Source: Ramazzottius varieornatus
Taxonomy: Eukaryota > Animalia > Tardigrada
Length of the DNA: 64,000 bases
Assembly: GCA_001949185.1 (NCBI GenBank)
Contig: BDGG01000002.1
Location: 3,958,448 to 4,022,447, forward strand
Direction: 5' to 3'
Position numbers and translations under genes: made by a program. Under the pieces are notes generated by a model. It searched no databases, had not been told where the DNA came from, and worked only from the letters and a program-made list of their open reading frames with translations. Positions 1 through 64,000 of this stretch are shown in pieces (position 1 is the first letter of the stretch; each line of letters starts with the position of its first letter).

Positions 1-1872
<1,872 letters not shown>

Positions 1873-3401
1873 TCATATCCGAACACCTGAAGAGATACTG
1901 CAGGTCATACCAGCAACGTAGAAACAGGAGGAAGGTTGTCCGGAATCTGGATTCTGCATAAATGCAGGGAAGAACGGCGACTGACAGCGAGCGATGGCCC
2001 AATGGAAAACTGATTGACTGATTTCTATCAGACGGACAAAGTCAGCTGATTCCTGGCATTACATGACATCACATAACGTGATACAACTACAGTCCGTGAC
2101 GTTGTCGGCCCTCGGACGCACGTTTAGACTAAGGCCGGGAATGGCGGGAATATTCCCCCCCCCCAAACCCCACCCAAAAAACAGGACCGGGAACGTTTGC
2201 CTGGGAAGACCGAGAATGATAATTGGGGTGGGAATTATGATTAATAATATCACTGAAATATCAAAAAATGTTTGGCGAATCAGGTCTCGATACACCGACT
2301 TCCAAGCTTCGAAAGTAGCTGTTTGGTCTTGAAGCTGCGTTTGTTATCATGACTTGCATTCCCGAACTGTACAGTCTTAAACTGGAAAGTCGTGTGGGGT
2401 ATTCATGGCTCGTAATATGAGGACGTTTGTTGCACTGATTGTTGATGGTGACTGCACAGTCCAAGCGTGCTTAAGACACATCAGAGCTTCCCATTACAGT
2501 ACGGCTGTTTCTGTGCAAAAAAGGACACATCCGCACTGGACACCCCATTAGGACAACTCAAACCTGACGTTCAGATAAAAGAGGTCGTTTATTTTTGCTA
2601 AACGAGCCCCCGGACAGACTGGTGACCGAAAATAATCTCTGTCTACTCGTTTTAGCTGAACAGATTGAGCCAGTCTTTTATGCTAAAGGCAGACCATTAA
2701 CCTTTTCGGCAACGTCATGTCATTGCGCGAAGATTTTGAACATTAGACCTCCGTACCATTGAGAAGTCCCGGTTTCGCCACGGGAAGTAAACCTTCCATG
2801 AAGTTACGGCTGCTTTGCCTAGCCTGTTTCATGAGTGGTGCAATCGTTCAGAACCTTTCTACCGTCAGTCTTCCTACGGCCAATCAGAAAGAGCGTTTCA
2901 TATGTGTTTGACTAAGAAAATTTAAAAAGCTCGCCGGCCTCCGGCCGGCACTGTTTGTCTCTTTGACGTCGTCAGCTGTGAAGGTTTCGCTCTGCTTCTC
3001 GATTATCAGTGTATCAGTATTGTTATAAGGCTTCAGAATTGTGAGACCAGCTCCTTGCACTCACTTATCTTGTTACCAACCAATTTTTTCGGCTGGGATT
3101 TACGCGAGGACATGGTTCTCTAAACAGATGGACTTCGGCCTGTACTCACTCGAAAGTATGATCTTTGAAAGGATGAAAAATACTATTTACTAGTTATTGG
3201 AGTATTTATTTTAGTAAATTTTGGAATTACGGAATCACATCCCAGGAAAAGTCAGACCCTTAGCCCACCCCTGCTCGGACGGTCGGACCTCGGTCGGGGG
3301 GAGGGTGTCACATCGGGTATCCGAACTCCGGATTCTTGTTCTTGTTTTTTGCAAATCCCTTGTTGAAATCACAGGTTCCATCAATGATTCTTTCTCTTTC
3401 A

Positions 3402-4190
3402 GGGAAGCTTGCAGTAGTTCAAGATAAGGTCCGGGAGTCGAGATCGAAAATGATCACAGCAGCAGTCGCTAGCGGGACAGAGATCCAAAGCAAGGCGACA
3501 TTCGGCCCGGAAGGAGGACAGTCAAGAGGTCACTTCATCAAAGGCGTAGAAAGAACTGCTGGAGTTATGTAAGCTGGAGAACAAAAGCTTGGCGGAAAAA
3601 GTAGCCAAACAAGCCACAAAGTTGAACACTTCGGAAGCAGCCGCGGATCATCGGGGAGAACCGGAGGAGCGTTTGGGGAAGGCGAATCCGCAGCTGCCAA
3701 TCGCCTAAGAAGAGCTGGTTCAGCTGAAAAAGAAATACGGGTAATCTGGAAGGTTGTCCGCCTCCCGGCGAAATGGCCAAGATGTCCCTTGATTTGGCTC
3801 GACTTGAGAAAATAGATCGTCTTTGAAGGGTAAACGCTCCAAAGAATGGACATTGCGTTCAAGCAGTCACCAGAAATCGTTGAAAGTATCGCAGCGATTG
3901 AAAGCCTTGTCTGAACAAACATCTCTCTGGACATTTTCTATGGATGAAGGAATGCTAAACTTCAGATCTGTCTGTTTTTAGGCGTGATGGTCGCGGACGA
4001 ACACTGCCCTAAGAACCGTTCTGGAAGAAAGCTGATGCGTACAAGGTATTTCTACGCTACAGATTCGGAGGACCTCGACAGACCTGCTGACAGCTTGAAA
4101 CCCAACACGGGATCGCCTTCGGACGGTTCGGGGATGTCGCTGATAACTTCACGAAGTGGGCAACAAATAAACAGCGTCAAGAGGGAGTAA
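3402..4190 (+). pseudogene. Possible decayed multi-exon coiled-coil gene
   Basis: Acceptor-like tctttcag near 3401 is followed by E/K-rich reading ...SSKA*KELLELCKLENKSLAEKVAKQATKL...PIA*EELVQLKKKY with two in-frame stops. A donor-like gtaat follows, then further exon-like segments to 4190. Confidence 0.3.
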
Positions 4191-4466
4191 ACTTTCCAAA
4201 GAAAATTATTCTAACCTCGACTGCGACGAATATTGCATAACGGATGAATCGAGATGATTCCCGTTTTCCGTTATGATGATAACGACATTTTTATGTAAAA
4301 TAAACTCACATGTGATAAGGAAGTGTGATTTATCCACATAGAAGTTCCGAAACACACAGGATAAAACTATGTCAAGCGAAGTTTTCTCGAACTGTGTTCC
4401 GCAGCTTTCCGCGTGCTCGAAAATTTCTACGCGCAGAAATCAGACTTATCAAACAAAGTTCTTAAT

Positions 4467-7400
4467 CTATCGAAACTCTTCAGATCCTTCCGACAAACTT
4501 CTTGAATCCCCTTCGTCGTCCGCATCTCCCACCCGAAGCTTATGCGGCAAAAGCTCCAGATGTTTCTCACGCTGGTGGATGAGAAGGCGTTTTCCATTCT
4601 GGTACTGCCTTGTGCAGTATTCACCTACGGCAAAAGCTTCATAACAATATGCACATAAACAAGAAGTTTGGCGCTATAATCCTTACAAACGACAGCGTTC
4701 GAAAAAGCGCTAGCGATCTTTTCCGATCGCTCTTTCATCCTGTAGTCCCGATCGGCTTTGTGGAGTCTCGCCACGTGTCCGTCGTAGTTCTTCTTCCTCT
4801 TGAACTTCCGGCCACAGGTGTCACACACGAAGGGAAATTCATTCTGGTGACACACGTAGTGTATTGTCAAGTGCTTCTTGTTCTTAAACATCTTCGGACA
4901 CTTGTCACAGCAGATGTTCCTAGGACGATGGTAGGTCTTCATGTGGTGCTTTAGGTAGTTGTATTCCGGATAAGTCCGCTCGCAGAGACGACAGCGGAAG
5001 ACCCCGTTCACCTGATGCTTCTCCGTGACGTGCTGGTAAAGGTCCACAGAGTTCTTCAGATGTTCGAGGCAGATGATGCACTCCGCGAACCTTCCTTTGT
5101 GAAGCTACAAGCCCAAAAGATCAACAAAACTGATTCCTGTTTCTCGTGGACATGGTTCATTTGAAATTCTCTGACCGGGACGTGGGCAACGGACGTCGAC
5201 AATATCGTTTTGCTAAGTGGCGCACTCTTCCAGCTAATAACACTGAAAACGTGCGCCACATAGAGAAACGGTCGTGCCGGGTTTGTTTGCCGAGATAGGT
5301 CTCAACTGTCTTTTGAATCTTTCTCATGATATTAGTATTACAATTAGTTTTCATGCTTGAAACATTTTCTTTTTTACAAAGATTATTCTCGGAATGAACT
5401 AGAATAAGTCTGGCTTACCCGTTCATGGGATCCCAAGGCAGGAGCAGTGAGGAACACTTTATCACACTGCGCACACGGAAACTTGGGCTCATCATACGTC
5501 ACCAGCCTCTTCCCTCCGGGAGGATGCACTCTGCTCATGTGCCTCTTCAGGAAGGACTGCGTATTGTAGCACTGCTTGCAGATCTCGCACTGGAAGTCCG
5601 TCACTTTTGTCAGTTTCAGTGGCCACCGTCGTTGATGCTTCTTCACGTGGTTGAGCAGCTCGTCCATACTTTCCGATACCAAGTCGCAGCTCGGACATGT
5701 CAAACTCGGCGGACTATCAAGTGTCTTCCCGTGAGAAATACTATGCAAATCTAATAAGGCTTGCAATCGAAAACCCGCCTCACATTCATCACAAGCAAAC
5801 GTCGCGAAACGATAACTCTGAGAAAACTTCCCGGTTCGCTGTTTGGCTCGTTCTCGCGTACGGTCTATAATGCTAGTACCAGGCACAAATGTCTTCTTAA
5901 CCTTGGGTTTCTTTGGTTTTTTCGACACCTTCTTTCTCTTTACCTTCTTCTTCGGCTCTTCCACCACACTGTCTGTTCCTGCCTCTGTTTCACCTTCATG
6001 TTCCACTTTCTTCAAATTTTTACCAAGATCGCTTCTTCGAGTGAACCTTCTTCGGTTGATGCCGGTACTTCTCGCTCGTTCTCTTTCCAGACAATCCTTT
6101 GCCACGCTGAGCAGACTCTTGTCTTTCTCATCATGTTCCGCTTCGTCCAACTGCTTAACCAGATGTTCAATCGACATGATTTCTTGCACAGTCCGCATTC
6201 TGTCTTTCGGGTCATTTTCTAACATGTCCAGTGTGACCGGAAGTGGCACAAACTCGCCATACTTCAACGCTCGGTATCGTTCTTGGTTGTTGATTCTCTT
6301 CCGTCCGAGTCTATCCAGCTCTTCCTGGTAATCTGAAAACTGACCGTTCGCAGCTGCGCGTTCCACCTTGCGCAGCGCCATTTCTTCGAGATTTTTTGTT
6401 GTTCGTTTCCGGTGCGGTTTCCTTCCAGGAACCTTCTCGAGGAATGGCCGAGGCAGTTCCGCGTCGCTCTGTTCTTCGGAAGACTCTCTGGTCTTTGTCT
6501 TTTCTTCTTCCGGTGCCCAGTCACTTCCCGAATCGTGTACGTCTTCGTAATTCGCTTCCGGGAGGCTATCATGGTGGTCTTCAGTACCGCTCAACACAAA
6601 GGCAGCAGTCGATGTTTTGGTTTTGTCAGAGTTTCGCGTGGATCTTCGTAAGACAGGCTTCTCTTTGGCTATGAGTGCCTCGTTCTTCGCGTGCACTGGG
6701 CGTTGTTTAGGGATGCCTTTCGACATCACGTTTCTCGGGGCGAGCGGTGTTGAGAGAAAGCCGGCCAGGACCGAGGCTTCGGTTTCTATTTGGAACAAAA
6801 ATAATTAGTATTGCTGAAACCCAAGAAAGATCGCAAATTCGAAAGTCCAGAAATATGGGAGCTGAGCAAATGAGTCTAGTCAAATCGTCACCTCAAGTGC
6901 CGCACGTTCTGGTTGCTACTTAGCTAGAAGCCTGCGCCAGTTGGGAAAACGATCTGGTTCATTTCGTTCGCACAGCTCACTCGTACTCGACATGACACAT
7001 TCTACATTACCTTCGTCACCGGGAAGGAAGTTTGGCAATGCGGAGGTCTTCGCTAAAAACGTACTAGTCGTCGGGGTCTTCTTCAGTGGTGGAGACTGCG
7101 TAGCACATGTGCGCGGGAATGGCGTATAGAACGCAGAAGAGCGACGAACAGACGCAGCAAGAGATTTCCTGCTCGCCTCTTCAACGATCTTGGCGTACTG
7201 TGCGGAGTAGACGCCGACCAGCTCCTCGCCTGCGTGGACGGGCTTGAAAGACGAGAAGTAGATGCCACCTTGCTGCTGGAAGACCATCAAGTTAGCTTCC
7301 GATACCTGCTGAACTAGCCGGACAAACTTCAACCAGTTGCTGCTGTCATCCGACTTGAGACAGAAGAACTTCGTCACGACAGCCTTGTCTTCCGGTACCG

Positions 7401-7933
7401 ACAGTACATAGCTGAGGTCTGACTGTAGGTCCTCTTTATGGTCCACCAGTGTCCCAACTAGAGGACCAAAGACGGTGGGTTCTAGAATGTCTACTGTACT
7501 AATCACGCGATCACCTGCAAAGAAGCCTCATGAAACATCACTTCGGAAAACGTTTGCATTACACAACGTGCATACAAAAACGCGACGAGAGGCCTATTAC
7601 GATCAAAATTCGAGATGGTAAAGTCTGCAGGGAGAGTGGCATACGCTCGAGGCCGGAATTCTTCATCTTGAATTCCCCTTGTATGCAGGACACAAGGTCC
7701 ATCCGTCAAACTTCCACACACTGCACACTCTGCAAAACACCCAAGTCGCTAATCGTTCTGCCATCAATGAAAAACTTATTTGCATAATCTCTATTTGTAT
7801 CATTGTGCTAATAATGATCAGAAGGACGGAAATACCTTTAGTGCGAGTAGGAATATGACTTACTGAGTTCAGTGGAGGTTGGCTGTGGAATCAGCAGTAT
7901 CTGCTGCACTGGAGTACCATCGGGTCGGACCAT
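4467..7933 (-). CDS. PR/SET-domain C2H2 zinc-finger protein (PRDM-like), multi-exon
   Basis: Exon 1 (7933-7864, MVRPDGTP...TEL) splices in phase to KCAVCGSLTDGPCVLH (zinc knuckle). PR/SET motif NWLKFVR...NLMVFQQQGGIYF...GEEL..Y follows, then many CxxC..HxxxH fingers in ORFs 5383-6798 and 4625-5047. The last exon ends ...SEGSEEFR* at 4467. Confidence 0.88.
5215..5261. repeat. Palindromic dispersed element (core), in PRDM intron
   Basis: AAGTGGCGCAC-N25-GTGCGCCACAT. Confidence 0.8.
6895..6942. repeat. Palindromic dispersed element (core), in PRDM intron
   Basis: AAGTGCCGCAC-N26-CTGCGCCAGTT followed by aaacgatctgg. Confidence 0.7.
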
Positions 7934-8017
7934 CAGTGTGACTGTTAGACGACCGAGGTTTACTTTGGGAGCAATCGGTGTACCTATTGACAATATTACT
8001 TTCAAACTGAAACTTCC

Positions 8018-8934
8018 TCAGGTTAAGCACCGCTTTGAAAACATACCGCAGGCGTAGGCCATATCCAGGCATTCCATATCTCGCCTCTCCGCAACTTCGG
8101 CTGCCTCAGCACGGTGGTTCTCGGCCATGATGGCAGCGCTTGCATCTGCGATAAGAGCCGCACGCTTCGCCTTCTCGTGTACTGGCCGGAGGACAGGATC
8201 CAGGAGATCCCAATGTCGGCAGACATGAAGAATATTCTCTGCGGAAGAAGAAGAAGGCACTGACTGCTGTTCCCGCATGGCGGGCCATTGTTGCCACAGT
8301 ACACATAGTGCGAAGTAGAAAGCCAGTGGTCAACCCAATCAACTTGAACAAGTTTGCACGCTACGCGACCGTGGAATCAAAACGTGAGAGTCATGATGAC
8401 GTCATCAGTTGTAGCAGCACAGCTCATCATAACCAGCAGCAGCTTGAATTTACTTCTTCACGTTCAATTTGGGTTAAATTTTTGATTACCTCTCGTTCCG
8501 TCCTCCATGACATCTTGCAGTTCGTTTTCCGGCGAGAAGATCGAGGAATGCACAGCATTGAACTCCTGCATTAGTCGGTCCGCTTCCTGCCAAGTCCTGA
8601 CAAGGTGAGCAATTTTGTACATCACCTGATCAGCTGTCCGAATAATCCCCTCGGATTTCAGAAAGACGACGGCTTCTTCGCTAAAGGTCTGCATCGCACC
8701 CAACTTTCTCCGGCCATCGGGCAGCCAATTATCCAGCCTGTAACGGCTGTAATTGCCGTCCTTTCCCATCCATTTGATCAGTAGCATTTCGTCCTCCACG
8801 CCCCATCGTTGCGGTCGTGGCCTGGTATTCTTGATTTTAGGAATATAAAACTCGCGATCGTTCGTCTTCGTCGCGTTTGCGCTGCTGTCATCCTCGCCCT
8901 CCGGCTCCGCTGGATACTCCGAATCCCTGAACAT
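8018..8934 (-). CDS. Myb/SANT-like DNA-binding protein, 2 exons, about 221 aa
   Basis: ATG at 8934; a phase-1 intron 8489-8239 (gtaatc...ttcttccgcag) joins WGVEDEMLLIKWMGKDGNYSRYR...RTADQVMYKIAHLVRTWQEA to ENILHVCRHWDLLDPVL; stop at 8018. Confidence 0.7.
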
Positions 8935-9803
8935 GGTTATGGCTAGCCACCGTATAGATTTTGATTCAAACTTCAAAGGTTTTATTAATACCGAAAGCTT
9001 CTACCAATATGAAATAAAAATCAAATTTTAGAAATTTGTGAGTTCTTTCCCGGCTGCAAATCAACTCATGTTTCAATCAACTCGAATAGCTCGAACCATT
9101 GTCGCTGGTTGTTATCGCAATCTTAATACTGCAATTTTCATTTCCGGTTCTTTGTGGGACCAAAGGGCGTGACTGTCTCTGGCTCTTGGGCGATAGCTGG
9201 GACTTTAAGTACCGTGATTTCGTGTAGGTTTTTGCTAGGGCACTGCTGGGTACCGTGACCGCGATCGGAACTGGGAGGAAGGACGGAAGAGGCGTCGCTT
9301 CCTTATACGCGGACCTTATATCGTCGCGACCTCCGCATCCCACCTACAGACAGCAGGCTTTCGAACGGAGAACGTGGAGCCTTCTGCATAGCAGTGAAGG
9401 CTCAATCATGCGGTGACTTTCCAAAGTTCCGACGGAATTTGGCACGAGCGCAGATAAGTCATCGATATGGCGTTTACACCGCAGCGACTGAGCAGGTAAA
9501 AGAACAGCAGCCATTAATTAGGGAAAAACTCGTCTTATCGCCGTAATCATGCGTCTCTAGCTGCTTGCTGGTAACTTCTATACCACAGCAAGCTCAACAG
9601 GTGCACCGTAGAATAGAAACTGAGAGAACAACTGTAATTTGGTTTTTCTATCCATTATGAGGCACGTTCTGGCGATAACTTCTATAGCGCCTGTTCTCTG
9701 TTTTTCCCAACAAAATTATCGAGCCACCTACACAGACTTTCATGTTAGAATATATCTCAGACATAAGACCCCACCTGGTAACCGGTCAAATTAAACGCAC
9801 GCA

Positions 9804-9836
9804 TATAAGGAGAAACAGCCGAATCATTCCTTAGTT
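9804..9836 (+). promoter_or_regulatory. TATA box and Inr-like element for the secreted Tyr/Pro-rich gene
   Basis: TATAA at 9804-9808 and TTAGTT about 27 nt downstream, about 90 nt before the ATG at 9927. Confidence 0.45.
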
Positions 9837-9926
9837 CAAGGCGTATTATCGAAGAACTACTTCGCTCTGTTCGGCGACCCTTCTCAGGAGTAACTTTTCT
9901 ACTCTTCGGAATCTACAGTTTTAAAC

Positions 9927-10682
9927 ATGGTAAAACAATTCCTGGTAATTGCTTTCTTCGTTTGCGTAGTAGATGCCGGCCATAACGCCTACCACAATGG
10001 CTACGGTCAGCCCAGCTACGGAGATCGCCAGCAGCGCTACAACAGCGACTCGTACGATTCCGGCTCCAATTACGGACAAGTGAGTTTCGGGAAGGGACCT
10101 TACAACCAGAAGAAGTACCCGTCCAACTACCAAGCTGGGCCATCTTATTCGGACAACCAAGATGACTCCAGCGATGACAGCTACCAAGTACCCGCCGCTC
10201 CCGCCTACCATCAAGCACCAGCATACCAACCTAAACCCCAACAGTACCGTCGGCCGGTCGAGGACGTTCACGAAGCTCCTGTCCCCTCCAGCTCTTACCA
10301 AGACGACGACAACAACGATGACGACGCCTACAATGCACCGGCTTCCGCACTTGCCTATAACCAGTACCGACCACCGGTCCCCACTCCAGCTCCGTACGTG
10401 GTCAAGAACACGTACCGGAAGTACGCTCCGCCACCTGCTCCTTCGTACAACGACGATTACTCTGCTCCGGCTGCCGCACCAGTGTACCGTGCCCCATCAC
10501 CGGCTCCCGTCTATCACGCTCCAGCTCCCGTCTACCGCGCACCTAAACCGGTGTACCGTGCGCCGGCACCTGCTTACAGTGCCCCGACCTACAGCGAGCC
10601 GGCTCCCTCATACGACAATGCCGTTCCATCGTACGATGCTCTTGCTCCTTCTTACCATGCTCCGAGGAGCGTCGTCTATTAG
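9927..10682 (+). CDS. Secreted Tyr/Pro/Ala-rich low-complexity protein (cuticle/structural-like), single exon, 251 aa
   Basis: Signal peptide MVKQFLVIAFFVCVVDAG, then Y/S/D-rich segments and tandem PVY(R/H)AP repeats. Confidence 0.85.
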   Translation: MVKQFLVIAFFVCVVDAGHNAYHNGYGQPSYGDRQQRYNSDSYDSGSNYGQVSFGKGPYNQKKYPSNYQAGPSYSDNQDDSSDDSYQVPAAPAYHQAPAYQPKPQQYRRPVEDVHEAPVPSSSYQDDDNNDDDAYNAPASALAYNQYRPPVPTPAPYVVKNTYRKYAPPPAPSYNDDYSAPAAAPVYRAPSPAPVYHAPAPVYRAPKPVYRAPAPAYSAPTYSEPAPSYDNAVPSYDALAPSYHAPRSVVY

Positions 10683-10880
10683 AAAATGTGATTTAGTAAA
10701 TGTTTGAGAACGAGAATTTGTATGGGTTTGTCGAACCTTTGGGCTGGGTACTTTGGAAAAAAGTAAAGTGTGTACACCTTTTCGGCCACCAATGTCAGCG
10801 AGCAAGGGATGGACAGTGAGTTTTCAACGTACGAGCAGCCTCAGTAGACCCTATCCAGAAATTCCCAGCGGTGTGTCGTA

Positions 10881-11059
10881 CTGAGGCGAAGTATTTTCCA
10901 TTTTATACTTCGCCTCAGCTCCTACATTCGCGGGGGGCTTTTAACGACTCAGCCGGAGCTGATACGAAGCTTTGTCGAAACTCAGTCGAAGTTCAGTCGT
11001 TGTTTTATTCAGAGCCCAGACGAAGCTTCCGAACAGCTGCCAGCCGAAGCTGAGGCGAA
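10881..11059. repeat. Nested inverted repeat / hairpin element
   Basis: Perfect 14-bp stem ctgaggcgaagtat (10881-10894) / atacttcgcctcag (10905-10918). ttcgcctcagct (10909-10920) also pairs with agctgaggcgaa (11048-11059). Confidence 0.7.
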
Positions 11060-13397
11060 ATTCTGCTTAGACAACAGCGTAAAAAAGTTTCGGTTTCGAA
11101 AAAAATCCAAGCGAAAGCAACCCTAGTTTCTGGAAAAATAGAACACAGCAATTTCAAAACAGGACACTGAAATCAGCAAACCAAAATCAAGCTCAAAGGA
11201 TACCAGACGTCCAGGGAAACAGTGTCGCGTCGACAAAAGAAACACTAAAGAAAACACGGGAACGTTCTGCAGTTCAGCGAAGGGATACTCGTTGGCTCCG
11301 ACGACGCTGACGGTGTTCCAGTCTTTATTAGATGCTCCCATGTGCCGAATACGCGACCTAGAACAAGCCTGTCGTTGAGCGAAGATCGTCTTATCATCAG
11401 GGGACTGGGAGCATCAGGCATTAACTTACCCGTGAGTCAGGTTGGGAGTTCCCTTTCCGGTTTTCGACACATCCTCCATCCATCCCCAAAGCACCCTGTA
11501 GAAACAAAGACGAAACGGTTTAGCTGTTAACAAGACAAACAGGATAGACTGCCACGTTCAATTAAGAAAACGATCCGGGTCGAAGCTTTGTCGGGTTGAC
11601 AGGCTGTGTTGAACTGGGCACAACCTTGTCCTGCACAAATGTGTGCGGCCAAGGCCGTGCCGCTGTTGATCACTCTAGACAATCAACAATCAGCCAAACG
11701 AAATTTACGAAAAGACATAAAGCAGATCTCACCTCTTCCTCCCACTCCTAATTACGGTTCACCGGGAGCTTGTGAGAGTTGCCCGATTAAGGATGACCAG
11801 GAGGCAGGAACAGAGCTTTGTGGTGGGTAGTAAACCACGTATCACTTCCTCAAGGCCTGCAAGAGAAAAATGCTAGGTGACGCACCAGCCCATGTTGAGA
11901 CTGTCCATTTTGCGCGAGTTCGGCGAGTTGATCAAAGCCGTTGCCGCAGCGGAAAGATTTCCTTCCTACCTGGGTTCGGCTAACTCCACCGACATAGAAC
12001 GCCCAAAAGATGCGGAAAGGGAACTCCCCTCTCACCTGCAGTGACGATGCAGAACCTGAAACGGCAGACGTTCAGCTGGCAGCTTCAATGTCGAAAGAAG
12101 AATGGCCGGCCGTTGTAGACTTACCTTAGGTGAATCCAGAACACGCTTCACTAACAACGCTCTCCCAGCTGGATTCCTCTCCATTAGCAAACAGGCCAGT
12201 AAACCTGCCCATCAACATGAGCACAGAACCACATGGATATGCAAAAGCTGAAACGTTCTGGAAGGATTACTTCAAAGGAGCGAGATAAAGCGACCGTTAA
12301 ATCGAAGAAAATGAAATTGCTTTTCGAGTTGAAATTCGTTCAACTCGCGCGGTGAGTTGATTGCCCAGCTTGATTGATCATCCACTGCGCTTGCCAACAG
12401 AATTTTGGTTTGATACTGTCAGCTTGGTTCTTATCAGCGAAGACCTACAGTCCGCCGCTACATGGGAGCTTCCATCGCAATTCGCGTACTTGTCAAAATG
12501 GAGCGAACATCTTATTGGGCAACGTTCAGCGATTTTTTCATTCTTTGCTGCACTAAGACCATTTGGTTCAAACGAAACATCGCGTCGCTCGATTAGTAAG
12601 AAACCACAATCAACGCTGTCCAATCTGCCGACTAATCATAAAGGTACCGATCCAATAAATTAATTTCGTTTGCTCTATGGCTTGTGGGTGGGTGCTGCCA
12701 CCCAGAACAAGACCTTGGCAGCAGTTTTCTATCAGCGGAAGTCCACGGACCATTGACAACCTTATTGCACATGATTTAGCGACGCGCATGCCGGGAATTT
12801 TCTGGTGGGATCCCGAATTGACTAGTCCATTAGGCGAAGAAACAACGTTCTCGCTTTTCGCAGAGAAGGTCGATTATTGGAGAGGCGCAGATCAGAGAGT
12901 TTGTTCGCTCGAACACCGAAGAGACAATAGGTCCACGCGTTCGAAGTTGGGCGGCGAACCGCCCGGTACTTTCAAGTTGGTCATTTGCGGCACTTTGCGC
13001 TTTTTCTTTCTCATTGTTTGCTACCATATGTCATGAAAAGATATCAAATTTGATAGCACTAGCTGCGTCCATTTTAACCTAAAAATGAACTAATTGACTC
13101 GATCACAACGGAGAGATCGTGTCCGTACAAGGCAGGCACAATCAAATCTCAGGCCAAAAGTAGAGCAAAGTTCCCATTAACGCTCTCTACTGAAAGGAAG
13201 AAGCTCAAGGTAGACTTTCTCTGTTCGGGAAGAAAAGAATCGTAATTAATTTTGTTCGTCAAGAGAGCTGGAGAGCCTGCCATTGATTATATCTGCACCT
13301 CACGCCGGCGGTCAATAAAAACACATCATAAGCCATTCTCTTACATCTGCGATATCACTTCGGGGTTGAGATCGAGTGTTACAGGTTAATTTTTAAG

Positions 13398-14395
13398 ATG
13401 GCATTAGCTCGATATGTTTTAATCGCTTGCTCGTGTTTGACAGCCACCAGAGCGCAATACGGAGGTTTGGGCTATGGGTCAAGCCCTGGTGGATCTTCCG
13501 GTGGTAATGTCGGCTCCAGCGGATACGGTTCAGGCTCTTCTGGGTCGTCCGGTTACGGACCAGGGTCGTCCGGCTCTTTGGGCTACGGTTCAGGCTCTTC
13601 TGGTGGTGGAAATATGGGTAAATAAGTTCTTCAGTGGTTCGTAATGCGATAATCACTACAATAATTTATCAAGATCTTTTGCGAAAGCCGAAGATTTGAA
13701 GCTCTCACCGCAGTCTTTATTATCCACAGGCTCAAGCGCCGGCTCAGGCTATGGTGCGAGTCCAGCGCAGAGCAGTTACCCGTACGGTGGTTCCAGTAAT
13801 CCGGGCAGTGGTTCCAGTGGTTATGGCTCAATGATGTTCAGTGCTTTCGGTGGTTTCCCGTCGGGTTATGGAAATTCCGGCGGCGGATATGGAGGAAGCT
13901 CGGGCGGTTACGGAAATGGTGGCAGCTACTACACTACGGCTGCGCCGACCGCGTCATCCACAGGAGCGACCACAATCGCTCCCGGAAACACAACCTGTCC
14001 AGGTGCGGCTCCCATCGGCTGCAGATATCAAGCACTAATTGATCCGGTGACCGGAAACGTCTTGTTCTGCTTGCTGGTCTGCGATCAACCTGTTACGCAA
14101 ACCCCCACTACCGCTACCACGTCCGCATCCGTCACCGCATCCCCTGCTACCACGACAATTACGACGGTGACAGCCACCACTACCATCGATCCCACGATAG
14201 CCCTACAAGCTCAAATAGAGGCGTGCATTGCGGCTGGCCTAAGACCCGACCCAACTTGCACCTTCAATGGTTTCGGCCAGACAACACCACCGATAACCTG
14301 CGCTCAGACCTGCCCGTCGGCTCCTTTTCTCCCACCCTGCGACCCAACAGTTGGTACCATTATTGATAGATGCATATGTAGTCAGGCAATGTCTC
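13398..14395 (+). CDS. Secreted Gly/Ser/Tyr-rich protein with Thr-rich and Cys-rich modules, truncated by the assembly gap
   Basis: Signal peptide MALARYVLIACSCLTATRA and GYGSGSSGSS repeats. A phase-1 intron 13618-13729 joins the two ORFs in frame. Thr-rich linkers and Cys clusters run into the Ns. Confidence 0.8.
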
Positions 14396-15105
14396 NNNNN
14401 NNNNNNNNNNNNNNNNNNNNNNNNNNNNNNNNNNNNNNNNNNNNNNNNNNNNNNNNNNNNNNNNNNNNNNNNNNNNNNNNNNNNNNNNNNNNNNNNNNNN
14501 NNNNNNNNNNNNNNNNNNNNNNNNNNNNNNNNNNNNNNNNNNNNNNNNNNNNNNNNNNNNNNNNNNNNNNNNNNNNNNNNNNNNNNNNNNNNNNNNNNNN
14601 NNNNNNNNNNNNNNNNNNNNNNNNNNNNNNNNNNNNNNNNNNNNNNNNNNNNNNNNNNNNNNNNNNNNNNNNNNNNNNNNNNNNNNNNNNNNNNNNNNNN
14701 NNNNNNNNNNNNNNNNNNNNNNNNNNNNNNNNNNNNNNNNNNNNNNNNNNNNNNNNNNNNNNNNNNNNNNNNNNNNNNNNNNNNNNNNNNNNNNNNNNNN
14801 NNNNNNNNNNNNNNNNNNNNNNNNNNNNNNNNNNNNNNNNNNNNNNNNNNNNNNNNNNNNNNNNNNNNNNNNNNNNNNNNNNNNNNNNNNNNNNNNNNNN
14901 NNNNNNNNNNNNNNNNNNNNNNNNNNNNNNNNNNNNNNNNNNNNNNNNNNNNNNNNNNNNNNNNNNNNNNNNNNNNNNNNNNNNNNNNNNNNNNNNNNNN
15001 NNNNNNNNNNNNNNNNNNNNNNNNNNNNNNNNNNNNNNNNNNNNNNNNNNNNNNNNNNNNNNNNNNNNNNNNNNNNNNNNNNNNNNNNNNNNNNNNNNNN
15101 NNNNN
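14396..15105. other. Assembly gap (710 N)
   Basis: Run of n characters. Confidence 1.
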
Positions 15106-16126
15106 GGGAAAGCTACTCGTAGAGGCTAGGTGCAGTCGAGATATCTCCGGAGTTGTCGCTTCTGAAATTCTCTCCACCTTTTCAGGAGTGGCTCGAAATT
15201 CGGAAGAGTAAAGGGAGGCCAGGTAGCAGGTTCGACGTGTGTGATGTCATCAGCGAAGTCATGAGGTGCTCCTCGCGACCGAAGAGAATTTATTATTCAT
15301 CTCTTAAAGCGAGTAGCTTTTTCACTTATCAGTAGTGCTCACAAAGAAGCTGTTATCTAAACACATTACCACTGAACCTTCGGCAACTGCGTATCGCGGA
15401 GTCGTGTGCAGATTTCCGAAAGTTCGCTCGGTTATGCTTGAATGGATCGCTCTTGTGTTATTAATTCTCCTCTGTCGATGCGGCCTAAACTCTGAAGTAG
15501 CCGCTGCGATAAATTTCTCAGTGCCAGCTCACAAACATCATAATTTATACATCGTCATCGAGCGATGTTTCCAGATTTTAGTGAGGTCCAGATCGAAATT
15601 CTGGCAAGAATAAAGGAAGACAAACAGAATAGGATTGGCCATTTGGGGTAGAATTCGGACTTGAATGGGCGTTGCCGGCGGGTGCGGAATGGCTCGCCTT
15701 CAAATTCAAGTGAGCCCTGGCAAGCCATCAGGCCCGTGAAAACTGCGCTTGCTGACTTTGTGGATGTGCATCGGTGTGTACGGTACGGCCGGCTTGGCTG
15801 GTTTTCCCGCGTCGATTCGATTTTCGCACACGATGGTGGAAGGAAGCCATCCTTTCAGTGCGCGCATTTGATACTCGGTCGTCCTCGATATTTTATTTGC
15901 AATTGCAACCGTCGTCTTCTCCGTCCTTTCTCTGCCATTCCCCATTGACTGCAGTACTAGTCCTTGCTCTGCACCACTGGTTTTGTAACCTTTACGTTGC
16001 GTAACCTTCCATTGTTTCCAAGCGCGAAGCCAGTAGTTCCTCTGCCAGGAAAAGTGCCTGACCAAATTCACGTCGTTGCCTTTTTGTGTATACTCTTTAC
16101 ATCTGAACTTTTAGCTCAGTCTCAAG

Positions 16127-16606
16127 ATGGATAACGCTACCGGATCCACCGCAGCTACCAGCTCCAGCACTGGAGGCAAAGCAGGCGGCAAGAAGAGTGT
16201 GGGAAGACCCAAGAAAGCGACCGGAGGAGCAGCAGCCAAGAAAGCCTCACCAGCCAAATCTTCCCCCGCCAAAAAGACTGGCGGAGCTGGAGGAGACTCC
16301 AAGCAGACCAAGAGGAAAGCCACCGCTAAGGCTGGAGGTTCCGCCAAGAAGGGAACGGGAGTCCAGAAGAAAAAGGCAGCCGGCGGCAGCGCATCCAAGA
16401 GCAAAGGAAAAGGTAAGAAAGCTCAGTTTATAGTTTAGATTTTTGATTGATCAAATTGTTGAAACTGCGTTATTCGATCGAGTCAATATTAAGCTTCAGC
16501 TTGAGTTTCTCCTTCAGGAGCTTCCGCCAAGAAGGGATCGACTGCCAAAGCAGGAGGATCGGCAAGTAAGAGCAAGGGAGGTCGAGGATCCAAGAGCAAG
16601 AAGTAA
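16127..16606 (+). CDS. Small, highly basic, disordered protein (histone H1-tail / Dsup C-terminus-like), 2 coding exons, 124 aa
   Basis: Exon 16127-16412, GT-AG intron 16413-16517 (gtaaga...tctccttcag), exon 16518-16606 reading GASAKKGSTAKAGGSASKSKGGRGSKSKK*. It has 30 Lys, 3 Arg, 2 Asp, and GRPKK and SPAK motifs. Confidence 0.85.
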
Positions 16607-17479
16607 ACGGGAGACTTCTGTGGATGATGAACGAATGAACCAAGACGAAGAAAGTATTTTACGGGAATTTACGAAAGCAGAGTTTGTCCTTTGTAGACAG
16701 TACAATTTTGCATTCCTGATTCCTTCCCTGTTTATGTCGCCTTAACTTTTACAGCAGTAAGTTCTCTGTTGTTATTTTTTCCAGTGAAGCGCGTTTGATT
16801 GAAGTTTGCTGTTGGTATATCTCCGTTTTCCGTCTTGTTCCGTTTCCGTTGGCCGTTGTTTTGCTTCATTTTATGTTCAGGACTTCTTCCACGATCTCCC
16901 CAACGTCAATTATTTCTTTGAACGCGTATGACCAACTTATACAGCCAATTCCAATCTTTAATTTTTGTGAAAACGAAATACCTTCAGTAGAAACCCTCAC
17001 ATGACCAAAACAACTCCCTTCCGTTCATTTCCTCGTCCGCCTGCATTTACCGGTTTTTTTTTAAATTTTTGGGCCTATTCTGGCTGAAGAGATAAGTAGG
17101 CAGTTGGAGATGGAGCAAGAGGCAATCGATGTGTTGAGCGGAAAGAGAGAGAGTTGAGCCTGCTGAAGGAGTCTTTGTTCGTGCTTGGCCCGGAGAGGCT
17201 GCTTGCTTTTGGCTTTAGCTTCACTTCCCTCTTGCTGCTCGTTGGGAGGATGTTGTGGATGTGAGCGAGCAGGGTGGAAAAAGGAAGGTTTCTCCTGTGT
17301 GTACCATGTGCGATGTGCTCGTGTCGATCAAGGATGCAAGTGCCTGAGAATTTGTCTTTAAGCTTTTGAGAGAAATCCGATACACAGATCGAGCCTTTGG
17401 GTAGAGTGTGCGCGATGCTGGGTGGAATATCCAACAAGCACCGTCATTCCGTCATTTCCGTGATGATGATGAATCTCCG

Positions 17480-18020
17480 ATCGCTGCACACCACCCTTTG
17501 CAAAACGAAGCTACTCTCGGCATAATATCTCGGTCAGCAGCAGTCATAAAGAAAACAGTGCGCCCGCTCGATGAGCGATGCTTGACTGCAACTGGCCATA
17601 GGCCAGCCGTTGTGAAAGCCATTAAACGCGACAAGTACTACCAACCCAATGGAGATGGAGCAGGAAGCCCTCATCAACAGAGAGCTGTTACTGATGATAC
17701 GGCCATTACGGCTACTCTACCCGCTCTGTAATCAAAAGGAAAGCAATGTTACACATCGTTCACAAATTTCCACAACGAGTAACTTGACCTACAATGAGCC
17801 CGAGGAAAAGTAACACAGCCTTGCAGCCATCTTCTTTTCATAAACTTCCCTGAAGGCCACTCGGACCATTGAATTGACTTCCTCTTGGCCGTCTACAAAC
17901 CTTTTATGGACTGGATATGACTAAACGGTTAGACCCTTGGGCTCTTCGTATCACACCTCGTTTCCACAGCATACAGGTTCCTCATGATCAGTTTCAGTTC
18001 TCACTCTTTATCGAAGACGG
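17480..18020 (+). mobile_element. Heavily decayed non-LTR retrotransposon reverse transcriptase relic
   Basis: Collinear degenerate LINE RT motifs across broken frames: VIKKTVRPLD..TATG, KESNVT, FPEGHS, LDMTK.LD, VP....FSLFIED. Compare LD.SKATG, WKxANVT, GFR.G.ST, FLD.SKAFD, GVPQG...FSLFIND. Confidence 0.45.
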
Positions 18021-18389
18021 TTGTGTCCCTATGATCCGAGTGAGACTATCAGCGGCTCCTCGACAGAGAAAGTGTTTACTTAGGTTTTTCTTTCCTGTCG
18101 AGGAACAGAGCCAGATTTGGCATCAAAACTGCCTTCAATTCTTCAGATTCGCAGGAGTACAACGAGATTGCCGCTTACTCTTTTCTTGCCAAAATGTGAT
18201 CGCGGCCCACAGTACTGAGATCGCTAGGAGGTGATCAACATTCCGTACCAGGGAAACCCGCTTTAATCAATTGCAAACTCAAGAAGAATTGGCACCTAAG
18301 TATAGAAAATAGGGTGCGAGATAAACAACATTTTTCGATTCTTGGCGTTTCTTTCGGTCAGCTTCGGAAAGCCTTCGCGTTGCCTGACT

Positions 18390-21300
18390 TCAGCTTGTCT
18401 CTCCACCACTTTCCTCCTCGCTTTGAACGGGCGTTTCATCGCCTTGCTCCCCGCCATTTCCCTTCTTTCGTTGTCGACGAAGTCTTTTAGGCTTGCCTGG
18501 CTTGGTCAGTTGGACCGACGGTTGCACTTCCTTATTCGCGCCCGCTGCTTCTTCTGGTCGTCGTTCCCTCCTGGCCACCTCTTCCTCCCAAGCCGTTATA
18601 TTTCTGACACACCCGTGAACCAGCTCAGCCGTGTTGGGGATAGCTGTGGCCAAAAGTGTAAACATGGGTAAGACAATGTGTTTCAGATAGCCTATTTGAT
18701 CTTTGGGCATATTGGGATAGTTGTCCCTGTCCATCATCGGCATCGGCTGATCACCGTACAGTCGCTCAGTGTCACCTTGTTGGTGGAACTCATAGTACAA
18801 GTCTTCTGTGCTGGCCCGATGGATTTCCCACGGCTTGGCAGAGACCACCAAGTCCGAGGAAGACATCATCAAGTTCATGACACGTTGACGATGGTCAGCA
18901 TTGTCAATGTCTAATTTTGTGTGGAGGATGTGTTCGAGGGTATTCTTTTCGGCAAAGTATGTCATTTGATCCGTGGCTAGAATGGCTTGTTTGACTAGGA
19001 AAGCGAACTGACTCTTGTCACCGTCAGACCAGCCGGAGAGGATGTCGTTCTCGGTGGACGACATGAGGCGGAAGGTCTCGCGAATGTGGTGGTGCTCCAT
19101 GTGGGATGCTGTGTAGAGCGTGTCGAAGGCTGTGGAGAACCGTTTTGTGAAGCTGTTGTTGTAACCGAAGTGGTCAAGGTCGTGACAGACGCCGGCGATC
19201 ATCAGGGCTTTCCGCTCCAGAATGTTGAGGAAATTCGCGTTCGTGTAAAGTATCACGAACAAGCAATGCGCCACCTTAAAAAAAACAGACTATGCTGACT
19301 TGTGCAAAACATACCATTTTGTAATCGTAACCAAAACCGTTTTCGTTCTGCGCCATTCTGGAGGATTTACTCGTATGGTTGCGAAATGATAATGCATTGA
19401 CACAACGTGAACCAAATACACGTATAGAGAAATCAGACTCGCCGTTTCTCTACTGAAGCTCTCATTTGGATCTACGGTAAAGGATGGTTCGAATACAAGT
19501 ACGGTACTGACGTGGAAGCCATGGGGCCAAGTGTGGTACCGAATATTCCGGTAGCCTTCCCGTACAGCAAGAACGAAAGACATGAGTTTCTCCCTGTGGA
19601 ACCCATCCGGTCCAAAGAGCGTATCCAGCATGAATACCAGCATCCCCGGCAACGCAAAGTCATCCACCAGGTACTTCGCACAGTAGAAGTCGTACGTGAA
19701 GAAGTCTTCCGGCGGCTGGAAGCTCTCATCACACAGCTTTCCCAGAGCAACGGAATCCGCCCTGTTCTCGTTACACAGCTTGAAGAACAGTTCTTCCTCC
19801 AGCTGTAAACAATACCACAACCATCTATCAAGGATGCAGAAACAGACGGTGTACAGATTAAAAGCAAACGGATTTCTTATCTACTTTGAGAGGTCTCGAA
19901 GTGACGGACATGCGGTGCCGGAAGTAGTGGGTGCCCATCGCGGAATAGCAGAACGACATCAGCGACCTCAACACGTTCTCTTCACACTGGGTGAAACCAT
20001 CCTTTCCGGCCGAGTTGACGAGCAGAAGGACTTCACAGGCTCTGCCTTCCCAGTCTTCGTTGAAGGCCATCGCGAGGAAGTTACACACCGGCGGACCCGG
20101 AAGCTTGTTGTCTAGGCCCATCTGTGCGATCCAGGCGTGAGAGGAATGTCGGACGTTGATAGAGTCGTCGAGATACTGAATGTTCCGGAAGAAAGTCTCC
20201 TTAATGGGAAGCGTCACTTCTTTAGAGTAGTCGTAATGGTAACCTTGCTTGGAAAACTTCCCTGTACAACAAAATCGGTTGCAACAAACAACGCAAAACG
20301 AAACGTCGGGAAACGATTCCACCCTGATTTTTGTCTCAAGCGGCGCACATGTCTGTTAATAGTAACGAAGATCGTGCGCCACTTGAAAAAAACCGATGTG
20401 GGTGAATTAAGATCGTCAACGCCGCAGATATTCTAAATTTGTTTGTTACCGGTATCGTAAACGGAAGCCACTGCGATATTGTCGTGGTGGTTCATCCTGA
20501 ACAGATGCACCCTGTCCGCGTTCATCTGACTCTTGATCAGCACCATGAACTTGTACAGGACGTTATCCCAGTTGGCCGGTCTGACGTATAGCTCCTGGAA
20601 TCTTGCGCCAAGTATTCTGTATGTGTTCACTTCTCTCCGGCAGTCCGCTCCACGCCAGACCATGTTAGCGAAGAACGTGATGTCCTCCACTGTTCCAATG
20701 AAGAGATCTTCCGGGAACGGCGCTGAAAAGTTCCATGTCCGGGTGAACTCTACGGCTCCTCTGATTACATCGTCCGAGTCACGCAGAGGTATGGCCATCA
20801 GGTGTCGGATGTTCGAGTCACGATCGCTGTTCGTCATGATAGCGTAGCGCAGATCGTGATCGATGTGGTTCCGCAGGAGAGCCTTGCCAATTTTCACGGC
20901 TTCGAGAGCAGGAAACTTCTGGACTAGACGGATTATCGTTGATGCACCTACCAGACCACAAAGAACGAAATAAAGACGGAGCACCGAAGAAACAAGATAA
21001 TATGGAATGTTTCAGGCACCTACACAGCCTACGCTGCACACATACTGTAACAGCAGAGCATGCAGGTTCGTGCAAGACGGAAGCAAAGGCGTACCTGATG
21101 GTCCCATCTTGCGTAGAGTGTCTCGTCCATGGTCCGTCGAGTACACCGAAGTCTCCTCCGCCCATATGGCCTTCCCGTAGTTCTGAGCGTAGTCGTAGAT
21201 GATTGAAAAGTCCGAAGATTCAGGAAAAGTCCCTACCATCGCTTCGCTCTTCTCTTCTTCCGTATAGCCCGGATCGCCACCGGCGTTTTCCGCCCCTTCC

Positions 21301-22563
21301 TCGGCACCTTCTTCCAGTTCCACCTTGTCTCTAGGTTCCGCGGGATCGAACCTGGTCTTGACACTAGGATGGATCAGCAACGAAGAGTTAACTTGAAAAC
21401 TTTCTTTCGGTGCTTTGATGTCAGGCAGGACGGTAGCGTTTAACATTGCTTCAGTTCCTACTTCCGGTTCGCGTTCTTGTACAACTGGAGGAGTTTCAGC
21501 TCTTCGGTGAAGGACGCTTGTGGGCTCCTGAGGGTGGAGGAGGTGCGGTGGACATTCGTCAACGTCCCCGATGCGGATGTACTTGGGAGTGGATGTGGAG
21601 CTTTGAACGTTAATCTTGTGGTGTTCGAAGAGCTTCGAACCATCAACAGGGTGATCCTGCTGACCGAATTCGCCACCAAGTTGATGTGAAGACTTCTTCC
21701 GAAGCTTGAACGGGAAACGATCCGTCTTAAAGGTCTCCTTAGGATACACATCTGTAATCGAAGACAAATTTCACGTACAGCACAGTCATCGGAAAAATAG
21801 CAAAAAGATTAACAGCGAACTGATTAAGTTACAGAAAATATTTTTTTCCTTGTTGTTGTTCGTACGGTGTCTCACTCGCGCAGGCAGCCGGGATCCCAAT
21901 GAACCGCTGATTCAGTTCGTCAAAGTTCAGCGTTCCTTTCTTCACACACTGGCTGGTCGCATACACGTCCTCCCCTTCCGTGTCCAGCACATCACAAAAC
22001 AGATTCTCCAACTCCCGATCTTCAAAGTGTTTCAGTAGCAAATCATGCAAAAACTCTCGATCTAACGTTCCATAAAACTGCAGCGCCACTTTCAGGTCGT
22101 TAGTGGTCATGTCACTGTGGCTATGTCGAGGGTCCTTCCGCGGACCATCAAAGTCCACTTGCTGCCCGACATTATTCGGGTTCTCCATCTCCACTTCTTC
22201 CTTCTTCTTACCCTTTCCTCTACCTTCCTTAGCCTTCTTCCCTCGCTTTTCTGTCTTCTCGTCTGGCACAGGTGATTCAGGTGGATTCAGCGATGGCCGA
22301 TCTGCCTGTGGTGCTTCTGCCTGTTCAAGGGTATTTTCTTCTCCCTTTTCGACCGGAGCGTCTGTAACTTCCGGTAATACTTCCGGCAGTGTTCCATCTA
22401 GTTGCACAGGTGTATCTTCCGGTGGTGGTAATTCCACCGCATCATTGGTAACTGTGTCACGACGCACTTCCACTCCAGGCTCTATCGGACTGTCGTTGAC
22501 TGGAACAGGTTCCACTGGTTCTGGCGCTTTTTGTTCGATCGGCTCTTCCGCAGAATCCATCAT
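18390..22563 (-). CDS. GAF-domain class I cyclic nucleotide phosphodiesterase (PDE10-like), multi-exon
   Basis: Catalytic motifs YHTWPHGFHV, CHDLDHFGYNNSF, MEHHH, ILATD, SDL..AKPW, EFHQQGD, PMMDRD, DQIGY. Two upstream GAF-like exons (LMAIPLRD; FLAMAF...VNS...FT) and a long acidic N-terminus. Confidence 0.9.
20338..20384. repeat. Palindromic dispersed element (core), in PDE intron
   Basis: AAGCGGCGCAC-N25-GTGCGCCACTT. Confidence 0.8.
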
Positions 22564-22945
22564 GCCACAAAGCTTAGCCTAATCGACAACCCAGAATCAC
22601 CTGAACTTCTAGTGGTTAGTGCGAACGAGAAAGTGTTCAAACGAAGATGGCAGTGGAACTTTTTCTCAGTGTGAACAGTACCGCTAGTAGTCTAGGTGAC
22701 TGTAGTGGAAAAGGCGCATGCATTAAGAGATGATGGGCCGGCTTTGTAGCAAAAGACAAGATGATCCCAAGTGTCGACAATATAATATTTTTTTAAAGCC
22801 CATTGATTGTCGTGATAAAAACCTCTAAAGTCAGCCGTACTTTGCGATGAGTATTGTTTTAGTGAAGTTTCAATACGCGAATAAAGAATGTTAGGCTATG
22901 AAAGCACCGGAAGTGGCAACAACTCAACTAGATGCAGTACCTCTT

Positions 22946-24159
22946 TTATTCCAGTCCAATGTTTCCGTTCTGCTTTCCTTCCTTGACGCTCTTAGAGAAA
23001 GCCACGAAGTCGTCCTTGGAATACGTGGTAGCCTTGACATCGGGATCTGCTAGCATACGATCCATCCAAGCCTTGATCTTTGGGTATCTGCTTTCCTCGA
23101 ACTTGAAGGCTTCCGAGCTTCCTTCGGCGATCGACTCAAGTCGTTCGAACCAGGGCCAGACCATCAAGTCCACAAATCCCATGGTTTTACCTGCATAACG
23201 AAACAGAGTAAACTTCCAAAACTTAAATTTCCTTTTGAGAGACTTGATGCTATGCAGTACAGGAAGTGCAGTACGATCATGTAAATGTCAGCCGTACTGT
23301 ACCAGCGAAGAAGTCACCAGTCAACATCTGATCCACTTCCTCCAAACCCTTCAGCAGCTTGTCCGCGCTTTCGTTCTTGTAGACCATGGCCATCAAAGGT
23401 GTATTGACCTGCCAAAAAAACCATGCAGCAATGTCAAGTTACAGCAAACGATTGAACAATCGAAGAAAATCCCGAATATCAGAACGAAATTTTATCTGAT
23501 AGGCTATAAAGTCAACTTCTACATGCAAACGACATCATCAAGTGTTTGGTGTCGTCCGCAGAAATCTCAGACACATTGGCAGACATTTGGTCACATTGAT
23601 ATACCTTCTGCGTGACGAGTTCGATCATGACTTTCTGCAGAGCTCGCTCGTGATGATCAGCCGGAAGTATCTTCTTGTCACCCTTGTACTGATCGTCAAG
23701 ATACTCCGCCACGATCAAGGACTCAAACAGCGGCCTCTTTCCTGGCTCCTCAATGGTCGGAACTTTGCCAAGGGGATTGCGCTTCAGGAACCATTCGGGC
23801 TTGCTTTTCAAATCGATGTTAATGACATCGTACCTGCAATATGGATCGTAATTAACACTGACAGGCGCAGCTGCCAAAGCTCCAAGTTCCAACCCATCTT
23901 CCGAGACAGAAACGATAACTAATGATTTCGCTTACGGAACATGCTTCACGTTCAGGACGAGTCGTGCTCGTTCGGCGTAGGGACAGAAGCGCATGCTGTA
24001 CACGGTCAAAGCGTTTTCGTTGATTTTCGGCATCTCGGAGCCTAAAAATGTACATTACGCACTTCACCATACAGTTAAGAACACATCCATCCCACGGTCT
24101 GCAAGCATTTTCTCGCCTGCTTTGAAGTCTTTCGACTCTCCTGGGATCTGTCCCACCAT
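22946..24159 (-). CDS. GSTO: Glutathione S-transferase omega, copy 1, multi-exon
   Basis: LTVYSMRFCPYAERARLVL, YDVINIDLKSKPEWFLKRNPLGKVP, LFESLIVAEYLD, GFVDLMVWPWFERL; ends ...GNIGLE*. Confidence 0.93.
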
Positions 24160-24812
24160 CCTGAATGCCGAGCGAGACGTCGATGAGTTAAATAAGACCT
24201 GTTGAATCTGCAAGGAAGGATATCTTGGCATGGCGAAAAACACGCCCTCGTGAAACTTCCGGTGTAGCAGTTGGTAGCGCTTATAGAGTTATCTACTTAC
24301 CAGAATTTTGATGTTTGATAGGAACGCAGCCTGAAGCAGGGAGAAGATGATGGTTTCCTCACGCCGGAAGTTCAAACTGCGACTGACTATCAGAGATTTC
24401 GAGTGACTTGCAAATACCGGTATGCATACGAGGTAAGTGGCAATTTGGAAGTCATCTTGTCATTGAGATCCAACAGACCATGACATGACAATACTTACAC
24501 CATGTCATACATACAGTATTAGACAACAGATGAAGGGCTTAAAGTGACCTGGCTCTCGAGGATCCATATTCAAAACTGAGACGTACGGTACGTGGTAACG
24601 CTTTCCGTGTTTATTACTACAAAAACTAAGGGTTCAACTCGAAACTTTCTGCCTGGCCAGAAGTTGTCTTAGTGAAATGCAGAAGATTACAAACTTTCGG
24701 GATAAAAAGAAGCCTCGAGAGGCATCGCAAATCATTCTGGATGAAATAATTCACGTTTACAGTACATGAAAACCTGTAAGGAGGATGGCGGGATCTGCCG
24801 TCTGAAAGATGC

Positions 24813-25879
24813 CTAGAACCCTTGTGCCAAGTCTTCCGTGGAGTCAAAGACCAATGTTCGCGTCCTGTTTCCCCTCCATCGCGCTTTCAGAAAGGTGGTG
24901 AAGGTTTCCTGTGAGTAAGCGGTATCTTTGACATCGGGATCATTCAGCTTTCGTTCCATCCACAGCTTGATTTTAGGATAGCAAGAGAAGTCGATCTGGA
25001 GAGCCCCGGGCCGAGCATCCGCGAGGGAAGCGAGACGCTCGAACCACGGCCATACCATCAGATCGACGAACCCTTGCGAAGAACCTGCAATCTTGCATGT
25101 TAGATATAACCGTATCCCAACTTCCGGTTCCCAAACATAAGCATACCGGCGAAATATTCGCTGGTCAGCATCTTTTCCACATCTTCCAGACCTTTCAATA
25201 TAGCATCCCCACTTTCGTTCTTGAACAAGACCCCGTAGAACGGAGTGGTGATCTGCAACAATTGGATGATAAAATCGGTGACAGCTCGAGCATGCAATTT
25301 TGTATTATGGTCATGTGTAGTGGAACGAACTCGTACGTTTTGTGCAATGACCTTCTGTCGAGCCTTTTCGTACGGGTCACTGGGAAGAACTTCACGGTTG
25401 CCCTTGAACTGCTCGTCGATGTACTCTGCGACGACCAAGGACTCGAAGAGTGGCTTCTTGCCGGGTTCTTCGATAGCCGGTACCTTGCCAAGGGGATTAC
25501 GCTCCAGGAACCATTCGGGCTTGCTCTTGAGGTCAATGTTGATCACTTCATACCTGCAACGTCCATCGCTTGCTAAAAGTGATCAAGGTACAGTATACCT
25601 CTCACTGTAGAAGATTGGACTGAGATCCTGTTATAGATGGCGCGATAGGGGCGTGGACTTACGGAACATGCTTGGTGTTAAGCATCAACCGGACGCGTTC
25701 GGCATACGGGCAAAATCGCATACTGTACACCGTGACTCCATTGTCGTTGATCTTTGGCAAAGCAGAACCTGGAAGAGACAATGCAAGCATATGATTGCCA
25801 CGAGCCTCGCAAGTCTGATGGAACTCATCGAAGTACCTTCTTGGAAGTCCTTGGACTTTCCGGGTATCTTACGTACCAT
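24813..25879 (-). CDS. GSTO: Glutathione S-transferase omega, copy 2 (tandem paralog with C-terminal frameshift)
   Basis: VTVYSMRFCPYAERVRLML, INIDLKSKPEWFLERNPLGKVP, LFESLVVAEYID, MVWPWFERL; exon layout similar to copy 1. Confidence 0.9.
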
Positions 25880-26609
25880 TTTGAGTTAATACTACTGAGC
25901 TCAGTGAAAATTCCCAAACCGGCGTTTAGAAACTGGTTAATTCAGAAGCACTTTCCAAAGACTTGTGATCACTGAGCATGGCATCACCGGTCTTTTTGAC
26001 CGAAAGTCTACGCTTATCGATCTTCGTTGATACATTATCTGGAGACGACCGGCGATATCTGCAACGTAATAATAACCCACCATGTCATGCGACAATACTA
26101 CGGAGGTAAACAAAGAGTGATTTGCATTTACGTATCCCACAGATCGAGGTAAGCACCACACGAAATCGCTTAGCAGTCACTGTGTACTGCATCAACCTGC
26201 GATGGTGGATTATGAATAGGTGCGTAATCGGTCGTCGATGATTGTGCTGCCTTCAGTTCGCAGCGACCCAGATGTCCGTCTGACGAGAACCTCAAAACTT
26301 CAAACTCCGTCGAAAACCGATCGTGGGGAATACAAAAAAATCGAGAAAACCACAAAACGAAAATAAAATATGTGCGTGGTGTATAAGAGCCTCTAGAGGA
26401 AAGAGCAACTCGATTGTCCAAAACCCCGAGATTATTACACTACTGAGATAGTGACACAGAGACCACATACTTTTCGGGCAAGAGGCCACAATCGCTGAAG
26501 TAAAACGGTAAAACGGTAAGTAATTGCAAACGTACGAACGAAACACAATACGATCAAGCCGGTAATGGTACGTACCGGTCTTGCTTCTTTGACAGTTTGA
26601 TCCACGGCT

Positions 26610-27834
26610 CTACTCCAGAGTTCCAGGTCGTTTCTTTCCTCGATGCACCATGGATATCTTTCTGTCATCGTCCACTGAATCTTCGGTAAATTCGTCTTTC
26701 TGCGTGCCATTCGCTCCGTTAGCATGGCCGTCCTCCCTTAGCGAGTCCCCGTTCGGGTCAGCCCAAGTAGAAACCCACCACCACACCAGACGAAGCGGCA
26801 ATGTGTCCAACTTCGAAAGATTCAAGTTGCTAACGTCTACCTTTTCTTCGTCTTCCAACAAGTCCGGAGCATACCTAGCACAAAAGCTGGTACACCAACG
26901 TGGGCCACTAAACTGATTTCGACAAGCTAGATGGGACGAAAATGATTTAAATATGATCGTTTTCCCAAATGACGCGCACTTTTAGCCGACACCACTGCAA
27001 ACGTGCGCCGCTTCAGATAACGATCATGTCATCCCAAACAGGTTCGGACAGTAAACCAGCTTACTGTTTCAAGAGGGCCTTGACGAAATTCTCCACTTCC
27101 TCTTCCATCTCTTCATCTTTCTGCAACTTCACAAGCTGCTTTGTGAGCTCTTCCCGCTTCTCTGCAGGTACTTCCGGTGCATATTTTCCAGCCATTTCGA
27201 CAATTTGAGCATACTTGTCGTCGTTCTTTCCCGTACTATCTCCGCTCCCATTCGTTTTATTGTCCAAAGTAGCCTTCATCAGGGTCTCCCTTCCCGTAAT
27301 CTCCAGAACGTATCCTTCGTCCCCGTATATATCAGCTGCTTCTTTAAGAAAGATGCTCTGATCCGTGTTGATCTGAATGTTGTCCACAATCAGCTCGATA
27401 TTCCTCTTCGCACACTTGTCCATAAGTCCATTGATGGAGACTGGATTCAGAAAGCTGACATGCTGTAAAGTAAGCTTGGTTAGCGGAGAGTCCTCCAGTT
27501 CATACAGCAGATACTCGTCAACGGTATCGTCCACGCTGGTCTTCAGAGCAGCACGATAATCACGGCTGATCTTCCCGAAGTGAATTTCGACGTCAGCTTC
27601 TTTGCCGTACACGAATACCTCCGTGACGTTCGGGGCAATGTCTTTCAGGAATTGTATGGCTTCTTCTAGAGGTAGCTGACTTTCGGTATCCTGGCCGAAG
27701 TCGTCTCGCAGATTCTTTGCATAGACGGTGAGGATAGATCCATCAAACGACATCCCGCTGTGAGACTCTTTCAGCCTCTTCGCTCCACTGACTGGCGTCC
27801 GGCAATCCGCATCTTCCGGCATACTCTCCGTCAT
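26610..27834 (-). CDS. Uncharacterised acidic protein, at least 2 exons
   Basis: ORF of about 257 codons from ATG 27834. A phase-2 intron (CA|gtaagc at 27064 ... gtgctag|G near 26877) joins in frame to YAPDLLEDEEKVDV... No family recognised. Confidence 0.65.
26953..27027. repeat. Degenerate palindromic dispersed element, in orphan-gene intron
   Basis: atgatcgt...gcgcac-N23-GTGCGCCGCTT...acgatcat. Confidence 0.65.
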
Positions 27835-29012
27835 CTTCACGAATTCCAGTCCGTTAGCAGCGATAGTTGTATGCCCCGGTACTCCTGACTGCCACAGTAA
27901 CGTCGACTTCGAACTTGTTTGCCAATATACTTGTGTGATCTATGTCGACCTTGTCTTGTCACGTCGTGTTATGTCATGTCATACGATGTCATGACATTAC
28001 ATACTAGGCTTACGCTCTGCTCTGGTCAAGATTCAAGAATCAAACCAAAACAAAGCCTGAGCTTAAAGCGCGCCGTGAACCATCTATGGGAAAACCTTGT
28101 TCGACGGATTTTCATGCGTTCTTTACGGGAAAAGACATGCGCACTGGCTACGGTTCGGAAGAGAGCTAGAAAGTCTGCCGTAGACGGAGCGAATGGCGAG
28201 GAGGCTGCAAGTGAGTCAGGCTCGTTCGAAGACTACTCGCCACACACGGGATGACGCCGAAGACTCGATGGAGTTGTACAGCATCTTCGCTTTGCTCGTC
28301 TCACGCCAGAACAGCTAGCTGCGGACCAATCCACGGTACGAGCAGAAATCTTACCTGAGCGAAAGCCTGAAGAGCTGGCTGTTTAGATGATAAGGGAATG
28401 TGGATCTTCATCCTTGCCTCCTTGGGGTTACCGAATCGAGCGCCTCGGTCACTTCAGGAGGAGCGCAAGCATATGGAGATCAAGAACTCTCTGTAGGCAA
28501 CGCCCGGCACACTTTGTCTGGAATATCAAGAAAGCAGCCCACTTGTATTAACTTTCGTGAACAAGAACATATAAAATAAAAGCAAATCCGCCAGAGACGA
28601 GATTTTCCGAGCAAGCTGCGAGTTGTGGTCACGGTGTAACTATTGGGAAGGTCTTCGAAGGCCCTTAGATTGCATCAACAGACTTGACTGTTTGGATCGC
28701 CGTGCATCAATCAATTGTGATATTGGGAAACAAAAAAATCTTCAGGACGAGGAAGATTTGTTTCGCTATCGTACAGTTCTGCAAGCTTCGAATTCGACAT
28801 TATCAATCAACGACCTTATTTGTTTTCCGAGTTTGATGCCGATCCAGATCCTCTCTCGCAACGTAAATTATCGTTCAGTTCTGATACCATTTTTGTTTTC
28901 CTCACACTGTTTTGAGTGGATGAAAGTTGTCTTGCGGCAAAAACAGAGGTTACTGAATGAGACTGAATCTATCCGTTAAAATTCCATTCGGTGAACTACA
29001 ATCTATCGATGA

Positions 29013-29285
29013 TTAATTCAGACAAAGTTTGGTGCCGACCAGCAAATGCTTGCAGTCAACATCAGGGTTGAACTCCTTCAGGGTAGTCGTAGCCAGCTTG
29101 TAGGTCTCGGCAATCTCGTCGCAGCTGTGACCGGGAGCTACTCGGTGCGTTAGTGTGCAGGAACTTCCGGCGACCGAGCCACGTCGCGAGTTACCACCAC
29201 GAAGCATTCCTTCCACGCTCCTTTCCATAGTCACCAAGCACATCACGAGCGCCACCAAGCACAACAATAAACCTCGAGCCATCAT
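29013..29285 (-). CDS. Secreted single LysM-domain protein (Cys-containing, fungal-type pattern), 90 aa
   Basis: Signal peptide, then CTLTHRVAPGHSCDEIAETYKLATTTLKEFNPDVDCKHLLVGTKLC, which matches LysM C-x3-(H/Y)-x-V-x2-G-x-(S/T)C-x2-IA...L-x3-NP-x3-C-x2-L-x2-G-x2-LC. Confidence 0.88.
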   Translation of the reverse strand: MMARGLLLCLVALVMCLVTMERSVEGMLRGGNSRRGSVAGSSCTLTHRVAPGHSCDEIAETYKLATTTLKEFNPDVDCKHLLVGTKLCLN

Positions 29286-29606
29286 TTCTCAGTCGAAATC
29301 TCCAATTACGAAAGTAACAGACATAAACCGATAAAGGTTCCACCTTGAAGGCTGAAGCTAATCACCAAAGTTCGGCAAGACAGACTTCAAATTCCCAGTA
29401 GGGTTTTCCCTCGCTCAAGTCACGGACTTGACGATAATTCTTGAAGTTAATCGCTATCGATTTCATCGACGGAATGATTAAAATCTGAATGAGCAAAGGT
29501 TTCAAATGATGCATCTTCCAAGAAAGCAATACTGCACACCGGAAAAAACATCGATATTAGACAGGAAAATAATTTCCAGTCTGATTCCAGTAAAACATTA
29601 TCAATG

Positions 29607-32432
<2,826 letters not shown>

Positions 32433-34105
32433 CTTTCTTCAGGTGAACGATCCTCGCTTTTCGCTTCCAAATGAGCTAGAATTCCAAGCACATCGTGGTC
32501 GACCGACTTCTGCAAAGACACGAAACGCTAAGCGGAGATCTCAACACAGGCGTATAATGCTTGCTGTCGTATCATACTGTATCACCCGACAATAAAATCG
32601 ACTGATATCAAGTCGTTGGTCTGCGTAAACTGGCCCATCCAAACGTCGTTGAATTACAAAGTAAGCTGGTATGTCCTACGGCATGGCAAGTGTGCTGTGC
32701 AAGCGAAATACCAACAAGACAGCCGCAGCCAGTGTCGTTCAATCGGCAAGGTATTCCCGCTTTATCTCCGCCTCAATCTTCCCGGCGACACGCACTGACA
32801 TGACACATAAATCGCACACTAGGGTCGTTCCTTCGAACAGGAGGAAGCCTCACGGCGAACCCATACAGCTCGTCACAGCCAGCGTTGGCACGCGAGCATC
32901 ATCCGTAGCGACAGTGAAGGGAAAGGATTCAACGTGCGAATTCCACGATGTCACTGACATCAGTGTCACGCTCTGTTCCATCTCGGGGATGTTTCATCAA
33001 GCTTCAGCCTTGAGACGACAAGCTCAATTTGTCAGAGACCTGTCAAGAAGAAATATTCGGCGTCTTTGAAAACCATAGACAGGGGGTGAAAGTACGTACT
33101 TTCGTAAGGGATCAGTGTGAATCAGCGGCGCTAATGGTCCTCCCAGTTAGATCGAAACTGTTGTTATCAGGACTACGCCAGTAGTCCTGATTATTACTAC
33201 GAATACTCAAGGAGGATATCAAGGGGATTATAGTGGCTTAAGTGCTGGATTCTGCTTATCCCTGAGGACGTAAGGGTTAAAGGACCTCGAGTAGACAAAC
33301 CAACCAAGGGGATTGCATCCGTGGCTCATCTTGTGTTTTCATCTCACCGTAGACACACATATTAGCAGACGGGATCAAGAAACAGGAATGGGTGTCGCTA
33401 CCCTAGCAGTCTTCCAGCCGGTGCGTCTTGCGAAAGCGTCGATGCCCCCCGTTCTTCAACGCCAGTAAAGTCCCTGGCATCATCCCACGCAGGTTGGCCC
33501 ACGTAATGGGTCCTGTAACTTCCGTTGAACGGTAGGCTTCTTTCACTACTTTCACATCTGAAGAAATGATATCCTAAAGGAGGGTTTTACAGTCGAAAAC
33601 TTGTAGAAGCAATCGTTCGCAAAATCGGGTGAAATAAACAGCAAGCAGGCTACCATGGATATCGATGTACCGGTAGGAAACATGGAACGGCTTGACAAAC
33701 ACACTGCGGAGGGAAAATTTGGGAGGCAGATGCAAATAATTTACCGGTACACATGCCAGCCTGATAGCAAAACTTGTCCCAAAACGGCAAAACCAAAACA
33801 AAGAACTTTACTGGACTTGCCCTGCAGCGGAACGGAGAAAAGCGCGGAAGCATGACGCCATCGTACAGCAATCCGCAGGGCTCCCACGAGCGTGTACGAG
33901 CATCCGTTCCGGATTTCGGTTTGATGGAAAGATCCGTCGAAGCGGAAGTCACGGAATTACTCCAGTTAGGCTTCAAATAATTATTTTGATTTCTTTTTTT
34001 CGATTTTGCTGTTTGCATTTCTGGTCCTATACCGCTGTGCTGGATCGATCGGATGCTCTCATTAGTAGGATTCTCTAAAGGATTCTCTAAAGGACTGAAG
34101 GTTCA

Positions 34106-36853
34106 ATGTTCAACCAGGCACTTGGTTTTCTCAAGAAGATGTCGGGCAATGCAGCGGACGAAGGTATCGAGGAGGAGGAAGGATCCGGATCAGCTGGTCC
34201 AAGCGGTGGCCAACCCGGACACCACAATGTCATCCCCATCGATATGGAGATGGGTTACGACGGAAATGGACAAGACTGGGATGGCGAGGAGTATATGGAC
34301 GATGACACCTTCCAGAACGCTGGCGACGAGATGGCTGGCTGGTCGCACATGCATGACAGGCCCAGCTTGCCAGACTTGGGAGCTGCCGCGGGCCTCTTCA
34401 AGGAATCTCTGGCTGACTCTTTAGCGGTGGCTACTCCTGCCCAGCTGTCTTTCACGGTGGACAACCCGAACTTGGTAAGTCGGAATATGTTCGCATTGGC
34501 GGGCGAGAAGATGGTGCGCTTTCGATACTGACAGATCATCGGTGACTCCAATCAACCTCAGTTATATTGACTGGTTCCCGGTCCTTGCAGAGTTGCTCGT
34601 GACGTAATCAATTTTCTACTGTGGTTAGTTTAGGTCGAGGCTGTTTGTCAACTGTACGTTGATGACGTAGTGGGCAAGCTAGCAATTTGTCAAATCTTAA
34701 TTATCGCTTGTTCAGTTGTTCTTATGTCGTGTGGCTCCGCTAAAGTCTAAATGAGCATCCTAGCTTTACCGTTGCTTTATACCTTTGTTGAACGACTTGG
34801 TGCTTTGTATTTGTAGGACCTAGACGCTTTCATTAGTCCATACACGGGCATGATCAAGACCCTGCGTCTTCAGCACATCGCAAAGCACTGTCCACAGCTT
34901 CGCGTGGAGGCACTGAAGATTGCCCTCAAGAACATTGTGGCTGCATCGCAGGCGACCGGAATGTACACGAAGCTTTACGAGGAACTGAGCGCTGCCATAC
35001 AGTAAGCAAGAAAGTCTACCACATTACATGAATGTGTGATGCGTGAAATGAACGTCAGGAACTCCGTCTCTTAACAGGTCTGGCTTGAAAGGAGAAGATG
35101 GCGATGCGACGCTTCCTCCTTTCGACGAAACCTGGGTGAAAGAAACCAAGCGCAACCACGATGCCAAGATGGAAAAGCTGGAGCATGACCTAAAGAACTA
35201 CAAAGCTAACTCGATCAAGGAAAGCATTCGGTAAGACTCCATTTGGGTGTCTTACATTCGCCCTCGCCGGTATATGCGTAATTCTTGCGATTTCTCTCCT
35301 CTCTTCAGACGAGGACATGACGAGATTGCCTACCACTACCTAGCAGGAGGCGATGCAGCCAGCGCTCTCCGATCCTTCAACAATTCGCGAGACTATGCCG
35401 AAGGTCCGAAGGAACAAGCGCAGCTCCTGGCGAACCGTCTCCGAGTACGTAACTGTTTCACGATTACATTAGCCGATATAGAGTATTAGAATATTAATTC
35501 CATTGGTCTCTATCCAGATGTTACAACTGCTGTATCCCAAGTCTGTCTGCTTTTTTGCCGCAGGCTTGTGTGTACATGCAGCACTTTCAGAACCCCATCC
35601 AACTGACTGATCAGATGCGCGAGTTGGAATCATCACTGGAACGAGCCGTAATTCGTAGAGAATATTTACCAAAACGCTATTAGTTTCTTTGGTGATGTAG
35701 TGTGTTGCCTTTGTAGAATGCCGCAGCGGTGAAGGAAGCAAAAGCGAAAGACAAGGAAAATAACGGCAACGTTTTCATCGCTAACGCCGTCGTGGCGACC
35801 GACAAAGGACTGGAGCAGTCGTGGAACTTGGTGCGAGCCTGTATGGCCGTCTACCGAATGTCATCTGGCAGCTACAAGGATGCTGCTGACTTGTTCACTT
35901 CACTGGTTCCAGAAGCGTGTGATTTCCCTATGGTATTGTTTGATCGTATAATCATAAAGTCTTTGTGTTCGACCGAAAGTGATTATGTACTGTCATGAGT
36001 AGTTCTGTAGGTGATCGTTGGACGAGACATTGCAGTTTACGGAACCTTGTGCGCCTTGGCTGCCTACGATCGTCAGACCCTCAAAGACAAGGTTATCAAT
36101 AACAAGTAAGTCAAGCCTGATTTTCCTTCCGGTGGGTTTCGGATGGGATGAGACGGGATGGGTTGTTTTCGTTGTAGAAACTTCAAAAGCTTCCTGGAAA
36201 ATGCTCCGGAAATCCGAAACTTGATCGAAAATTTCCATAAGTCTAAGTTTCGACAGTTCCTCCAAGCTTTCGAAGAGCAACGCGTAAGATTGCAAAACGC
36301 ATTCTGTTGGTTCGAAAGCGATCTCGGATAAAGTTTCAACGTTGGGTTTGAAAATCGGTGTTTTGATAGAATACCCTTCTTCTGGACCTGTTGTTCGCCT
36401 CGCACGTTGAGCCAGTCTTTCGGCTGATTCGACAACGTGGCATCGTTGAGTACTTTCGCTGCTATGCCAGTGTCACTCTTGCTGAAATGGCCCAAGAGTT
36501 TCGTTACACCGTAGCGGAACTGCAAGAGGAACTGGTCAAGATGATCCTCGGGAACCAGCTGCCGGCTCGCATTGACTCGCTGCAGCAAGTACTGAACCGC
36601 GACACACCGAACACGTTCCTGGAGACGGCGTCCAAAATTCAGCATGATCTCAGTGTCCTTCAGAATAACCTTCACTTCTGCCTGCTACGCTCTACTTTGA
36701 TGCGAGCCGATGTTCAAGTCAAGGTGCGCATTTCTTGCATTATCCAATAAAGTTATGATCAATTTATCATGTAAGCACTTGACGTCGTTTTTTTGTTTTT
36801 TGTAAATATAGTCGCCGAAGGAAGAAGGCTTCATGCCTGGATTTTATGGATAG
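34106..36853 (+). CDS. GPS1: COP9 signalosome subunit 1 (PCI domain), multi-exon
   Basis: [63 protein letters not shown]...LPARIDS; last exon ends GFYG* at 36853. Confidence 0.93.
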
Positions 36854-37455
36854 AACTCAAGATACGCTTGGTCATGATTCGGAACGACACTCGTCCTAGT
36901 ACCAACCGGAAGCGAAGTTTGCTTTGATACTACGGTAGAATTTTACTTCTAACGGCGTATATCATGTGGTTCGAGATTTTTATGCAAAGGGTTTTTGGTT
37001 TTTCTTCAGCTGTTTCTATTATATTGATATACAGCGTCATCTACATGGTTTAGTGTCGAGCTCCATGATCGAGGCTTTTGGTTTTCCAGAGCTACGAGCC
37101 TACGACGTTATAAAAACTCGCGGCTTTCGTTCACGCGCATTTCCTCGTGGTTGGCGAGGATTTTACGCTGCTATGTCTCAAGATACTTTCTTCTGGGAAG
37201 TGAGCTTCCGACCACGAGGCATACGTCTGAGGTGCATAACATTCCAGTATTGTCGACGATTTTTCGACCTCTGCAAGTCGGCAGACTTTTCACGCAACAG
37301 GTTAAAGTGAACGATGGGCACAGTAAACCAATCAAACCCACAACCTCACTTGCTGCACTCACTTTCTCATGATTTCTGCTGATTTCTCGCTGTCCAGCTG
37401 AAAAAAGCTACTAGATACCGTTCACTGTGATCTGCAGGAGCTCTGACATTTATCC

Positions 37456-39148
37456 ATGGGTGATTCTGGGTCGAGAAATAATGTGGAAGATGCAGCGGAA
37501 TCGTACACGGCAGCGAGCAAAGGGGCCACTTCCGGTGAAGAAAACTACGCGGGACGAGCGATTGTTAAGGGATACGACTTTTCGGACGACAAGGTGGATT
37601 ACGATAAACTGTTCACCGGTTTTCACACCACAGGATTCCAAGCGACATTCTTCGCCCAGGCAGTGGATGAGATCAACAAGATGGTATGCTTGTAACTCCA
37701 AATTTCCGTCAGCTGTTTTGTACGTTGCTCCGCTCACCTTGTCCTCTCTCAGATTACCTGCAAACTTTGTCCCAAGCCTGCAGACAAAACCCTCGCCAAG
37801 ACCAACTGTACGATATTCCTAGGCTATACCTCTAATATGATATCCTGTGGTGTCCGGGAGACGATCCGATTCCTCGTGAAGCACAAAATGGTAAGATGAA
37901 AACAATAATAGTGTGATTGTGAAATCACGCATGACGTCGTGTACATGTTTTCCTGGCCTGATTGATTTGCCAGCCACGCTTTTCATGGACGAACATCACC
38001 GACCTGTATTCCACGGGAAGTTCATGGTTTTGCTTTCTTGCAGGTTGACTGCATCGTTACCACTGCTGGCGGTATCGAAGAGGACTTCATGAAGTGTTTC
38101 TCGCCTACATACCTTAGTTCTTTCGGCGCATCCGGAGCCGAGCTAAGGAGAAAGCAGATCAATAGGATAGGGAATCTCTGCATACCAACCAAGAACTACT
38201 GCCAGCTGGAAGACTGGATCATGCCGATTTTAAGTCAAATGTTGAAGGAGCAAAAGGAACAAGTAAGGTAGAGCACATCTCAGTTTCTTGCCAATGTTGG
38301 GCCTTGTTGGATCTTATTTCACTAAGCTTTTCTCTCATCAAGGGTGTGCTGTGGACACCAAGCCGGTTGATCAATCGTCTGGGAAAAGAAATCAACAACC
38401 CTGAGAGCGTATATTACTGGGCGTGGAAGGTGAAGTACCCACAATGTCCTTTTTCTTCTTTGATACCTTCGGAGAGGTTTTGTAATACGCTGAAATCTGC
38501 AGAACGACATTCCAGTCTTCAGTCCGGCCTTGACAGACGGAGGTATCGGTGATATGCTGTATTTTCATTCCTACAAGGAACCCGGACTCGTGCTGGACAT
38601 TATACAAGGTACACTAGAGCTCCTCCCGTCTACTCTGAGTGGCATTTACCACATTTAGACTGTTGAACGCGTGGGTATTTGTTGTCGGTAGATGTGAGGG
38701 AGTTGAATCTTCTTGCCACGTATGCAGTCAATTCCGGAATGATCATTTTGGGTGGAGGATTGATAAAGCACCACATTTGCAACGCGAATTTGATGGTACG
38801 TGGCTTATGATTCCTTCTACTTTGGACTGCGTAATGCGGAAATTAGTTTGTTGGTTGTCTGCAGAGAAACGGTGCCGATTTTTCTGTGTTTGTCAACACT
38901 GCGCACGAGTTCGACGGTAGTGACTCTGGAGCTCGACCGGACGAAGCTGTCTCTTGGGGCAAAATCAAGATCGAAGCAACCCCAGTGAAGGTATGTAAAT
39001 GTCTTCTTTCCCCCTAGCCTGAAGTGCGCCTCTTGAATACTGTAAAACACTGCTTTTGCAGGTCTGCGCCGATGCTTCGTTCGTTTTTCCGTTGCTTGTT
39101 TCCCGGACGTTTGCCACCATACCTTGTAAAAGCTTCCTAGAAATCTGA
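37456..39148 (+). CDS. DHPS: Deoxyhypusine synthase, multi-exon
   Basis: [70 protein letters not shown] (catalytic Lys); ends ...SFLEI*. Confidence 0.96.
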
Positions 39149-40036
39149 TTATGTACGCTTTTCTTGCTGGTGCCGCGAGGTGCCTTCCAGGTTTAGCTCG
39201 TCGGGAATTTACTGAACTTTTGGCTGTGGTCAAGGTTCCTCGAAAGTCTGGGGTCATAGCGTAGAGGCACAGCTGATGGAATTTGAGAAGGGCAAAAGAA
39301 GGTTTCGGGGTTTTCTTGAAAATTCTCGGCCTCCACTGGCTTCACATGGCAAGCCCCGACCCCTACCATTGGGCTACCCTGCCCCCTGCCAAATTTCCTC
39401 GACTATGCCTCGTACGCCGTGACCCCAGACTTCTGAGGAACTTTGCCCAGACTCTCTTTATTGTCTTGTCAGTTGAAGACTTTTATTTCGAACTACACAG
39501 GAGGACGTCTTGACAGAAGTAATTCAAATACACGTCGATGTCGATCGAAACCCGATGTGTCCGTCAGAAACACACTAATCGGAGAGGAGAAAGCGAATAA
39601 AGCTATCTTCCAACCGTAATCAATCCAACCTACCGCCGATACTCTTCACGAATCATGAATTGCGATAGATAGACATGACAGAGACTTATCTTCTCACTGG
39701 TAGAAGTTCGACTGTCTTAATGTCCTCACCAAAGAGCTTAGGCATGGGACCATCTTTGAAGTGCTCGTTCGCGTTTAAAATGCCATCGAAATGAGAAAAC
39801 ACTTGAAAATCGAATGGATCGAAACAAAAGGCGAACGGCGCCCTGGGCGCTTGTCACCAGCCGTTCCGCTCGTTCGCTTGGTCAGTATTGCAAAATCGCC
39901 TTGGGCCGAGCGATGCGACAATCCATTCTTTTATTGTTATAGCCAGGCAGGTCTTAAGTCCTACCTGCTTGGATGAGACCAGTAGGACCACGAAGATTCT
40001 GAGCGGAGCGGGACGGTAAAAGTTGCTGGCCTACCT

Positions 40037-40429
40037 GTCCACTGATGTGCTGCTGAAGCGCGCGTCTGTCGGAGCATGGCAAGCTAAAACGTGCAAAATT
40101 AAAATGGTATGCCATAAATATACCGGAGCCAGGTCTCGTATATAAGAAACCTTGGCATCGAATCCCGGTAGAGGTGCTTTTTCAAATATCGATCTAACAG
40201 GTGCAGTCAATCAATCGGAGTGTGGTTTTGTTTCTTTTTCATACCCAAGCTGCGGTGAAGGTTGATTGAATGATATTACTTTCCGGTCAGATTAACAATC
40301 TGGTACGTCACATAATGGTTACGTCTTAACTAAAGTCTGCCCCGCATTATGCTTTGACGCATGACGTCAAGGATAGTTTACGGCGTCCTTCCTTCCAGCA
40401 ACGTGCGCTTCAGCAGCACATCAGTGGAC
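40037..40429. mobile_element. MITE-like element with 25-bp perfect terminal inverted repeats
   Basis: gtccactgatgtgctgctgaagcgc (40037-40061) and its exact reverse complement (40405-40429), flanked by ct on both sides; non-coding interior. Confidence 0.7.
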
Positions 40430-40585
40430 CTGTCTGAGTTCAAATTTCAATTTCGGTATAAACTTTGATCGTTTTCAAGTTGAGCAGCGACTTCTCTCAG
40501 ACTCAGACTCCGGCCTGAGGAATTCATCGTCGACAACAGCCACGTTTCCGGTGGCGTTGCACAGTGTATTGTCCACGCAACAAGC

Positions 40586-42708
40586 ATGCCCGAACTCCGA
40601 GAAGGACCTTCCGTTTGCGTCTCGCCGACTATCTGGGAGAAGAATGTGGACATCGTCACGCTCGTCAACGAGAAGATTGGCGCGAAAAAAACGAAGGAAC
40701 TGGGATTTTGCAAAGTAAGTTTGTTCGCTGCAAGTGTTATCTAAACGCTGAGATATTTTTTAGGTAGTGACGAAGGGCTGGAACGACACCTTTTTCGACA
40801 AATATGTGAAAGAGCCGGTCGAGAGCGGCGAGTTTGGAAATATCGAATATGGCGCACACAACATGTCTCGGTTCACCGTCCACGAAAGCCAGGTGCATCC
40901 AGACTGGCGAGAATCTCATGAGCCGGATCATTACAGAAACCTCTTGAAGGGGACGATGAAGAAACTGTTTGCAAAGTTTCGAGATGAATGGTAAGGCGAA
41001 ACTCTGCTGAAATTTGGATATACAATAAATGTTGTTGTAACGTTGATATCAGCAGCTGAAGAAAGACTGGTGCGCTTGCTGAATATAATACAGCGTGGTG
41101 ACCTCATGCGGCTTTATCGTATCCAGCTGGATAAGTTGATTCAGTGCGGTTCACAGTTTCCGGTCCGTAAATTTTTGCAACTATTAAGCCAAGCAGAATT
41201 TCTTGACTTGTTATCGCGCCTGGTATGGACGCAATAAGAAGAAGCGACCCACTTTTGGAGGAACGAGTTAATTTCTTTGCGTGATTTCGTTAAAGCTTGC
41301 TTTGATTTGTAGGAACACAGAAGAGAACTTGGCGATCGGTAAAAAGCTGGAAGAAAGGGATTACTACGCTGCCGAAAATATGCAAGATATCGTCAAGGGT
41401 AGGAACGTGCAATACGGGGAGATGTATGGAGGCCTATTGAACGAAAGTCCGGTACAGCTACCAAGAGCAGAGAAGAAAGTTGGCGATCTGTCCCTTCCGC
41501 TGAACATCCTCCACCTCTGTCTGCGCTTCCAAATTCTTCTTCACAACTACGTCGCAGCCAGCGGCATCTCCAGCCTCTGGACATATGTATTCGGCCCTTG
41601 GAGCGGGACACTGCTCCATGTGGAAGACGCTTTCCTGACATCGGTCAACCTGAACCTCGGACCTGGGACGAAACTGTGGTACTTTGTCCCGCGGTCTTAT
41701 TTCAAGCAGCTCCAAGAATATTATGCTCGTAAGCATTTTGGAAAGTACCTTAGCAGTTCTTTTCGTCAGCTGAATATATTCTTTCAGGTATGGGGAGGAA
41801 CATGAAGAATGGCAACTGCTACCATCACTTCCAACACAAGTCCTTCGCCCCAACTTACAAGGCTCTTCTCAAAGAAGGCATCCCCGTGTACTACCTTGTA
41901 CAACGACCCGGTGACTTGATCGTAGTGGAAGGTTGTGTGGCCCACGAAGTGGTCAACTGGGGCTACGGATTTTCTCAAGCGACGAACCTTCTGACACCGA
42001 GCTGGATCCACGTCGCACAAGCTGGCATTCGTCTCCGCATGGACTGTGTAAGGAGCAACTGGAAATATATCTAATGAAAATTTCAGTTTCGACAACTGGA
42101 AATCTGAGAAATAAACCTGGGTATTTTACCCAGGTTTATTACTCAAGTGGCGCACGCTTCCAGCTGACAACAATGAAAGTGTGCGCCACTTGAAACAGCG
42201 GTCTGCATGAAATCACTTGCTGATGTCTCAAATATTCCAATGTTTGCCCTTTTCACAGTGCAAGATGTTCTACGAGGATCCCCTCAGCCACACGGTGACG
42301 CTCCGTCTCGCCGCACTGTACAGGCGCCTTATGGCCAGAAATGTGCCGAAGTCCGTAGTAGCGGATATGGATATGGAAGCCGCAGCGCGGATAGACAGCC
42401 CGTGGATGTTCCTCAACAAGAATCTGAGGAGACAGGGGCTAACTGCTATCGACTTTGGCGAGCCCGTCTTGGACTCCGACTTGGCGGAAGAGCGTGCCGG
42501 ATCGTTCAAGGTGGCTGCTGAAGACATCTACGACGACAAAGACGTCGTCGAGGATGAGAAGGAGCGCCCAGCTGCGGCGAAGGCTCTGGCGATCAAAGAC
42601 ATTTCGAACGAACTAGCGACTGAGTACGAGCCCATCGAAATTCTGACGTACCCCCTTCGAAGAAAACGAAGACAGCTGCAGGTGGCTCAACAGCGAAAGA
42701 AGCAGTAA
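40586..42708 (+). CDS. Short JmjN+JmjC histone demethylase (KDM4/JMJD2-like, divergent), multi-exon
   Basis: JmjN-like ...LGFCK|VVTKGW. JmjC: YVFGPWSGTLLHVEDAFLTSVNL, TKLWYFVP, CYHHFQHK, QRPGDLIV, AHEVVNWG, QATN. The H-x-E...H iron triad is intact. Confidence 0.85.
42145..42191. repeat. Palindromic dispersed element (core), in KDM4-like intron
   Basis: Perfect AAGTGGCGCAC-N25-GTGCGCCACTT. Confidence 0.85.
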
Positions 42709-42754
42709 GGTGGACCGAGTCGTTCTTTTTTAACTTTATTTTTCGTATTGGGAC

Positions 42755-42849
42755 CAGGGCAAACTGCTATCCGTTTTGTATCTATTGTATTTATTTTTCA
42801 GGGCAAACTGCTAAACGCCTCCGTTTTGTATCTATTTGTATTTATTTTT
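42755..42849. repeat. Two-copy tandem duplication (about 44-51 bp unit)
   Basis: cagggcaaactgcta...tccgttttgtatctat(t)tgtatttatttt occurs twice, starting at 42755 and 42799. Confidence 0.85.
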
Positions 42850-43320
42850 CTGCCTGCAGACGGTATTATTTTTCGTTGACCATTCACTAACTGGTAAGAG
42901 TGCCTCTAGAATCGGCCTTATTTTCCTCGCAGGTTGTTATTTATTTTCCCTCGTATCTGGACCTCAAGTGGATTTTTTCTATTTGTTTTGTTTTCTACTT
43001 GTGTGTTTTCCCTTTTGCACTTATCTGTTTGACTGTTCCTTGAAAATTAGCGCAGCTTTGTACAACAGCAACTTCTTGTTCGTGATAAAACGATAAAATA
43101 CCAATTCGAGCTGGTATGCTGTGCAATGGGGAACCAAGAGTAACGACTAAGTCAACGGCAGCCCAGGAAGTCCGAAGGATAAAACGACAAAATAAGCTAC
43201 GGCAAGAAGATTAGCAGTACAGTGCCGACATGGAAAGACCACATCGCAGAATTATGCCAGAATCTGGGATCGACTTGTCAGTAGAGACACGGGTTCGAGG
43301 ACAAGAGACATAGTCATTCT

Positions 43321-44621
43321 CTAGAAGGCGAATATCATGTCTTCCGTGTAGTGGAGAGAGCGAAGATCTGCTTTACAGGCGTCAACCATAGCTTTGGGTC
43401 CACAGAGCAATACTAAGAAAAGAAGGCGGACATTGTAACTTTGTTAAACAGTCACCAAGACTTGAACAACGAAGAGACGTACTTAGTACTGATCCTTCCG
43501 GCTTGGGCATCCAGTCCCTCAAGAGCTCCGCGCCAACCATGCCCACGCCGTACTTCCAGTCTTTGCAAATGGGTTGATCAACGGTATACCATACTCTTAG
43601 CCGATGCCTGTGTTTGGAGGCCATTTTCGTGAGTTCGTCCCCTAATATTATGTCTTTCTCTGTCTTGTTTGTTGACAACAGAGAACATTTGGGCGTTTCT
43701 GACTTTTCGTTGAGCATTTTATGAAGAATAGGGATCATGGCGCTCACACCCGAACCACCAGCGACCATCCCTGAAAACACACACCAAACCGATACAAAGT
43801 TTAAAATTTTTCGTGATGAAACGCCACAATAATGTTCAAAACGGGGAAATAGATCGAGCAGATGTTACCTATTCTTCTGACGGTCTTCGATATAGGACTC
43901 GACTTCGGATTTGCCTTGATATCGAAAATACCGTTTCCCATATACATAATCAGACCAGCTGGTCCGCTTATCGATATCTCATCGCCTATTTTGAGATGCT
44001 CAAGGTACTGAGACATGGCACCACCTCCAGGAAACTCAGGTGTCGGAGGGTAGATTTTGACAAGCAAATCCATATGACCTAAAACAACAACCATAAGCTA
44101 CTCAATGGTACTGCGAGCCAACTTTCGGCTCGCAGGTTCCATTTGGAAACATGATTAGCAAAATGCAAGCAAACCCATTCAAGAGAAGGGTTATCTTCAA
44201 GCTGACCTCTATCATCGTGTTCTCCATCAATAGGCGTGTAAAACCGTGTTTCTGTTTTTCCGTTGATATCAGCGGTAACAGCCAGGAAGTTCCCAGGCGG
44301 CACACCCACAGTGTGATGCGGTGTGGGTAGAGCAAAGCGTAGTCGACGAGTATCGGCAGTCACGGCTTTCTTCGAAATAAGTTTGACTTTGACAGGAGTA
44401 TCGATACCTTTCAAAGTTTGAACGTCGGCAGTATAATGCTCTCTTATACAACGATATAATTTATAACTGACAAACAATCCCAATCCCCCTCCAATAACGC
44501 CAACAGCAATTTTGGCATTGTGCTTTTTCTGCGGTGTATCTAAGATTTTGTCGGCATTGCGCTGGAATGAGTCCCTGATCCAGGTTGGGTCGTAAAACTT
44601 TCTCGCATCAGGGGTGCCCAT
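43321..44621 (-). CDS. CYB5R: NADH-cytochrome b5 reductase, membrane-anchored, multi-exon
   Basis: N-terminal TM segment, RLRFALP, TRFYTPI (RxYT), DLLVKIY..GGAMSQYL, MVAGGSGV, LLCGPKAM; ends ...MIFAF*. Confidence 0.92.
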
Positions 44622-46597
44622 GGCTGACGAGAGGTACTAAGTACTACTAGGAAGGTAATTTAGAACGCTTCATGGTCTGGCAGGCTTCGAAGAGTGATGT
44701 CAAAGGTTGCCATGCACAGAGCCTTCGTTGCCATGTTTCTTCCTCCATTTGCTCTTTCCAGACCCTGCAAGAACCTTGGAACTATCGGAGAGAGAACAAG
44801 GAAGGTTCCTGTATCCCTTGCCTGTCGAATCGGAACGAGGAATACTTGACGGAAGGGAAATGCAAAGCCGTTCCTGACCAAATTGTCATATAACAGCTAT
44901 CACCTATTGATATGATGGAATACTTCTAACTTCGCGTTTCACGTCTTTGTTCCGTCGCTTCCGGCATTCGCTGACACGCTCTCAAAAGAGACGCAAACTT
45001 TGACGGATGGAAATCCAGAAAAGGCAACAAATTTCTCGGGAGATGACTGGCCCCTCGTTTAAATTCAGCGACCCAGGAGCTGACACACGCTTCCGGGGCT
45101 TAGGGCACGAGTTAGCGCAGCCTGCTCGAATGCCCTTTGGGCCAACCCAAGGCGTGCCTCCACGCCACGGGGTTATTTAGTCACTTTTACAAAAATCCCG
45201 AAAAACATTCGCATCGACCATCGATAAAAGACTTACTGTACGTATTAGTCATAGGACGTGGAAAATCGAAACTTCCCACTCGCACTCAACTCTACATTCC
45301 TCGGACTTACGTTATTGTTGTTCAACTTCTTCCGTGCCTCCGCGGCTTTGCCAGCAGGTATTATTGAGGAGTTCCGCCGTCTTACTGCGTCGTAAAAGTG
45401 ATATGGTGATCCACAACCTGGCCGCATTCATGCGATGACAACCGTGCTGATCTCTGCGTTCTGCTCCACTGCTCCGTCAACATCTTCTGCAATCTGACGC
45501 CATTCGGTCTATGCAGTTGACTTCTTTTCGGATTTCTTTTTTTCCACGCTTCTCCCCAAACGTAAGTGGACTGTTTAACCTTTTTCTTACCTGCAAATGG
45601 GTAAACAATTTGGGTAGTTAATTTTGGCGAGTGGTAGGACTAGAAAGAATGAAGATGGAAAAAGCGTTTGTTTTTGCTGCAAGTTAAGGTTGTGCGCAGC
45701 AGTTTACTCTGCGCAGGCTCAGTGCGCATCTGTGCACTGTGCTTATTAAGACCGGCCCAGTCTTCCAGGACGCCCAGAACCCGCACTTACTGGCGTCCGT
45801 CTGCAGTCTGCGTGCTTCATACAATGGGCATGGGTGGCACCGTGGTTCAGTGGGTGATTGTGCTTAGTGATAATTGGGATTGCACTGTTTGCGTTGCTTG
45901 ATTGAGCAGTTATCGAGGTTGACGTTCTTCAGCTGATGAGCGCCTATTTTGGTGCCAGGTGAACCATCCTAAGTTAACTACAGTTAACTACTATCTCTCG
46001 ACGTCTTCAGCATTTATCTCGATGACGCCCGTTATCTCCGCACTGCTAGTAGCTCATTAGGAATTCCGAGGTCGATGTTTGAGTGGAGTAATGCGCTATC
46101 TGACCGTTCAAGCGGTAACGAGCTCGTAGTTTGAAACCTGAAAGCGCCGACACTCGACACTGGCTTCAAGTTCCATCGTGATCGGTAGTTTCTCCAAACA
46201 ATTCGTCTGTTTACCCTTCATTGTGTTTTCTACAGGTACTCACGAAAATCCCAAGTGGATCATTGACGGGTGTTGCTCGTTGCTAATATCTCCATCTCTT
46301 TGATTTCAAGGACGGTTGCGGAATTTCATAGCGTACTCAACGGTCACATCGATTCGGACACATCGATTTTTGTTTCAGGTAAATGCTCGTGGTACTCTAT
46401 ACTGAACCAGTAGTTTGTGTCATCCTAGACGAGAGATCGATGATAGCCTGGTATTTATTATTGAGCGTTTAATGGGGTTGTTTTCGTGTCATTTTGACAC
46501 GGGGAATATTATCCACTGAAAACTCTATAATTTCTGTCCACATCAATCTCCCGCTATCAAGAGTTAAGCGCTGCATATTATCTTGCTCTCTTTCCAG

Positions 46598-48466
46598 ATG
46601 AATATGGATCGTTCAAGAAGCGCGAGGATGGTAGAAAAAGCGCCGGGATTAATATCTGTTCAAACTTATGGTACGTACCCAAAGCGTCAGTTTCGAGCAA
46701 AAAGTTGATAATTATGCGCATCTTGATCCGATACACCACGTTCCATGCGATGATATGACGTTCGCTAACCGCAATAACATCTTTACATCTTTACTTTACG
46801 CCTCTTTTATGTTCAACCGCAGAAACGGCTTCTCGTGCCATAAATGGCCACGATAAAATCAAGCCCGAAAAACCGGTGAAGCCGCCAACGTTATCGTCAA
46901 GTTCACGCCCAGATACAGGTACACCTCTACTCATTTTGTTTCTGTTTCGCAAAATTCGTGAGCTTGTTTTCGCATTGCTTAGTCTCAGCATCCTTTTCTT
47001 GGTCATATTTAAAATCAGGAAAACATTCGCTCGATTTATGAACCAGCTTTTTGATCGTTTTTTAGGAGATAGTACTAGTCGACTTCCGGTTCCCGGTTCT
47101 TCAAGACCTCAGACTCGTTCCCAAACCGCTCTGGTCAGTTCGCGCTCGATAAAGTCACTTGTCAACCCGGCTGTTTCCTCCTCACGCTCGGAAAAGCCTT
47201 TGATACCTGCCGTGACGGAAATAGACTCCAAAGCGCCTGCGAAGCCCGTCGCGGTCGATGGAGCGGCTCTACCGAAAAGACCCCGTAAGTTTCAGCCTTC
47301 TCGGCGCGCGTCAGCATCTGTTGCATCCACTCCTTGAGTATATTTAATCTGTCTCACGCTGTCTTACAGCTCGTGGTTCGTTCAATCCTGATCGATCGAG
47401 GAAAGATCAGATCAAATACTTCCGTGATCTCATTGACGACACGACGCTGCACATGTCCACCATGGCTGACAAATGGGAGCATGTCCTGAATAATCCGTCG
47501 AGCGTCGCTCACGTCAGCGAAGAAGGTAGGTAAATTTACATTGGATTTGACTTGTTACAGCTGGGCGTTTCTAACGTCAATGTGTTTGGCTGTTCGTTCG
47601 TCTAGGCGTGGAGTTGATACGCTTGGCCGTAGGACAGTCGCGTCTCTTTCTGTCGAAAAAACTCCAACAGTTTGTGGGATTGGTGGATGACTGCGAGTTC
47701 CATCGAGGCGAACGCGAAACCTCACCCATGGATTTGGCTGGCTTTTGGGAAATGATCGATATGCAGGTAAATTGATCCACATTACCCAGCCGACGGCGGA
47801 TGTATGAAATCTGAGGCGAAATCGATCGTAGATAGAAAAAAATTTGTTTCTTTTATTGATACCCTCTCGTGTAACAGTACGTCTTCAAAAGAAAGAAGCC
47901 AAAAATGAAAAGCGGGTAACATATCTCAAAAAATATAGCAAAATTGCAATATTCGAATTATTAAATCATCAAATAGTTTTCCTGGAATTTGCGATCGGTT
48001 TTTTCATGAACGTAGGGCATCAGTAGAATATCTTCTCTGGAAGACGATGACGCTGTGTTTGACAGGTGGTGGATATCCATGCCCGGTTCGACAAAGTGGA
48101 AGCACTCGCGGCGAATAAGTGGAGACCGGAAGTGCCTTCAAAGTGCTCAATTGTTGGGAAGGCAAGTGCCGTTCCCGCCAAGAAAGTCCTGAAGGTAAAT
48201 CCTCTCCTCATCCTGACATCTTCGACGATCCGCGTACAATACAGTACCAGTAATCTCAGTCAACATTATGTTTGAATGATGGGTGCAAATGTTTTTAGCC
48301 GCTGAATATCAACGCGAAGCCGAAGGCGACAGCTGGCGCCACTGAACGGAGCAAGTCGAGCATTCGAGAAGCCATCGAACAGAAGCGAAAAGAAAAGATG
48401 GCTGCCACTTCTTCACATTCTTCCCAAGAATCGATCGAAATTGTTTCGAAGGAAAGTCCCTCTTGA
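46598..48466 (+). CDS. GKAP/SAPAP (DLGAP-family) domain protein, multi-exon
   Basis: FQQFVGLVDDCEF...TSPMDLAGFWEMIDMQ|VVDIHARFDKVEALAANKW is the GKAP homology signature. Short S/P-rich N-terminus; ends ...ESIEIVSKESPS*. The start may lie further upstream. Confidence 0.85.
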
Positions 48467-49531
48467 AGTTTTGTGGACGGTTCGTGAGTCTCGTCGAGTG
48501 TATGGAGTGTACCGTTGTACCCTGGTGTCTCGAAGAACCCGGCAACAGAGTCTTACGAGATACAGTCTCCCAAAGGTTTTTGAATTTAGTAGACAAGTTC
48601 TTCGAACATTCGATGTATTTTTTTGACGTTTGCGCGAAGCTTTGATTGTTTCCCACTCTTCAATTTCTCTCTTTTGCATGCAGCTTTTCTGTTAAGTTAT
48701 TCCTTTTTTAGCTTTTCTCCGTCCACCTTGAGCGATCTTGGTTACACTTTGACATCTTGATGTTACCACTCGAGGTCCCGAGCTCCATGTGTAATTAGCC
48801 GCGTAAGAACTTCTGTGCTTTCTGATTTTGGTCAGAGAGACAAGCAATATGGTTGTTACAGGTAACCTGATCAATTGGGGACTTCATGGGGAAGGTGGAC
48901 ACCGAACTTCCGCGTAAATTATCAAAGTCAACACCAACGTAGAGACTGCGCGAACTTACTTGAGTCAATAAATACCCACACCTGCGAATTTTGCGTCGGC
49001 TAATCCAACGCGGAAGCAAATATTATGTGGGACGATCTAATCATTGTCCAGCAAAAAGGCACTTCGTTTCCACAGCTCTTATGTTTCGTGCCATAACATG
49101 TCGGTTCTTGGCTTCTTGCCGCTGTTGAGCCGGATTCTATTCCGAAAGTCACATCCATGGGCGGCTGGGCCAGCATTTTCCTACGCACCCAATATCTACC
49201 AGAAGGTTTGCCACAATGGAGGATGGATCCAAGAATCCGGTTCTCAAAATAGGCAGAACGACCAACAAGATGTAAGTTGGGAATCAGAATGCGGGATCCG
49301 GCAAATCGTTACACATTAATTCGACGATTGACGCGATATGACATGACACCAAACTTGCTTGTTGACACGACTTACATAACACGAACTATATTAATTATTT
49401 AGGTTTGCGCAACGGGAAACTACGTTTGCAGGAAATTTTGCTATTCCTTCGGTCTTTGCTCGCTCTTGAAACGACCTACCGTCCTGTTTGTTATGTTGTA
49501 GACCAGCTCCAGCTGTCTAGGTAAGATTATC

Positions 49532-52500
49532 ATGGGAGACACATCCGTAACGGATGCTTCGTCGGCTGTGGGGGTGGACTCGTTCTTGTCGTCGGCTGTG
49601 AAGGATCTTTTCGTCACGGCCATCTCGGCATGCCGCGCATCGAACAACCCTGGCTTCGCTCAGCGAGTCGTGATCCGTGACCCTGATGGAAGCATCGGAC
49701 TGGACTTCACCAAGATGGCGAAGATGCTGCGAGGAGGTAAGCCGTGTTATCAAAGCGCACCTGTGCGCTTTAATTTGCTGGATTACCTTTTACCAGGGAG
49801 AGCGCGCATGATCTAACTTCATGCTGCGTTCTTCTCGCTGCGTATGTTCGGTGACGCCATGACGTCATGCGCATGTGGGGAACGGCGCATGTTGGTGCCG
49901 CGGAATGAGAGGGTCTTCCATACCGTATCAGCATTCAGTCTGCCGATCTTTGCAGATTTGCCAAATATGATCAGCTCGGACATAGACGAAATTTCAGGCA
50001 GTTTCAACAATCCGGCATCGAAATATTCCTCGTTTGGATACTTCAAGCGGCTTCATTCGATTATTGGACCTTTAGTACGGGAAGTCTTTCACTGCGCAAA
50101 GAACACCTCTGCCGCTATTATTGCTCCTCGTTTGATTTGGACTGAACGAGCTGATGTACGCTCCTTATCAGCATATAAGTAGAAATTTTGAGATGCGAGC
50201 TTTGATGATTCGATGTTGCAGGTCCTGGTCGAAGCCTTTGATCTTTGCTGTTCTCCACTTCCGGACAAAGTAAGCGTACTTTTGGCTCTCCAAACGACCA
50301 CATGCGCTGTCGAACGCGCTCTGGGAAATGTAAGAAGGTACCTGAGTCATTTAACATTGATCGGGTCCTTGAGGAGACTAACTACCACAGCTTTGCTTTG
50401 TATTTGTCTCATGTTACATCTTTTAGGTGATAGTGAGTGCAGGTGCTGGCTCAATCCCTTTCTTGCTGAAAGACATCCTTGGTCATCCTGTGCTGCTGGA
50501 AGTATTTGGCGAAGTTCCTGTAAGACCTTTAATGCGGCCTTTCACCACATCGTGTTCAGAGATAAAAAATGGGGCTGAACTTATTGCAGATTACCTTGCT
50601 AACTGCCTTGATGGGTCCGCCAAGCTCCCTGAACCTGCGCAACCTTGCATGGCATGGATTTCTTTCTCCAGAAGACATCGTTCCAGAGTGAGCAAGTTCT
50701 TTGTGTTTAATGTCCATGTGCGTTCGTCCAAAATGGTTTGCTTGCTCTTTCAGATGGGTTGTCTTTATCGTGATAGTGTTGAGCAGCATCCGCCCATTCG
50801 CGGATCTTTGCTCACTGGGTTCGGAGATCCTGCAACCTCGCTCCTCTTTACAGTATAAAGCTGACATGTATCCACAACATTTCCAGCTATATATGAATGG
50901 TATTTCGATTTCTTTAGTGGCCTTTTAGTAAGAAACCTCGCTATAGACAATTCAGCTGTTACGTATGATTCATTACAGGCTTGGATATGAGATCGCTCGG
51001 AGAGGATCTTTTCCGGGCTTTTCAGACCGCACCTGTTCCTGTGCAAAGCAAACCCGTCTGGACCAGAATAGCGGAAGAAATGGTCAGCAATAAGTGCGTA
51101 ACATTCCTTTCATAAACCATGCCAAGATTAATTTCACAGTATTCTCCTTCAACCGTGTTCTTCGCACAGAAGCTCCTGGACGGCCCTTCAGTTATTACTG
51201 CCACAGTTCGAGACTATTCTGCGGATAGTCTTTGCGCGAGTCAACAAACAGGAGTTTCGGGTTCTCACGGCTGAGGTTAGTGTACCTATTATATTACGAA
51301 GAAGACGATATAAATCTTCCAGTGGAAAAATTTGAGAAACTGTTGCCAGATTTCTTTTCGGTTATAGCAAGATGAATTCTTCACTACGTTTGACGAGGTC
51401 AGCCAGGATATTCACAGTATGCGCTCTACCATGGGGGCTGTTGAACAACTTCCGAGTGACGTCTTCTTGTTTTTACCTTGTAGATTCTGGCAGTAAACGT
51501 TGGTAGCGAAGAAAACGGAATCCGAAGTGTATTAGGCGATAAATATTTGGTACAAGATGGCTCGCTACTTCTATTTGACTTCCTATGAGGAAACTTCGTT
51601 TGTCACTCATGTGGGAATTATGTCTCGTAGATTTTTCTACTGGACCTCCTAATCTACCCGAAGGGTCCACGGATTCGTCATAGAATTAGCCATGGCGAAG
51701 TAGACGAGCAACACTGTCCGATTTACCTGATCAATGCAGTTATTGTCGCTGTCATCGGTGTACTGGCAAAGGTTTCTTCTCATGAACAATCTAGCAGTCT
51801 GGATCGGATCATTCAGCATTACGAGCCGCAGTTTCATCCTGTCGATGAGCTTCGGCGAAAGTACCAAAGTTTTCTCAGCTCTCTTCGCACTCTGGAAGCC
51901 TGGCCGACGATCGCTGGTTACTCAAGGTATGAAGAAACTCCCACGAAAATCATTGAAGAAATGGAATGATGGTCGAATGCAGTGTTTAACTGTTTAAACT
52001 TTTACAGATCGATACGGACGGAAGAAGCGTTTTCGGCAGCCTTCTGTGCCGTAGACAACGGAGCAGGATCTTCTTGGTTCGCCATGCTGGGCAACACGTT
52101 GAGAGATTGTCCTTTCGAATCGCTGTATCGCCCAGCGTCGGAGTGTCCCGTCACAAAGCTGATACACTCGATCATCGATAACGCAGACTTGTCAGTGGTC
52201 AACATCGGAGAGTTCCTTCGTATTCGACACAGTACCTATGTGAAGGACGGCAGTATACCTCGGCAGTCTGAGTCGAACTACCTTTCTCTAATTCAACTGT
52301 ACGAGTTCCATGTTCCTCCCAACGAAAGTGTTTGCTTTTTTCAACTGCGTTTTTCGTTGTAGGCTGCCGCCTTTGATCCAAGCATGGATGGAGACGTTCC
52401 TACAGACTCTCTGGCTGTTCCAGCGCGTGCAACGCGAGCCGGATCACCCAGAAATGGCGCGGTTTTTGACATGGTTACGGAAGACACTACAGGTGTGGCA

Positions 52501-52642
52501 GAATGTCGGGAAACTGTCGGCTTCTTACCGCAATGACTGGCCCAAGGTATTATCGTGGCTTGCCAGACTTTCTCCCCCGCCAACCCGCCAATTTGCACAG
52601 GTACGTCCCTTACCTGGAGGTCACCATGTCGTCCGCGAATAA
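49532..52642 (+). CDS. Uncharacterised multi-exon protein, probably alpha-helical
   Basis: A chain of exon-like segments bounded by GT/AG (49532-, ~50090-, ~50700-, ~50980-, ~51760-, 52009-, 52363-52642). No family recognised. The 5' end may start near 49098. Confidence 0.55.
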
Positions 52643-52663
52643 CTCCGCCCAGATCGTCTTCTC

Positions 52664-52710
52664 ACGTGGCGCACCTTCTCGGTCAGTGACAGAGTAAACG
52701 TGCGCCACTT
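52664..52710. repeat. Palindromic dispersed element (core), just 3' of the stop codon at 52642
   Basis: ccagatcgtc...ACGTGGCGCAC-N25-GTGCGCCACTT...gacgatttgg. Confidence 0.8.
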
Positions 52711-53889
52711 GAGGCGACGATTTGGGTGAAATCTTTAATTTGGCCGGCACCCCAATTTCAGTACCGTGGCGCTTGCAAGAAAATTCGTAGTTCGTCCATA
52801 TTATGCCCTGGGTTTTCTGGACTCTATGTATACACACTGTGTAGTGGTCCCACCTGGCGGTAATGCCGTATGTACGCGTGACGTCACGGCGCCGCAGTGC
52901 CGTCACAGGAAGGCCACCTTGTAAAGCCGAATGATAGCAAATGGTTATCATTCGGCTGGTTTCACCGTTTCTGCACATCCGTCTCACCGCGGCTCGCCCT
53001 CAAACGAATGACTAAAAATTCATTTGAATCATACCAGCTTGTTACATTCTGTAATAGCCGGTTTGCGAACATTTGTGGTTGTGCACTTGGCAGAACCAAC
53101 TGGTTATCCACGGTATGTCAAATCTTTCGACAGACTAATTTTAGCACAAAAGCTTCACACAATCGCTGAGGCATTCGTTTAATATATACGGAAGTAACGC
53201 TTCAAGTACCCCCTACTGTATACCTACCTGTTCGGTTTATCAGTTTCCCATGTACAGCACTTTAGTACGTACATGCTCGCCGTATGTGTCTATCACTTTT
53301 ATACACCGAACTACCCAAGTCTATTTCCGGCTGACGTGAGGTACAGTTAATCTCTCTGAGTAGAGTGTAGATGTCGGCACTGCAAGTCTCGACACGCAAA
53401 GGCGGAACGGCAGCAAAGCGCCGCACAAACCGGTCCTCCGTCACGTAACGCAAGTCATTGACCCGGAAATCCCAGACTGTACACACCCCCATGTCTACCA
53501 AATTCTCAAAATTAATTCTCCTTTCTCCCGCACGTGCTCTCCCCTTGTGGAATACCCTGACTAAGATGCAGCTCCAACTGAAATTACGAGGAAAGGAGAA
53601 CACAAATTTTTACCGTCTATTGATCCGTTCTCCTCTCAAAGCCTGGCGACTGCTAGCTTGAATTTGCATTTGCAGTTCGACCGATCAATTCGTTGGAATC
53701 GGAGGCAAGAGAAGGCTCAAGGGAAATCTTGATCTGCGGGCTGGCAGTGACGTGCTTCCGGGTTTGCTTGTAGAGCTCGACAAGGTCTACGAACGTTTGA
53801 GCTAGCGAGCCAACCTTCACATACATACATGCACTAGCTGGCTTCCGCTACCGGTCCGCCACAGTGAGCGATCAGTGCGCTTGAGCTAT

Positions 53890-55172
53890 TTAGGCGGACC
53901 TACGCTGCTGACACCAAGACCGCAAATGAAAGGTAGATCCGCTAGAGGGTGGAGCTTGGGGGCACAGAAACCGGCCAGCATGGGTTCGGCTATCGCGCCC
54001 CGATTGGGTACTACGTGATGATATGTGGCCTGCAATGCCAAATAGCCACTGCCTTTTCTGGTCACCATTACCCATTGCGCGGTCGTGACGTTGATACAAC
54101 GCGTACGAAGCGCCGTTCTTGTTGGTAAAGCTATCAACCGACTGCTCTGTATTGAAGGCTACGGACACTAGTGTGGCGCGTACTTGTACAGTACGCTGAT
54201 GGCCAACTGACTTGTCTTCCTGATTTCCATCTGAGTGTTGGTCCATTGGCGCAGCAAGATTGCGCCGTAGTCCATTGCAAGTCCATTTGATACCATTGGA
54301 TGGAATGACGCCTGACCGTATTGCTGGACTGTACACTGTACAGCCTGCGTGACCCGGCTCAACCCGCGCAGTACAGCCTGTCCTTGTACACCGAGAGTCC
54401 GGCCGAATATCTCCAATATCGACCTCGACGTTCGGGTGCTGGTCCAGCTTCACTTGATCATTTAGGAGAGTTGGATTTCTAGAGTCGTGTTGCAATCTGG
54501 GGCAAAGTCAGACCTACAGGAGAGTCACTGTGGTTTTGTCCCTTGATTGGTTGGCTCCTTCGTGTAAAAGTTAGTTTCGACAGTTAATGTTTTATACGAA
54601 GTGGTCTTTTCTGTTCTCATTATAGATTCCTCTTCTTCTTCTTCTGCCTCTTCTTTGAAGAAGTTCTTGGATGTACCTTCTTGACTTGGGCTGTTTGGTG
54701 CGGTGGCCGTGAAAACAATGGTTGTTTGGATTAAGACGTCCAAAATCAGCTGGATTACAGATGCTACACACCGTGATGTCCACCAATATTAAAGGTAAGT
54801 CGCTCTAAGAAGAAATTCCCCGATATTTTCTTCCGGACCGGATATAGCCTTTTTCATTCGGTCACGATGTAGACAAGACTCTGAGCTTTGGAAAAGCCGC
54901 AGGGATGCACTGTGTAATTTCGCCGTGACAGTCGGTTTTTTCTCAGCTGCGGTAAATGTTACAGACGCAGCCTTTAATGGCCGGCATCTCTGCACAGTTC
55001 TGACCCAGTAATGCCACATAGAGATGATATGATGGTCAGTCGTTCCGTCTTTTACGGTCAATTCAATGAATGGCGAGGGCTCAGGTGTCGAAGGTTCTTC
55101 CCAATGAAGTGCGCCAAACAATGGGGAAATTAGCCAAAGGGAGAGAAAGCATCGACTTGCGCGCCACAACAC
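53890..55172 (-). other. Possible secreted-protein gene or decayed gene
   Basis: Hydrophobic N-terminus CFLSLWLISPLFGA in ORF 54789-55172, a basic RRRRR segment, and a 200-codon ORF (53890-54495) after an acceptor-like tttgccccag. No clean splice model or ATG found. Confidence 0.25.
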
Positions 55173-55937
55173 GGTGTAGTCTTGTGGCTGTGGGAAGTCG
55201 AACGGCAGAGTTCATTCACCCTCACGTGTGAATCAGCTATACAAGGCCGTGCTCGCACTCAGGGCCGTGCCTGCAGTGTTCCGTTCAACCGTTTGCGCAC
55301 CTTGATCTTCACACTCGTTTGAGTCGTTTCCTCAATTAACCCACAGAATAATCATCCCCCAACTTCAGTGAACTGGTTGTCTTGATTTTCTTTTGACCGC
55401 ACTGACTACAAAATTTATCCCGGGCTCGGCTTCGACAGATAAGACTGTCCCCAGTGCTCCAGTTTCTTTCTAAGCGAATACCGTGCACGCGTCTCGCGCG
55501 AAGAGACGAAACACCAAATTTCACCAAAACCACCCGAAACCGTAGAAAAAAATTTCCAGCGTGCTGGGGCTTTGCTGACCGCTGGTTATTAGTGTTGCTT
55601 TGGTGAGAAGACCGAGGTACATGCAAACAAAAAGACCCAGACCCGAAAGACCAAAAGCTGAACCTGGGAGGTGAACAAAACTGAGTGATTGTATACACAA
55701 AGAGGACGGTCGTACGCAGAGTGTTAAGCATATCTGTCCTGTGTTTTAATTCATGGTTTTCACAGAAAATATTTCACACGGATTTGAGCGAGAATTCTGA
55801 AAAGGTGTACGTAGGTGCATGATGAAAAGAATTAGCTGCGGTTAGTCTCTAGGAGGGGTATGTCACGAACTGGTCCGGGAATGAACGGTTCCGGCCTGAG
55901 ATAATGCTCTAGAGAGAAGTGCGATATGTCGGGAGTA

Positions 55938-58425
55938 GAGTCAATGACCTTGTAGTAAAATGTGACCAGGCTTCGTAATCGAGGGAGATAGTGTGGAGGA
56001 TTGCGCATGTGCGAGTGTATGGGTCCAAGGCACTGATCTGCAGTCAGGTCGATGGTTGTAATTCCGCATTGCGGATGTGTATGTACTATGGTCTGTCTAG
56101 TAGTTTCCTGGACTCCTTCTCCCTTTCGTCGTTGAGAATGGACGAGATTAGAGCTGGTGTTAGGAGGGAAGAGGAAGAAGATGCACAGGGTGTAAATGCG
56201 CAAGTATCGATTTATTTGATGTGGCGCACGTGGTAGGAGGTCAATGCCCCGACCGAAGGTTGAGTGGAGGAATGAACTGTGAGGCTGACGTCACTGCAGC
56301 CAGTTTTCATCGTAGACGTTCAGTCGGCCGTGCGCCCACCACGGTCTAACACTCCAGTGACCACTCATCGTATGTTCTGCTCCTACTCTTCCACAAACCT
56401 CTCTTCTCTTGGTCCAGAGCGCCCAAGTCTTCATGACTTACGAAACCTTTGGTGCATCTGGATTTTTTTGCTTAAAAGTGAGATTTAATCTGGCGAGAAT
56501 GCTGTTCGGTGTTCACGGTAATAGCGACGGCGCATTGGCTTGGTTCGTACCCTTGAACTTTGCCTGAAACCTCGAACTGCAACGCCAGATCGCTTCCTGA
56601 ACGCTTCGTTGCGTGTTTCTCAGAACCTTCTGATTTTGCGCCATTTTAACGTAACAAGTTCTACACCACAAGATATTATGGGAGAAAACCCCACGAAAGT
56701 TGATCGACGCGGACGGATTTTCTGGAACTTTCCCAAACTATGACGGGTTTTGATATTCGCATGCCTCTGATTTTCGTTATTTCATCATTTCTTCATCGTA
56801 AAATTCAATTGTGTAGAAGTGTGATTCGAATGATGAATGGGCGATACATTTGCGGAATGGAAAGATCATCCACTGTGAACTTGCGCACAAAAGTGAGGGT
56901 TTCTCTAGCTGACGTCAGGGAACTGCATGTTGAGCGGTGAAGAACCTTAAGGTCGTTAACCGCTCATCGTACAGCTCGAGAAGAGAGTCACGGTCAGAGT
57001 TGTCCTTGTTGGCTAGCTGCTAGAAATAAACACAAACACCATCATACACATAAACTATCCGAAACCCCAACGTCAGAGTGCCCGCAGCCACCCATTGAAC
57101 CTGCAATGATGAATGACTACGTCCACTCATTCATCAGTGGCCAGCGGTTGTCCGCTGAAAGTACGGAAGTGACGTACATACGTACGTACAGTGGTTAATG
57201 GCTGAATGAGTCAACCAGTCATTGGCCACTGCGCAATCAAGGCCATGCTGGTGGCTTGGCAGACGGTGTGGCGATCGCCATCTGGGAAGTGCGCCAAGTT
57301 TAGCAGACAACGTTGTGTTTATTTACCAAAGCGGTCATGGACCTTGTTGTAGAATTTTATACTGGCACTCTGAGGCTCCACGTGCGACCGCCACAAAGTT
57401 CGTTGGCCTTCGATTTTAAAATGTATGAAAGTGGGAGGGATCACGCGACACACACAGAGCCTAATTTTAAACAGGAAGATTACTTTGCGTACACATTTAG
57501 ACTGGTGGTAACGGGTCGTTGACTCTCATCCAAAGCTTCTTCCGGTACTTGGTAGGCTGTACTATGTGGCTGAAGTCTTTGCCATACTTTCCACTTGGCC
57601 TTGAACCTGTGAAGGTTGGCTGGGACGGCGATCCGTTGTGGCGCGCACGGGAGTGATGAGTCGAAGTGGAACAAAAGGCAGACAGATGGCCCTAGAATCC
57701 TAATGTCTGACTGGAGGAGCAGAATCCCCAGTCCGCCGTTCTCATTTTTCGAACTAGGCCAGACGCTGAATCTAGTCGTCTGGACTTCCTCGAGCACAGC
57801 GAAAGCTTCTTGAAAGTTGCTTCAGAAATTTTGACGGTCTGAAAACAGCTTGGGTAAGTTCGACCATGGTGACTTCGTCAGTCCAGAAATCAACTTCCGG
57901 GAGAAGGTTTCGAGCTTGGGAAACCCGGAAACAGGCGTGTGTCAGGGGAAGTTGTTCTCAAAGTTAGTTTCGTGGAGAGAAGAGATTTTTTATTTGAAGG
58001 AAGTCTAATAGGCTAGTCGCTGTACGGTCTGTAGGGTTGATTGACGGCCATTGCATGCGTTGATTGGCTTCCTTGGTGGGCAAGTGCTGCGTCACTCATT
58101 CAGGGTTGCAGTTGAGTGGCCGTTGCAAGCGTAACGCAAGTGCTTTCGTTTCCCCATCCCCTTCCACGTTCGCTCAGCAAACAAACCTTCACGCCAGTTA
58201 CAACTCAAGTCAACATCGAAGATATCAAAACTGCTCGCATTGCAGAAATCCACCACACTGTGACGCGTTGCAACGTAGAGTTCATGTGGCCAGTTTAGCC
58301 GAGAGAAAATTGCCGCCATGGTTGTCGTCTGCGGCGGCTGAAATGCCTTCCTTCTGCCGTCGACGGTTTCCGTTTGGAGATTACTCTAAAAGGAGCCTTG
58401 TGCTTGCGTCAGGGTTCAATGCCCT
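55938..58425. promoter_or_regulatory. Cluster of IR1 (ecdysone response element-like) sites upstream of HR3
   Basis: GAGTCAaTGACCT 55938-55950; AGGTCAaTGCCCC 56238-56250; CGGTCAtGGACCT 57332-57344; GGGTCGtTGACTC 57513-57525; GGTTCAaTGCCCT 58413-58425. Confidence 0.55.
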
Positions 58426-61239
58426 CGACCAAAGAGCGATATGGATTTTACACACTTTTCCCGCACTTCACAAAGTGGCCGTCACGTTGAGGAAGAGGCA
58501 TGCTTGGGCTCCAGCTGAATAATCGATAAAATAGCCAGAGTGGCGTCTTTGCTCACCAAGCACGCTCCTTGACAGACACATATACAAATCTTGGCTTTGA
58601 ATCTCTGTCAAAAGCATCCTTTGAGTCCCGAGACAAGATGCTGAAACTGTTGTGAGAGAATAAGCCAGGGTGGGAGGCAGGAATTCAGAAATAAAATCGA
58701 TGCTGATGGAGTCTTGCCCAGGTGAAGTGGCGCACGCACCATTGCCTGAAATCATTTGGGTCAGTGTTTTCACATGAAGTGGCGCACTGAGTATGCGCGA
58801 CGTCATCTGGGTCAGTGTTGTTGAGGCTCGACGGAAGTGCTCCACGTCATTTGATCGGAACAGTTCGGCGGAATGATTTTCTTCACAGATTTTGAGGTCA
58901 GGTTTTAGACAGGGTTTCCTGGAGATTTCGGGAAGGGAGAAGCGGGAATTTGATGCTTTCTGGAAGGTTTCCAGAAGCATCTGAGAACAATGTTCTCCTG
59001 GTTAGCGTGCGTGGACAGCGTTGCGTTGTGACGAAGGCGTTTCAAGTACGAAGGTTTTTTTATTGCTCTACGATAAAATCAGAATAGGCTTCCGTTAGCT
59101 GTTATGTTTGGAAGGGTAATAAAAACTTTTATCGCAGATGAACTGTGGACTTTGCACGGGAACAACTCTTTCGCCGGCTGACTTTAGACTATTCTTCAGA
59201 AGACGAGACGCAATCAAGAAATCGTCCTTCTTAGAACTACAGTATTAAACTGACGTTAGGTAAATTTAGAGTACAGTGCTGTGTTGAGGTCTTTTCCGAG
59301 GAAGTGCAGCTATTTTCATGGCCACGAGTCTCGCCGAAATTTATTGTTACCGAATAGTACCTTGCATCATAATACCGTTTTACGTATTACAACTTATGGT
59401 CGTAATTGACTGTCCTTGAATTCGTCGAAAAAAAGCCGACTCTGGGCTGCTTACCGGGGTGACTTCGCTTGCCGAATATCAAGTGATGCATGATGTGGTT
59501 CTGTGGTGTAATGAATGAAATGGGGTTTTTTTCGGATTTCGTATCCAAGAGTGTGAAGCTTTACTTTGCGTCTTCGGATGGTCGGATATCTGTCCAAGAC
59601 CTTGACAGAAAACAAATGATTGATATTTATTCATGAGCGTGATTGAAGTTCGTGTTTGAGAAAGCAGGTCTTCTGATGCAACAGAAGATTCTCTTCTGAA
59701 GACATCGTGCAGAACATGCTCTTCAGTCTCTGGTATCTTCTTAGCTCAAGATGCTTGGACATTGAAATGTGATGAGATAGGTGCATCTCATCATTGCAGC
59801 ATCTTCGCGCACGCTTCACAAAATTTAGGTCGCCGTCGTAATCTTCACTCTTCAGTGCACAACGACAGATACCATCGCTGACAATCTTCGGTTTGTGGTT
59901 GAATGATGTATCTTTGCGGCAATTCGCTCCATCGCAAACAGAAGTCTTGCAAAAAGCACAAGGAACGTTTTCGTGCGGAATGACAGGAAAATGTAGAAAG
60001 GATTTACCTGACGTCATCGGGGATCAGTATACCGCGCAGGTCGCGATGACGTCATGTGATGGGTTTAGCCTGTGCAGCACTGACCGATGCACGAAGGAAC
60101 TTGGTAACATGCGACAGCTTATGTCGCTCAGTTCTCGTTTCTCGGACTTTCTCGAAGGATCAGGAGTATAAAACGTCCTTCCAGTTCTGAATAGTAATTG
60201 GTAGTATTGTTAGACCTGGGAACTGAGTGGAACGAGACAAAAGCGAACCAGGATGCAGTCAGGAAAACACTGACGTTGCTTGATTGACTGCACGCTGCGA
60301 CGGTTGATTGGGAGGCTTGGTGAGTGGATGACGTCACGCTTGCTGTACAGTGGTCAGTGTGAGTGAGAGAGGAAGGCAGACGAGTATGCGTGCGTCATGC
60401 GTTGAGGTTGATGGAGGCGCGTGGCGAGCCGTGCAACCGTTGCAGATCCGGTCTAGCTGGCCGCCATACAGCTCAAGCTTGACCAATTGCACAATCGGCC
60501 ATTTTGAGGAGTCGCAGCAAAAAACGACAGACTAGGGCTTCTATACAAAATAGTATGGCGTCTAATGTCAGTGACAGAGAGCCAAGAGAAGGCTTGTACG
60601 CGGATTCTTTTGTAGGTCAGAAGATGTGTCCGTGTGCGCGACGATTACCACACATTCTGCAGTAGTCTGGAGCGAAGCTTGAAGGCACTTTGTCTTCTGC
60701 TCGATGGTCATGAATAAACGATGACAACTAGTCAATCTTCTTTTTGAGGTTAAGACTCTTCGGAAGTTGTGGTTTCTTCCAGGAGGTCCGTCCATTTTAC
60801 GAAAGAGCCATCTGTTGATTGCTGATTGTTGTGGGCAGGAGGAAGGCCGAGTGTGGATGCTGTGTGGAGTAGGAGGAAGGGAACGGGGATATGTCATACC
60901 ATCATGACATAATGTTGTCACCTGGCGCTCTGATGCCGCAATGGCCCACTGATCATCATGGATCCATCAATATGAAACAGTTGAAAAATTCTTGCTGGAA
61001 ATGTAGGCTACGCTTTCCTTTCCCTCATGGCGCTTTTTTGAGCTGTCAATTTACTCCCCATTATTATGCAATAATTTCTTTTCCGGTACTCTGATGAGTC
61101 TGATCAGCGTTGCGTTATGGCGACTTTGACCTAGACTGAAAGACTTTTACCTCGAACTTGCTCTTGTCTTGATTCGTTCCAAGTATCGTTTACGTATTTC
61201 ATGTGTAAGAGTAGTAACGAGTGTTTTCTTTCGTTGCAG

Positions 61240-64000
61240 CGCAAATCGAGATCATCCCATGCAAAGTCTGCGGAGACAAGTCCTCGGGTGTCCATTATGG
61301 CGTAATTACCTGTGAAGGCTGCAAGGTAGAGAAAATCCCAGAACTTGAACGCAGGTCAAAATATTTTTTAAAATCATTGTGTGAGCTCTATAAACATTTC
61401 TCGTCATTTGAAACATTCACAACGTTCTACCGACTCAGTTCTTTGAATCATGCTCGGCGACCCAAATAAACCGGATTACACACGTGCGCGAGTTGATAAG
61501 GGTGAATGTGGGTTAGTAATTCCAATTCGTTCTGTCTTGCAGGGATTCTTCCGGCGCAGCCAGTCAGCTACCGGTAAGTTTTGTTTCCGAAGGATTGTCT
61601 GGTCGATAAAATCGGAATCGAAGTAATGATCCGAGCACCTTTCGTTATAGTAAACTACCAGTGTCCGAGAAACCGGAACTGCATCGTCGATCGCGTCAAC
61701 CGGAATCGCTGTCAGTACTGTCGTTTACAGAAATGCCTTCGACTGGGCATGTCCAGAGACGGTAAGGATAGTCTTTCTTCTAGAGAAGAATACCGAATAT
61801 TCAAGGAACGGAGGATGATATTTTTGGGGTTCTTCTCTACAGCGGTGAAGTTTGGAAGAATGTCCAAGAAGCAGCGGGAGAAGGTCGAGGCCGAAGTCAC
61901 CTATCATCGTGGCTTGGCGGTTCGCAACGCGGCCCAAGCAGCGGCCATGGCCAATGGCGTTCATTCACAAGTCAACAGTACCTGCAATGGACAGGAAATG
62001 CCGGACAGCTCGCTGGGCTTCGACTTGGTTGCTACTAGTTCGACACCGATCTCTGGGTAAGTCCTCTTCCAAATTGTAACCCGTCAACAGCGACCGTACT
62101 GCTCAGAACAAGCCGCGCAACGAAGCTTTTGTTCGAGCATGGCGGTTCTCGATATACGCGGAAATCGCAGTTTTTCCTGGAGTTGCGCGAGTCGATCTGA
62201 GCAGTTAATAGGGAAAACCATTCAAGCGGAAAGTCTTTTGTCTTAACAAGGATGTTCCTGATCTCGATACTTATTCAAGCAGCAAATTAACCGTTCTCTG
62301 CGGCTCTTTTCGATATAAGTTGCGATGGTATCACAAAACTAAATCCGAAGTTGTTAGTCAGAGAGAAACAATTCGATAAAAATAATTGAGCGAAAAAAGG
62401 CCGGAAGAATGAGATTTGTAAGCTGTAAATCGAGTTCGCCGATACAAAAGTTAGCTTTTGTGGTTTTAGGTACTCTGGTTCCTCGTCTAGTCCTCCACCG
62501 TATACGCCACATCCGTACGGCATGTCCAGCGGTTCTAGCCTGAATTCGGCCTTCAACCAGATGCAATTGCACAGTTTGGCGCAGTTGACCGGCATGAGCG
62601 ACATGCAAGGCAACTACGTCGACAGCACCACTCCCATCGACCGCCGTCACTCGCCACCACAACATGATATTGTCAACAGCAGCACCCACGGAAGCATTGG
62701 CTTCCCATCAGAGTCTCACGTCGGTTCACCCTTCTACCCACCAGGTGTATTCTTGCTTTCTCGACCCTTCGAACGGCATCAACCATTAAGAGACGATGCG
62801 CGCGAGTTGATACGGGCAGCACTACTTTCGGCTACTCAGAATATAGTTTGTGAAAATCAATTCTAATTTCTGGTATTATTTTGCAGATATCCTGACGCAG
62901 TTCATCCTCGAAGCCCATATCAAGACCTGTATGTACAACAATAATCAAGTCATTGGACTTCGTCAGGATTGGGATCCGAAAGAGAGTCAGGCGATACTTC
63001 ATGCATTCCAGGAGATGGTACGAAAACTCGAAAATTGTCTTATTTCAGTTTACTGTATCTCTGCCTCAGAAACTTGTCCGTTGATGCACAAGAAAGCTGA
63101 ACGGTTTTTCTTATTATATGATAGACTTCGACGGACATCTGGATCGACTGTGCGAAGAAACTGACGGACGTTCTCCAGCAAGTCATCGAGTTCGCCAAGC
63201 TTCTACCCGGTTTCATGAACCTGGAACAGGAAGATCAGATCACTCTTCTCAAGTCGGGTACGTGAGATTCTTTCTGTTTATGCTGGTTCTGTACACCGTT
63301 GTTCAATCTTCACCAGCATTGACCCTTGTCTTTGCAGGAAGCTTTGAGATTGCTGTTATCCGCATCAGCCGGTGTTACGACCCTACCGCTAACATTGTTC
63401 TCTATGGCGATCGCTTCGTTCCCATCGAAGCGTTCTCAAGTAACAATTTTGAGTCTTGTGCTGTGAACGTGACTGAAGATTTAGTCAAAAAGGAGCAAAG
63501 TAATGATCGCTAACCATTCATTACCAATTCGCACACTAGCTTGACTGAGCCGAGTTCGAGATGAACAGTTTGCGACTTTTGTTCGTTTCAGCCGGTGAAA
63601 CGGACGAGTTCCAGTTCGTCACTTCCATCTTCGAGTTCGCCAAGTCCATCATCGACCTGAACCTAACCGAGTCGGAACTGGCTTTGTTCAGCGCGGCTGC
63701 CTTGATGTCACCAGGTAAACCGTTTTATCCAAACCATAAGAACAAGCCGAAGAAACCAAGAATGGATAGGACCAGATCGTTATCCCAAGTGGCGCACGTT
63801 TCCGTTGATATTGGCTAATAGTGCACGCCACTTGTGAAAACGATCTGGTTCGAATCGTTTACCTATTTTCTATCCAAGAATGGAGAGATTCCAGTCTAAT
63901 TGCCTTCAAAGTCTGACCGGAAGTGTGTTTCTTTTGCAGATCGCGCCGGTTTGCGGAAGGTCCAGCTGGTCAACGAGCTCTTCAACCACGTCGTGACGGC
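61240..64000 (+). CDS. HR3: Nuclear hormone receptor HR3 (ROR/NR1F), multi-exon; first coding exon not located and 3' end runs off the window
   Basis: [29 protein letters not shown]|GFFRRSQ...[53 protein letters not shown]: [37 protein letters not shown]. Confidence 0.96.
63787..63833. repeat. Palindromic dispersed element (core), in HR3 intron
   Basis: accagatcgtt...AAGTGGCGCAC-N25-GCACGCCACTT...aacgatctggt. Confidence 0.8.

Follow-up and report, generated by a model that had tools for sequence, protein, structure and literature searches.

The interval 16127-16606 on the (+) strand of the window (the whole 64,000-nucleotide stretch of Ramazzottius varieornatus DNA that was analysed) contains a real, spliced and polyadenylated gene, which is an uncharacterised, embryo-enriched tardigrade gene. 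Its product of 124 amino acids (aa) is predicted to be disordered, and a role as a DNA-coating polycation is plausible on the basis of its composition. The reading that we favour, which in our judgement is as apt to prove right as wrong, is that of a tail-only polycation similar to an H1 tail, which would coat embryonic chromatin and would come off once two SPAK sites are phosphorylated by CDK.

Results

The coding sequence is divided over two exons, i.e. 16127-16412 (95 codons plus one base) and 16518-16606 (including the TAA stop codon), separated by a phase 1 GT..AG intron of 105 nt at 16413-16517 on the (+) strand, and splicing generates a 375-nt frame specifying 124 aa. The intron, initially proposed from inspection of the sequence, was corroborated by contigs of all four RNA-like runs, derived from four studies and each represented by one contig, in which the exon junction is present. 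The RNA status of these four runs is a guess, which fits with their splicing, their poly(A) end and the absence of coverage of the flanks. The contigs start at positions 15754, 15789, 15827 and 15842 and end at 17005-17013 (4/4 runs), and the contig of run X7 carries 22 A residues as a loose end, thereby placing the poly(A) site at approximately 17013. Runs X15 and X18 cover intergenic DNA at a depth of 2-4, lack the junction and look like DNA, while runs X21 and X23, from another organism, yielded nothing at the locus, which is no proof of absence.

The 5' untranslated part of exon 1 (15754-16126, at least 373 nt) is unspliced up to the first donor in 4/4 runs and contains, at 15764-15871, two upstream open reading frames (ORFs) of 35 aa (ATG at 15764, included in the longest contig only) and 12 aa (in-frame ATG at 15833), with one stop codon for both. 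An in-frame TAG is located at 16112-16114, four codons 5' of the start codon, and the stop-to-stop ORF runs from 16115. The 3' untranslated region (16607-17013, 407 nt) contains neither AATAAA nor ATTAAA, and none of ten common poly(A) signal hexamers is present near the 3' end, the sole match being AAGAAA at 16648. A single CPE-like TTTTAT was observed at 16869 and, together with the upstream ORFs, these elements give a hint of translational control of a maternal mRNA. A histone 3' stem-loop was not found, as three Rfam matches fall far under the gathering score and a stem-loop pattern is unmatched. A frame of 177 codons, the longest one in the mRNA that is free of stops, was rejected because its first ATG comes only at the last 36 codons and the repeats described below are not conserved in it.

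The lack of a 5' joint in the contigs, combined with the in-frame TAG, indicates that these libraries hold no upstream exon encoding a globular domain. Pfam analysis of exon 1 and 11 nearby frames identified no winged helix (one unrelated match at E 0.15), the 710-N assembly gap at 14396-15105, directly 5' of the gene, being unreadable. The claim made from the sequence that a winged helix is absent was thereby upheld by the four contigs, the TAG and Pfam. A contig of run X15 extends 359 letters into this gap with five differences, at a depth of 3.5 and with a loose end at 15940. Furthermore, a pyrimidine tract with two AG dinucleotides at 16080-16119, just 5' of the start codon, is acceptor-like and unused in 4/4 contigs; given this tract and the unreadable gap, a rare alternative first exon may exist.

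Pfam analysis of the window identified, in order, PFKFB, a PR-domain zinc finger, the studied gene, a GAF-phosphodiesterase, an FGGY kinase, JmjC, cytochrome b5 reductase and a C4 zinc finger, and the same order is found on Scaffold002 as RvY_04755, 04759, 04764, 04770, 04775, 04776 and 04780 (PMC5034306). RvY_04763 is located directly before the phosphodiesterase RvY_04764 and is listed as a two-exon, hypothetical gene with no similarity (PMC5034306). Its mean IUPred score is 0.81, and it appears once in the all-proteins column of the same source and not among the dehydration-condensing proteins (PMC9592077). Judged from its order among the genes, its number of exons and its disorder score, the studied gene is probably RvY_04763, an identity that is strongly inferred from order. 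It is unlikely that annotators overlooked the gene, since the RvY_04763 model published for this place has two exons. At the start of the window, the PFKFB exon shares 77% identity with both the Hypsibius exemplaris and the Paramacrobiotus metropolitanus proteins; of 303 candidates, only these two reached E 1e-40 or better, and no identical R. varieornatus PFKFB was among the matches listed, which speaks against the gene identity.

Several other features were observed in the window. A single-exon frame at 9894-10682, probably RvY_04760, specifies a signal-peptide-like, Tyr/Pro/Ala-rich repeat protein that is cuticle-protein-like and has no Pfam match, while a secreted-looking product at 13332-14395, probably RvY_04762, carries Gly/Ser/Tyr repeats, with Thr-rich and Cys-containing segments after them, and enters the assembly gap. 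The phosphodiesterase at 18390-22578 (-) is PDE10-like, its upstream region being long, acidic and disordered, and has a relative (P0001) that is 80% identical. An uninterrupted ORF of 292 codons at 27061-27939 (-) has no Pfam match.

The 124-aa product (11.5 kDa, pI 11.6, net charge +31) comprises 30 K, 26 G, 24 A, 20 S, 10 T, 3 R, 3 P, 2 D, 2 V, 2 Q, 1 M and 1 N, while E, L, I, C, H and all aromatic residues are absent; recomputation from the spliced frame thus reproduced the length, charge and composition given by the sequence-only reading. The first 20 residues are neutral, after which each block of 20 residues carries a charge of +3 to +7. The best 15-residue hydropathy is -0.27 with no hydrophobic window, and this lack of a hydrophobic segment indicates that there is no signal peptide or membrane anchor. 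In charge-hydropathy terms, the product falls on the disordered side of the boundary, and AlphaFold2 analysis of exon 1 as a single sequence assigned no secondary structure (pTM 0.15, mean pLDDT 61).

The three AGGSA(S)K copies, the GRPKK and the two SPAK motifs noted earlier were all located in the product. GRPKK (16202-16216, aa 26-30, with GRP starting at aa 26) is degenerate and AT-hook-like, lacking the Arg before the Gly and having no Pfam match, while the SPAK motifs (16247-16273, aa 41-44 and 46-49) match the S/T-P-x-K CDK consensus; all three prolines of the product fall within these SPAK/GRP motifs. AGGSA(S)K copies 1 and 2 (starting at aa 69 and 85) are located at 16331-16408 (aa 69-74 and 85-94), and copy 3 (starting at aa 107) is located in exon 2 at 16550-16579 (aa 107-116). 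Among 20,000 composition-preserving shuffles of the product, at least two SPxK were present in 62, the AT-hook-like GRP pattern in 35, two S/T-P-x-K/R plus GRP together in none, and a repeated word of at least 10 aa in three, counts that flatter the motifs since these were picked after viewing the sequence.

Residues 85-94 and 107-116 are identical at the protein level and share 20 of 30 nt, while residues 66-73 and 104-111 are identical in protein with seven nucleotide changes, all of which are third-position changes. Two of nine and four of nine repeat residues are kept in the other sense frames, and seven of nine in one antisense frame. Judged from this codon pattern, the repeats are kept at the protein level, indicative of constraint on the coding frame; a repeat simulation (0/100,000) overstates the case since the stretches were picked for amino-acid identity. 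Two words resembling the histone H3 tail, a likeness noted post hoc, were additionally observed, i.e. STGGKA at aa 14-19 (16166-16183) and KQTxRK at aa 59-64 (16301-16318), which occur in 730 and 46 of 200,000 shuffles, respectively. PDB searches with these two stretches returned nothing at E up to 10, and a histone-tail mimic is possible as far as these words suggest.

Homolog searches were performed with exon 1 as the query (95 of the 124 aa). No match was obtained by phmmer (0/1266 candidates at E up to 10), no relatives were identified in 1.84 billion representative sequences, and neither PDB, Pfam nor NCBIfam produced a match; the best ESM Atlas scores (0.75-0.77) are under the useful range, and unfiltered tblastn against the 64-kb window retrieved only the query itself. 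Metagenome scans (with exon 1 and with a phosphodiesterase alignment) identified no locus, and an unspliced read-through protein was not found in the protein collection. These empty searches agree with the lineage restriction proposed from the sequence, and constitute weak evidence since the query is of low complexity.

A single H. exemplaris scaffold carries PFKFB (BV898_09522), the PR zinc finger (09534) and the phosphodiesterase (09540), and BV898_09540, which matches RvY_04764, is adjoined by BV898_09539. The latter is tabulated as tardigrade-specific and hypothetical, with no BLAST homolog in that table (including no R. varieornatus match), and is down approximately 3-fold after 1000 Gy (log2 -1.56, padj 7.5e-6), a dose which halts cell division and egg laying. 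BV898_09538 is chitinase-like, with its best match located elsewhere. BV898_09539 is a positional candidate ortholog only; a check of synteny, as advocated by the sequence-only reading, thus supplied a positional counterpart and no tabulated BLAST hit in R. varieornatus. Full-text searches of the open literature found RvY_04763, BV898_09539 and OQV16396 named nowhere, and likewise GAU92715 and GAU92716 (accessions guessed from neighbours), while topic searches of the open literature retrieved no description of such a protein. An AEGIS preprint (10.1101/2025.06.10.658754) ranks Dsup-like nuclear candidates.

The published expression data (PMC5034306), with one library per state, assign RvY_04763 FPKM values of 962 in embryos of 0-2 d, 489 in embryos of 3-4 d, 19 in active adults, 11 in the dried state and 16 and 19 after rehydration. 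The embryo/adult ratio is 49-fold with no desiccation induction, and the early-embryo value is the second highest among 48 consecutive rows of the published table. Of the expression pattern sought by stage and stress, the embryo peak was therefore present and the desiccation response was not. Of 17 'core histone' matches, the first six supplied the comparison genes, which displayed FPKM values of 2800/2328/164 (H2A, RvY_05958) and 3364/2656/280 (H2B, RvY_05959) in 2 d embryos, 4 d embryos and active adults, respectively (PMC5034306); in early embryos, RvY_04763 mRNA is approximately one third of that of one such H2A or H2B gene. A linker-histone row was not present among 8,991 of the 19,521 gene rows (PMC5034306), and rows for RvY_04763 and RvY_04755, sought for a finer time course of development, were not found in the searched supplements of PMC6925440 and PMC9145152. 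Embryo bias is typical for lineage-specific R. varieornatus genes (PMC9791283), and the near neighbours RvY_04756, 04757, 04758, 04761 and 04765 are also embryo-biased at lower levels. The PFKFB-to-phosphodiesterase interval (2000-16600) contains the embryo-biased orphans RvY_04756, 04757, 04758, 04761 and 04763, which possibly form a co-regulated cluster; in the published table, the values of the phosphodiesterase at 18390-22578 are themselves low and biased towards embryos.

Discussion

In H1 tails, CDK phosphorylation of S/T-P-x-K sites loosens binding, and SPxK and AT-hook GRP motifs bind to the DNA minor groove. In the mechanism that we propose, the many Lys pairs would direct nuclear import of the 124-aa protein, whose evenly spaced lysines would neutralise linker DNA with no sequence or nucleosome-dyad specificity, while GRPKK and SPAK would possibly favour A/T-rich minor grooves. 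CDK phosphorylation at S41 and S46 would loosen the protein during the cell cycle, and the protein would act beside canonical H1 in rapid embryonic divisions rather than replacing it, any shielding of DNA from radicals being a by-product. The chromatin reading is favoured by the embryo/adult profile of RvY_04763, which follows that of the core histones, by the constraint on the coding frame, the missing hydrophobic segment and fold and the motifs that exceed composition, by the precedents of tail-only H1 in ciliates and Euglenozoa and of special embryonic linker histones, and by the fall of BV898_09539 after a dose that halts cell division. It is weakened by the fact that embryo bias is common among orphan genes here, by the single library per state, by the matching of the gene to RvY_04763 through order, exon number and disorder, by the hook lacking an RGRP core, and by the empty exon 1 homolog searches and the missing R. 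varieornatus BLAST hit of BV898_09539. The 26 Gly and only 3 Pro of the product also argue against an H1-tail reading, the H1 tail being described as a proline-kinked Ala-Lys helix (PMC3380720). A more far-reaching version, in which the product represents a second embryonic chromatin protein in tardigrades, acting as a globular-domain-free linker-histone substitute near core-histone level that is conserved by position across eutardigrades (BV898_09539) and that, controlled by CDK, compacts the chromatin of cleavage stages, is somewhat doubtful.

Composition cannot tell DNA from RNA, since any polycation shifts DNA in vitro, and RNA or ribosome binding is the main rival. According to this alternative, which we deem unlikely, the product would be an RNA-binding polycation of the egg or embryo acting in the nucleolus, on stored ribosomes or in maternal mRNPs, with Lys/Gly repeats used like RGG boxes. 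Its Gly-rich basic repeats (26 G, 30 K) are more in keeping with this than with an Ala/Pro-rich H1 tail, its mRNA level is highest in the earliest sample, and the upstream ORFs and single CPE-like element hint at translational control. However, the product has 3 Arg and no aromatic residues, which are the residues that RNA-binding disordered regions usually use, and its SPAK and GRP motifs suggest DNA.

It is improbable that the gene encodes a second, embryo-stage Dsup-like shield selected against radical and desiccation damage to DNA. Taken by itself, the basic C-terminal region of Dsup binds DNA and causes nuclear DNA to aggregate (PMC5034306), and the absence of induction leaves protection possible, since Dsup is likewise higher in eggs than in adults and is not stress-induced. 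Against this, the product has no RRSARLSA-like motif nor any RR, its locus differs from that of Dsup, and the H. exemplaris positional candidate falls after irradiation; the low levels in desiccation-tolerant adults (19 FPKM active, 11 dried) also leave the DNA-protective role suggested by the sequence-only reading with little weight in adults. Slightly less probable still is the binding of another acidic polymer (e.g. cleavage-spindle microtubules) or a function as a decoy substrate of histone-modifying enzymes: a protein that is basic and disordered, carries CDK-consensus sites and peaks while embryos divide would fit spindle proteins equally, and the two H3-like words, noted post hoc, would suit a decoy, but the product is devoid of the helical or repeat module of known microtubule binders, and those two stretches retrieved nothing from PDB at the E-value limit given above. 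A protamine-like germ-cell protein or a relic thereof, retained in a parthenogenetic lineage, is very improbable: although sperm nuclear basic proteins are descended from H1, with Mytilus PL-IV as an example of their small Lys/Arg-rich types (PMC10046793), only females have been reported in R. varieornatus (PMC11191345), which makes a sperm protein unlikely, expression peaks in laid embryos and Arg accounts for 3 of 124 residues, so that the earlier suggestion of a protamine-like role was not sustained.

Under the more far-reaching version, animals would have an H1 analogue of the tail-only type in the embryo instead of in sperm, which might also shield egg DNA. If the product coats embryonic chromatin, it would demonstrate that the part of the early-embryo linker histone can be played, in an animal, by a protein without a winged helix. 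It would furthermore constitute a natural 124-residue comparator for what the HMGN-like motif of Dsup adds beyond charge. If, instead, it binds RNA or nothing specific, it would be one more basic orphan among approximately 8,000 lineage-unique genes. Few tardigrade-specific nuclear proteins have been studied (Dsup, TDR1 and TRID1), and these were found via adult chromatin or stress screens, which this gene would escape, as it is low in adults, is not desiccation-induced, lacks aromatics and yields small trypsin pieces. DIPA-CRISPR is reportedly a knockout method for R. varieornatus, and the existence of knockout methods for this species renders the chromatin-role question directly testable.

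Among known systems, Dsup (RvY_17224, BV898_01301) resembles the product in being tardigrade-specific, disordered, basic and higher in embryos, yet identity with Dsup was rejected, as the locus is another one and the HMGN-like motif is missing. The scaffold and neighbours of Dsup (dienoyl-CoA reductase-like, TSC22-like and ribosomal protein S22-like) differ from the PR-domain zinc finger and GAF-phosphodiesterase that flank the studied gene, and the resemblance to Dsup pointed out from the sequence therefore did not translate into a tie. The absence of the HMGN-like motif, also pointed out at that stage, was confirmed, as the product has no RR or RRS in contrast to the RRSARLSA of Dsup (PMC6773438). 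Dsup is also longer (324-445 aa versus 124 aa), exon 1 of the product lacks a predicted helix (AlphaFold2), and the level of Dsup in day 1-4 eggs is just approximately 2- to 4-fold above that of active adults, whereas the gradient of RvY_04763 is far steeper. TDR1 is similarly small, basic and tardigrade-specific and binds and aggregates DNA (PMC11233135); however, it is strongly radiation-induced, its C-terminal domain is conserved, and no TDR1 was found in R. varieornatus (PMC11233135). The candidate ortholog BV898_09539, in contrast to TDR1, is at another locus and is down after irradiation.

HMGA proteins are built from several RGRP-core AT-hooks and an acidic tail. The product is similar to these in size (approximately 100-120 aa), disorder and the presence of a GRP-containing motif, but it displays one degenerate hook, no RGRP core, no Pfam AT-hook match and no acidic tail; HMGA membership was rejected as the product contains one GRP and no RGRP. 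Mytilus PL-IV and H1-derived sperm basic proteins are also small and Lys-rich, and are H1-related and linker-DNA-bound in that setting (PMC10046793). The PL-IV type is sperm-specific, whereas the product is embryo-enriched in an all-female species, and a sperm nuclear basic protein was rejected on the grounds of the embryo peak, the females-only record and the low Arg content (3/124).

A canonical metazoan H1 was rejected since no winged helix is present, as judged from Pfam, the in-frame TAG, the absence of a 5' splice in 4/4 runs and the pTM of 0.15. With respect to the H1 tail, the 30 K, 24 A and two SPAK motifs fit, while the 26 G and 3 P do not. The linker histones B4 of Xenopus, CS-H1 of sea urchin and H1oo are tripartite with a globular domain. 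In most animals, the early embryo has a special linker histone of its own, and BigH1 (Drosophila), B4, CS-H1 and H1oo are like the product in stage, being abundant in the early embryo and low later (PMC7498357), though BigH1 is likewise tripartite with a globular domain (PMC7498357) and the product has none. The ciliate and Euglenozoa H1 proteins (Tetrahymena Hho1 and kinetoplastid H1) are, like the product, small, Lys-rich and without a globular domain (PMC6957481, PMC3380720). The product differs from these in that no homology was found, in that it is much richer in Gly and embryo-enriched, and in that its chromatin binding is putative. H1 of H. exemplaris is present in a proteome table, and R. 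varieornatus as well as H. exemplaris seems to possess canonical H1 (PMC6773438); in contrast to the Hho1-type proteins, the product thus derives from an animal that is reported to have canonical H1.
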